From NCBI GenBank assembly GCA_030390025.1, contig CM059431.1:103666001-103730000 (forward strand): a stretch of 64,000 nucleotides of DNA, written 5' to 3'. The stretch's first letter is position 1, and each line of letters opens with the position of its first letter. Made by a program: the position numbers and the translations under genes. The notes below the pieces were generated by a model. It searched no databases, had not been told where the DNA came from, and was given only the letters and a program-made list of their open reading frames with translations. Positions 1 to 64,000 of the stretch are shown in pieces. The DNA is from Squalus acanthias. Taxonomy: Eukaryota.

Positions 1-1471
1 AGCAGGCGCGGTGAGCAAGTACGCTCGCGATGCTTACACCCGCAGGAAGCCGAAAAGCCAAATTTCTGGCCCATTACTTCAATGGATACACCAAGAAATT
101 ACATTGTTCTTGTATTGAACTTGGAATACCACGGAGTCACAACGACTGATAAAAACTAGTTAAAGTAGTATTAGAAATTCAATAGAAAGACTTCGATAAG
201 AATTGCATCAAACAGAAACCATTGCTGTCATTGTGTTTATGATGGTTTTGGAAACACCTAAACAGGACACAAGTCTAAAAGCTGACAGCTGAAATGACAG
301 TAAAGAATAGAACAAAGTCAGCAAAGAATGACTTGATACAATTAGCTTACACAAGCATGAAAACTTCAAAGGATAAGCCACCCAAAAGAGATATAAAAAT
401 ATACCTTTTCAAACAGAAAATCACATTTTTAAAATGACTTGAAATTACAATAAATTAACTATTTTAAACAAAACTTTAAATTTTTGAAAAAAGTAATTAA
501 AGTTTTTTACTGGGCTAAAAATAAACTTACCTTTTTTAAAGTTTTTTTAAATGATAAATCAGTGCGAATTTTTTTTTTTTTTACTTTTTTTCAACTCTTA
601 TCCTGGTAAAAGCAGGCCTTACCCCTGCTTTTACCAGGCGCAAGAATTGTCAGGGTTTTCTGCGGGCGGAGGGTCTCCAAAAAGCGGAACTATCCGCCCG
701 CAGAGGCCCTTCTCCCGGGCAGGCGGAGAATCTGCCAAGAGCTTTCTTGACAGGTCAGAAATGCCGGTTTCCAGCGCATGCGCAGTGCATGCCTAAAACC
801 GGCATTTCCGATGTCCCTACGGGTGGGTACACAGCGCGTACACACCCGTAGGGATCGGAATATCCGGCCCCGTGTCTCTCGGGGACGTCTCAAAGTGCCT
901 CATTTTCAATGGATTGCTGTGAAGTGCAGTGCCGTGTTATGTAGATAATGCACACGCACCAAGGCCCCGCACAAGGTGAATCACCAGTTGACCTGCAACA
1001 ATGTTCATTCACTCAGTAATATGCTCGCACATCACCTTAGATTATACACTCAAATCTGGAGCGGGGTGCGAACCTATCGGGAAAGAATATCAACCAAGCC
1101 AGGCTGACAATTAACGCGGCTGAATTGTCGTATCAATTATGGCGCTGATTCATTTATTGAAATATATTATAATAGACTGAACAGCAGACACTCCATTGAA
1201 CAGCAAACTCAACAAGGAAATGAAATGCCCCTTTTAATCTAATGCAACCAAAAAATTTCAATCATAGCTCTTTATTAATGCGTTGAAATTGATTAATAGT
1301 GGACAACTGCATGGAATGGTGGATTAACTTGATACAAAACGCTTTATTTAATCTCCTTAACTGTTTAACTCCAATAACTTTATGGTGAAAAGGATGACAA
1401 TACAGCCACGCAGTCATTTTGGAACCATCGCGATGCTGTACGTTGGATCTGTTCTATGAGCAATGAAAGAG

Positions 1472-2030
1472 GTCAACAACAACTTGTATTTATACTGGGC
1501 CTTTAACGTAGTAAAACGTCCCGCGGCATCTCACACGAGCATCATCGGACAAAATTTGACCACCGAGCCACATAAAGAGATATTAGGACAGGGCTTGGTC
1601 ACGGAGGTGGGTTTTAAGGAGCGACTTACAGGAGGAGAGAGAGAGGTTAGAGAGAGGCGGAGAGGGTTAGGGAGGGAATTCCAGAGCTTAGGGCCCAGGC
1701 AGCTGAAGGTACGGCCGCCAATGGTAGAGGGATGAAAATCGGGGGATGCGCAAGAGGCCAGAATTGGAGGAGCAACAACAACAACAACAGCTTGCATTTA
1801 TATAGCTCCTTTAACGTATTATAACGTCCCGCGGCATCTCACAGGAGCGTTACCGGAGAAAGTCTGACACCGAGCCACATAAGGAGATATTGGGACAGGT
1901 GACCCAAGGCTTGGTCAAAGAGGTAGGTTTTAAGGAGCGTCTTAAAGTTGGAGAGAGAGGTGGAGAGGCGGAGAGGTTTAGGGAGGGAATTCCAGAGCTT
2001 AGGGTCCAGGCAGCTGAAGGCACGGTCAGG
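1472..2030 (-). mobile_element. Two adjacent L2 3' fragments (1472-1772, 1773-2030)
   Basis: GGRTFSCLGPKLWNSLP; (CAA)n tails. Confidence 0.85.
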
Positions 2031-2295
2031 CAGATGAGCTTAAGTGTGAGTGAGCAGCTTGGAAGTAGCGAACACAATGTGATAAAGTTTAAGATCCAAC
2101 TATAAAGCGAAAAAGTCAGTGCAAAAACTAGAGCAGCAGGTTGGATGAGGCCAGGCTTTAGAAAGGTGAGGTATGAACTAGCTGAGAGAAGGTGGGAGGA
2201 TAAATTGGCAAACAGGAAAAGTGAGATTTCAAAAAAAACTTAAAAGGAACACTAAATATTTTACAAGTATATCAGTCTGGGAACTAACAGCCAAC

Positions 2296-2710
2296 ATATA
2301 GAGACTGGAGAAGTTGGGATCGTTCTCCTTCGAGCAGCGAAGGTTAAGGGAAGATTTAATAGAGGCGTTCATAATCATGATGGGTTTTGATAGAGTAAAT
2401 AAGGAGAAACTGTTTCTACTTGCAGGAAGGTCAGTAACCAGAGGACACAGATTTAAGATAATTGGCAAAAGAACCAAAGGGGAGATGAAAACTTTAAAAA
2501 AAAACGAGTTATGATCTGGAACGCGCTGCCTGAAAGGGCGGTGGAAGCAGATTCAATAATAACTTTCAAAAGGGAATTGGATAAATGCTTGCAAGGAAAA
2601 GATTTGCAGGGCTACGGGGGAAAGAGCAGGGGGAGTGGGACTAATTGGAGAGCTCTTTCAAAGAGCTGGCACAGGCACGATGGGCCAAATGGCCTTCTCT
2701 TTGCTGCATG
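2296..2710 (+). mobile_element. CR1 3' fragment (inside an older CR1 endonuclease remnant from ~2030)
   Basis: EQRRLREDLIE, TRGHRFKI, WNALPE; upstream EQLGSSEHNVIKF resembles the end of the CR1 endonuclease. Confidence 0.85.
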
Positions 2711-2853
2711 ATGACTTATATAGGTAGCACTATCAACTATGTCGTAATTATATAAATGAGTATCTAAAGAGATTGCAAGATGCGTTCGCCTGAATAACTG
2801 TACATAAGCTCAATATTGACCTAAATTTGAGGATACAGTATTTCAAACATAGT

Positions 2854-3558
2854 GGGGGAGAATTTTAACCTAACAAAGGGTGGGTTGGAGTGTGGGGAAA
2901 GTTAAAGTATTAAAAATCTGTATCCCAACCCAACCCCAACCTGCCTCCAACTCATCCACTTCCGGGTTTAACAGAGATGGGACGGTGAGGGGGAGGGCAG
3001 CCAACCCGCTGCCAGGAGGCGGGTTGGCAATTTAAATATGATACCGAGGCCCGGAAGCCTTGGATTGAAGCTGCTGTGCAGGTTTAACCGTGGCAGGCCA
3101 GGGTTTCCTGGGCCTCGGGATTCCCGGCAGCTGCAGCGAGGCGAGGACAGCCTCGGGGATCATTCCTTGTGAGCCGGGAGGAGTGGGAGTGCTTCCTCCC
3201 GGCCCGCCGCCCAAGCTCACCCACCATACAAACAGCAGCACCCTACCCCCCCCCACCCCCGGGTCGGGGATCGGAAGCCCCCTGGGATCGGAACTCCCTC
3301 CCCCTGGTGTCGGGGATTGGACCCCAATGCCCCGGGAACAGAACCCCTACCCCTCCCGGGCCTGGGGCTTGCGGTTGCGGCCTCCTGTCCAGTGCTCCCC
3401 GCCCGACTGCAAGCCCAGCCTGTCAATCAGGCTGGCATCCGGGCGGGGAACCTGTCCGGAGTGTCACACGCACGCTCCCGGCCTTCCGGGTTTCCCACGG
3501 TCTACCGGGCACCCCCTGCTCTGGGGGGGGTGGGGGTTGGGGACTTAAAATTCCAGCC
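2854..3558. mobile_element. GC-rich MITE-like element
   Basis: Imperfect ends GGGGGAGAATTTTAA / TTAAAATTCCAGCC resemble the other Harbinger-type TIRs. Confidence 0.55.
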
Positions 3559-3859
3559 ATCAGAACAGGCTAGAAACAAACAAAGTTGAAAGGAAAAAGA
3601 TTGACAACTACCATTCCATGAAAGTAGGTCAGTTGGCAAGGTGTTTGAAATTTTATCCCAATATCCTGTTTGAAAAATATCTCCTCAAGAGCACAGTTCG
3701 TCTGTGCAGAAGATAGTCCTCAAGCAGCAACTGAGGATCGATGGTGAGATTGCCCAAATGAGACCTCTTACATATTACAAGGAAAGCATCGAGCAGACCA
3801 TAGGCTGGAAGGCTGCATGGAACCTGGGAAATGCTGAATACAGCTGTCACCCCTTTAGC

Positions 3860-4310
3860 ACAACAACAACAGCAACTTGTATTTATATAGCGCCTTTAAC
3901 AGAGTAAAACGTCCCGCGGCGCTTCACAGGAGCGTCATCGGATAAAATTTGACCCCGAGCCACATAAGGAGATATTAGGACAGGTGACCAAAAGCTTGGT
4001 CAAAGAGGTAGGTTTTAAGGAGCCTCTTAAAGGAGGAGAGAGAGGTAGCGAGGTGGAGAGGTTTAGGGAGGGAATTTCAGAGCTTAGGGCCCAGGCAGCT
4101 AAAGTCACGGCCGCCAATGGTGGAGCGATTATAATCAGGGATGCTTAAGAGGCCAGAATTAGAGGAGCGCAGATATCTCGAAGGGTTGTAGGGCTGGAGG
4201 AGGTTACAGAGATAGGGAGGGGCGAGGCCATTGAGGGATTTGAAAACAAGGATGAGAATTTTAAAATTGAGACGTTGCCGGACCGGGAGCCAATGTAGGT
4301 CAGCGAGCAC
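3860..4310 (-). mobile_element. L2 3' fragment
   Basis: LADLHWLPVRQRLNFKILILVFKSL.GLAPPYL. Confidence 0.9.
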
Positions 4311-4744
4311 AGATGAACATCGTACTCTTTGGTGCGATCTGGTAAAGCTTTACTTTTCCTCCCTTTTTCCTTCCTCTTCCTGAGCAACAAATTTAAGGGT
4401 TGAAAACCCTCTGTGCATTAGAGCTAAGCACAATAGTCATCTGTTTAGGCCAGTTTTCAGACGTGAAGAGCAATCCCTGCACCCAAAGACACAGGCCCGA
4501 GGATCATGAGAAATTGGTCCTTGGGCCTCATCTGAATAATCGTGGCCAGGTGCTGGTGGCTGTCCTGGCCGAACAAGCGAATTCCGGCCAACCTGCCTCG
4601 TTGACAGCGGCAGGGGAAGGGAGGGGCAGTGAGGACAGCGGGGGGAGGCCCAACTGCATCCATCAGCAGTCAACGGGGGTGGGGGGGAGAGATCGCGGGT
4701 CGGGGGGGGGGAGATCAAGGGTCAGGGCGGAGAGATCGCAGGTC

Positions 4745-5090
4745 GTGGGGAGATTGTGGATCAGAGGGAGAGATCGCGGGTTAGGGGGAGATTGTGGGTC
4801 AGGGGGGAGATTGTGGGTCAGAGGGAGAGATCGCGGGTTGGGGGGAGATTGTGGGTCAGGTGGGAGATTGTGGGTCAGGGGGGAGATTGTGGGTCAGGGG
4901 GGAGATTGTGGGTCAGAGGGAGAGATCGCGGGTTAGGGGGGAGATTGTGGGTCAGGTGGGAGATTGTGGGTCAGGGGGGAGATTGTGGGTCAGGGGGGAG
5001 ATTGTGGGTCAGGGGGGAGATTGTGGGTCAGGGGGGAGATTGTGGGTCAGGGGGGAGATTGTGGGTCGGGGGGAGATTGTGGGTCGGGGC
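4745..5090 (+). repeat. G-rich 19-bp minisatellite (GGGGGAGATTGTGGGTCAG)n inside a MITE-like element (~4505-5497)
   Basis: About 18 tandem units with variants (GATCGCGGGTT), visible directly. Confidence 0.9.
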
Positions 5091-6171
5091 GAGACCCCGG
5101 TCGGGTGAGGCTTCGAATCATTGTGGGGGTGGGGGTAGGAGGGTGGCCTATCGTGGGGATGGAAGCAGGTTAGCTTCAGGGGCCAGGGGGAAACACTCCT
5201 GCTCCTCCTGGCCCACAAGCAGTGCTGGAAAGGCCCTTAGCTGCTGGATCCAATCCTTCTCGCCTCCCTTCAGCTGCCGCGTTTCCCGAGCCCTGGGTAA
5301 CCCACCTGTTAAAATTTGAGGCACACAGCCTCATTAACATATTTAAATAACTGACCCACCTCTGGAGAGCAGGTTATTCACCTGCCCACCAACCAGATTT
5401 TTAAAATTTGAACCTACTCCCCCCACCTCCCCCCCCGCCCACCCCCTCGCGCTCACGACCCTCTCTCGCCCGTCGTGGGGGATTACAATTCCCCCCCACG
5501 AGGTCTCTGCAGAACCACCACTCTCAACTGCAAAATGGCATCAGCAACACACAGAAATACAATTACCTTTTTATTTCCCATTTACCTCTGCTTCACGCTT
5601 GCAGTGTGCTGCTGATCTTCCTCCAGACTTGCTAATCCTTGCCTAGGGAGGCTCATCCACTGCAAGGCTTCTGATTCACCAGCAAGTTTTGCTGATCCTC
5701 CACCCCTCCCCCTCCCCGGGCTACCACGGATTTGATTGTAAAGTCACCTCACCCATCTCCGCTATCAATGTTTCAGTCTCAAGCCGTTACATAAATTCTC
5801 ACTCTTTGAAGCCAGATGTAATTGATCGACAGTTCATCGCTTCAGATATAACCCCACCAGTCTTTTCAGCTGTTCGGGCAGAATCACATCATGCACTTCA
5901 AAAGCACTTGGGTAAAAATGGATAAAAATTTCAACAGAAGGTTCTGATTTTTTTTTTAACCCTCGTGCGAATGAAATTCCACATCGGTCTGGGTATCTCA
6001 TGGATCCAACTAAGCATGGATCAGCTTCATGCTCACCTCTTGTACAGTTGGATTCACTTACTCAATAAATGTACCACACCAGCACCCAGGGAGCGTGCTT
6101 GTTTTTTTCTTTATGCTTGTGGTTTTTTTCAATAATCTTTCAAAGGAACACTACCAGAATAGGTCATTCAA

Positions 6172-6640
6172 GCATCAGCTGTGGCTCAGTGGGTAGCACT
6201 CTCTCACCTCTAGGAGTCAGAAGGTTGTGGGTTCAAGCCCCACTCCAGGGACTTGAGCACATAAAGCTAGGCTGACACTCCCAGTGCGGAGCTGAGGGAG
6301 TGCTGCACTGTCAGAGGTGCCGTCTTTCAGATGAGACGTTAAACCGAGGCCCCGTCTGCTCTCTCAGGTGGATATAAAAGATCCCATGGCACTATTTCGA
6401 AGAAGAGCAGGGGAGTTCTCCCATGTGTCCTGACCAATATTTATCCCTCAATCAACAATACAAAAACAGATTATCTGGTCATTATCACATTGATGTTTGT
6501 GGGACCTTGCTGTATACAAATTGACTGCCACATTTCCTACATTACAACAGTGACTACACTCCAAAAGTACTTCATTGGCAGTAAAGCGCTTTGAGACGTC
6601 CAGTGGTCGTGAAAGGCGCTACATAAATTCAAGTCTTTCT
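6172..6640 (+). mobile_element. tRNA-derived Deu-domain SINE (SacSINE1-like)
   Basis: A box TGGCTCAGTGG, B box GGTTCAAGCCC, central GTGCCGTCTTTC.GATGAGACG...AAAGATCCCATGGCACT, L2-like 3' tail. Confidence 0.85.
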
Positions 6641-7668
6641 TAAATAATTAATCCAGTAAAATTTTATATTTATAAAGACACAGATCCGCGAATGAAAGTG
6701 TTTCCGTTGCTTGTGCGACGTCCATGGAGGCCAATTCATTTATTAACAAACTCCACGTCCTGATCCATCAAGGAGAGACAAACCTGTTGAGCCCTCTGCG
6801 CATTATCTTTTACACAGCCAAGGATCATTATAACCGCAGAATTCATCTCCTGATTAGATTAAGCGTCTGCTGGGTGTTTTACTTCAAAACTTCTCATCTA
6901 ACAGTTAGTTGTTGGAAAAGTATCGTCACGTACCGTTGGATCTATCATGCCCTCTGTGTAGTTGTTGCATCAGTCTTCTTGACTTCAAGTATCTAAACTG
7001 TGAAGAAAGGAGCAAGATTAAAAGATTTTTTTTTAAGAAAGGGCCATATGGACCAGATGATCTCTGCCTGATCGATAAATGTCTAGCATACTACCTGATA
7101 CCTTTAAGAGGAGGAAGAGCAAATGAGGGTTATGGTGCTAATGTTTGAGAAAAGTAGGCATCCGAGGATAGGTTATGCCTTTGCAAGTGATTTTTTCCCC
7201 CCACAGTTTTAGTAGGATGTGTGACTGCTATGAGGGGTGATTCTGCTCCCGATGGGGGTGGAAATCATGGTAAGTGCATCTCCGAAATTGCAGGCACCCA
7301 GCCCATAATTTTCCGACCATTAATTTTAATGGGATGGGAAATCACAGGCTGCATGCTCATCATTTTCCCAAGCTGCACTCCCTGCCGCGCTACTTTGCAC
7401 AGGGATTAATCCAGGTTAGATCTCAACACTCAATACCAAAGAACGACTTGTACAAGACCTTGGTCAGGCCTCACTTGGAATACTGTGTCCAGTTTGGGTC
7501 TGCTCACGTGGTGCGGGGATATTGAGGCTTTGGACAGGATGCAGAGGAAGATCCACTGGACTCATTCCCAGTCTGAAGCATCTTAGCTTTCAAGGTAAGC
7601 TTAAAGAGGTGGGACGCTGCAATTTAGAGAAGCGTAGACTTAGATCTGATCAAGGTTGATAAGATGAT

Positions 7669-8136
7669 GAAAGAAAGACTTGCATTTCTGTAGCGCCTTT
7701 CACGACCTCAGGATGTCCCAAAGTGCTTTCCAGCCAATGAAGTACTACTTGAGGTGTAGTCACTGTTGTAATGTGGGAAACGCGGCAGCCAATTTGCGCA
7801 CAGCAAGCTCCCACAAACAGCAATGTGATAATGATCAGATAATCTGTTTTTGTTATGTTGGTTGAGGGATAAATATTGGCCCAGGACACCGAGGATAACT
7901 CCCCTGCTCTTCTTTGAAATAGTGTCACGGGATCCTTTACGTCCACCGGAGACAGCAGACGGGGCCTCGGTTTAACATCTCATCCAAAAGACGGCACCTC
8001 CGACAGTGCAGCACTTGCTCAGTACTAGCACTGGAGTGTCAGCCTAGCTTTATGTGCTCCAGTCCCTGGAGTGGGACTTGAACCCACAATCCTTCGGACC
8101 CAGAGGTGAGAGTGCTGCCCACTGAGCCGCAGCTGA
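7669..8136 (-). mobile_element. SacSINE1-like SINE inserted in an old CR1 (7440-8300)
   Basis: Reverse complement of the 6172 copy; CR1-like sequence on both sides. Confidence 0.85.
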
Positions 8137-8304
8137 ACAGATTTTGTTCCGGTTGACAGTTTGTTCCAATTAAATAAATCAGGGGGGTGGATCAGGGGGG
8201 GTCACAGTTTTAAGTTGTATGAGGTCAGATCTTGGTTAGATGTCAGGAGGTGGTTCATTTCCCAGAGGATAGTGGACCTCCGGAACAGGCTGCCGGCTCG
8301 TTTC

Positions 8305-8770
8305 TTTTTTATTCGTTTATGGGATGTGGGTGTCGCTGGCAAGGCCAGCATTTATTGCCCATCCCTAATTGCCCCTTGAGAAGGTGGTGGTGAGCCGCCT
8401 TCTTGAACCGCTGCAGTCCATGTGGTGAAGGTGCTCCCACTGTGCTGTTAGGGAGGGAGTTCCAGGATTTTGACCCAGCGACAATGAAGAAATGGCGATA
8501 TATTTCTAAGTCAGGATGGTGTGTGACTTGGAGGGGAACTTGGAGCTGGTGGTGTTCCCATGTGCCTTCTGCCCTTGTCCTTCTAGGTGGAAGAGGTCGC
8601 GGGTTTGGGAGGTGCTGCCGAAGAAGCCTTGGCGAGTTGCTGCAGTGCATCTTGTAGATGGTACACACTGCACCCACGGTGCGCCGGTGGTGGAGGGAGT
8701 GAATGTTTAAGGTGGTGGATGGGTTGCCGATCAAGCGGGCTGCTTTGTCCTGGATGGTGCAGTTCTTTCA
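8305..8770 (-). mobile_element. LINE family B 3' fragment
   Basis: LNIHSLHHRRTV...; tail at 8305. Confidence 0.88.
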
Positions 8771-9355
8771 AGCGAGAGCTGGGCCTGCTCCTGGCTAGGG
8801 CGGAGATCACCTCTCGCAAGAGGTGGGTATGGCAAGGAATTCAGGGCCAGAGTGATCTCCTGGACTGGTTTTGATCACCATGGGCAAGGGGGTCGTAGAG
8901 GATTTTCTCAGATATTTTCTCCCCAAATTGGCCTAGGATTTTATCTGGATTTTCACCTCTCCCAGGAGATGACATGTTTTCTGGGTGAGGTGGGGAGCAT
9001 ATATATATATAGTGAAGTATCACAATTGCATGGGACAGGTTGGATGGACCAGAGGATCTTTTCCTGTACGCCATTGTCCGTATGTTTGTACTGAAAACAC
9101 TTCATAGTTATTCACCTAGATGGACAGTGCCGAAGCAATGTCAGGTGACTTGCTCTGAACCTATCAATTCTGAAATTATTGTCATGTGATCCTTACATGA
9201 CATATGCTACTGCGCCAGTAGGAAGCAATGTTGCACCACCTATACCTCATTCTCACTGGAATGTAGGTGGCCCCATTTCTTATCAGTTGGAGCTAAGATA
9301 AACTTACACGACTGTTAACATTTGCACTTTTTCCCAAGATGTTAGCAGCCATGAC

Positions 9356-10213
9356 GGGCTGGATTTTACCATCCCTGAGGAGGCGGGTTTGGAGGCGGGA
9401 CTGCTGGGAAGATTCCCAAAGAATGGGAGTGGGTCCCAAACCCGCTCCCAACCCGCCTCCAACCAATCTTCCCGGAAGTCGGGTCCCCGATTTACGCAGG
9501 GACCCGACTCCTAGCGGCGGGAAGAGGATTATAGCCACTTAAATGCCTGTTAACAGGTAGTTAACAGGCAGTTAAGAGGCTTTTTCCCATTTTGCGACTT
9601 CTGCTGCGTGCTTCCCGACGTCGGAGAACCTTGCCAGGGTAAGTGAGGTGTGCTGTGGGTCTACTGTTATGTTGGTGTTTGGATGACAGCTGCAGGAGTG
9701 GTGTGAAGGATGCAATGGGACACTGGTAAGTATCAGAGGTAAGGAAATGTTGTGAAAGTAATTTTTAATGTGGTTAGATGTTTATGCAGGTGACAAGCTG
9801 TGAAGTGTTTGTGTAGCCTCATCTCATCGGGAGAAGTGACTGATGGCTTCTGCAATCTCAGCTGCAGCTGCCATCTGTTTTATCCTAAGGAGAGAGTAAT
9901 TAGAGAGCCTGGGTGAAAGGGCTCACCTTTGGACAGTGATTGTCAGTGTTTGACAGCACCTCAATGCTGTCAAACACTGTCAAATCATCTGTCAAACTAG
10001 TGTGGTGCATATGCCTTTAAGAAAACCGGCAGATGAAACGTCATCATCTGACACCGGCTTTCCCTTAATTGGCCGGCAAGCCCGCAGGGTGGGCTTAACA
10101 AGGCCAATCAGAGCAAAATACCGTCTGTTCGTCAGACGTTGCTGGGGGCGGGACTAGAACCCGGAAAGCAGCAGTCCCACCCCCAACGCGTCTTGGTGAG
10201 TAAAATCCAGCCC
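9356..10213. mobile_element. Harbinger-type MITE (different family)
   Basis: Perfect 14-bp TIR GGGCTGGATTTTAC / GTAAAATCCAGCCC; 3-bp TSD GAC. Confidence 0.85.
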
Positions 10214-10559
10214 GACATCGCCAAATTAGGTTATAAATCTTTACACAAATTCTTTGATGAAATCTGCCATTCTTCTTAAAATTGCCTTAAACTTTACAAC
10301 AAATCCTGTCTAGCTTTGGCTTCTAGAATCCGAAAGACCTGATCTGAACCATGTGTTAGCCTGAATCACGCAGAATAAATTCATAGTACACAGATATTAG
10401 TGCTGACTTCTGTATTGTTAAGCCAGTTTTCATGATTTCTCACCAGATGTCCTCTGCTGAATCACGGCCAAAGCACGCTCGCGGTTTCTACACTTCCTCC
10501 TTTACTGTAGCTCTCTATTTTAACTATCCCATGATACCCTTTAGCTATGCCAAGCTGTT

Positions 10560-11120
10560 AACCCCAAAGCCTTTCCACCACCTACAAGGCACAAGTCAGG
10601 AGTGTGATGGAATACTCTCCACTTGCCTGGATGAATGCAGTTCCAACAACACTCAAAAAGCTCGACACCATCCAAGACAAAGCAACCCGCTTGATTGGCA
10701 CCCCATCCACCATCTTAAACATTCACTCCCTCCACCACCGGCGTACCGTGGCTGCAGTGTGTACCATCTACAAGATGCACTGCAGCAACTCGCCAAGGCT
10801 TCTTCGGCAGCACCTCCCAAACCCGCGACCTCTTCCACCTAGAAGTACAAGGGCAGCAGGCGCATGGGAACACCACCAGCTCCAAGTTCCCCTCCAAGTC
10901 ACACACCATCCTGACTTGGAAATATATCGGCGTTCCTTCATCGTCGCTGGGTCAAAATCCTGGAACTCCCTCCCCAACAGCACTGTGGGAGTACCTTCAC
11001 CACACAGACTGCAGCGGTTCAAGAAAGCGGTTCACCACCACCTTCTCGAGGGCAACTAGGGATGGGCAATAAATGCTGGCCTTGCCAGCGACACCCGCAA
11101 CTCGTGAATGAATAAATAAC
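10560..11120 (+). mobile_element. LINE family B 3' fragment
   Basis: MEYSPLAW...KLDTIQDKA peptide and family tail. Confidence 0.88.
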
Positions 11121-11690
11121 AAAGTAAAACTATTCCACTATCCTACAACCTCCCACTCCCATTTTCAGTCGCCCGCCTGTCCTCATGCCTGGGCTCTTCC
11201 TCACCTGCCTGTCTGCCTGTCTGCCTGTCCTCCACTCTTCTTGGGCTCCACTATCAGGCCAATACCTGCTGCTTCCTACTTGCCAGCCTCAGACTTCCTT
11301 TCTTCCTCCAGGGCTCCTTCAAACCCTCAGACTACATTTCTTATGATTACCAGCTTCCATGGTTTGGGCCTTCCCGCTGGTGTAAGCTCTCTTCCCCCAC
11401 CTGTCCTACTCTACTACTTATGCTCCCATGGTAGGCCTCTTTGATCACCGCCATTCCAAATGATGTAGGTGAAAGGGAAATACAGATAGGAACAGACCGG
11501 AAGCATGTCATTTCAAGCATAGCAATGAGCAAAGAGCCTGGATCATGCTTTTCTGGCTTCTTCACTTTCAAATAAGAACATAAGAAATAGGAGCGGGAGT
11601 CGGCCATTCGGCCCCTCAAGCCTGCTCCGCCATTCAATAAGATCATGGCTGATCTTCTACATCATCTCCACTTTCCCGCCCGATCTCCAT

Positions 11691-12580
11691 GGGGGAGAAA
11701 TTCAGTATCGCCCCATTTGGGGCGCGATTATCGGCCGGGCGCAAAGATTAGCGCCTGGCCCTAATTATCGCCACCGACTGCAAACTTGACTTTTATTGCC
11801 CCTGGAGGTGATTGGAGCGCTAAATCAAGCGCTTCACACCTGTCTTAAGGCGCAAAGGCCGAGGAGCGAGGCACTACCTCAGAGCGCTGGCAAAGCTCAT
11901 GTGATGTCAGTCAGCAATGGAACACAGACACAATGGCACCGGCCAGTTCTTAAAGGGGATGGTTGATCTTGCTTTCCATCCACATCCTGCTCATTGTAGC
12001 CTTGAATCTCGGCCTGGAGAGACCTGCACATCAAATCTGCTGGAAAGAACAATGGAGAGTACCAGGGAAAGAGCTTAGAGTGCAGCCCCCAGAGTCTCTT
12101 CTAAATCGATACAAGGAATGGCAAATCAAAATGAACCTGCAAAGTGCTGCTCAGTACCCAAAACTCCTTCACACAGCGTTGAATCTCTCCAGAAGTCTCT
12201 CTCTCTCTCTCTCAGAATGCGTGGTTCAAAATGGCACCAACAATAAATGGCAGGAAGCGGTTGCCTTTAAAGAGCGCTCCCCAGACCCTTCATGACTGCA
12301 AAACGCTCCCCTCAACCTGTCGTTGCTAGCGTCAGGCGGTAAGGCAGGGGGCGCCACTCAATATCTGCTCCGGGACGATACCGGGGCATTGCGCACTCGA
12401 CTGACGTCACGATCTGCCGGCACAGGAGATCGTGGCGGTAGTGTTTAGCGCCGCCGCAAAATGTCTAGTTAATTTCGCGAGCGGCGCAAACATCGCCGCG
12501 CCCGGGCGCTAGTTGCTTTGCGCCCCATTAGCGCCCTCTTAAGGCGCTAATGGGAGGCGCAACCAACTGAATTTTTCCCC
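11691..12580. mobile_element. Non-autonomous Harbinger MITE (same family), inserted in a CR1 3' fragment
   Basis: Ends GGGGGAGAAATT / AATTTTTCCCC; colinear with 14646-15539; CR1 sequence resumes on both sides; TSD ambiguous (CAT?). Confidence 0.9.
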
Positions 12581-13181
12581 ATCTCTTGATTCCCTTAGTG
12601 CCCAGAAATCTATTGATCTCAGTCTTGAATATGCTCATCGACCGAGCATCCACAGCCCTCTGCGGTAAAGGTTCACAACCCTCCAAGTGAAGACATTTCT
12701 TCTCATCTCAGCCCTAAATGCCCGACCCCTTATTCTAAGACTGTGACCCCCCTAGTTCTAGACTGTCCAGCCAGGGGAAACAGCCTGTCAGCATCTGCCT
12801 GTCCCCTGGGTCACACATAATGTTCATTGTGTCAAGTGTTGCTGGGGCAAAGGATGGAAATTACACCACAGGTCATACTTCCAGCATTTACATATTATTT
12901 GAATATATCGCGGATATCCCGGATGTAGCAGGGACAAGCGCAGAGCCAGCTGACTGGCTGGGAGGAAAAAATCTACCATATTCCAGTTGCGTTGCACCAG
13001 ATCCCCAACTTAACTCCAATGGAAAATCCAGGCAGTTGTTTTTAAACCCCATCTGCTGACCTCGCTTACCTGAAATTGAGAGTGGAAGAGATGTGGTGGG
13101 ATCTTTAAGCACAATTCAGAAACAACCAGAAATGTAGCAGAATATAGAAATTGTTTCCCCACACATTTGGTGCTGTGACTC

Positions 13182-13800
13182 AGACCCTCAACTGGACCAG
13201 CCACATAAATGCTGTGGCTACTAGAGCAGGTCAGAGGCTGGGTATTGTGTGGCGAGTGTCTCACCTCCTGACTTCCCAAAGCCTCTCCAATACCTACAAG
13301 GCACAAGTAAGGAGTGTGGTGGAATACTCTCCACTTGGCTGGATGAGTGCAGCTCCAACAACACTCAAGAAGCTCGACACCATCCAGGACAAAGCAGCCC
13401 GCTTGATTGGCATCTCATCCACTGGACTAAACTACACCACCGGCGTACCGTGGCTGCAGTGTTTACTATCTACAGGATGCACTGCAGAAACTCACCAAGG
13501 CTCCTTCGGCAGCACCTCCCAAACCCGCGACCTCTTCCACCTAGAAGGACAAGGGCAGCAGGCGCATGGGAATCTCTAAGTTTCCCTCCAAGTCACACAC
13601 CATCCTGACTTGGACATATATCGCCGTTCCTTCATCGTCACTGGATCAAAATCCTGGAACTCCCTAACGGCTCTGTGGGAGCACCTTCACCACATGGACT
13701 GCAGCGGTTTAAGAAGAAGGCCCACCACTACCTTCTCAAGGGCAATGCCAGCTGTGCTAGCGATGCCCACATCCCAAGAATTAATTAAAAAAAATAAATC
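13182..13800 (+). mobile_element. LINE family B 3' fragment
   Basis: LNWTSHIN...YKAQVRSVVEYSPL. Confidence 0.88.
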
Positions 13801-13828
13801 ATCTAGGCCACTGCCACTGATCATTGAG

Positions 13829-14038
13829 AAGTCGCACAACACCAGGTTATAGTCCAACAGCTTTATTTGAAATCACAAGCTTTTGGAGCGCTGCTCCTTC
13901 GTCAGGTGAAGGACTTCACCTGACGAAGGAACAGCGCTCCGAAAGCTTGTGATTTCAAATAAAGCTGTTGGACTATAACCTAGTGTTGTGCGACTTCTCA
14001 CATTTGTCCACCCCAGTCCAACACCGGCATCTCCACAT
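13829..14038. mobile_element. Penelope-like palindromic insertion (family A)
   Basis: ~85-bp inverted arms centred near 13912; 14-bp direct repeat CACTGATCATTGAG (13815-13828, 14039-14052); hammerhead core. Confidence 0.8.
13916..13952 (+). ncRNA. Minimal hammerhead motif (family A), one stem II mismatch
   Basis: UCAC-CUGACGA-A-GGAAC agc GCUCC-GAAA-GCUU-GUGA. Confidence 0.65.
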
Positions 14039-14645
14039 CACTGATCATTGAGTGGGAGAAGATACAGGCCGCCATTTTAGAGAACCTGGGAGGATCATTC
14101 AGAAACGATAAAAGGCCAGTGAGATTGTAAATGCAGTACATGTTTTGGTCTCTCTATTTATAATCATTGTTGGCTCATTAGGGAAGTGGGTTAACATATT
14201 AGTGACTTTATCATTTCTCATCTGGGGTCTGGTGGCGCTGAGAAGCTTGAAGGTGAGACTGGAAACACAATCACCAGCCTGGCGGGAGATGGAGAATGAT
14301 CTCAAACCCTAGCCGTGGACCTCTCTAACCTAACCTCAGCGTTCAAATCAGATGGAACCAGAACCTCTGCACTCCAAAGAGATGCAACTGAGCAAATAAT
14401 ATGCATGAATGGGAGGAAGCTATGAACATTCACCCTCAGTAAAAGAGGATCAGCGTATCAGAGCAGGAATGAGATCCCATTACCCTGAAGCTCCATGCTG
14501 GGAGTGGAAAGTTATCAATATGTACCGGTATTTAACTGAATTTAACATTCTTTGGAGATAAGGATTAGGTGCATAGAGCGTATACATTTGTAATATAATA
14601 TATCTTTCTCTTGTTGCAAAAACAAAATTGGGGGTTAAATACTTA

Positions 14646-15539
14646 GGGGTAGAAATTAGGTCGCGCCCCATTTGGGGCGCAAATATCGTCCGGACGCAAA
14701 TATTAGCGCCTGGCGCTAATTATCGGCACTGACAGGAAACTTCACTTTTACCGCCCCGGGAGGTGAGTGGAGCGCTAAAGCAGGCGCTGCACACCTCTCT
14801 TAAGGCGCAAAGGCCAAGGAGTGAGGCGCTAACTCGGAGCGCTGGCGAAGCTCATGTAATGTCAGTCAGCAATGGAACACACACACAATGGCACGGGCCA
14901 GTTCTTAAAGGGGATGGTTAATCTTGCTTTCCATCCACATCCTGTTCATTGCTGCCTTGAATCTCGGCCTGGAGAGACTTGCACATCAAATGTGCTGGAA
15001 AGAACAATGGAGAGGACCAGGCAAGGAGCTCAGAGTGCAGCTCCCACATTCTCTGCTAAATCGATACAAGGAATGGCAAATCAAAATGAACCTGCAAAAT
15101 GCTGCTCAGTACCCAAAACTCCTTCACACAACGTTGAATCTCTCCAGAAGTCTCTCCCTCTCTCTCTCAGAATGCGTAGTTCAAAAATGCCACCAACAAT
15201 AAAAGACCGGAAGAGGCCCCCTTTAAATAGCGCCCCCCCCCAGCCCCACAGCGATTGATAGCGTTCCAGTCTTCTGGTCGTTGGAAGCACCAGGCGGTAA
15301 GGCAGGGGGCGCCACTCAATTTCCGCTACAGGGCGCCCCAAGGGCGTTGCACCATGGAATGACGTCACAATCTGCGCGCGCAGGTGGTCGCAGCGGTAAG
15401 TTTTAGCGCCGCCGCACAATCTCAAGTTAAGTTCTCGAGCGGCGCAAACATCGCTGCGCACGGGCGTTAGCGGCTTTGCGCCCCATTAGCGCCCTCTTAA
15501 GGCGCTAACGGGAGGCGCAACCAAGTGAATTTTTACCCC
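14646..15539. mobile_element. Non-autonomous Harbinger MITE related to 40694-44854
   Basis: Ends GGGGTAGAAATT / AATTTTTACCCC with TTA TSD (14643-14645, 15540-15542); left and right parts align by eye to the two ends of the full-length element. Confidence 0.92.
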
Positions 15540-15559
15540 TTAGCATTTAAAGTTCTTTA

Positions 15560-16480
15560 TCTCAGGGGGGCTGGAATACAAAAGAGTGAAAATTACATTA
15601 CAGTTATATAAAGCTCTGGTGAGACCCCCATTTAGAGTCACTGTGTTCTGTTCTGGGCATCGCACCTCAGGAAGGAGATATTGGCCTTGGAGTGGCCGCA
15701 TCGCAGACTCACCAGAATGATACCCGGAGCTAAAAGGGTTAAGTTTTGAGAACGGGTTGCGCAGACGAGGCTTGTATTCCCTCGAGTGTAGAAGATTAAA
15801 TGGGTGAACTAATTGAGGTGTTTAAGATGATTAAAGGATTTGATGGGGTAGATAGAGAGAAACTATTTCCTCTGGTGGGGAGAGTCCAGAACCAGGGGTC
15901 ATAATCTAAGGATAAGGGGTAAGCCATTTAGGACAGAAATGAGGAAGAATTTCTTCACCCAGAGAGTGGTGAACCTGTGGAATTCTCTACCACAGAAGGT
16001 AGTTGAGGCCAAGTCATTAAATATATTCAAGAATGAGTTAGATATATTTCTTAAAGCTAAAGGTATCAAGGGATATGGGGAGAAGGCAGGTACAGGGTAC
16101 TGAGTTTGGATGATCAGCCATGATCTCATCGAATGGCGGAGCAGGCTCGAGGGGCCAAATGGCCTACTCCTGCTCCTATCTTCTATGTTTCTATGAGTCC
16201 AGAACAAGGGGGCTTCACCTTAAAATTAGAGCCAGGTCGTTCAGGGGTGATGTCAGAAAGCACTTCTTCACACAAAGGGTAGTGGAAATCTGGAACTCTC
16301 TCCCCCAAAAAGGTGTTGAGGCTGGGGTTCAATTGAAAATGATGGATTTTTGTTGGGTAAGGGTATTAAGGATTGCCGAACCAAGGCGGGTAGATGGAGT
16401 TAAGATACAGATCAGCCCGTGATCTAATTGAATGGCAGAACAGGCTCAAGGGGCTGAATGGCCTCCTTCTGTTCCTAGGT
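15560..16480 (+). mobile_element. CR1 fragment with a second CR1 3' end nested at 15883-16194
   Basis: Direct repeat GAGTCCAGAAC(C/A)AGGGG at 15883 and 16195; two successive FFTQRVV..WNSLP segments. Confidence 0.85.
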
Positions 16481-16623
16481 GTGCGCTCCCAATGATTTTC
16501 CATCTATTAATTTAAATGGACAAATTTGGGAGCGGGAAGCAGGGTGTGGGGAGGGCATGTGAGCGATTTCTTGATATGCATTACTAAGTTCTGCAACACT
16601 AGCATTAAATTGCCATGTAGTGC

Positions 16624-17022
16624 GGTAGCCTAGTGGTTATGTTAACTAGATTAGTAGTACAGCTAGTCCTTAGATACTACTGAATGCATGATTACAAATC
16701 CCACCATAGGCAGCTGTGAAATTTAATTTCAGTTAATTAAATTTTAAAAATCTGGAATATAAAGCTAGTATTAGTAATGGTGACCATGAAATTACTGGAT
16801 TATTATAAAAATTGTTATCTGGTTCACTAATATTCTTTAGGGAAGGAAATCTGCCGGTCTGGCCTATATGTGACTCCAGACCCATAGCAATGTGGTTGAC
16901 TTTTAACTGCACTCTGCGGTTCAAGAAGGCCGGTCACTGCCACCTTCTCCAGGGCAATTGAGGATGGGCAACAAATTCTGGTCTTGCCAGCGACGCTCAC
17001 ATCCCGTGAATGAATTAAAAAA
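16624..17022 (+). mobile_element. Second tRNA-like SINE family with a 3' tail from LINE family B
   Basis: TAGC.TAGTGG A box and B-box-like CAAATCC; tail AGGGCAATT.GGATGGGCAA... matches the LINE at 34580-35665. Other copies at 26978-27420 (+) and ~50400-51590 (-, split by a MITE). Confidence 0.7.
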
Positions 17023-17341
17023 AATCTAATTGACACCTTGGTGCCACTGTAGTAACAATTGCATGTGCTACCTACCTCCAGGTCCTCTGTCATTCCTATC
17101 TGTGTTACCCTTTCCCCTGCATCACTTGGAAAGACAAAGAAGATTTCCTCTGGTTGCTGTGTCTTAACAACATTGTGAACATAATGGGGACCTTTCCTAT
17201 GTTCATTACTTTCAGCAAAATTGTAAATTAGCAGAAATCCTCCTGTTATGCTTACGTCCACCCCATCATTCCCAAATGTATCATTAAATTGGGGACGTTT
17301 ATTAATAAATTCAGCAATTCTGCACATTTTCATCATTTCAC

Positions 17342-19167
17342 CAGGGAATTAAAGGCCAGTGAGCCTAACATCAGTGGTAGGGAAATTATTGGAAAAAATT
17401 CTGAGAGACAGAATTAGTCTCCACTTGGAGAGGCAAGGATTAATCAAGGATAGTCAGCATGGCTTTGTCAGGGGGAGATCATGTCTGACCAATTTGATTG
17501 AATTTTTCAAGGGGGTGACTAGGTGTGTGGATGAGGGTAGTGCAGTTGATGTAGTCTACATGGACTTCGATGCGGAGATGCCGGTGTTGGACTGGGGTGG
17601 ACAAAAGTGAGAAGTCGCACAACACCAGGTTATAGTCCAACAGTTTTATTTGAAATCACAAGCTTTCGGAGCTGCTGCCCCTTCGTCAGGTGAAGTGAAG
17701 GAATACGAATCGGCAAAGCATATATAGACAGAGAACAATGCCTGTGTAGTGTACAATCTCAGACGACTACAGTTAATCTATCTGACTGCCTTTCATCACA
17801 CCTCGGCAGAGAAACAATCAGGTCAGCCAGGAAGGCACCACATCAAAGACATAGCAAGATACAACTGAGACAATGAGGTGGGGTCACAGGGGGTCTAATG
17901 TGTCAAATGCAGTCTGTATGGAAAACCATAAACTTTAAAATTTTTACTTTTACTTTTTTTTTACTGGAAATCACATCTGTGAACTTGGACTTCAGTAAGG
18001 CTTTTGACAAAGTCCCGCATGGGAGACTGGTCAAGAAGATAAGAGCCCATGCGATCCAGGGCAACTTGGCACATTGGATCCAAAATTGGCTTAGTGGCAG
18101 GAGGCAGAGGGTGATGGTCGAAGGTTGTTTTTGTGACTGGAAGCCCGTGTCCAGTGGTGTACCGCAGGGATCAGTGCTGGGTCCTTTGCTGTTTGTAGTG
18201 TACATTAATGATTTAGATATGAATGTAGGCGGTATGATCAGTAAGTTCACAGATGACACGAAAATTGGTGTGGTGGTAAATAGCGAGGAGGGAAGCCTCA
18301 GGCTAGAGGACGATATAGACGGGTTGGTCAGATGGGCAGAACAGTGGCAAATGGAATTTAACCCTGAAAAGTGTGAGGTGATGCATTTTGGGAGGACTAA
18401 CAAGGCAAGGGAATACACAATGAATGGTAGGACCCTAGGCAGGACAGAGGATCAGAGGGACCTTGGTGTGCATGTACATAGATAACTGAAGGCAGCAGGA
18501 CAGGTAGATAAGGTGGTTAAAAAGGCATATGGGATACTTGCCTTCATTAGCCGAGGCATAGAATATAAGAGCAGGGAGGTTATGATGGAGCTGTACAAAA
18601 CGCTAGTTAGGCCACAGCTGCAATACTGTGTGCAGTTCTGGTCGACACACTATAGGAAGGATGTGATTGCATTGGAGAGGGTGCAGAGGAGATTCACCAG
18701 GATGTTACCTGGGCTGGAGCGCTTCAGCTATGAAGAGAAACTGGACAGGCTGGTGTTGTTTTCCTTAGAGCAGAGAAGGCTGAGGGGGGACCTGATTGAG
18801 GTGTACAAAATTATGAAGGTCATAGATTGGGTAGATAGAAAGGAACTTTTCCCCTTAGTAGAGGGGTCAATAACCAGGGGGCATAGTTTCAAGGTAAGGG
18901 GCAGGAGGTTTAGAGGGGATTTGAGGAAAAACTTTTTCACCCAGAGGGTGGTTGGAATCTGGAACTCACTGCCTGAAAGGGTGGTAGAGGCGGGAACCCT
19001 CACAACATTCAAGAACCATTTAGATGAGCACTTGAAACGCCATAGCATACAAGGCTACGGACCAAGTGCTGGAAAATGGGATTAGAATAGACAGGGCTTG
19101 ATGGCCGGCACGGACACGATGGGCCGAAGGGCCTCTTTATGTGCTGTATATGACTCTATGACTCTAT
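17342..19167 (+). mobile_element. CR1/L3 (HER1-type) LINE ORF2 RT fragment, split by a Penelope-like insertion
   Basis: RPVSLTSVVGK, DFSKAFDKVPH, GVPQGSVLGP, KFTDD, LYKTLVRP.L.YCVQFW, FFTQRVV.IWNSLP; in-frame TAA at 18483; (TATGACTC)n tail. Confidence 0.95.
17569..17985 (-). mobile_element. Penelope-like fragment (family A) inside CR1
   Basis: 8-bp TSD TGGACTTC (17561-17568, 17986-17993); shares terminal sequence with 13829-14038. Confidence 0.8.
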
Positions 19168-19189
19168 TTTCCACTGGTAATAACATTAA

Positions 19190-19412
19190 AAGAAAAACAG
19201 AAAATGCTGGAAAGACTCAACGGGTCAGGCAGCATCTGTGGGGAGAGAGAAACTGACTTAGCATCTCACCAGTTCTGATGAAAGGTCATCGACCTGAAAC
19301 ATTGACTCTGTTTCTCTCTCTCTGCAGTCGCTGCCTGACCTGCTGAGCGTTTTCCAGCATTTTCTCTTTTTATTAACAGTTTTCCAGCATCTGCAGTGTT
19401 TTGCTTTCGGTT
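19190..19412. mobile_element. Penelope-like palindromic fragment (family B)
   Basis: Inverted arms (AAACAGAAAATGCTGGAAA.../...TTTCCAGCATTTTCT); degenerate hammerhead at 19271-19307. Confidence 0.7.
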
Positions 19413-19414
19413 AA

Positions 19415-19650
19415 AAGAAAGAAAGGCTTGCATTTATATAGCACCTTTCACGACCACCGGACGTCTCAAAGTGCTTTACAGCCAATTAAGTACTTTTTAA
19501 ACGGAGTCACTGTTGTAATGTGGGAAACGCGGCAGCCAATTTGCGCACAGCAAGCTCCCACAAACAGCAATGTGATAATGACCAGATAATCTGTTTGTTA
19601 TTGTTATGTTGGTTGAGGGATAAATATTGGCCAGGACACCGGGGATAATT
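19415..19650 (-). mobile_element. SacSINE1-like SINE, 3' half
   Basis: Matches the family tail; truncated at the putative LTR. Confidence 0.85.
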
Positions 19651-20884
19651 TGTTACCAAATTAGGCATAGCTACATATGTACATAGCTACATAAAGAGTC
19701 CCATCCAGTGTCATCGAATTACAGTATGCAGACGACACTTTGAAGGGATAATTACTAGTCCTAGCCCCTTTAGGGTACCCCGGATCAGGCGTATTCCTCA
19801 GATGTTCACTTTCAACTGAAGTTTGCGGTAGCCGAATCCTAAAGACGCTTAATTGGGTCTAAAGGTCTGGACCATCTCTCCCTAAAGGAAAGGAACAACC
19901 TGAAAATGTTACCGTCCTCCGGATAGCACTTTTAATAAGTTTAGCTAGACTGTAATGTTCCGGATATTATGAGGGTCCGGAAAACTCCCCCAGAATTCTG
20001 CAACTCCTCACCAAGCAGTGTACAGAGATTGAGTTCGCGAGTTTGATACAGAAGTCTTATGTGAGACAATTCTAAAAATATATAGATTTATTAAAGAACC
20101 GACATGTAATTTACAGTTGGTGAGTCAATCGCAACATTAACAGTTCCAAAATGAGAAAGATTACAATCTTATTATCAGAGAACCTTACTTTCAAATCTTA
20201 ACTTCGCTACAGTTTTACAGTTCTTAAAGTTCTATTCAGGATATCCACCAAAATCAAATACCTTTGATCCCCGAGGTACAAAGAGTTGGAGACTTACAGA
20301 GCCACCTCTGAAGCCAAGAATTGCTTTGCCCCTTTAAAGCGAGTCTACTATCCCATTTGAGAGTTCAATATTTATACCCTTTTCCAGTGGTATTTCCTTT
20401 AAGGTTTTATGCTGATGTAAGCTAATTATCTCTAGTCATTTTTCTGCTGACCCCTGCAATTGTTACTGCCAGATCAGCTGGTAGCATTGCAGAATTATGT
20501 CTCTTCTCTAGGTGTTCTAAGTTTACCATAAAAAACAGTGTTACGGCAGGTTTGGTTTTTAATTGATATCATTTTTACGAAGGCAGATGTTTCTTACTTT
20601 TATGTGCTTCTTTACGAAATGTAAATTAGAACACCTTGTCCAGGGTGAACCATTGTTTCATTCTGAAAGGTTCAGCCTGCCGGAGCCTTTAACCTTCTGT
20701 TTCAATAAGGTTATTGATTCAGTGTCAACAACTATCTTATCTCTATAACCAGAATGCTTTCACAGCTTTTTCATAGCTAGGTTTCTAGATTTCCAAACCC
20801 AGTTTGTCATGTTTTAATAAGGCCAGAATTCTTTCATAGAATGATGTATTTTTCTGAATAGGTTATATGGCTTATTCCTTCACA
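19651..20884 (-). mobile_element. Probable solo LTR (ERV- or LTR-retrotransposon-derived)
   Basis: TGT...ACA termini; flanks AATT/ACTT (4-bp TSD, 1 mismatch); minus-strand TATAAA (~20371-20376) upstream of AATAAA (~20087-20092); abruptly separates a SINE from an RTE fragment; no coding homology. Confidence 0.55.
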
Positions 20885-21878
20885 ACTTGCGTCTGCGCAC
20901 ACTCGGAGGTCGAACTCCAAACCATCGTCAACACCTTCACTGAAGCATACGAGAGCATGGGCCTTACACTACGCATCCATAAGACAAAGGTCCTCTACCA
21001 ACCTGCCCCCGCCACACAGTACTGCCCCCTGATTACCAAAATCCACGACGTGGCCTTGGACAACGTGGACCACTTTCCATACCTCGGGAGCCTACTGTCA
21101 ACAAGGGCAGACGTCGATGGCGAAGTCCAACAATGCCTTCAGTGTGCCAGTGCAGCCTTCGGTCGCCTTAGGAAGAGAGTGTTTGAAGACCAGGACCTCA
21201 AAGACCCGGCAACAAGCTCATGGTCTACAGAGCAGTAGTGATCCCCGCCCCCCTGTATCCTTCAGAGACATGGACCATGTACAGCAGGCACCTCAAATCA
21301 CTGGAGAGGTTCCACCAACGCTGCCTCCGCAAGATCCTGCAAATCCATTGGCAGGATAGGCGCACCAACATCAGTGTTCTCGCTCAGGACAACATCCCCA
21401 GCATCGAAGCTTTGACCATGCTTGATCAGCTCCGATGGACGGGCCACATCGTCTGCATGCCTGATACAAGACTCCCAAAACAAGCGCTCTACTCGGAGCT
21501 CTGACACGGCAAGAGAGCCCCAGGTGGGCAGAGGAAACACTTCAAGGACACCCTCAAAGCCTCCTTGAAAAGGTGCAACATCCCCTCCGACACCTGGGAA
21601 TCCCTGGCCCAAGACTGCTCAAAGTAGAGGAGAAGCATCCGGGAAGGCGCCGAACACCTCGAGTCTCTTCGCCAGGAGCAAGCGGAAGCCAAGTGCAAAC
21701 AGCGCAAGAAGCGCACGTCAACACAAGCACCCCACCCAACCGCCCCTTCAACCACCGTCTGCCCCACCTGTGACAGAGACTGTAGGTCCCGCATTGGACT
21801 CATCAGTCACCTGAGAACTCATCTTTAGTGTGGAAGCAAGTCATCCTCGGTTCCGAGGGACTGCCTAAGAGAAGAAGC
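20885..21878 (+). mobile_element. RTE-clade LINE, 5'-truncated
   Basis: LDNVDHFPYLGSLLS, ASAAFGRLRKRVF, YRAVVIP.LY.SETW, QLRWTGHIV.M.DTRLPKQ.LYSEL, C-terminal CPTC..DC.SRIGL.SH zinc finger; GAA-repeat tail. Confidence 0.9.
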
Positions 21879-23291
21879 TACATGTGAAACAGAAAGATAT
21901 AATATCGAATTTCTGATCAATTGAAACACTTGTGATATGCTCTATTATTACTTAGTATAATATTGTAGCAGAGTAAACTAGTTACTGTCCCCAGGTATAA
22001 TCTGAAAAGAAAGATAAAACTGAATTGTTCAGCCAGCTGTGATAATGAGTAACCGAATGAGTCCCATCATCGGAACATGCGTAGATAAAAGCAGAGAGTA
22101 AACATCAGATCCGTATTCCTGCTGATAAGCAAATAGGGTGATTTACAATCTCCAGCATGAGTTAAAGTTACTGAATAAATAGACAAAAATAAAATTGCAT
22201 TTTGTACACATTTTTAAAAAAAATAGTAAAATGACATCAAAAAAGTAAAATGTGGGTTGAGGTTAGCTTTTGTGTTAATCATAGAATCACACAGCACAGA
22301 AGGAGGCCATTTGGCCCATCGTACCTGTGCCGGCTCTTTGAAAGAGCTCTCCGATTAGTCCCACTCCCCCCCCCCCTGCTCTTTCCCCCGTAGCCCCTGC
22401 CAATTTTTTTTTTCCTTTTCAAATATTGATCCAATTTCCTTTTTGAGGGTTGCTATTGAATCTGCTTCCACCGCCCTTTCAGGCAGCGCGTTAAAGTTCA
22501 TTAAAGAAAGGTGAAGAAGTGAAGAAGCATAAAACTTTGCACCCTCACGTTACTGCAGCTCACTGCGCACGGGGAAGAAAAGAAAAAGTGGCGCTGGGTT
22601 TCACTCAACGGGGCGCTCCCTGCAATCTGCATGATAAATAAAGCTTTTCACATCTGGATAAAACAAAATCAGCAGAATTAGCAACTTTTTCATGACATAA
22701 AGGTGGTGCAAATGTCCCGATACCCAATACATCAGTAGAACAAAGTGCCTGCCCGGAGCCAGCTCACCCTGTTGTATAATGCTGACCCGCTAACACCAGC
22801 TTGCTTTCCTTCCCCTACTGTTGTCTTTTCAGAAAGGGGCAATGATGTCTGAGCGCATCAACATGATTCATGTCTTCCAATAAACAGTCATTTAAACCAC
22901 GGCACCTGGGAATAATAACTTCCGTGATGTAATTCGCCAGAAAGAAGCTGTCGACAGAGTATGAAAGGCTTTCAACGCTAATTGCCGCTATGGCTTGGTT
23001 GTTAACTTTGGAAGTTTATTTTTAAAAAAACATTTCCAGATGGCAAGCAGTCCAAAATGCTTATCTTGAGCCAATGGTTAGACATTGAGTTGTGACCTTA
23101 TAGTGGCCGCCTCGAATCCCAAATTATCAGGGACACGAGCAAATAGTTTTAATTAGTTACTTCTTAAAAGCTGTAGTTGTGAGATATTGCTAAGCTAACA
23201 GGGAAACTTCCTCGCTGTGTATTTCAACACCTATTTCATAGGGTGAAAGAATTAGCTTTACTGACAGTTGTGCTTAGACTTGAGAAGACTT

Positions 23292-23755
23292 GGGGGGAAA
23301 AATTCGTCCCCTTAGCGCCAGCAGATGGCGCTAACGGGGCGATAGAGCATTATCGCCGGGGCGAGTCGAATCCAGCACCGCACGCCAAATCACAGAACTC
23401 TGCCACCTCCTGCAACCAGACCTCCCGCCTCAGACCAGGGCGACCACAGCTCTCCCAATGGCATTCAAGGTCACTGTCACCCTCAATTTCTTCGCCAGCG
23501 GATCCTTCCAGCAGCTAACATCTCACAGTTCGCCCTCCATCGCTGCATCCGGGAGGTCACAGAGGCTCTCTACAGTAGAAGAAGGGACTACATTTCCTTC
23601 CCCATCAACAGAGAGAAGCAGGACGAGCGTGCATGTGGCTTTGCCAGGATAGTGGGATTCCCCATGGTGCAGGGAGCCATTGACTGCATCCACATGGCTT
23701 TGCAGACACCGCATAACAATCCTGAGATCTTCCGTAACCGCAAAGGCTACCACTG
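23292..23755 (+). mobile_element. Degraded Harbinger end plus transposase fragment
   Basis: GGGGGGAAAAATT end; KVTVTLNFFASGSFQ and GFPMVQGAIDCIH.AL...FRNRKGYH. Confidence 0.85.
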
Positions 23756-23850
23756 CACCGAAACGTCAGCCTAGAGTTTTGTGCTCAAGTCCCTGGAGTG
23801 GGACTTGAACCCACAACCTTCGAACTAAGAGGTGAGAGTGCCACCCACTG

Positions 23851-25934
23851 TTTTTTTTTCTATATTATTTATTGAACATTAAAAACATTTACAACATCGT
23901 GATCATTCCATTGTATCATACAATCCATTCCGCCGCTCTGTACAGCCATTCCTCCACCACATATTAACATCAAAACCTGAAGTTTAATTTGTCTCCCATA
24001 ACATATACTAATCTATTGTACTTTAAAAATTGATCAATAATCATGGCTCCGAATAAGGGAAGTGTGCCTGATAATCCCCCCATCATTTAATCTCCGGCCC
24101 TTCCCTCCTCTCATGCTCCTTCCCAACTTTTCGGGCAGCTGTTGCTTTCTCCTGCAGCCTCCGGCTCTTTTTCACCTCCTGTTTGAACCTTCCCTGCAGT
24201 TTCAGCCTCTTCCTTACATTGGGTTTGGGCCGAGGAGCTGCCCCTTCTCCCTCCTTCTGCCCCTCACTAACCTTTCCCTTTCCACACAATGCCACCCCCC
24301 ACCCCCCACTTCCATGTCTCTGTCCCCCTCTGACTCCTCACTCTCGAGCTCTTCTGTAACCTCCCGTCCCTGCTCCCCGTCAGATACTTAATCTCCCTCA
24401 GAGAGTCTTCCTGCTATCACGGTTTCTCCAACAGTGCCACTCCCTTTGGCCTCATCTCCACCGCTGACCTTTGCTCCCTGTTTCTTCTCTCTCTGGGACA
24501 ATGGCGCTTCTGCACCTATCTTGCTCCCTTCTGGCATCTTTGTCTCCCCGCTTCTGTCCTGCTGCCCCTTTAAGGCTCCTGCCTCTTGCACCCTCTGCTT
24601 GTCTTGCCCCCTCCTGCTCCCCGAGATGTCCGACTCCCCGTCTTTCTTTGGAATACTTATACTTACCCCGCACCCCACTCCCGCCTCCTCTCCCCCCGCG
24701 GACACCAGATTCTTTAGGGAGAGCTGAGCTGTATTATAGTTCGACTCTACCCTTGACCCATGCTGCCTGCTGCTGTCTTTGTCCTTTTCCACCGTACTTG
24801 GTGTGTTTTCCACCATCTCCATCCTGTTCTCTGCTCCGCAATTTTCCATCTCTTCCTGCGCTCTTTCCTCCTTCCATTCACCAGCTGTGTCCTCCACCTG
24901 CTCCGCTCCTCCAGCCATTCCACTCACACCCTTCTCCTTCTCCCATCTCCTCATCACTCAAGGGGCTTCCTTCTGCCTCACACTCACAGCATGTGGGCCT
25001 TTGTGACACACCCCACAGCTCTCTGCCTCGCAGCTCCGAATGATGTGTCAGACTCGCCGCAGTTATAACAGTACAAGTCTAGACAGCTTCTTACAAGATG
25101 GTCGTGTCCAAGACAATAATAACAAACCTTCACCTGGTTATTATGCTGTAACCGGAAGTACTATACTCCTTCCATTGTCGTGAATTTCATGCTATACGGC
25201 AATGACTTCACCCCCTCTGGGAACCATACCTTTACATAACGGGTTCCATCTGCTACCCACATTCCTGGATAGTATCTCCTCTTTATTGACAAGCAAATTT
25301 TAATGTCCCACGACTCCAACTTTTTTATTAGCACATCGTCCTCAATATAAACCAGCAGGTTTAAGAATGAGACCACCACCTCTTCAGAATATGAGAAGTC
25401 GCACAACACCAGGTTATAGTCCAACAGATTTATTTAATTTTACAAGCTTTCGGAATAAGTTTTCAGAATATAGCAGAGATACCTCCAAGAACTTATCTCC
25501 AACCTTCAAACTCAGTAAAAGTCTTTCCACCTCCTCTCGGCCACTGACCGTCACCTCGAACCCAACATTCGGCTTTGGTTGGCAGACAAAGCAGCTTCCC
25601 TCACTGCAGTCCTCATGTACCACCTGGATAATATCCCAAGCTCGTATCTCCTTATCCTCGCACTGAACTACCACCGTGTTTTCTTTTCCAAACCTCCTGG
25701 GGTCCCGACTCAAATCTTTGGCCATTTTTTTCTCCCTTCCCCGAACATTTTCGCCACTGATTAAATTCATCCTGGGAACATTGTCCTCTGAGGGTCCTAG
25801 CTGCAGTTTAAGGACCAAAAAGACCCTAAAACCTAAAAAAAAAACCCTAAACCAACTTTTTACAAACTCACTCCAACGCCCTGCAGTAATCGAGCACCCA
25901 GCAGCACCTGCTCAATTCTAGCCCCTCCCACCTA
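23851..25934 (-). mobile_element. Tx1/L1-group non-LTR element retaining only a degraded ORF1 (CCHC gag-like)
   Basis: Poly(A) at 23851-23859 with AATAAA at 23873-23868; imperfect 17-bp TSD (23834-23850 / 25935-25951, 14/17); ORF1 from ATG 25725 with RRYYPG..VADGTRYVKV.FP..VKSLPYS and the zinc knuckle CYYCLGHDHLVRSC; no endonuclease or RT. Confidence 0.8.
25393..25461. mobile_element. Very short family A fragment interrupting the Tx1-like ORF1
   Basis: TSD TTCAGAATAT (25383-25392, 25462-25471); removing it restores ...EVSLLYSE-EVVVSFLNL. Confidence 0.75.
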
Positions 25935-26301
25935 GAGAGGGCTGCCCACTGAGCCACGGCCGACACTGACTACCTGTGAGGCATCCATCTCTGATGCTTT
26001 TAAAAGGTAAAATGAAGATGGCATATTTAAGTGGCAAATTGTGTATATTCAATTTCGATTCTGTCGCGAGTGTGTTTAATTAGTTCTGGCTATGTTCAGT
26101 TTTTGTCCCCCCTAAGGCAAGCTGGTGGAATTTGAATAGAATCAAGCACTGAAACAGAAGGTGGGCTTTTCTCTGATTACTTTGCTGTATGAAACCAAAA
26201 TTCTTCAGTAATACATCGTGTACATAATTTCAGCATGTAAACATAACACTTCGTACAAGCTCTAACTATTGAGGAGAAGCTTTTATTTAAATTGTGTATA
26301 A

Positions 26302-26745
26302 TGTGACTCAGTGGGTAGTCCAAAGTTTGTGGGTTCATAGTCCCACTCCTTGAAACTTGAGCACAAAATTCTAGGCTGACACACCCAGCTGAGGGAGTGC
26401 TGCACTGTCGGAGGTGCCGTCTTTTGGACGAGACGTTAAACCAAGGCCCCGTCTGCTCTTTCAGGTGGACGTGAAAGATCCCATGGCACTATTTTTAAGA
26501 ATAGCAGGGGGGAGTTCTCCCCGGTGTCCTGGGCCAATATTTATCCCTCAATCGACATCACAAAAACAGATTATCTGGTCATTATCACATTGCTGTTTCT
26601 GGGAGCTTGCTGTGCGCAAATTGGCTGCCCTGTTTCCCACATTACAACAGTGACTCCACTTCAAAAAGTACTTCATTGGCTGTAAAGCACTTTGAGACGT
26701 CCGGTGGTCGCGAAAAGTGCTATAGAAATACATGTCTTTCTTTCT
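26302..26745 (+). mobile_element. SacSINE1-like SINE
   Basis: Near full-length match to the other copies. Confidence 0.85.
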
Positions 26746-28969
26746 TTAAAAGTGGTACTGATTCTGAGTCTGACTAACCACAATAAAAAGGTACAGACTG
26801 CTTTAAGCACGCTGCATAATTTGGACTGGTCCATCAGCAAGTATGTGTCAGATTGGCTTCGGCCTAAACTCTGAAACTTAATGGGGGGGAAATCGTTGAA
26901 CCGGACAGAATCAGTCTGAATCCTGACTGAATGTTACTCCAAGCCACCAGGATTACTTTGCGTAAACTTTACAGGAATGGTAGCATAGTGGTTATGTTAC
27001 TGGACTAGTAATTCTCGAGGCCTGGACTAATGATCCAGGTAGACGTGAGTTCAAATCCCACCATGACTGCGGGAGGAATTTAAATTCAGTTAATTAAATA
27101 AATCTGGTTTAAAGAAACAAGCTATTAGTAAAGGTGATCCATGAAACTACTGGATTGTTGCAAAAAACCCATCTGGCTCACTAATGTCCTTTAGGTGAAG
27201 GAAATCTGCTGTCCTTACCTGGTCTGGCCTATATGTGACTCTGGACCCACAGCAATGTGGTTGACTCTGATAATGGCCTAGTTGTACCAAATCTCTATGA
27301 CAAAGTCAGCTTCTGTGGAAGTACCTTCACCACAAGGACTGCAGCAGTTCAAGAAGGAGGCTCACCACCACCTTGGGATGGGCAATAAATGCCAGCGACG
27401 CCCACATCCCGTGAACGAATACTTTTTTTTCGGCTGTGCAAATATTGCCACGGAGATATGCGGCAAAGAAATTCAGGCGGCAGGAAGCCGTTACCAAGGA
27501 CCTGTGCGAACGTGGAACGTTCCCCGGCAGACAGGTAAGTGGAGGGAGGGGGGGGGGGGGGTGGGTGGCGGGGGCAAGGGGAGGCCCAAGGTTTCCTTGT
27601 GGGACCCTTGGAGGTCTCCGGGCGTGATTGACGGGGGAATTACCCAATCATCTCCGTTCTGGCTGGGACTTGTGGTGTCGCTATACGCAGCCTTTAAAAT
27701 CTGGTGCACTTGCTGAGTGCGGTTAGCCATGCTACGATCACTTAACCATGGGGTCACTTGACCATGCAGGCCATTTCAAGTTTAAATGCACCACCTCCCG
27801 CCACCCCTAGCTTTTGTCTCCTTAGCAACCCTGGACACTGGAACACAATACTGTTCCTAGTATTGCTGAGACAGTAATAAAGAAGGATAAGTCAGATGAA
27901 GTATTGCCTTCATTAGCATGCAATTTGAATATGCTCACCCAAATATGGACAGGCATATACAGTGTTCAGTCTTCTGAGGAAGATCCCGGAAGTGGTGGAG
28001 ACTGACAGAGAGTAGAATGGCCCCCCCACCACTTAATTTATCCCCCTGCCCAGCCCAATACAGCCTGACAACGGGCAGTAAAGGGGAATAAAATACAGCT
28101 CATAAGTTTTTAACATCATTAAGTTATTTTACTATTACCATCAACAAATCAGAAGATAGAAGATCGGCTAGAAAATAGCACTCTGCGTGAGTCAAGCCAG
28201 GATCTGCTGCGATCGATACCTGCCTGATTTCCCAGCCTTTGTCAAGCCCAGTGAGCACTGGTGGGAATGTTCCTGTCAATTGGAAAATCTGCTCTGAGGT
28301 TCTTAATTAAATCGGAGATGGAGCCTATGTTGCTGAAGGATTTTTGCAGTTGTTCAGCATTGTGTAGGTCAGTGGAGACACTTTGTAAACACTGTCTGCT
28401 AGTTAAGGCTCAGAGGCACATCAGAACAGGAGTAGGCCATTCAGCCTCTAAAGCCTGTCCTTCCATTCAATAAGATCACGGCTGATCTGTACCTTAACTC
28501 CAGTTACCCGCCTTGGTTCCGTAACACTTAATACCCTCGCCTAACAAAAATCTATCAATCTCAGTTTTGAAATTTTCAATTGACCTCCCAGCCTCAACAG
28601 CTTTTTTGGGGAGAGAGTTCCAGATTTCTACTACCCTTTGTGTGAAGAAGTGCTTCCTGACATCAACCCTGAACGGCCTGGCTCCAATTTTAAGGTTATT
28701 GCCCCCCCACCCCCCGACCTCGTTCTGGACTCCCCCAACTGGAAGTAATTTGCATGTTGGAATAAACTGGCTCAGTGGTGCTCAAGAAGGTCGGACACCT
28801 TGCCTGGAAAGTAAGGGAGGAAAGATGTAAAAAAGTTATGCTTTCTGAGGAACTGCTCGCTATCAATAGGATTGACATATTCATGAACAGAATCTTTGAC
28901 GTTAACAATATTTAGCTGGATAGTGCCTGTCAGAAGGTTTCTGGGGAATATCAGGAGAGATGTACTGTA

Positions 28970-29510
28970 TTTTTTTTAATTCATTCACAGGATGTGGGCG
29001 TCGCTGGCAAGACCAGCATTTATTGCCCATCCCTAATTGCCCTTGAGAAGGTGGTGGTGAGCCACCTTCTTGAACCGCTGCAGTCCGTGTGGTGAAGGTA
29101 CTCCCACAGTGCTGTTAGGGAGGGAGTTCCAGGATTTTGACCCAGCGACAATGAAGGATCGGCCGATATACTTCCAAGTCAGGATGGTGTGTGACTTGGA
29201 GGGGAACTTGGAGGTGGTGGTGTTCCCATGCGCCTGCTGCCTTTGTCCTTCTAGGTGGGAGAGGTCGCGGGTTTGGGAGGTGCTGCCGAAGAAGCCTTGG
29301 CGAGTTGCTGCAGTGCATCTTGTAGATTGTACACACTGCAGCCACGGTGCGCCGGTGGTGGAGGGAGTGAATGTTTACGGTGGTGGATGTGGTGCCAATC
29401 AAGCGGGCTGCTTTGTCCTGGATGATGTCGAGCTTCTTGAGTGTTGTTGGAGCTGCACTCATCCAGGCAAGTGGAGAGTATTCCATCACACTCCTGACTC
29501 GTGCCTTGTT
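28970..29510 (-). mobile_element. LINE family B 3' fragment abutting a CR1 piece (29510-29655)
   Basis: Chimeric ORF 29115..29618 joins CR1 QRDLGVQIH to family B VRSVMEYSPLAW. Confidence 0.85.
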
Positions 29511-29756
29511 TGCTTCTTTTAAGACCTTATTAACTTGCGTCACTACGTTTAGTGATTTGTGTATCTGTACCCCTAGATCCCTTTGCTTGTCTACCCCATT
29601 TAGACTCTTATTTCCCAAGGAGTATGTGGCCTCCTTGTTCTTCCTATCAAAATGTTTGAGGCGGTGGATGGGGTGCCAATCGGAGGGGAGGAGGTAAAGT
29701 TGCTACTAACACAGAGTTACCAAACCAAAGCAAATATAGAGAAATTGAGAAACAAA

Positions 29757-29968
29757 TGTGAGAAGTCGCACAACACCAGGTTATAGTCCAACAGCTTTAT
29801 TTGAAATCACAAGCTTTCGGAGCGCTGCTCCTTCGTCAGGTGATGAAGAAGCAGCGCTCCGAATGCTTGTGATTTCAAATAAAGCTGTTGGACTATAACC
29901 TGGTGTTGTGCGACTTCTCACATTTGTCCACCCCAGTCCAACACCGGCATCTCCACATCATGGCTACT
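29757..29968. mobile_element. Penelope-like palindromic insertion (family A)
   Basis: Inverted arms centred near 29843; 13-bp direct repeat ATTGAGAAACAAA (29744-29756, 29969-29981). Confidence 0.8.
29807..29843 (-). ncRNA. Minimal type I hammerhead ribozyme motif (family A)
   Basis: UCAC-CUGACGA-A-GGAGC agc GCUCC-GAAA-GC-UU-GUGA: core boxes, stem I, stem II and a loopless palindromic stem III. Confidence 0.75.
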
Positions 29969-30492
29969 ATTGAGAAACAAAGGCAGAAGAGGGAGAAAGA
30001 AAATAATGAAAGGCTAAATATTTTAATATGAATCTTGGAATATATTTTTGAAGATTGTGGAACTGGTTACATGCATGTTGGGACAGGTACACTGTAACTA
30101 CAGTATGAACATTGTAAGTATGAGAGTGTAATGGTTATGATATTGGACTAACAACCTAAAGATCATTGCAGGTCAATTTTGCAGGGGCTTCTCTGTCGTA
30201 ATGTCCGTGGAAGATCCGCAGAGCCATTTCTCCAGGGTTTCCGTAGATCTGCTGGTGAAGTTATGGTGGATGATGGGGAGAAGCCCTGTGAAAAGTCAAT
30301 CCCCGATATGTTTAAATTCCCCCTCGATGGTGAGTTGTGAAACTGAGTTCGATGAAATTTGGTCATTTGTGGGCGCGTGCCAGATGAATGATCATGCCAG
30401 CCACCAGCTTGCTGTAAACACCCACAGGTTTCACACCTACATCTGGCCTACAAGTGACTCTAGTCCACACTAAGAGGTTGATTTACTTCAGT

Positions 30493-30930
30493 GATGTGGA
30501 GAGACTGGAGAAGCTGAGAATGTTCTCCTTAGAGCAGAGAAGGTTGAGGGGAGATTTAATAGAGGTGTTGAAAATTATTGGGGTTTTGCTCGACTAGATA
30601 GGGAGAAACTGTTTCCACTAGCAGGTGGGTCGGTAACTAAAGGACACAGATTTTAAAAAATTGACAAAAAAACAGAGGGGGGTGGGGAGGAGAATTTTTT
30701 TTACGCAGTGAGTTGTTGTGATCTGGAATGCACTGCTTGAAAGGGCAGTGGAAACAGATTCAATAGTAACTTTCAAAAGGGAATTGGATAAATACTTGAA
30801 AAGGAGAAATTTACAGGGCTACGGGGAAAGAGCAGGGGGGAGAGTGTGACTAATTGGAGAGCTCTTTCAGAGAGCCGGCACAGGCACAATGGGCCGAATG
30901 GCCTCCTTCTGTGCTGTATGATTGTATGAT
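30493..30930 (+). mobile_element. CR1 3' fragment
   Basis: Similar to 2296-2710; TATGAT tail. Confidence 0.85.
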
Positions 30931-31245
30931 TTTTAATACCCTCTAAACGGGCATTTGCCAACATTGCCCATATCCTGAGAAGATAAAAGAAAGTCTTGAG
31001 ATTAAGTTTTGCAAATCTGTGCTCTGAGCACAAAGGTTTGCACCAGGAACATTATCGGGTCAGCAAGCCCCTCTGAACCTTATATCCGTTCACTTTAATT
31101 GGTATAGTCTCTTCTTTAGTTAGAGCAAAACACTGACTGAAAGATTTAAAGCGACGGTATATAGTTAACTCGGCGGTTAGAGAAGTGTACAGGAGAGGTG
31201 GCAAAGTAGATTTAGAATGATGTAGCCCTAAGAGAAAGAAATAAT

Positions 31246-31998
31246 GGCCCGGAATTTGCGGTTGCAATGACGGTGAAACTGTCAGCACTCGGCGCCGTTA
31301 CTGTGTAAAACTGACAGCAACTTCTGGCGTCCGCAAGTGCGCAGTTAAACGCGGAAATCCGCAAGTTGCTGTCAGTGATACCCCGCCTCTCCACAGGGTG
31401 CATTGTTGCAGCGATCGCAGATGCAATCAAAACAGAATCAGTCAGTGAACTGAACTTCAACTTTTTGCGAACTATTCCCGTTGTAAAAGCCATTGAAAAT
31501 GTTAAGCCTTGCTGAATGAGGTGTAACTGAGTTTTTAACGGCATACTAAGTCATAATTACTGCTGAGCAACCTCTCTGGAGTCCTACAGATGTGACAGCT
31601 CATTCCCTCCTGAACATCATTTAAAAATTCCATGATTTTTAAAATAATTAAAATTAACTTTTTTTTAAAAGTTTGTATATGGTCTTTCAGCTTCTCCCTT
31701 AATCCCATGGGTATGTCCCAATCTTTATTTTGCTTTCTGTACAATGATTCAAAATGTAAATTATAATCCCTGCTTTTTACTTCCTGCTTTGCTGTCTGTG
31801 AGAATTCTTAAACCTGATTGGCTGATCAGCCAGCCTGCTGCCTGCACTGTTGCTAGACGCCACAGATGGCGCCAAATTGAAAGTCACATCGGAAAAGAGG
31901 AAATCCACGTTCTAAAGGCTGCTAAATCTTTGCGGGCAGCTTTTTTCAAGGTCAGCGGTGAGCGTCATCCCTTCTTCGCTGACCGCAAAATTCGGGCC
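31246..31998. mobile_element. MITE, probably Harbinger-type
   Basis: TIR GGCCCGGAATTTGCGGT / ACCGCAAAATTCGGGCC (15/17); no clean TSD. Confidence 0.7.
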
Positions 31999-32594
31999 GT
32001 TGTAAGCGTTTGAGCTGAGACGGTCATGGTCAAAGGTAAGGAATTCTTCAGGAAAGGAAGGCGGGGGATGAAATTGGTGGACAAAAAATTTAAAAAGCAG
32101 AAAAGGTGTTTTTGTTATATAACTTGTGGAGAGGAGAAGATAGCAGGAAGGAAAGATTATTGTAGATAAGGGAGCTCTGTAAAAAAGGCCAGAAGATTGA
32201 TTATCGGGGATTTCAATTATCCAGATACTGACTGTGGTAACAGGAGTGGTAAATAAGAAAGACTCATTTTAGAGAGCTTGTGCATCATTACCTTGTACAC
32301 AACTTGTTGAATGGCCAGGAAGGTCAGAATCTATTCTAGATATAATCATAAGAGAGTAGTGGAACATTTAGACTGCAATGTTCATAATAACATCAGACAA
32401 TGAAGGCATGCTGATAGGACAAGAAGAGAAAAAAAATATTGGAGTTTAAAGGGTTTTGATGGAATGTGAAATGAGTTGAAGGAAGTTCACTGTAATTCAA
32501 CAACGAATGCATCACCGAGAGTGTGAAATGGAGAACTGTTCAAGAAACAACTTGAGAAGCTGTAATCAAATGTCACAGGAAAGTCAAAAGTTAG

Positions 32595-33628
32595 TTTTAT
32601 TTATTTGTTCCTGTGATGTGGGCGTCGCCAGCGGGGCCAGCATTTATTGCCCATTCCAAATTGCCCCTTGAGAAGGTGGTGGTGAGCCGCCTTCTTGAAC
32701 CGCTGCAGTCCGTGTGGTGAAGGTGCTCCCACAGTGCTGTTAGGGAGGGAGTTCTAGGATGTTGACCCAGCGGCGATGAAGGATCGGCGATATATTTCCA
32801 AGTCAGGATGGTGTGTGACTTGGAGGGGAACTTGGAGGTGGTGGTGTTCCCATGAGCCTGTTGACCTTATCCTTCTAGGTGGTAGAGGTCGAGGGTTTGG
32901 GAGTACAGCAATGAAAGTTAAGGTTGTTAAATAGGGATGTGCAGAATAGTATGAGGGGCAAACAGAATGACAAGGGCAGCAGGAGCATGGGAACACCACC
33001 ACCTCCAAGTTCCCTTCCAAGTCACACAACACACTGACTTGGAAATATATCGCCGTTCCTTCATCGTCGCTGGGTCAAAATCCTGGAACTCCCTCCTTAA
33101 CAGCACTGTGGGAATACCTTCACCACACGGACTGCAGCGTTTCAAGAAGGCGGCTCACCGCCACCTTCTCAAGGGCAATTAGGGATGGGCAATAAATGCT
33201 GGCATTGCCAGCGATGCCCACATCCCATGAATGAATGAATGAATGAATAAAAAAAACAATGAAGGATCGGCGATATACTTCCAAGTCAGGACGTTGTGTG
33301 ACTTGGAGGGGAACTTGGAGGTGGTGGTGTTCCAATGCGCCTGCTGCCCTTGTCCTTCTAGGTGGAAGAGGTTGTGGATTTGGGAGGTGCTGCCGAAGAA
33401 GCCTTGGCGAGTTGCTGCAGTGCATCTTGTACACACTGCAGCCACGGTATGCCGATGGTGGAGGGAGTGAATGTTTAAGGTGGTGGATGGGGTGCGAAAC
33501 AAGCGGGCTGCTTTGTCCTGGATGGTGTTGAGCTTCTTGAGTGTTGTTGGGAGCTGCAATCATCCAGGCAAGTGGAGAGTATTCCATCACACTCCTTACT
33601 TGTGCCTTGTAGATGGTGGAAAGGCTTT
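32595..33628. mobile_element. Three LINE family B fragments in -/+/- orientation (32595-32902, 32967-33250, 33258-33628)
   Basis: Overlapping family sequence on alternating strands. Confidence 0.85.
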
Positions 33629-33788
33629 TTTGTGAGGGTTACTGTACCATACGTCCAAGACCAACAGCGGGGAGTTTGCAATTACCCGCCAATTTCCCTC
33701 ATCCATTGTGGGGGGAATCTCCTCCATTATACTGGAAAATGAAGTTCCATTGTATGTGCAGTAGACAAAGGGTTAAATAAAACATTTA

Positions 33789-34085
33789 TACAAAAGCAAA
33801 ATACTGCATTACCATCTCCTTTTGCTTCGTACAATTATACCTTTTGTCATTTAAACTCTCCTGCCTTCCACCCGATCACAGACCTTCCCTTTTGTTCTTT
33901 CCTCCCCTCCTCCCCTCTTTCCCTGCCCCTGCACTTGCTTAAAATCTGCTGTATCTCTAACTTATTCCAGTTCTGACGAAAGGTCATCGACCTGAAACGT
34001 TAACTCTGTTTCTCTCTCTCTCTCTCTCTCTCCACAGATGCTGCCTGACCCACTGAGTGTTTCCAGCATTTTCTGTTTTTATTAA
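33789..34085 (+). mobile_element. Penelope-like fragment (family B)
   Basis: Homologous to 49067-49450; contains hammerhead; AAAACATTT occurs on both flanks. Confidence 0.7.
33969..34005 (+). ncRNA. Minimal type I hammerhead ribozyme motif (family B)
   Basis: AGUU-CUGACGA-A-AGGUC auc GACCU-GAAA-CG-UU-AACU. Confidence 0.75.
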
Positions 34086-34579
34086 GGAAAACATTTGTCC
34101 AGTTAAAAATAAAAAAATGGACAACTGAAATTAAGCTACAATTAAATAAAAGGTTTGTTAAAACTTTAACTTTGCATATTGTTTAAGAAGGGAGAGGTTG
34201 TAGGTTTGCCTCAGCCAGGAATCAGATTTCCAGAGCTGACAGAGGAGGAACTGGGCCACAGAGGAAAGGGTTGTCCAAATATTAAAGTAGGCAAAGCACC
34301 ACGCATGTCTAAAAAATACCAGCTTTAAAGGAAGTGAGCTTGTTCCCTTGTTCCATCCTTTTTTATCGTTTTCTACTTTTTTTTTCCTTCATGGTTCCAG
34401 CAACAGAACCCAATTCAAGTTGCAAAGATGAGGTTTACTAGCACGACAGAGGCGTGAGACCATCAACCTCAGGCACCAGGATGGGCGGCTGCAATCCCGT
34501 GTGAGGCTCCTGCCAAATCTGAGTGGGGTGGTAAGCATGAACTGGCGACAGGAAATATAGCGGGGCGGTGGGGGGGGGG

Positions 34580-35665
34580 GGGGACTCTCCACTGGCTGGA
34601 GTTATACCTAGCACAAAGGAAGATGGTTGTGGTGGTTGAAGGTCAATCATCACAGCCCCAGGGCATCGCTGCAGGAGTTCCTCAGGGCAGTGTCCTAGAC
34701 CCAACCATCTTCAGCTGCTTCATCAATGACCTTCCCTCCATCATAAGATCAGAAATGGGGATGTTCGCTGATGACTGCACAGTGTTTAGCGCCATTCACA
34801 ACTCCTCAGGTAATGAAGTAGTCCATGCCCGCATGCAACAAGACCTGGATGACATTCAGGCTTGGGCTGATAAGTGGCAGGTAACATTCGCGCCACAGAA
34901 GTGGCAGGCAATGATTATCTCCAACAAGCGAGAGTCTAACCACCGCCCCTTGACATTCAATGGCATTACCATCACCGAATCCCCCACCATCAACATCCTG
35001 GGGGTCACCATTGACCAGAAACTTAACTGGACCAGCCACATAAATACTGTGACAACAAGAGCAGGTCAGAGACTAGATATTCTGCGGCGAGTGTCTCACC
35101 TCCTGACTCCACAAAGCCTTTCCACCATCTACAAGGCACAAGTCAGGAGTGTGATGGAATACTCTCCACTTGCCTGGATGAGTGCAGCTCCAACAACACT
35201 CAAGAAGCTCGACACCATCCAGGACAAAGCAGCCCGCTTGATCGGCACCCCATCCACCACCTTAAACATTCACTCCCTCCACCACCGGCGCACCGTGGCT
35301 GCAGTGTGTACCATCTACAAGATGCACTGCAGCAACTCGCCAAGGCTTCTTCGGCAGCACCTCCCAAACCCACGACCTCTTCCACCTAGAAGGACAAGGG
35401 CAGCAGGCGCATGGGAACACCACCACCTCCAAGTCACACACCATCCTGACTTAGAAGTATATCGGCTGATCCTTCATCGTCGCCGGGTCAAAATCCTGGA
35501 ACTCCCTCCCTAACAGCACTGTGGGAGCACCTTCAACGCACGGACTGCAGCGGTTGAAGAAGGAGGCTCACCACCACTTTCTGAAGGGCAACTAGGGATG
35601 GACAATAAATGCTGGCATTGCCAGCGGCGCCCACATCCCATGAACGAATAAATAAAAATAAAAAA
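34580..35665 (+). mobile_element. CR1-group LINE family B, 5'-truncated RT fragment
   Basis: 296-aa ORF: GVPQGSVL.P..F..FINDL, MFADD, IYKAQVRSVMEYSPLAW; ATGAA/A-rich tail. Confidence 0.9.
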
Positions 35666-36269
35666 ATGTGTACATGAAAGGTGCAAGGTTCTCGACAAAC
35701 ATTCATGAGGGAAGACAGTTGCAACTACTCCAGCTGGAAAAAAAATTAACCGTCATCTTGCCAAAGACCGATCCCAAATGGCCAGAAGAAATGCATCGCA
35801 GAGAACGGAGCTGCTTTGATTTGGCAGTTAAATTCCTACTGATGAAAAGGTCCTGTGCCTTTATACTAACACCATCCAAATAACAGGCTGAACAGGGGGT
35901 GTAATCTTGCAACGCAAACTTCAAAAGGGGTCAATTTTCTGTGCCTTTGGCGGGGTCCCACAACCACTGGAAGCACAGATTGGGAATTTAGCCACACTCT
36001 GTGCACAACTTTCCCACCGTTAATTGTCAGCAGATCTTGACTCGGCGGTGCCTACATTTCCGATACATGCTCCCAGTGGTCAAGGCTCTGCACCTGGAGC
36101 ACAGAGTCAGAAAATTACATGCTAGAAGTTAACTTTATCAAGTGCATACTGTTAATTGTGGAAAATGAACCCAGCTAAGGTGCTGATACTGTAATTCTGT
36201 TATATTGTATGAAGTTGAAACCCAATAATGCTCTGCTTTCATATTTATTGCAAGGGGGTTGGAGTAAAA

Positions 36270-36740
36270 AGAAAAAGAAAGACTTGCATTTCTATAGCGC
36301 CTTTCACGACCACCGGACGTCTCAAAGCACTTTACAGCCAATGAAGTCCTTTTTTGGAGTGTAGTCACTGTTGTAATGTGGGAAATGTGGCAGCCAATCG
36401 CACACAGCAAGCTCCCACAAACAGCAATGTGATAATGACCAGACAATCTGGTTTTTTTGTTAAGGGATAAATATTGACCAGGACACTGGGGAGAACTCCC
36501 CTGCTCTTCTTCGAATTTGTGCCATGGGATCGTTTACATCCATTTAAGAGAGCAGACGAGGCCTCGGTTTAACATCTCATCTGAAGGACGACATTTCTGA
36601 CAGTGCAGCACTCCCTCAGCACTGCACTGGAGTGTCAGCCTAGCTTTATGTGCTATAAGTTCCTTGGAGTGGAACTTGAACCCACAGCCGATTTCTGACT
36701 CAGAGGTGAGGGTGCTACCAACTGAGCCACAGCTGACACT
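36270..36740 (-). mobile_element. SacSINE1-like SINE
   Basis: Full-length reverse copy. Confidence 0.85.
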
Positions 36741-38308
36741 CCAAGGATAAAGGTTCAGCCATTTAAGACTGAGATGAAGAGGAATTTCTTCACTCACAGG
36801 ATTGTGAATCTTTGGATTTCTCTACCCCAGAGGGCTGTGGATGCTCAGTCATTGAGTATATTCAAGGCTGAGATCGATAGATTTTTGGACTCTAGGGGAA
36901 TTAAGGGATATGGGGATCGGGCGGGAAAGTGGAGTTGAGGTTGAAGATCAGTAATGATCTTATTGAATGGCCTCCTCCTGCTCCTAATTCTTATGTTCTT
37001 AAAATCAAGTTTATTGTTGTGCTTTTACATATAATTACATAGCAAATTAATGGCCATATGTTCAGAAGAGCATTCATTTATCGGCGACATATGTTCAACT
37101 GCTTGCGATTTATTACTATGCATCTGTTAAACTGGAGGTGGGGGCTTCTTTTTGGGAATTATTATCAGGTGCACAAATCATCCATTCCGGGGTTAGAAAA
37201 TGTGTATTCATGTGACCAATTAGTGCAACGTTTTTTCAGAAATGTTGGTTAGGAATTTCACAAAGGTGATGTTAAATAGAAAAGACTGTACAGTTCTGAA
37301 GAAATCTATTGTGCTCCCAGAATATAAGAACGTAGGAAATAGGAGCAGGAGTCGGCCATACGACCCATCGAGCCTGCTCCGCCATTCAATAAGATCATGG
37401 CTGATCTTCGACCTCAACTCCACTTTCCCACCCTATCTCCATATTCCTTGATTCCCTTAGCGTCCCAAAATCTATCGAACTCAGTCTTGAACATATTCAG
37501 CGACTGAGCCCTCTGCAAGAGTTCTAAAGATTCACAACCCTCTGGGGGTTTATGAACACTATTCATAAATAATGAAGAACATTTTAGTAATCTACCAATA
37601 CACATCATATGATTTAGCTATACATATCAAAGTCCTGCACCAAACATGCATCCGTAGTGTATAGGTAAATGTATGTCACACCTGAAAGTGTCATATATCT
37701 GGTCATTATCACATTGCTGTTTGGGGGAGCTTGCTGTGCGCAAATTGGCTGGTGCATTTCCTACATTACAAAAAGTGACTCCACTTCATAAAGTACTTCA
37801 TTGGCTGTAAAGCGTTTTGGGACGCCCTGAGGTCGTGAATGGTGCTATAGAAATGCAAGTCTTTCTTTTTCCTTTTACCTGTTTTGCGTCCCTATTAAGG
37901 CCTATTAAGTACTAGGATATATCTAGCAGCCATTTACTAATAACTTACAATTCACTGGCGCAAGTGAATCAATGTAGACTGTGTGCAATTTGGTGCGCTC
38001 TTCTTTCAAAAGTTCACTGATGCACTGGGGATCACAGAAGAGAGGTAAGGTAGACTCCGAGGCTTGGAGCTCCAAGTTATGAAGAGAGTCTTACAGAACT
38101 GAAGTTGTTTTCATTGGATAGACGAAGACTGAGTGGGGCACATGACCCCAGTCTTTAACTGGCTGAGCAAAGTGGATAATGGCGATATATGAAGATTACC
38201 TAACTAAAGATTTGAGTATAAAATGGAAAGCCTCAAGTCTCTTGCGGGACTGACTTTACAAAATTCCCAGTGCAAAGCCTCACCAGGGACAACATATTGA
38301 AAATTCTA

Positions 38309-38720
38309 GCAACAACAGCAACCTGCATTCATACAGCGCCTTTAACGTAGTAAAACATCCCAAGGTGATTCACAGGAGCGATTATCAAACAAAATTTGAC
38401 ACCGAGCCACATAAGGAGATATTAGGACAGGCGATCAAAAGCTTGGCCAAAGAGGTAGGTTTTAAGGAGCGTCTTAAAGGAGGAGAGAGAGAGAGAGGCG
38501 GAGAGGTTTAGGGAGGGAATTCCAGAGCTTAGGGCCTCGGCAGCTGAAGGCACGGCCGCCAATGGTGGAGCGAAGAAAATCGGGGATGCGCAAGAGGCCA
38601 GAATTGGAGGAGCGCAGAGATCTCGGTGGGGTTGTAGGGCTGGAGGAGGTTACAGAGATAGGGAGGGGACGAGGCCATGGAGGGGTTTGAAAACAAGGAT
38701 GAGTAGTTTTAAATGGAAGT
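38309..38720 (-). mobile_element. L2 3' fragment
   Basis: GGRAFSC.GPKLWNSLP. Confidence 0.88.
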
Positions 38721-39079
38721 GTTGCTGGAAGCACACGCTTCCCACAATTTCCAGCCACTATAATGAATAGACAGGAAATAATGGCCCAGATTTTTCTGGG
38801 CTGATGACAGCGTACGCATAAAGCACGCCGTCGTAAGCCTTGTAAACGGCCCCGCAAGTTCCGGGTTTCCACATACGCTGCGCATGCGCGAAAACCCGGA
38901 ACTTGCGATATGTCAAGGTTCGCCTGGACAAATCATACGAACCGACCCAAAAATCACTTTCGCTGGCACAGAGTTGAGCTATTTGCCCAACTACTGCCCG
39001 CGAAACCCTTACACCTGGTAAAAGCGGGCGTAGGGCCTGATTTCACCAGTGTAAGGGTTAATATAATTGTTAAATTATT

Positions 39080-39520
39080 GAGTAGACTAGGCCTATATTC
39101 TCTAGTATTTAGAAGAATTTAGAAGAATGAGAGGTGATCTCATTGAAACATACAAAATTCTTACAGGGCTTGACAGGGTAGATGCAGGGAGGATGTTTCC
39201 CCTGGCTGGGGAGTCTAGAACCAGGGATCACAGTCTCAGAATAAGGGGTTGGCCATTTAGGACTGAGATGAGGAGAAATTTCTTCACTCATAGGGTGGTG
39301 AATCTTTGGAATTCTCTACCCCAGAGGCTGTGGAGGCTCAGTCGTTAAATATATTCAAGACCGCGATCGATAGATTTTTGAATATTAAGGGAATCAAGGG
39401 ACATGGAGATAGCGCAGGAAAGTGGAGATGAGGTAGAAGATCAGCCATGATCTTATTGCATGGCGGAGCAGGCTCGAGGGGCCGAATGGCCTACTCCTGC
39501 TCCTATTTCTTATGTTCTTA
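39080..39520 (+). mobile_element. CR1 3' fragment inside a Harbinger-type MITE remnant (~38782-40060)
   Basis: MRGDLIETYKIL...RVVNLWNSLP; TTCTTATG tail. Confidence 0.88.
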
Positions 39521-40079
39521 AGTAATTAAAAAATAACGCACAAACATTTAAAATTAGTTTATGTAAATTTTGGCCCGGATTAAAATGTTTAACATTTTTA
39601 ATCAAAAAATTACATTTTTATTGTAAATGCTTCACTAAAGAGACTTTTAATTAAATGTGAAAATCGGAACATTTATTTTTATTCCAGATGTGTAATTTAT
39701 TTAATTATTTGGGGATTCCTAATATGCTAATGGGGATTCCATTGGTAAGTGGAATCTCCATCAGCTTATGAGGAATCTCTCCTTTCTGATAGCAGGACCT
39801 GGCCCATGTGATCCCAGGGACGCTTCCGAACCGCCCGCAGGCCCAGGACCCGAAGTCTCCGTGGCCCAGGAGCCAGCAGGTCAGTTCGGATTTTCATTTT
39901 CGGTTCGGAGGGCGTTCTCGGGAGGACTGCCTCCGACCGCAAATTCTGTCCCAGGGATCGCATGCCTGAGTTTCCAATATCCACTCCCAGCTGGCAAGGC
40001 TCCCTATCTGCTAGATGCACTTTTATTTTAAACAAATTTAATGCAGTTTTTTCCTGCAATGGGTAATTGTCATATATAA

Positions 40080-40550
40080 GTGTCACCTGTGGCTCAGTGG
40101 GTAGCACACTCGCCTCTGGGTCAGAAGGTTGTGGGTTCAAGTCCCACTCCAGGGACTGTGAACACATAAATCTAGGCTGACACTCCCAGTGCAGTGCTGA
40201 GGTAGTGCTGCACTGTCGGAGGTGCCGTCTTTCGGATGAGACATTAAACCAAGGTCCCGTCTGCTCTCTCAGGTGGACGTAAAAGATCCCATGGCACTAT
40301 TTTGAAGAAGAGCAGGGGAGTTATACCTGGTGTCCTGGGGCCAATATTTATCCCTCAACCAACATAACAAAAACAGATTATCTGCTCATTATCAAATTGC
40401 TGTTTGTGGGACCTTGCTGTGTGCAAATTGGCTGCCGTGTTTCCTACATTACAACAGTGACTGCACTTCAAAAGTACTTCATTGGCTGTAAAGCGCTTTG
40501 AGACGTCCGGTGGTCGTGAAAGGCGCTATATAAATGCAAGTCTTTCTTTT
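40080..40550 (+). mobile_element. SacSINE1-like SINE
   Basis: Full-length copy with A and B boxes. Confidence 0.88.
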
Positions 40551-41054
40551 TATAGAATAGACTCCCATCAAAAATAATTGATATTACGTGGAGTAATTCC
40601 CTTAAACAGAGTTGGATGAACATCAAGTTACGAATAAGATTAAAGTATATATAAGTATACTCTTAGATGATTGACTGTTTCATGAAACACTATGGGGGAA
40701 AAATTAGGTCGCGCCCCGTTTGGGGCGCAAATATCGTCTGGACGCAAAAATTAGCGCCTGCCGCTAATTATCGCCACTGACTGGAAACTTCACTTTTACC
40801 GCCCCGGGAGGTGAATGGAGCACTAAATCAGGCGCTGCACACCTGTCTTAAGGCGCAAAGGCCGAGCAGTGAGGCGCTAACTCAGCGCGCGAGCGCAGCG
40901 CAGGTGCTGCCAGTTAGCGAGGGAACACAGACATACTGGCGCCGGCCAGTTCTTAAAGGGGGGGGGGGGCCAACTTGCTCCCCAGCCACACCCTGCTCAT
41001 TGCAGCCTTGAATCTCGGCCTGGAGAGACCTGTGAATCCATTTTGCTGCCAAGG

Positions 41055-42874
41055 ATGGAGAGGGTGAGAGAACGAGCTCAGCGCTTCACCGAGCGGGCCT
41101 TGGATGCTCTGGTTGGCGCGGTGGAGCGCAGAAGATCTATACTCTTCCCTGAGAGTGGCAGGAGGCCTTTGCCACGCGAGTACAGAAGAGTGTGGAGGGA
41201 GGTGGCTCAGAGCGTCTCCTCCAGGAGCATGGTGCCCAGGACCCATGTTCAATCCCGCAAAAAGTTCAACGACCTCACTCGGGTCGTCAGGGTGAGTGGC
41301 TTTTTCTCAATACGTCTCCATCCCTCCATCTCAACCTCACTCTATGGCCAGAGGGTCTTAAAACCCCAATGCACAACACTCATCCAACACCTATGGCCCT
41401 TTCATGAAACACACACACACATTCCACACTTTGCATACAGTAAGGGCTATTCACCTATGGGAGGCACATCAGGCAAGACCATGGCTGCATACAGTAAGGG
41501 CTATTCACCTATGGGAGGCACATCAGGCAAGACCATGGCTGTATATTTACTCAGATGCTGTCCTTTTTCTTGCAGGCCAAGCTGGTGCATAATAGGAGAC
41601 AGCAGCAACGGACAGGTGGAGGGCGGCCTCAGCTGCAACCCCTCAGCGATCTTGAGGAGCGCGTCCACAGGATTGTGGCAAGCCGGGTGATCGCTCCCGT
41701 CGCCACTGGAGACGCCGACCCCGTTGTGGACAGCAATGGTAAGGTCATTACCTTTTTGTCCTCTGTCCTTCCACTTGTCCCTCACAACACCAGCCTTTGA
41801 CACTTTCAATCCAACTTGCTAACTCGCTGCACTTATTCCTCCCTTACTGCCACCCTGTCCTCACGCTAAAGCCACTCTTGTACCTCCCTGCTTTCAGATG
41901 GTGATTCACCAGCTGAGGAGACGGGCCCTGAAGCTGCCAGTGGGAGTGAAGCTGCAGCCGAGGAGGAAGAGGAAGCCGGAGCATCAGTGCCACCCTCTCC
42001 CGAGGAAGCCCATGCCCACACTGGGAACACGCCTTCCCTGGAGGGGAGCAGGGGGGAAGGGTCTGATGAGGGTGAAGCTCCAGGACCCAGCGGGCTGCAG
42101 CAACGCCATGGGGGTAGGGAAGAACGGGGGCCTTCTCCCCAGAGGGAGAGTATGCCAGCGACTCCTACTGCAATGGACGCAGAGGAGGAGCGGCTGATCG
42201 CAGAAATGAACACCCAGGCGGTGGGCATGCACACTGAGCTCATGGGTGCAGTGGGAAGGGTGCCCGAATGCATTGAGTCACTGGCAAGGAGTGTGGAGCA
42301 CTTCGCTGTAGCACAGGCGGATGCCACACTAAAGCTTAGTGCTGCAATTCAGTCACTGACTGCCGTGATCCCATCTCTGACTGCTCTCATGCAGACTCAG
42401 ATTGAGGCCACGCGAGCACTGACTGCTGCCAACCTCGATGGTTCGTTCACATCTCCCCGGGGCTCTCACCGCGCCGCAGCAGGCCAGCAATCTGTGCTCC
42501 AGCAGATTGCTCCGGATGCTGAAGTGCTGCCCCGTGGGAGTGCCAGTGTGTCGGTCGAGCAGGGAGTTGCTGTCCTCTCTCACGATGACAGCATTCCTGC
42601 TGCCAACACTGTCACTTCTCCACTGCACTTGCCATCGCCTGTAGGACAGACTGCTGCCGCCCATGCAGAGTTGGTGCAGTCTGCAGCCGGGCCCTCCAGG
42701 CCCAGAACTGGTCGAGGCCGTCCTTCAGGGGCATCTGCAGTGTCAGGGTCTGACAATCAGCAGCCTTCCACCAGCCTTGCTGCAGCCACTGAGGTCCCAT
42801 TACGGAGGAGCAGTAGGGTTAGAAGGGGGGAAGTGCGCAAGGGAAGGAGATCATCCTCGAAGGGCAAAAAGTAG
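41055..42874 (+). CDS. Harbinger Myb/SANT-like DNA-binding protein, 3 exons (41055-41291, 41576-41738, 41898-42874), 458 aa
   Basis: Exon 1 MERVRERAQRFTERALDALV...W REVA...RKKFNDL is a trihelix/Myb-like motif; exon 2 contains RRQQQRTGGG. Canonical junctions AGG|gtgagt, tttttcttgcag|GCC, ATG|gtaagg, ctttcag|AT; phases (0,1) join into one open frame of 1377 nt ending in a basic tail (RRSSRVRR...KGKK). Confidence 0.85.
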
Positions 42875-43186
42875 GAGGTGTGACAAAATGCTGGTCATTT
42901 TTTTATTAAAGGCCGAGGTTCGTGGTCCAACTTTTGTCTAGTGTTTTGGACATTATCTCCAGGTTGTGAGAACCAGTTATGTTAATGACTGTTTTTTTGT
43001 GTTTATTTCTATGAGTTTGTCATGAGGAAATGACACACACAGAGTTTGTAAAATAAATAAGTTTTTGTATTCAAAATATACATGTTTGGTGTTTGGAATC
43101 ATTGGTGCCTTGGCCGGCTTAGGGGTTGCGTGCTGGGTTCATTGATGTTGTTAGCAATGGCAGAAGCCATTTCCACAGCAGGGGCC

Positions 43187-44347
43187 CTAGAAGCGGCTTG
43201 CTATCAGCCGTTGACGGACGGCCCTTGCAGTTTCACCATTGTGGGCCGCCCTCCCGCCTTGGTGCTGCTGATGATCATCCTCCTCGTCCTCTTCCTCCTC
43301 TTCCTCCTCCTCCTCTGGTGGTGCTCCAAGGCCTGGTGGCATTGGCTGGGTCCTGACGATTGCCATGTTATGCAACATGCAGCACACAACTACGAAGTTG
43401 GATACTCGCTAAGGCGAGTACTGCAGGGCTCCTCCAGAATGGTCGAGACAGCGGAACCGTTGCTTCAGCACGCCGATTGTGCACTCAATTATGTTCCTGG
43501 TAGCTTGATGGCTCTCGTTGTACCGCAGCTCAGCAGGGGTGTTGGGCGTACGGAGCGGTGTCATCAGCCAGGTGCTCAATGGATACCCCTTGTCCCCGAG
43601 AAGCCAACCAACTGGCTGATGCGGTGCCTCGAAAAGTTCTGCCACAGTAGTCTGGCGCAGAATGAAAGCATCGTGGCAGCTGCCAGGATAGTGGGCATTG
43701 ACAGCGAGTATCAGCTGTCTGTGGTCACAGACCAATTGAACATTCAAGGAATGGAACCCCTTTCTGTTCCGGAAATCCTCGGCATTCTCATGTGGAGCAC
43801 GCAAAGCCACATGCGTGCAGTCAATGGCACCCTGCACCATGGGGAAGCCCGCTATCCTCGCAAAGCCCAGAGCGCGGTCACGCTGCTTGTCTAGGGTCAT
43901 GGGGAAAGAGATGAACTCTCGTCTCCTTTTAAAGAGGGCATTTGTGACCTGCCGGATGCAGCAATGCACCGCGAACTGGGAGATATTGGCGAGGTCCCCA
44001 GCAGCAGCTTGAAATGAACCAGTAGCATAGAAGTTGAGAGCCACTGTGACCTTCACTGCCACCGACAGAGACGTCCTGGACCTCAGTTGAGGCTGCAGAT
44101 CTGGCTGCAGCAGGTGGCAGAGCTCAGTGACCACCTCCTTGCTGAATCGCAGCCTTCGCAAACACAGCTCCTCAGACATATGAATGTAGGAGAGCTGTTC
44201 ACGATATACCCTGGGAGGGTAAGCTCTCCTGTACAGACGCCTGTTGGCCCTCCTCCGTCTGGCCATCATTGCCACTCTCTCTCTGCGTCTCTGTGTCCTC
44301 CGATTCAGCTGGAGCAGGACGACGCCCCCATTCAGTGCAGCCCCCAT
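43187..44347 (-). pseudogene. Harbinger (HARBI1-like) DDE transposase, 386 codons with one in-frame TAG
   Basis: Motifs ALNFYATGSFQ, GAIDCTHV, RNRKGFHSLNVQLVCD, LGDKGYP, RNIIECTIG. TAG at 43411-43409 (YSP*RVSNFVVVCCMLHN); the same frame continues through CCMLHN and an acidic tract to 43187. Confidence 0.92.
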
Positions 44348-45714
44348 AGTCTATTTGCAAGCAAATTTATGAAGGACAGCAACCAAAGTACCAGCGAAGT
44401 TAGGATCAGTAGGCAAAACTACCTCACAAAGCGTTGACTCAATGCAGAAGTCTCTCTTTCTCTCTCTCCGAATCTCTCTCTCTCAGAACGAGTGGTGCAA
44501 AAATGTCAACCACAGAAAAAGACAGGAAGAGGCCCCCTTTAAATAGTGCCCCCCCCAGCCCCACAGCGATTGATAGCGTTCCAGTCTTCCGGTCGTTGGA
44601 TGCGCCAGGCGGTAAGGCAGGGGGCGCCACTCAATTTCCGCTCCGGGGCGCCACAAGGGCGTTGCACTATGGAATGACGTCACAATCTGCGCACGCAGGT
44701 GGTCGCGGCGGTAAAGTTTAGCGCCGCCGCACAATGTCTAGTTAAGTTCCCGAGCGGCGCAAACATCGCTGCGCCCGGGCGCTAGCGGCTTTGCGCCCCA
44801 TTAGCGCCCTCTTAAGGCACTAACGGGAGGCGCAACCAACTGAATTTTTCCCCCTATGTTTCCTATCTTAGCACCATTCTTAAACTAAAATGAACTTCAA
44901 CATTAGCATATTTCAGCAAATAGATCCATTTTGATGATTATCTCTCTGAAATTAATTTGCTTGGGGTTAAATAAAATATATAAATCTTGAAGATATACTG
45001 TCCATTCACAATGGCTGTCTTAGCTCTGACCTTTTCACACAGCTAATCTGCTACAGTCTACTAATCCACCTCTGGAACTTTGTTATCGGGAGTGATATTC
45101 AGATTCTCCTCATCCAAGTGAGCTTTGCATCTTGAAGCGTCTAGCAATGTGATGCATGCGAACAACAAACCAAGGTAGCACAGCAGGCTCTTCTGAGAAA
45201 GCCATTATCTCCAGCATAGTCGCTACCTTATCCAAATAGCCAGACATCATCTCCTGCATTCAGAAATCTACACGTCCACTCCATCAAACAGCTAATTGAA
45301 TTTCTGTTGAACAGGGTGTCTTGGGTTTAGAACTGTCACCTGAAAAAAAAAATGTGGCAGAAGAACTAAAATAAACGAACAAAGCTGATAATCCATCATC
45401 AATGAATTGAAAGGGAAACACGTACACTTCCAACGTAAATGCATAAATACTTGAGTAATCAACCCTATTACCAGACTAAACTTACTGAGCAGAGATAACT
45501 TCGTTCTTGGCATTGTGCTGCACAGCGTGTTTATAGCATGCAATCGGCCTGTGTTGCGTACTAATGAATGAATGCAGATATACAGGGACAATGTTGGAGC
45601 CAATGGCATCCAGATCTTTAAGAAATCAATAGCTCTGATTGTAATTTCATTGTCCAGTATGGAGCTGAATCTCACAGGCCAAGAAAGGGCCAGTCTTATT
45701 CCTCAATTAAGTTA

Positions 45715-46138
45715 AAAGAAAGACTTGCAATTACATAGCGTTTTTCACCACCCCCCAAAGCGCTTTACAGTCGATTAAATACTTTTTTGAAGTGTAGTCA
45801 CTGTTGTGATGTGGTAAACACAGCTGCCAATTTGCGCACAGCAAGCTCCCACAATCAACAATGTGATGAGGACCAGGTAATCTGTTTCACTGATGTTGAT
45901 TGAGGGATAAATATTGGCCAGGACACTGGGGTAACTCCCCCTGCTCTTCTTCCAATAATGGCTGTGGCAGATGGGGTCTCGGTTTAACGTCTTAGTCAAA
46001 GGACAGCACAGCGCTCCCTCAGCACTGCACTGGGAGTGTCAGCCTAGATTTTGCACTCAAGTCTCTGGAGTGGGACTTCGAACCCACAACCTTCTGACTC
46101 AGAGGCGAGGGTGCTGCCCACTGAGCCACAGCTGACAC
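45715..46138 (-). mobile_element. SacSINE1-like SINE
   Basis: Reverse copy with an internal deletion. Confidence 0.85.
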
Positions 46139-46734
46139 CTTAAGTTAGTTGCACTTAGCTGTGCATACGTTGCGATTAACCTCACTATCCGTGGAGCTAC
46201 CGAGGGAAGAATCAGCCAGGGGTCCCACTCCTTTGTCCCCTACTGGAATGTGCATGAGTGTGGAGAGTGTAGGGGGTGATTTTCAATTTACTGCCGGAGC
46301 TTAAAACTGGAAAATCAGGCGGTTTCATAATGGGCGCCCGATCCACAATGCCATTGTTAAGCCCCAGCAGTAAGTTAAAAATTACCGCTGGAGTAAGTAA
46401 ACGACTAGGCTTGGTTTTGATGGTCCTAAAATTGGATAGCTTGGATGGCATTTACTTTCTGGACTATTTGGGCAAGGCTTGCTTGTCTCCATTGGAAATG
46501 TACCTCAGCATAGGTCAGCATGTTCGGGGTAGGAGTGGGAAAAATTGGGAATATCTATGCATAAATATCAAATGAAAGTTTTACGTCTGCCAGTGTCTTT
46601 AGGGCAAATTAACTTTTGGGGAGAAATGAGTCCCCTTCATGTCTGGTTTTTGAGGCAAAATGCTCGAGTTGGAGGGAAAAGGGAACCAATTTCCAGGCGC
46701 GATCCCTTGTGCCCGATCTCCTCCAGAAGTGTCC

Positions 46735-47345
46735 AGGAGAACATAAGAACATAAGATAAGAAATAGGAGCAGGAGTCGGCCATTTGGCCCTTTGAGCCTG
46801 CTCCACCATTCAATAAGATCATGGCTGATCTTCTACCTCAACTCCACCTTCCCGCACTATCCCCATATCCCTTGATTCCCTGAGTATACAAAAATCTATC
46901 GATCTCAGACCAATGGGAGAAAAAAAGGCAGAGGAATCGGTGGTAAGAAATAGGAGCAGGAGCCGGCCATTCGGCCCCTCAAGCCTGCTCCACCATTCAA
47001 TAAGATCATGGCTGATCTTCTACCTCATCTCCACTTTCCTGCACTATCCCCATATCCCTTGATTCTCTTAGTGCCCAAGAATCTATCGATCTCAGCCTTG
47101 AATATACTCAACAACTGAGCATCCACAGCCCTCTGGGGTAGAGAATTCCAAAGATTCTCCACCCTCTGAGTGAAGCAATGTCTCCTCATCTCAGTCCTAA
47201 ATGGCCGACCCCTTATTCTGAGACTGTGACCCCTGGTTCTAGACTCCCCAGCCAGGGGAAACATCCTCCCAGCATCTACCCTGTCAAGCCCTGTAAGAAT
47301 TTTATATGTTTCAATGAGATCGCCTCTCATTCTTCTGAATTCTAG
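46735..47345 (-). mobile_element. Two CR1 3' fragments (46735-46910, 46945-47345)
   Basis: MRGDLIETYKIL ORF; duplicated 3' tails. Similar short CR1 tails at ~22280-22490, 28415-28740, 36745-37000, 37320-37545, 58495-58785 and 59290-59645. Confidence 0.85.
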
Positions 47346-47564
47346 GGATATAGGGTACAGAGCAGGAATCTCCCTCTTGACTCCACAACACTGTTCCCGT
47401 CTGCTGCCAGCCCGGGCTCATCCCCCTCCCGTTGGACGATCCCCTCCCCACCCAACCAGGATTTACCTGTGGGCTCCGTGTCAGGGTCCTGATGGGTGCC
47501 TGCAGCTCACCGGTTTTATGTAGATGATATCCGAGGCCAATTAGTAGCCAATCAAAAGCAATTA

Positions 47565-47872
47565 AACTCCGAGATCGCTGCGCTCCTCCAATTCTGGCCT
47601 CTTGAGCATCCCCCTGATTATAATCGCTCCACCATTGGTGGCCGTGGCTTCAGCTGCCTGGGCCCTGAGCTCTGGAATTCCCTCCCTAAACCTCTCCACC
47701 TCTCTACCTCTGTTTCCTCCTTTAAGTTGCTCCTTAAAACCCACCTCTCCTGTCCTAATATCTCCTTATGTGGCTCGGTGTCAAATTTTGTTTTGATAAC
47801 GCTCCTGTGATGCGCCTTGGGATGTTGTACAACATTAACGGCGCTATAGAAATGCAAGTTATTGTTGTTGTT
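47565..47872 (+). mobile_element. L2 3' fragment
   Basis: GGRGFSCLGPELWNSLP; (TTG)n tail. Confidence 0.88.
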
Positions 47873-48751
47873 TACTTCAGTGCCTCTGAGCGGGTTTGTG
47901 AACAATATTTCCCCTTGTCCTCTCGGCTGCCATGTCTGTACCTAGCTCTCCTCAGGAGATTCCTTTTGAATAATTTTGTGAATCTTCCCCATATCATCTA
48001 TTCTTGTTTGTACATTTCATTTTTCCCTGACTCAGCCATTCCTGTTGATTTATTCATTCATCACTGAAGCCATTTCTTCCTCAGTTATTTATTTATTTGC
48101 CACCCTGCTTCTGTATTTCCTTTCATATGCCCCCCGCCCCGCCAACCCCCCCGTAGCCCTTTGCATCCACTCATCTATTTATTTATTTGCTTCCTGCCCC
48201 CTGCTTAATTATTTCATAGTTTACTGCTTCGGCCCTTCCTATTTCATTCTTTACAGCTGCACTTCTTCATGTTTATGCTTTTCATTCCTCCCAGACCCAG
48301 ATCACCAGCCTCCCCCACCAGCAGGTCACAGGTGTAAAGCCAACTCACATCTGTGGCCCTGCAACCCAACCAGAACAGCTGCAGTATTTTGCCTTCGTAT
48401 GCAGCCTCTAAGGTGAATTGGCTCTCTGCTAGGCTACCAGGACATCCCTTGGAATCCAACCCTTTAGTAAAATACCTACTGTCTAAGTAACACGATGTCA
48501 AGCACTGGGTCTTGTTGCAGATTATTTTACTTCACGTAAGGTTTTAACGCTGTCTGTGTTACAACTTATAACTCGTGTTACAATTTATGGGACAGAGAAA
48601 AGCAATACAAGTATATTCCCCTAAGCATGTGCAGGAATGGCCACAGGCTTGTTGCCTGAGGCGTTTTATTATCAAGTATCCTAAGCAATGAGTTGCGCCA
48701 GTGATGTTAAGATGACAATTTGTGTGGCCAATCAATACACAAAATCACATT

Positions 48752-49830
48752 AATACAAAAGCAAAATACTGCGGATGCTGGAAATCTGAAATAAAAACAG
48801 AAAATGCTGGAAACACTCAGCAGGTCAGGCAGCGTCTGTGGAGAGAGGAACAGAGTCAACGTTTCAGGTCGATGATGCAAATTGGCTGCCGCGTTCCCCA
48901 CATTACAACAGTGACAGTACTTCATTGGCTGTAAAGCACTTTGGGACGTCCAGATGTCGTGAATGGTGCTATAGAAATGCAAGTCTTTCTTTTTCCTTTT
49001 ACCTGTTTTGCGTCCCTATTAAGGCCTATTAGGTACTAGGATATATCTAGCAGCCATTTTCTAATACAAAAGCAAAATACTGCGGATGCTGGAAATCTGA
49101 TTTTCTTATTTTTTTTCTCTCTCCCACATGGCAGCTGTCGATCATTCTGCCAGTGCCATTTACACTTCATCTAGAGCCATCTTTTGTTTCTTAACTTGTC
49201 CCATTACCATCTCCTTTTGCCTTGCACCATCTCTTAATCTCTCTTAATGTCTCTTAATCTCTCCTGCCTTCCATCCTATCACAGACCTTCCCTTTTGTTC
49301 TTTCCTCCCCTCCCCCCTTTCCCTGCCCCTACACTGGCTTAAAAACCTGTTCCATCTCCAGCTTTTTCCAGTTCTGACGAAGGGTCATCGACCTGAAACG
49401 TTGACTCTGTTTCTCTCTCCACAGATGCTGCCTGACCTGCTGAGTAGTTCCAGCCATTTACTAATAACTTACAATTCACCGGCGCAAGTGAATCAATGTA
49501 GACTGTGTGCAATTTGGTGCTCCCTGCCTTCAAACCTTCACTGATGCACTGGGGATCACAGAAGAGAGGTAAGGTTGACTCCAAAGCTTGGAGCTCAAAG
49601 TTATGAAGAGACTCTCACAGAACTGAAATAAAAACAGAGAATGCTGGAAATACTCAGCAGGTCAGGCAGCATCTGTGGAGAGAGAAACAGAGTCAACGTT
49701 TCAGGTCAATGACCCTTCGTCAGAACTGGAAAAGGGTCATCGACCTGAAACGTTTAACTCTGTTTCTCTCTCGCTCCACAGATGCTGCCTGACCTGCTGA
49801 GTATTTCCAGTATTTTCTGTTTTTATTTCA
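48752..49830. mobile_element. Cluster of family B fragments (48752-48875, 49067-49450, 49624-49830) enclosing a duplicated segment
   Basis: Middle piece has a 16-bp TSD CAGCCATTT(T/A)CTAATA (49051-49066, 49451-49466); right piece is palindromic. Confidence 0.75.
49370..49406 (+). ncRNA. Minimal hammerhead motif (family B)
   Basis: AGUU-CUGACGA-A-GGGUC auc GACCU-GAAA-CGUU-GACU (G-U wobbles); another copy on the minus strand at 49691-49727. Confidence 0.7.
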
Positions 49831-50658
49831 CATACTTACATTGCTGTGTTATTCCTTCTGCTTTTTTTTATATTCCTCCTGGTTTTTTTTTAGGATGAGA
49901 AGGGCATTCAGATGGAACGTCATTCCGTGAAATAGGACCAAGCTGGTAAATAGACTGGACCATATAAAGGAGAGGGAGGGCTGCACATTAATGGTGGACA
50001 GGTGTAGTACGACTTCTAAATGATACTGTGTTACTGAGCCAGTGAACCTATGGATCTTGTCGCAAGGGCACAAGCTAGATATGGGTGAGGAAAGACATTC
50101 AGGCCATGCCAGCTCACCCATCCGAAAGGAATTTACAAGGGCTGATCAGTCACTCCCGGTAAGGAATGGCGCTCACAGGGAACATTTGACATGTTCACAA
50201 GTTACAGAGGCCGGAATTTTCTGAGGTAAGAATGGGGGGGTTGGAGGAATTGGGGGCGGGGAGGGGGGTGGGGGCGGTGGGGGGGGGCGGTTGGAGTGAA
50301 AGTTGAAAAAGTGTGAACCCGACCACTTTCACACAGGTGGGACAGGGGTCAAATATTAGAATGAGGCCTGAAGCCCCTACTTTGCCAGTTTTACTGCTGG
50401 CATTTATTGCACATCACTTATTGAAGGTGGTGGTGAGCTGCCTTCTTGAACCGCTGCAGTCCGTGTGGTGAAGGTACTCCCACAGTGCTGAGTTTTCTTG
50501 TAGCAGTTTGGTACAACGGAATGGCTTGCTAGGCCATTAAAGAGGGCAGTTAAGAGTCAACATATTAGCCAGACCAGGTAAGGATGGCAGGTTTCCTTAA
50601 AGTGATCCAGAAGGATTTTTATGACAATCCTGTTGTTTCATATTAATACTGATACCTT

Positions 50659-51466
50659 GGGCTGGATTTTGTCAATGGGAAGCTTTTGGAGGCGGAACTG
50701 CTGCTTGCCGGCTTTCAATCCCGTCTCCATCAGCTTCTGGCCAACCAGCGGGATTTTCCCCTGATTGACCTTGTTAAGCTAGCCCAGTGGGCTCAGCAGG
50801 CCAATTAGGGGGAAGTCAGTGACAGAGCACGTCAACGTATGATGTGCCATCTGTCAAGAACTTTTGAAAGAAGAAAGGTCATCGTTTGACAGCTCTGTGA
50901 AGCTGTCTAACACTGACATTCTGTGTAGTTTGATGAGCCCTTGTGTTCAGGACTCATCAAACCTTTCAACTTTGCAGAAATCACCTGGCTGTTAGTTCAG
51001 AGGATCCAACAGCCAATCTGTGAAATCTACAATGGAGATGTCGGGACTCCGGCTCCACAGCGGCTGAAGGCTGTAGGCAGAAACAAAGGTAAGTGAACAT
51101 TTTCTAACACTTTACACTCACCTTACATACTTACCACTCCACACTTGCACCCATCACTCACCTCTACATCACACTTTCAGATTCCTCCAACCCCCGCAGA
51201 CCTCCTTCTCGTCTCCTACACCCTGGCGGGGTTCCCCGAGGTCGGGAGGCCTGCACTTCGGAGCGAAGAATGGGGATAATCCTATTTTCTGTTAATAGGT
51301 TTTAATCCCTTTCCCACCTCGAGGAGACGGGACCTGGGGCAGGACGGCTTCCCGCCTCCTGGCAAGAGGGCACGGAGGCGGGTTTGCCACCCGCCCCCAA
51401 ATTCTACAACTTTACCGGCAGTCCCGCCTCCATACCTGTCTCCTGGTGGCTGACAAAATCCAGCCC
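50659..51466. mobile_element. Harbinger-type MITE related to 9356-10213
   Basis: Perfect 16-bp TIR GGGCTGGATTTTGTCA / TGACAAAATCCAGCCC; interrupts a SINE; TSD imperfect. Confidence 0.8.
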
Positions 51467-52394
51467 TAGCTTTTTAATTCCAGAATTTTTTTATTTAATT
51501 AACTGAATTTAAATCCCCCATGTTCAGATCATTAGTCCAGACCTCTAGGATGACTAGTCCAGTAACATAACCACTATGCTACCGTGCCCCGGTAGATTAT
51601 ACCAAGTTGAGTTATGAATACAGGTTTATTGGCTGTAACATATCAACCAGAAGTTTTTAAGTTAACTACAAGTCAATCTTGATCTGATGAATTTTGGCCT
51701 ATTTGGATATTATTTCCGAATGTGTTGAGTTCAGATCGATTGAGCTTCTGAATATAAACAAGAAGAATGGAAAGTTTTACAACATATAAAACATAAAGCA
51801 ATCTGCAAAACAGTTTTGCACCTTTAAGAGATTCTAACTTGAACATCAGGTTTAGCGAGGCAGAGTGATAGTGTTCTGACTCATACTCCCTTCGCAGGCT
51901 GAAGCCTATTAATTACAGATAATTATTCTGTAATGTGCTTCTTAATGACAGCATCTGTCTCTGTGCACTTCCATCACAGAGGTCTGAAATTCTGTTGAAT
52001 GAATAAACGGAAAAAGTTTTCATTGTGTAAAAGTAAAAGTTAATGCAATCTCAAACGTAGGCTTGTACCTGGGAACTGGGCAAACTGATATTGGTAATGA
52101 GGAAAATAGATTGGAGGAGAAACATTCTTTAATGGAGTGATTATTTAAAAGTACTCAAAGCAGAACATTATGGACATTCATTTGTTATTCTGAATTCCTC
52201 CATAACTTATTAATTCAATTCTAGCCGTCTTCAAATATTTATTTATTGACTTAACCATTAATATTGAGGCCCTAAACCAGATGAATGTGCACTATCATTC
52301 AAGACTATTTGCTGTTAAAGCAGTAACGTTAAGAACTGAATGCAAAACCTGATTAGAGAAAGTTCAGAACAGCACAGAAAATGTTTCATTTTGC

Positions 52395-52850
52395 GTGTCA
52401 GCCGTGGTTCAGTGCACAGCACTCTTGCTTCAGAAGGTTGTGGGTTCAAGCCCCACTCCAGGGACTTGATCACAAAAATCTAGGCTGACACTCCCAGTGC
52501 AGTACTGAGGGAGCGCCGCAGTGTCGGAGGTGCCGTCTTTCAGATGAGATGTTAAACCGAGGCCCCGTCTGCCCTCTCAGGTGGACGTAAAAGCTCCCAC
52601 GGCACTATTTCAAAGAAGAGCGGGGGAGTTCTCCCCAGTGTCCTGGCCAATATTTATCCCTCAACCAACATCAGTAAAAAACAGATTATCCGGTCATTAT
52701 CACATTGCTGTTTGTGGGAGCTTGCTGTGTGCATATTGGCTGCTGTGTTTCCTACATTACAACAGTGACCACACTTCAAAAGTACTTCATTGGCTGTAAA
52801 GCGCTTTGACATGTCCGTTGGTCGTGAAAGACGTGATAGAAATGTCTTTG
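52395..52850 (+). mobile_element. SacSINE1-like SINE
   Basis: Full-length copy. Confidence 0.85.
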
Positions 52851-52952
52851 TTTTTCTCTTCCTTTCAAATTTTACTCTAATTTACTGTTAGGTAAACAAT
52901 CAGTGACAGTAAGAGTACATAGAACATAGGAAAGTAGAGGCCCAAAAATGAC

Positions 52953-53430
52953 ACAACAACAACAACTTGTATTTATATAGCACCTTTAATGTAGTAAAAC
53001 GTCACAAGGCGCGGCACAGGAGTATTATAAGACAAAAAATTTGACACCGAGTCACATAAGGAGAAATTAGGGCAGATGACCAAAAGCTTGGTCAAAGAGG
53101 TAGGTTTTAAGGAGCTTCTTAAAGGAGGAAAGAGAGGTAGCGAGGCGGAGAGGTTTAGACAGGGCATTCCAGAGCTAAGGACCCAGGCAACAGAAGGCAT
53201 GGACACCAAAGGCTGAGCGATTATAATCAGGGATGCTCAAGAGGGCAGAATTAGAGGAGCGCAGATATCTCGGGGGCTGAAGGAGATTCCAGAGATAGGG
53301 AGGGGCGAGGCCATGGAGGGATTTGAAAACAAAGATGAGAATTTTGAAATCGAGGCGTTGCTTAACCAGGAGCCAATGTAGGTCAGCGAGCACAGGGGTG
53401 ATGGGTGAACGGGACTTGGTGCGAGTGAGG
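52953..53430 (-). mobile_element. L2 3' fragment
   Basis: SPITPVLADLHWL...FKILIFVFKSLHGLAPPYL. Confidence 0.9.
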
Positions 53431-53949
53431 ACACATTTGCTCAGCCCCAAACACTAATAACTCTCAATTTCCCATTTCCTCAAATAGCTGTGCAATTCCC
53501 CCTTACACTTGCTGCACTATCTGCCCCCACCACCTTTCTGGGCTGTACATACTACAGTACATAGTTTACATTCTAACAGTGTTAGCGGTGGCTCAGTTTA
53601 TAGCAACTCTGAGTCAGGACAATGTGCGTTCAAGACCCACTTAGGAGACTTCAGAACAAAATCTCGGCCAACAATCCCGAAAAGAGTGCTTCACTGCTAG
53701 AGATGCTGTTGTTTGAATGAGACGTTAAACCGAGGCCCCGTCTGCCCTCTCAGTTGGATGTGAAAGATCCCACGGCCACTATTTCGAAGAAGAGCAGGGG
53801 AGTTATCCCCGGTGTCCTGGCCAATATTTATCCTTCAACCAACATCACTAAAACAGATGATCTGGTCATTTATCACATTGCTGTTTGTGGGAGCTTGCTG
53901 TGCGCAAATTGGCTGCCGTGTTTCCTACATTACAACAGTGACTACACTT

Positions 53950-54143
53950 TGTCGTAAGAATGAGCCTTACGCGTGGTGAACTTAAAGTAAGCTTTAATCA
54001 ACTAAAAAGGTGCTACATACAAAAGAGGTCTTATTCTATGCCTCTCCAGGATCCAACTGATCAGTCCAGTATTTATCCTGGACTAATCACAGGAAGTGAT
54101 GCAATAAAGTTCGAGTCACAGGAAGCTGTATTGTGTTACCACA
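53950..54143 (-). repeat. 3' LTR of Gypsy element
   Basis: Direct repeat of 56936-57129; adjacent to the PPT. Confidence 0.95.
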
Positions 54144-54161
54144 TTCTCCCCCCCCAAAAGA

Positions 54162-56765
54162 TTAGGAGGCCGGGATGCTCCCTCCATTTCGTAGCCGCTG
54201 GACGAGGGAGAGCCGCACCCGTTTGGGTTCTCGTAGCGGTAGAGGGCCCCTAGCCCGTTTACCTGCCGTGGGCCGTGGACCAGAGTCCGAGTGATCCAGC
54301 CCGCTCTGTGAGGGGTCAGGACGATCCTGACTGTGTACTGGTGCCCGAACGGGTGTCGGGCAGGGCTGTGGCAGATCCGTTTCCGAGCGTACGGTACGGG
54401 GTGGATCGTGGCTGCGCGTGCGAGCCCCGACGGGCTCATAGTCAGTCTGCCCCAGGTCGGCACGCTGGAGTGAGGTACCAGCCAGCGTCAGATCCAGATC
54501 GTGATGAGAGGCACCTGGCGAGCCCAGAGATGTGCCTGGTACAATATCATCCCCTGGTGTCCCTCTATGTTTCGGCGGGCAGGGAGCCAGATCCCGCAAT
54601 GACACGGTAGATTCCCGACCGTCAGGATACCGAATATAGGCGTAGGTAGGGTTGACGTCAGTGAGCTCAACCTCATCTACCAGGGGGTCATTCTTAGACG
54701 CCCGGACATATCTTCGGAGTAGCACTGGTCCCGGTGCAGTCAGCCACGACGGGAGAGATATCCCATAGGATGAGCGACGCTGAAATCGGAAGAACCGTTC
54801 ATGAGGCGTCGTATTTGTGGCGGTCGAAAGGAGGGACCGTGTGGAGTGTAATGCGTCTGGAAGTACTGCTTCCCATTGCTGGTTGGGTAGGCCCCGAGAC
54901 CGCAAAGCCAGACGTACCGCATTCCAGATGATAGCGTTAAAACGCTCGACTTGCCCATTCCCGACTGGATGATAAGGCGTCGTTTTGCTGGCAGCAATAC
55001 CCCGTTCCGAGAGATAGGCCTTGAGTTCTCCTGACATAAAAGAAGAGCCCCGATCTGAATGAACATAGGATGCCATGCCACAGAAAGCAAATACCTGCTC
55101 AAGGCAGCTGATAACCGTGGTCGTCAGCATATTGGGGCAGGGAAAGGCAAACGGAAAACGGGAATACTCATCGACCATGGTCAATAGATAAGTGTTGCGA
55201 GTTGAAGAGGGCAACGGCCCCTTAAAATCGATGCTAAGCCGTTGCATTGGCTGGGTCGCATGTATGAGTATACCACCCGAGGGGCGGAAAAACTGAGGTT
55301 TCAATTCCGCACAGACTCTGCAGTCCGAGCACATCTTCTTTACATCCCCGGTAGAGAATGAGAGATTTCGGGACCGCACGAAGTGTAGCATGCGAGTAAC
55401 GCCCGGATGACACAACCCATCATGGATGTCTACGAGCGTAGAGGGTGCCATGGCGGAGCAGAATGCTCGTGTGAGGTTATCCGGAGCCACATTCTCCTTG
55501 CCAGGTCGATAGTGGATGGTGTAACCAAAAGAGGCCAATTCCAGCCGCCAAAGCTGGATTTTATTATTTTTAATTTTGGTCCGTTTTCGATTATCGAGCA
55601 TGAAGGCGACCGATCGCTGGTCCGTGATTAAGGTAAAGTGCTGGCGAGCTAGGAGATGAGTCCACTTCCGTACTGCCTCTATGATGGCTGTAGCTTCTTT
55701 CTCGACTGGAGGATATTGTAGCTCAGCCCCTTGAAAAGTCCTGGATAAAAATGCCACCGGACGACCTTCCTGATTCAGAGTGGCCGAGATCGCCACCTCC
55801 GAGGCATCACACTCAACAACAAAAGGAAGACTCTCATCGATGGAGTGAAGAGCCGCTTTCTCCAACTGTTTTTTCAGGAGGTTAAAGGCTGCAACAGCCG
55901 CTGTGTCTCGTGGGAATGTGCTGGCCTTCAGTAGAGGTTGGATTCGGTCCGAGAAGTTAGGAATCCATTTAGCATAGTATGCAAACAGGCCGAGGGCCCG
56001 GCGCAAGGAGGCCGGATTCTTAGGTGGCGGGAGTTCTTGGAGTGGGCGAAGCCTTTCAGGGTCAGGTTTAATGATGCCATTGCCCACACAATAGCCAAGG
56101 ATGTTGATGGTTGGTTGTGACTCAATGGATTTAGCCGCATTTAATGTCAAATTACGGTGCTGGAGTGCGTCCCAAAATCGTTGGAGATTGGCGTCATGTT
56201 CCCGCTGATTGCGACCTGCGACAGTAATATTGTCCAGATAAGGAAACGTATCCTTCAAGTCTTCCTGTTTGACCAGGTCATCCATTGCTCGCTGGAAGAC
56301 AGCCACTCCATTAGTGACCCCAAAGGGGAGGCGACAAAATTGATACAGCCGTCCATTGGCTTCAAAGGCCGTATACTGCTTGTCTGAGACCTTCAAGGGT
56401 ACCTGATGATAGGCACTTTTCAGATCATATGTTGAGAACACCGTGTACTCAGCCAGGTTATTAACCATATCATCGATGCGCGGCAATGGGTATGCGTCCA
56501 AGTCCGTATATTGATTGATGGTCTGTGAATAGTCAATGCACAGCCGTTTCTTGTGAGGTTGTAGAGGGTTCTTAACAATAACGACCTGGGCGCGCCATGG
56601 CGACGAACAAGGCTCGATGATATCCTCTGCTAAAAGCCGAGAAATCTCAGCCGCAATAAAAGACTGGTCTTCCTGACTGAAACGTCGTGACTTTGTTATA
56701 ATCGGTTTGCATCGAGGAGGGATACTGGTAAACAGTGAGGGTTCATCCAGTGAAGCTGCTGACAA
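54162..56765 (-). CDS. Gypsy pol (RT, RNase H, integrase); open frame without its native start
   Basis: 867-aa ORF: RLCIDYSQTIN, DLKSAYHQ, LPFGVTN, YLDN (RT); ECDAS, EKEA, TDQRS (RNase H); H-x4-H...CxxC, IDFKGP, HSDRG, NGQVER (integrase). The listed start is TTG and an in-frame TGA lies shortly upstream. Confidence 0.9.
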   Translation of the reverse strand: MSAASLDEPSLFTSIPPRCKPIITKSRRFSQEDQSFIAAEISRLLAEDIIEPCSSPWRAQVVIVKNPLQPHKKRLCIDYSQTINQYTDLDAYPLPRIDDMVNNLAEYTVFSTYDLKSAYHQVPLKVSDKQYTAFEANGRLYQFCRLPFGVTNGVAVFQRAMDDLVKQEDLKDTFPYLDNITVAGRNQREHDANLQRFWDALQHRNLTLNAAKSIESQPTINILGYCVGNGIIKPDPERLRPLQELPPPKNPASLRRALGLFAYYAKWIPNFSDRIQPLLKASTFPRDTAAVAAFNLLKKQLEKAALHSIDESLPFVVECDASEVAISATLNQEGRPVAFLSRTFQGAELQYPPVEKEATAIIEAVRKWTHLLARQHFTLITDQRSVAFMLDNRKRTKIKNNKIQLWRLELASFGYTIHYRPGKENVAPDNLTRAFCSAMAPSTLVDIHDGLCHPGVTRMLHFVRSRNLSFSTGDVKKMCSDCRVCAELKPQFFRPSGGILIHATQPMQRLSIDFKGPLPSSTRNTYLLTMVDEYSRFPFAFPCPNMLTTTVISCLEQVFAFCGMASYVHSDRGSSFMSGELKAYLSERGIAASKTTPYHPVGNGQVERFNAIIWNAVRLALRSRGLPNQQWEAVLPDALHSTRSLLSTATNTTPHERFFRFQRRSSYGISLPSWLTAPGPVLLRRYVRASKNDPLVDEVELTDVNPTYAYIRYPDGRESTVSLRDLAPCPPKHRGTPGDDIVPGTSLGSPGASHHDLDLTLAGTSLQRADLGQTDYEPVGARTRSHDPPRTVRSETDLPQPCPTPVRAPVHSQDRPDPSQSGLDHSDSGPRPTAGKRARGPLPLREPKRVRLSLVQRLRNGGSIPAS

Positions 56766-56935
56766 TGCACAGAACGGTAATCGAGGTAGTATATTAGAAA
56801 TAGTGAGTTCAGGTTTGGATCCAAGTCAAGACGCGATGGTTTAAGGATGTTTTCCATGATGGGTGATTCCCTGGATCCTTAGTTCCGAGTTCGTCCAAAA
56901 AGTTTGAGTGCAAAGTTTTCCAAAGTTGATTAAAT

Positions 56936-57129
56936 TGTCGTAAGAATGAGCCTTACGCGTGGTAAACTTAAAGTAAGCTTTAATCAACTAAAAAGGTGCT
57001 ACATACAAAAGAGGTCTTACTCTATGCCTCTCCAGGATCCAACTGATCAGTCCAGTATTTATCCTGGACTAATCACAGGAAGTGATGCAATAAAGTTCGA
57101 GTCACAGGAAGCTGTATTGTGTTACCACA
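56936..57129 (-). repeat. 5' LTR of Gypsy element
   Basis: Direct repeat of 53950-54143; GATAAATA TATA-like motif and ATTAAA poly(A)-like signal on the minus strand. Confidence 0.95.
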
Positions 57130-57359
57130 CACTTCAAAAGTACTTCATTGGTTGCAAAGCGCTTTGGGACGTCCTGAGGTCGTGAAAGGTGCTATATAAA
57201 TATAAATTCTTCCTTTAGTCACCTCTGTGTACACTAACGTGTTCATACAGAAATCAGAGCAGTGCAAGTTGGATTTCTGTTACATAAGAACATAAGAATT
57301 AGGAGCATTATTAGGCCGTATGGCCCATTGAGCCTGCTCCACCATTCAATAAGATCTTC

Positions 57360-59291
57360 TGCCATCCCTGAACAGACCCGACACCAAGCGGCGGGTCAGC
57401 CAATTTAGATACTTAAAAGCTTGTTAAAAGGAAGTTAAGCAGGATTTTGCCATGTACTTACCATTTTACCAGCTTTTCCACGAGTTTCCCGGCGCGAGGG
57501 GATTATGTCAGGTAAGTCGGTCGGGTGTTGTGTCAGCATGGAATGATTTATTAACCTGACAACTGCAAATGGTCTATGACAGCTCCCATTTCATAGGTCT
57601 TCACTTTCCAGGCCCAGAAACTGTTGCTTACTGCATTTAGAAGACAGGTTGACCTTTATGCAGCTAGCAAGTGTTTGGAGCAAACTCTCTGTCCAGTGTC
57701 AACTCATTGGAACAACCTCTCTCACCATTGACAGATCGCTTCTGTCATCTCAACCTCACCTGCCATCTATTCCATCAGCATCGGTGCCCTTGAGAAAATC
57801 TCACCTTGGTCCTCAGAATCCCAACACGATCAGCCCCAACACCAACATCACCAACATCCACGCCAACCTTCTCCGCAATCAACTGATGCTGCACAGGACA
57901 CAGGGCATCAGCACCAAACCACATTGCTGCCTGGGATGCCAGCGATGGCCTCACCATGTCCAGATTTGCTTCACTTAACACTGTACATCCTGGCTGCCAC
58001 ATGATGCATCAGGTTGGCACCACCCCATACCAGCACCATAAGGCATCCCTACAATGTCCAAGTCATTCCTTTCACACTCATCACCATTTGGGGGAGGCAG
58101 GGGACGTTATGTCTCACCATTCACTGGAACTCACTTTCAAAGGTGCACACAAATCTATCCAAGAAGGCAAAGTGGTGAAAATAAGGATTTCAATGCTTGA
58201 CAACACATTAACAGAAACTTTACATGAACATTGGCTGAAGCACACAAGTGCCTACCCTTGTGTGTTGTTAGTTTGAATGATTGGACAGGGATGAGGGTGA
58301 GTGTGAGGGGTGGCTAGTGAGATGGGGAAGTGATAATGTAGATAGAGAGGGATGGGTGGAGGTGTAAGGTAAGTTGGTGTGAGTAAGGATGTGCAGGAGT
58401 ACTGTAGGGGAGGCAGAGTGATGTGGATGTGATGAGTGGCACAGGAGGATGAGGCTGAGTGTGGCTTTGCAGTAACGTTTCCTGATCTACTATGTTAGAA
58501 TTATAGAATCATAGAAATTTACAGCACGGAAGGAGGCCATTTTGGCCCATCGTGTCCACGCCAGCCGAAAAAGAGCTATCCAGCCTAATCCCACTTTCCA
58601 GCTCTTGGTCCGTAGCCCTGTAGGTTACGGCGCTTCAAGTGCACATCCAAGCACTTTTTAAATGTGGTGAGGGTTTCTGCCTCTACCACCCTTTCAGGCA
58701 GTGAGTTCCAGACCCCCACCACCCTCTGGGTGAAAAAATTTCCCCTCAATCCCCTCTAAACCTCCGACCAATTACTTTAAATCTATGATCATTGAAAGGT
58801 TGGCACCACTGCAGCCTGGTCCTCCTGACAACATCCCTGCTTGTGTCCTCCTGTGCAATGTGTATCCAGGCTGCTTTGGTGTCCTGGGGAGATCTCTTCT
58901 GCCCATTGGAAGGGAAGAGAACCTCCCTGCATGCTGTGACTCCCTCCATAAGCATATGGAGACAGTCTTGGGAGAGCCTGGGTGCAGCCATGCACCTCTG
59001 TGCAGTGATTGTCAGTGTTTGCAGCACCTCAATGCTGTAGAACACTGACAGCACAACTGTCAAAATGAATGTGGACATGGCCCCTTTAAGGAAACCGGCT
59101 GATGACGCGTCATCAAATGACGTCATCAGACCCGCTTCCTTTTAATTGGCCGGGAACTTCGCAGGGCGGGCTTAATAAGCCCAATCAGGGCAAAGTCACT
59201 TGGAGGAGGCGGGGTGAAGACGGGAGCGGGGTTCAAGGCCGCTGTCTACTCCGGCCGCACCGGACTCACCACGGCTGGCGAAATCGCGGCC
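57360..59291 (-). mobile_element. Degraded Harbinger derivative with a Myb-like exon (58785-59000), split by a CR1
   Basis: APRLSQDCLHMLMEGV...EVLFP...AAWIHIAQE...FND resembles the 41055 exon; right part resembles MITE 9356-10213. Left boundary uncertain. Confidence 0.7.
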
Positions 59292-59699
59292 ATAGAATGG
59301 TTACAGCACAGAAGGAGGCCATTTGGCCCTTCGAGCCCGTGCCGGCTCTCTGCAAGAGCACTTCAGTTAGTCCCACTCCCCCACCCTTTCCCCGTAGCCC
59401 TGCAAATTTTTTTCCTTCAGTTACTTATCCAATTCCCTTTTGAAAGCCACGACTGAATCTGCCTCCACCACCCTCTCAAGCAGTGCATTCCAGATCCTAA
59501 CCACTCGCTGTGTAAAAAAGTCTTTCCTCATGTCTCCTTTGGTTCTTCTGTCAATCACCTTAAATCTGTGTCCTCTGGTTCTCGATCCTTCTGCCGATGG
59601 GAACAGTTTCTCGCTATCTACTCTGTCTAGACCCCTCATGATTTTTTCGTGTTGTGAATCCCATAGAAGTTTGCTTTTGGAATGCCTTAGGTCGGACAA

Positions 59700-60706
59700 T
59701 AGCACCCATCACAATATCATGCCTGTAATGGTGTGATATCTACGCTACAGATCATCTGGAGAAACAGCAGAAGTCATTTTACTCGCCTGTGAGAGCAAAT
59801 GGCCTGAAGCACAGACAGCAAATAAGTGGTAATGTCACATCTATCAACCTAGGTCACACCTTTCAATCCAGATTGGCTTATTTCTGTTCCCTTGCCATTG
59901 CCAGCAAGTGATCCATTTTTTTTCCTATTACATGTGACCTGCATGTTTATTGAACTCGAACCCCTTTCTGTTCAGGTCGGTCGTGTAATTGTGGCTTGGT
60001 GTCCATATCTGAAGATGTGGGTCAGTCTCACACTCCTGGCACCCATCGAAGATGAGCAATTGCAACAAACAAGAGCTACTGCAGAGCCGCTTGTTGCTCT
60101 TGAGAAATGGATGAAGCTTTCTCCCTTTAGGAGAGGAGCATCCATCACTTCCCATCGGTAATTTGACATTGTGGACTGTGCAATGCCAATGTAATCCCTC
60201 TCTGGGTGCCTGGAAGCAGCCCGTAGCATAAAAATTGATTGCAGTTACCTTCACCATCGCTGGTAGAGTGGTGACAACTAGGCATGGGAATTCCCGTTAG
60301 TTGTTGAGCATGTGGCAGACGTCAGAGAGAATATCTCTGATGAGGGGCACGCATGGCTGGCCACTCAAGGTCAAATAGTTTTTCCTTGGCTTATACAGCT
60401 TCTGTATAGGATTCTCTTCTGTCCTCTATACGCTCCATCTCCCACCACTATCTTACTTTTAATACTGAGTACTGTCAAACATGATGAACATCCTAGTCAT
60501 GTCAGGAATCTCTTGAGCTCTCAAGTTTACTCAGGGCCAGGGTTGGTATTTAACTATTTTAAGGTCAGAAAGAGCTTGGCCTTGTGGTCTGATATTCAAT
60601 GCCATTGAATGCAATGGAACTGAATGAATATCAGTCGCTGTGTATAAGGGGCGGCTGATCTGATACCGCCCGTTGTGCGCCACTGCCTGAGACGAATTTC
60701 CAGGCC
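59700..60706 (-). mobile_element. Degraded Harbinger transposase remnant
   Basis: VKVTAINFYATGCFQA; terminal GAATTTCCAGGCC. Confidence 0.7.
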
Positions 60707-61419
60707 AGTATGTTTATATAATACACAGAATACCATTTCAACTTATTTGAGCCACATCACATTCTAATAATTGACTCAATCGCTGTTTTCCTTTGACCAA
60801 AGCAGCTTGCTAATACGGCTCGCTTCAAGATTATTTGTGGAAAACGCGGCGCGGCAGTAACTGAAAGAAAATGTTATGGAGAATACGTTGCCACTTTCGG
60901 TGGTTACGGTGATGTCGCAGCCCAACAGCGAGAGTTTTAGAAAGGGTTGGCATCTGCCACTGGCAATGCGACACCAATGCTGGAGCATGGCTGGAGGACA
61001 CACCACAGGTACGGCCTCTCTACAGAGGCGCTGCCTCCTGATACGAGGTGCCGGTTGGCGGGTACGTTGATGGTGTGGTCAGTGCACCAATGGTGCCACT
61101 TGACCTACCAGTCATCCCGCAATTGTTCGTCATCTTTTTTCCCCTGGGAAACATAAAGATAGTGCGAATCACTTTGGCAATCACTTGTTGCCACTCAAAG
61201 AGCAAAGAAATCATTGCAAACTACACACTAAAGCAACTTCCCAGCAAAGTTTCAAAGTCAAAAAAAAAAACTCTCTGGAACATATCTAGAAAATAATGCA
61301 GTTTTCATTTTCAATATTACATATTACATCGTGTTGACAACACAGAAACAGGTCATTCGGTCCAACTGATCCATGCCGGTGTTTATGCTCCACGCGAACC
61401 TCCTCCCATCCTACTTTTT

Positions 61420-61672
61420 AAAAATGTATTCATGTGATGTGGGCGTCGCTGGCCAGTCCAGCATTTATTGCCCATCCCCTAATTGCCCTTGAGAAGGTGG
61501 TGGTGAGCCGCCTTCTTGAACCGCTGCAGTCCGTGTGGTGAAGGTGCTCCCACAGTGCTGTTAGGGAGGGAGTTCCAGGATTTTGATCCGGCAATGATGA
61601 AGGAACGGCCGATATATTTCCAAGTCAGGATGGTGTGTGACTTGGAGGGGAACTTGAAAGTGGTGGTGTTCC
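61420..61672 (-). mobile_element. LINE family B 3' fragment inside a CR1-type tail
   Basis: Same sequence as 8305-8560. Confidence 0.85.
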
Positions 61673-62740
61673 CTCATCTCACCCGATCAGCATATCCTTC
61701 TATTCCTTTCTCCCTCATGTACATTTCTGGTTTAAGCAGGAGACTGGGTAGAACACTTCTGCATCTTGGGTTCCAATCCAACTTAGACTAGTTGAATCAA
61801 AGTGTCTTCCTGCTAACGGGAAGGATCCTATTTGAAACAACTTTGGGCAATCTCAACACATCAATTCTTTGTGAGTGCGAGTCTACAATACTAAATGATT
61901 TATGAATTGGAATTACATAGAATTTACATAGAATATCCACTCTCTGTATGCAGTTAAAGACCGGTCACCCTGACTGTGTATCAATGAAGTCTGTTCCGTA
62001 TACTCCACTACGAAGTCTCGTGCTTACTCGAAACATGTTGTTGTGAACCAGAGGAGAAAGGAGGTTGACTACTTAGCATTGTGTTAATGGAGTTTTGTAG
62101 AGCAGGAAGAGTAGGCAATGGTTGGAGTCAAATAACCCAGCCCAAAAAAATGTACAGGACAATTCCCTCCGGGTGCTGCAATGGACTTTCAACCGGAGGC
62201 TGGCAAGTTCTTGGCCTAACCTTCATTTGCCAATAGCTCTGTCCTTACTGAGTGATTTTTTTTACCAGTTCGATGTCAGATTGTTGAATGAGCTTGATAT
62301 GACATTGAGCAGGGAGGAGTTGAAATACTGACACAAGCGGTCCCATCCCACAGAAGCTCACTTTCTGCAAACCAAGTTATTGCAAGAGTGACAGTAACAG
62401 TGACAAAGAAAAATTACACATGTCCGATCTGCACAAAATATTCTTTTGGGTTCAGTGTCACCGGGCATTCCCATAAGAGGATTTTACGTTCCCTACGCTT
62501 AGGAGTTTACCTATATTGATGAATATTTAGTCATGTGATTGAGTCAGCGTGAACTGGAAGCGTAACAATAACATGTCCAACAATGAACCAAGAAACTGCT
62601 CTAATTTACATGAAATATATAAATGAACAGAGTACAGTTTCAATGAAGTTCAATCCACTGTTGCTCCTTATAGCAACAAAAACAATAAATTATGCAAATT
62701 TAGTGAGTGATATGAGCCTAGCTTCACTTTACAAGTCAGT

Positions 62741-63560
62741 GGGGGGCGATTTTCGACGGCTCCTTTAGGCACTAAAGAGCCTCCGAGATGGCCAAGATGG
62801 GGTCTTGCGCTGAAACGCCGGTTTAGCCCACGTTTATCACAAGGCGCCATCTTGGTAAAGGAGTTGAAGCGCGTGCTAGGGACGGACACCCGTTGGAGCT
62901 TTGAGGGGCTGATAGTGCTCATTAACGAGGCTGCACGGCATTTTGGTGTCTAGCACTTGAACTAACGCCCTCTCCTAACGGCCTGCTAGTGCTCATTAAC
63001 GAGGCTGCACGGCATTTTGGTGTCTAGCACTTGAACTAACGCCCTCTCCTAACGGCGACAAGCTGATTAGGAGTTAACAAGTCATTGTTGAGGATTTCGA
63101 GCTCTACCTAGAGGTACATCACCGTTTACTGTTCACTTGCTGCTGAAGGTTTGAAGAGGACTTTTGAAAGACATCGGGAGACTTTCTGGGACACTTTGTC
63201 AAGACCTCACCAACACTCTATCAACATTTATTACGGAAATACTCTTAGGACTTCACCTAAAAAGAGTAAGTGCTGTGCTGCTCTACCTTATTGGACACCT
63301 TATAGGAGTCACCATCTTGCTCGGGGTCCCCCTTGGGGAGGAAGGAATGTGAGGAGGACTTGAGGCCAGGCAGACCAGCTGCTGCAGGAGAGAGGGACAG
63401 GAGGGACAGGAGGGCGAGGTGGACTCCTTCCCCCCTGCGGGTACAGGACATCCCTCGTCCTCTGGACCTCCTCCAACAGAACCTCCAGTGCCGCGTCCGA
63501 GATCCTGTGCGCCCTCTCACTCGGTCCCCGAGCCATCTATCGAGCACTCTGTCAACTCAT
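62741..63560 (-). mobile_element. Degraded Harbinger derivative with a Myb-like N-terminus
   Basis: ERAHRISDAALEVLLEEVQRTRDVLYP; GGGGGCGATTTT end; internal 70-bp tandem duplication (62913-62982, 62987-63056). Confidence 0.7.
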
Positions 63561-64000
63561 GTTGAAAACCATGATCCTTTATACACCATATTTTGACTAC
63601 ATCAAAGGAAAATGTCAAAATGACGTACCTATTTCCCAAATCCTTTGAAAACCGAATATCTATGTAAGCAGTTTGCAATTGTTTACCTCAGAACCACTCC
63701 CCCTACACGAGACTTCCTGACTTAACATTTGCTAGCATCTTTGAAGTCAAAGTTGTACCAACAGGTACCTGTAGCTAATGGATCCCTCCCCATGTTTTAT
63801 TACCCTAAAACTAAACCATTCATGGGTGACGTCATTACTCACACTTATTCCCTTAAACAAGCACTTTATATCTCAGAAAACACGCAATGCATTCCTTTTA
63901 CCACACTTCAAAGTCATCCTGTTTATATCTGGGAAAGCCTGTTGCTTTAAGATACAAAGAAGTTCGACCGTTAACCCTTAACTCCCCAAGATGTCCAACA

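Follow-up and report, generated by a model that had tools for sequence, protein, structure and literature searches.

A Gypsy retrotransposon lineage of animals with a primer-binding site complementary to its own LTR at the poly(A) signal

A Gypsy element of Squalus acanthias, located in the 64,000-nt stretch of DNA analysed here (the window), carries a primer-binding site (PBS) that matches its own LTR in reverse complement, and this complementarity is a clade-wide trait in which PBS and LTR covary. Self-priming in some form is very probable. The system is best read as a known mechanism in another lineage, and its unusual points are the overlap of primer and poly(A) signal and the fossils left in the genome.

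Results

Structure of the element in the window

The element occupies 57129-53950 on the minus strand of the window and is a gag/protease-deleted copy of a young family. The hallmarks of Ty3/Gypsy, namely TG...CA LTRs, a polypurine tract and a target-site duplication, are all present, and the parts of the element are as follows.

57130..57134, minus strand: 5' target-site duplication AAGTG
56936..57129, minus strand: 5' LTR, 194 bp, TG...CA
57056..57062, minus strand: TATA-like ATAAATA at LTR nt 68-74, a putative promoter element judged from sequence
56979..56989, minus strand: LTR arm AGTTGATTAAA at LTR nt 141-151, the putative self-primer
56979..56984, minus strand: poly(A)-signal hexamer ATTAAA, judged from sequence, the final six bases of the arm
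56978..56979, minus strand: predicted primer cleavage site AAA/G (LTR nt 151/152), placed by the invariant helix end and four mini-LTR junctions
56966..56978, minus strand: hairpin GCTTA-ctt-TAAGT, from the first base past the arm
56939..56957, minus strand: predicted U5 hairpin adjoining the LTR end (folding prediction)
56924..56934, minus strand: PBS TTTAATCAACT, with a single A (56935) between LTR and PBS
56813..56857, minus strand: gag-start remnant (ATG at 56857) and deletion junction
54162..56825, minus strand: 887-codon frame with RT, RNase H and integrase
54144..54155, minus strand: polypurine tract
53950..54143, minus strand: 3' LTR, 194 bp, with two differences from the 5' LTR
54003-53993, minus strand: arm copy in the 3' LTR, without a PBS downstream
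53945..53949, minus strand: 3' target-site duplication AAGTG

Relative to sister copies, the window copy lacks ~1.24 kb of gag-protease, and the deletion junction shows ~10 nt of microhomology (56822-56813). The protein has the order RT-RNase H-integrase, and all four full-length relatives have protease-RT-RNase H-integrase. Within U3, a perfect inverted repeat (window 57077-57044) holds the TATA-like box in its loop. A search of window 53000-58000 against Rfam gave four matches, all far below the cut-off. The element has inserted into one copy of a dispersed repeat that is common and probably a SINE (window 52500-53950 and 57130-57220). Elsewhere in the window, 40881-44350 holds a Myb/SANT-like frame on the plus strand and a DDE_Tnp_4 frame on the minus strand, a pair that we take to be the make-up of a Harbinger-type DNA transposon, while 17877-18485 and 34458-35513 are reverse transcriptase fragments, probably of LINEs.

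The PBS and its partner in the LTR

The PBS TTTAATCAACT (56934-56924) is the exact reverse complement of LTR nt 141-151 (56989-56979), and this partner ends in ATTAAA. The original prediction, which had described precisely this complement including the hexamer, is confirmed. By chance, a match of at least 11 nt arises in only 37 LTRs when 100,000 are Markov-resampled and six start offsets are permitted. PBS and arm are identical in all 30 family copies first retrieved. Base 12 of the PBS in the window element is a T.T mismatch. The pairing perhaps reaches 56994, with two mismatches and G.U pairs. The first A of the arm sits within an initiator-like TTAGTT. The TATA-like box, which had been placed ~70 nt upstream of the partner, indeed starts 73 nt upstream of the arm (57062), and the transcription start predicted from it is ~57033 (LTR nt ~97).

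The family and its relatives

The family is abundant in the 3.7-Gb genome: when two mismatches are allowed there are 2,381 LTR-PBS junctions, and the arm region occurs 3,928 times without any change. Full copies of the family measure ~4.4 kb. The same genome contains a sister family, 81% identical in the RT, which differs in its LTR but shares the geometry, its helix being 13 bp long. A protein search scored 7,999 candidates and found 1,694 relatives; the best 120 of these are mostly single frames of ~1,200 aa, and their named hosts comprise cnidarians, a mollusc, crustaceans, a nematode, a tunicate, a shark and a ray. The architecture of the lineage is one gag-pol frame of ~1,200 aa in an element of 4.0-4.5 kb with LTRs of 150-220 bp.

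Several variants accompany these copies. The copies L129-L134 of the window family have longer internal regions, with frames of 1,417-1,636 codons. About 70 nt upstream of the polypurine tract, a subfamily (L137 at nt 4197-4236, L153, L156 and L158) repeats 40 nt from the beginning of the LTR, together with a separate purine run; this repeat is absent from the window element. L119 and L057 carry tandem duplications, located at the end of the LTR or affecting the PBS, and the helix geometry is kept in them. At G000:C1:562315-575082 a tandem run of elements shares LTRs, with four arm copies and three LTR-PBS junctions at 4,247-bp spacing, and resembles the tandem arrays of Tf1/Tf2 (PMC11042837). 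Eight contigs filed under bacterial MAGs (L119-L126) encode animal-type retrotransposons and are probably host contamination; among viral contigs, 53 pattern matches included no relative of the element. Of four sequencing runs compared with L005:1450-2350, the single raw RNA run and one contig run gave 0, and two contig runs cover the stretch; such contigs show neither RNA ends nor proof of transcription.

Pairing across the clade

For the analysis outside the window we collected 88 loci, 80 kept from 534 metagenome matches and eight from genome contigs, among which 28 are testable in having a gag start plus enough upstream DNA. The helix is present in 24 of the 28, with 10-12 of 12 pairs; a helix of this kind was not found in L040, L050, L088 and L102, none of which has a locatable LTR pair. 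We then chose 19 representative families by hand, with LTR ends set by a CA-anchored search; L033, L039, L043, L054, L077, L122, L125, L127 and further shark-genome copies were left out as near-duplicates. RT-RNase H identity among the 19 families is 43-94% (median 54%), and their helices are 11-16 bp long.

The original prediction had proposed covariation across related families as a check, and PBS and LTR arm do covary in the 19 families. Specifically, a family's own PBS and arm form on average 13.1 Watson-Crick pairs of 14, versus 9.9 for cross-family pairs, and none of 20,000 permutations, which ignore relatedness, reaches the own-pairing score. The pairing is family-specific at positions 5-9, 11-13 and 15-16 and falls to chance level from position 17 on. 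In a separate count over 12 aligned rows (one incomplete), 12 of the 16 pairs have changed on both sides, and 93% of cells are paired in the true register versus 25-47% in slid registers. L039 and L042 are 98.6% identical, yet differ by a concerted change of arm and PBS. Two diverged copies have a decayed 5' arm and an arm in the 3' LTR that still pairs fully. At PBS position 7 of the window family there are eight variants, all single-sided in the 5' LTR and without a matching arm change; we rejected them as concerted changes and read them as mutations after insertion.

These results bear directly on a host primer, whether a tRNA, a half-tRNA or another small RNA, with the LTR match being incidental. 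The core AGTTGA(A/T)TAAA is fairly conserved, and it is to the advantage of such a primer that cross-family pairing is as high as given above. However, the letters of the PBS track each family's own LTR at ten positions, TGG, with which the PBS begins in tRNA-primed clades such as CsRn1, Mag and Saci2/lennie, does not occur within 8 nt of the LTR end in any of 25 anchored loci, and the longest match is 7 nt among 20 of the 63 listed host tRNA genes, those displayed being only Lys and Cys. We therefore regard a host primer as extremely improbable, and the tRNA independence proposed at the outset is strongly supported, since the PBS follows the family's own LTR in 19 families. That proposal had concerned a vertebrate element; self-priming is very probable there, but the pairing is not restricted to vertebrates, and priming by an element's own RNA is not new in vertebrates in itself, being known from the Tf1/sushi group (PMC6317226).

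Geometry of the helix and the poly(A) hexamer

The geometry of the helix is nearly invariant. The PBS begins with TTT one base after the LTR, and none of the 19 families begins it with TGG. The arm ends in TAAA followed by R-C-Y-T, so the helix ends at TAAA/RCY, and the boundary is AAA/R in all 19 families but one diverged copy (AA/G). The final hexamer of the arm is AATAAA in six families, ATTAAA in seven and another sequence in six, and the distance from arm end to LTR end is 23-65 nt. In most families an RCYT...AGGY stem follows the arm directly. A stem starting from the base next to the helix reaches a sum of 78 versus 56.7±5.0, with 2 of 5,000 shuffles as good; the position of the hairpin is only modestly specific, since stem sums at other offsets are nearly as high (62-75). 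Folding predicts a pairing probability of 0.79-0.98 for the local 5' arm in 18 of 19 families, and with 45 extra upstream nt the helix is still predicted to fold, with a mean pair probability of 0.87-0.99 in 18 of 19.

A helix that covers the hexamer might serve to hide the poly(A) signal of the 5' LTR, as the polyA hairpin of HIV-1 does. The original prediction had offered such masking as one possible function, and as a second role it is plausible, with a canonical hexamer inside the arm in 13 of 19 families. It is, on the other hand, quite improbable that the helix only hides the signal or aids packaging while another primer is used: in each of the 19 families the partner lies precisely where a PBS is expected, a single base past the LTR, no alternative primer site was seen, and L035 and L036 have their canonical hexamer in the loop, yet their arm still pairs despite its non-canonical end.

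The 5' part of the arm reads pyrimidines-W-A-G-Y-Y, with G at position 10 in all 19 families and A at position 11 in 16, and is close to the initiator TCAKTY described for LTRs (PMC3601003). The helix of most families extends 2-5 bp beyond the initiator-like A on the upstream side, and the base at this 5' edge is mostly a pyrimidine, an uncommon choice for a cap site. TATA-like boxes lie upstream of the arm at -73/-74 in the window family, at -92 in the sister family and at -128 in one other; none was found within 160 nt upstream of the arm in the remaining 16 of 19 families. The TATA-like box had been taken to mean that the arm is probably not the 5' end of the RNA. This argument depends on a box that only the shark-genome families have at comparable positions; in the clade at large it is mostly missing, and the 5' end of the helix carries an initiator-like YYY(W)AGYY.

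A model of priming from the RNA 5' end

We consider it somewhat probable that the lineage, an animal Gypsy lineage that is probably non-chromoviral, uses a Tf1-like short primer from the 5' end of its RNA. In this model, genomic RNA would begin with the arm's 5' end, which is A141 in the window family, or a few bases ahead of it. Its first 11-16 nt would pair with the PBS and close a loop of 24-66 nt that opens with the hairpin, as the conserved, covarying complementarity and the predicted folds suggest. The RNA would be cut after TAAA at the junction of helix and hairpin, probably by the element's RT, to judge from the analogy with Tf1 and from the mini-LTR copies described below, and the 5' fragment would prime minus-strand synthesis. 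Strong-stop DNA would then end at nt 152 and jump to the 3' LTR, where a short piece of R remains, and plus-strand synthesis would copy the primer and regenerate the PBS. The short R implied here is not prohibitive, since R regions of 11 bp and 21 bp are reported for MMTV and RSV (PMC3601003).

Two consequences follow from the model. Because the plus strand would copy the primer and so regenerate the PBS, PBS and arm would change together. Because the primer would end in the poly(A) hexamer, the signal of the 5' LTR would be cap-proximal, base-paired and finally cut away, while that of the 3' LTR would be free, since the arm copy there has no PBS downstream. A short 5' primer, the reading to which we incline, would explain why the helix has a fixed end and the pairing a sharp 5' limit, why an initiator-like motif is present, and why there are deletions at nt 152 and a polymorphism at the helix boundary; the last two come from the copies considered next.

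Mis-replicated copies in the shark genome

Since thousands of near-identical copies preserve rare replication errors, the primer geometry can be read from DNA alone. The rare mis-replicated copies described here lend support to self-priming. PBS base 12 of the window family is mismatched except in six exact-flank matches, versus ~2,381 junctions; the six are three read-through copies, two point variants with A and one deletion. In the read-through copies the PBS is followed directly by inverted LTR sequence from upstream of the arm, which ends at LTR nt 96, ~38 and 1. L152 runs from the PBS through inverted LTR nt 151 to 96 and then stops. L153 reads through to nt ~38, upstream of the TATA-like box, and its own LTRs lack the arm. 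L154 (G000:C20:53245760-53246560) is a palindromic mini-integrant made of a whole LTR, the PBS and inverted LTR nt 151 to 1; both of its ends are U3 ends, with near-matching 5-bp flanks. In L162, of the sister family, the PBS continues through the whole inverted 3' LTR, the polypurine tract and 126 nt further, and its template was therefore the 3' end of an element. A plus-strand end that bears the PBS can thus be elongated on sequence from upstream of the arm, and at least once the template was a 3' end.

A second class of copies carries mini-LTRs, in which nt 1-17 are joined to 152-194 via AGCTT at the 3' edge of the arm. The junction was first encountered unsought, and two of the three read-through copies of the window family also have mini-LTRs at both ends. 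A directed search yielded eight mini-LTRs in four elements that have individual target duplications and differ in their internal deletions. The four differ in an internal marker, implying at least two parents, and separate origins seem likelier than descent since these LTRs lack promoter, arm and poly(A) signal. The 17/151 junction is one of 10 LTR microhomology pairs of at least 5 nt and was the only pair counted, hence the count has no control. The mini-LTRs are compatible with the product expected from minus strong-stop DNA that ends at nt 152 and makes a wrong jump.

Additionally, the sister family is polymorphic at the base past its 13-bp helix, with three common alleles. A is found in four of eight retrieved copies, and the non-A alleles are G in 86, C in 13 and T in one among the 100 listed of 122; among these 100, the pairing allele occurs in the read-through copy only. 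Tf1 RT performs untemplated addition at the primer end (PMC11042837), and the boundary alleles would fit such addition at the end of a short primer.

Longer primers and priming from the RNA 3' end

Against a short primer stand the TATA-like boxes 73-92 nt upstream in the shark-genome families and the end of L152 at LTR nt 96, about where the TATA-like box would start transcription. Both would be expected of a long 5' primer, in which a transcript starting near nt 97 from that box forms the helix internally and is cut after TAAA, leaving a capped primer of ~55 nt with its last 11-16 nt paired. The covariation that reaches upstream of the initiator-like A and the predicted folding of the helix with 45 extra nt also agree with it, it predicts the same cut at 151/152, and two start sites might coexist, compare the alternative starts of Tf2 (PMC5341516). 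However, most families (16 of 19) have no such box, a long primer would be expected to leave an unpaired plus-strand flap at the second strand transfer, and the stop of L152 may be due to chance, since the other three read-through copies end elsewhere: two of them at nt ~38 and nt 1, the third 126 nt upstream of the 3' LTR. Taken together, a long primer is rather unlikely.

The read-through copies raise a further alternative, in which the 3'-LTR arm is trimmed after TAAA and anneals to the PBS, circularising the RNA and priming synthesis, so that the first strand transfer is a snap-back. The template of L162 is the 3' end of an element; L153 extends upstream of the TATA-like box, its own LTRs being armless; and even with a transcription start at A141, the 3' copy could form pairs 12-16. 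If 3'-end priming were true, it would be a route that we have not found described for LTR elements, and L162 and L153 would be its direct fossils. The same products would nevertheless arise if a PBS-bearing plus-strand end mis-annealed to the 3'-LTR arm in leftover or co-packaged RNA, and read-through copies are rare (3 versus ~2,381 junctions in the window family). Moreover, the local 5' arm, given its predicted pairing probability in 18 of 19 families, would pair first, and 3'-end priming does not predict a strong-stop DNA end at nt 152. A primer near the RNA 3' end had been among the original suggestions; one read-through copy is compatible with it, but the four LTR deletions at the base after the helix are not what it predicts, and we judge it improbable. 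The short 5' primer remains the reading that we prefer.

Discussion

Our data suggest that tRNA-independent priming arose or survived once more, in an animal Gypsy lineage that is widespread and probably lies outside the chromoviruses. Hairpin priming has been proposed to predate tRNA priming (PMC3601003), and the lineage bears on whether it did. If the short-primer model is true, one stretch of ~15 bases would be start site, primer and poly(A) signal together, and the same device would spare the 5' LTR premature polyadenylation. Such elements would probably escape control by tRNA fragments, and they would fail annotation filters that require a tRNA PBS.

Where the lineage belongs among named Gypsy clades was approached by sequence and by literature. 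The best PDB match to the element's protein is Ty3, which gives no clade information, and the ESM Atlas returns unnamed Gag clusters. By eye, the RT motifs match no reference element in the published alignment seen in the supplement of PMC2871265: they are unlike those of Sushi, Maggy and Del, and differ from Mag, SURL, CsRn1 and Tag. The lineage motifs were not found in the readable supplements of PMC6238403 and PMC8556966, and the clade terms are absent from the main text of PMC2774666. A motif search of the full-text literature returned no paper with the lineage motifs. Neither self-priming in a non-chromoviral animal Gypsy element nor a primer ending in the poly(A) hexamer was found in the full-text literature, a search that covered neither subscription journals nor Repbase. 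Some Repbase entries reportedly label animal Gypsy families as self-primed, so an earlier mention is quite possible.

In size and hosts, the lineage is similar to the short, single-frame metazoan Gypsy clades, as described for Mag/SURL, CsRn1, Saci2/lennie, Tag, Cigr-1 and MolGy1-16 (PMC6238403, PMC11117352). Saci2/lennie was rejected as its identity on account of its tRNA PBS, lennie using tRNA-Leu (PMC4558846). The lineage may already bear one of these names, since the comparison with Cigr-1, Saci2 and MolGy rests on descriptions and not on sequences.

Among self-primed elements, a PBS complementary to the own LTR, with a primer cut from the RNA by RT, is described for Tf1/Tf2 of Schizosaccharomyces pombe, Tj1 of S. 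japonicus and the Tf1/sushi chromoviruses (PMC4600332, PMC5341516, PMC6317226); self-priming in Tf1/sushi extends from yeast to vertebrates and has been predicted for Tcn1 and TAR (PMC6317226, PMC4600332, PMC6934838, PMC5006619). For the plant elements Tcn1 (Gypsy) and TAR (Copia), the prediction came from a complement of at least 10 bp located 0-5 bp after the 5' LTR (PMC6317226), an arrangement that this lineage shares. Tcn1 and TAR belong to other lineages and hosts, and the accessible text of PMC6317226 mentions for them neither an overlap with the poly(A) signal nor mis-replicated copies that mark the cut.

Compared with Tf1/sushi, several features differ. In the lineage studied here the arm ends in the poly(A) hexamer and there is a single gag-pol frame. 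A chromodomain at the integrase C-terminus is typical, though not universal, for Tf1/sushi; it is absent here, since Pfam gave no chromo match for either the window protein (E<=0.1) or four full-length relatives (E<=1). The likeness lies in the PBS. Tf1/sushi elements, like this lineage, have a PBS complementary to their own 5' LTR, and the Tf1 primer is 11 nt long, the same length as the 11-nt helix of the window family.
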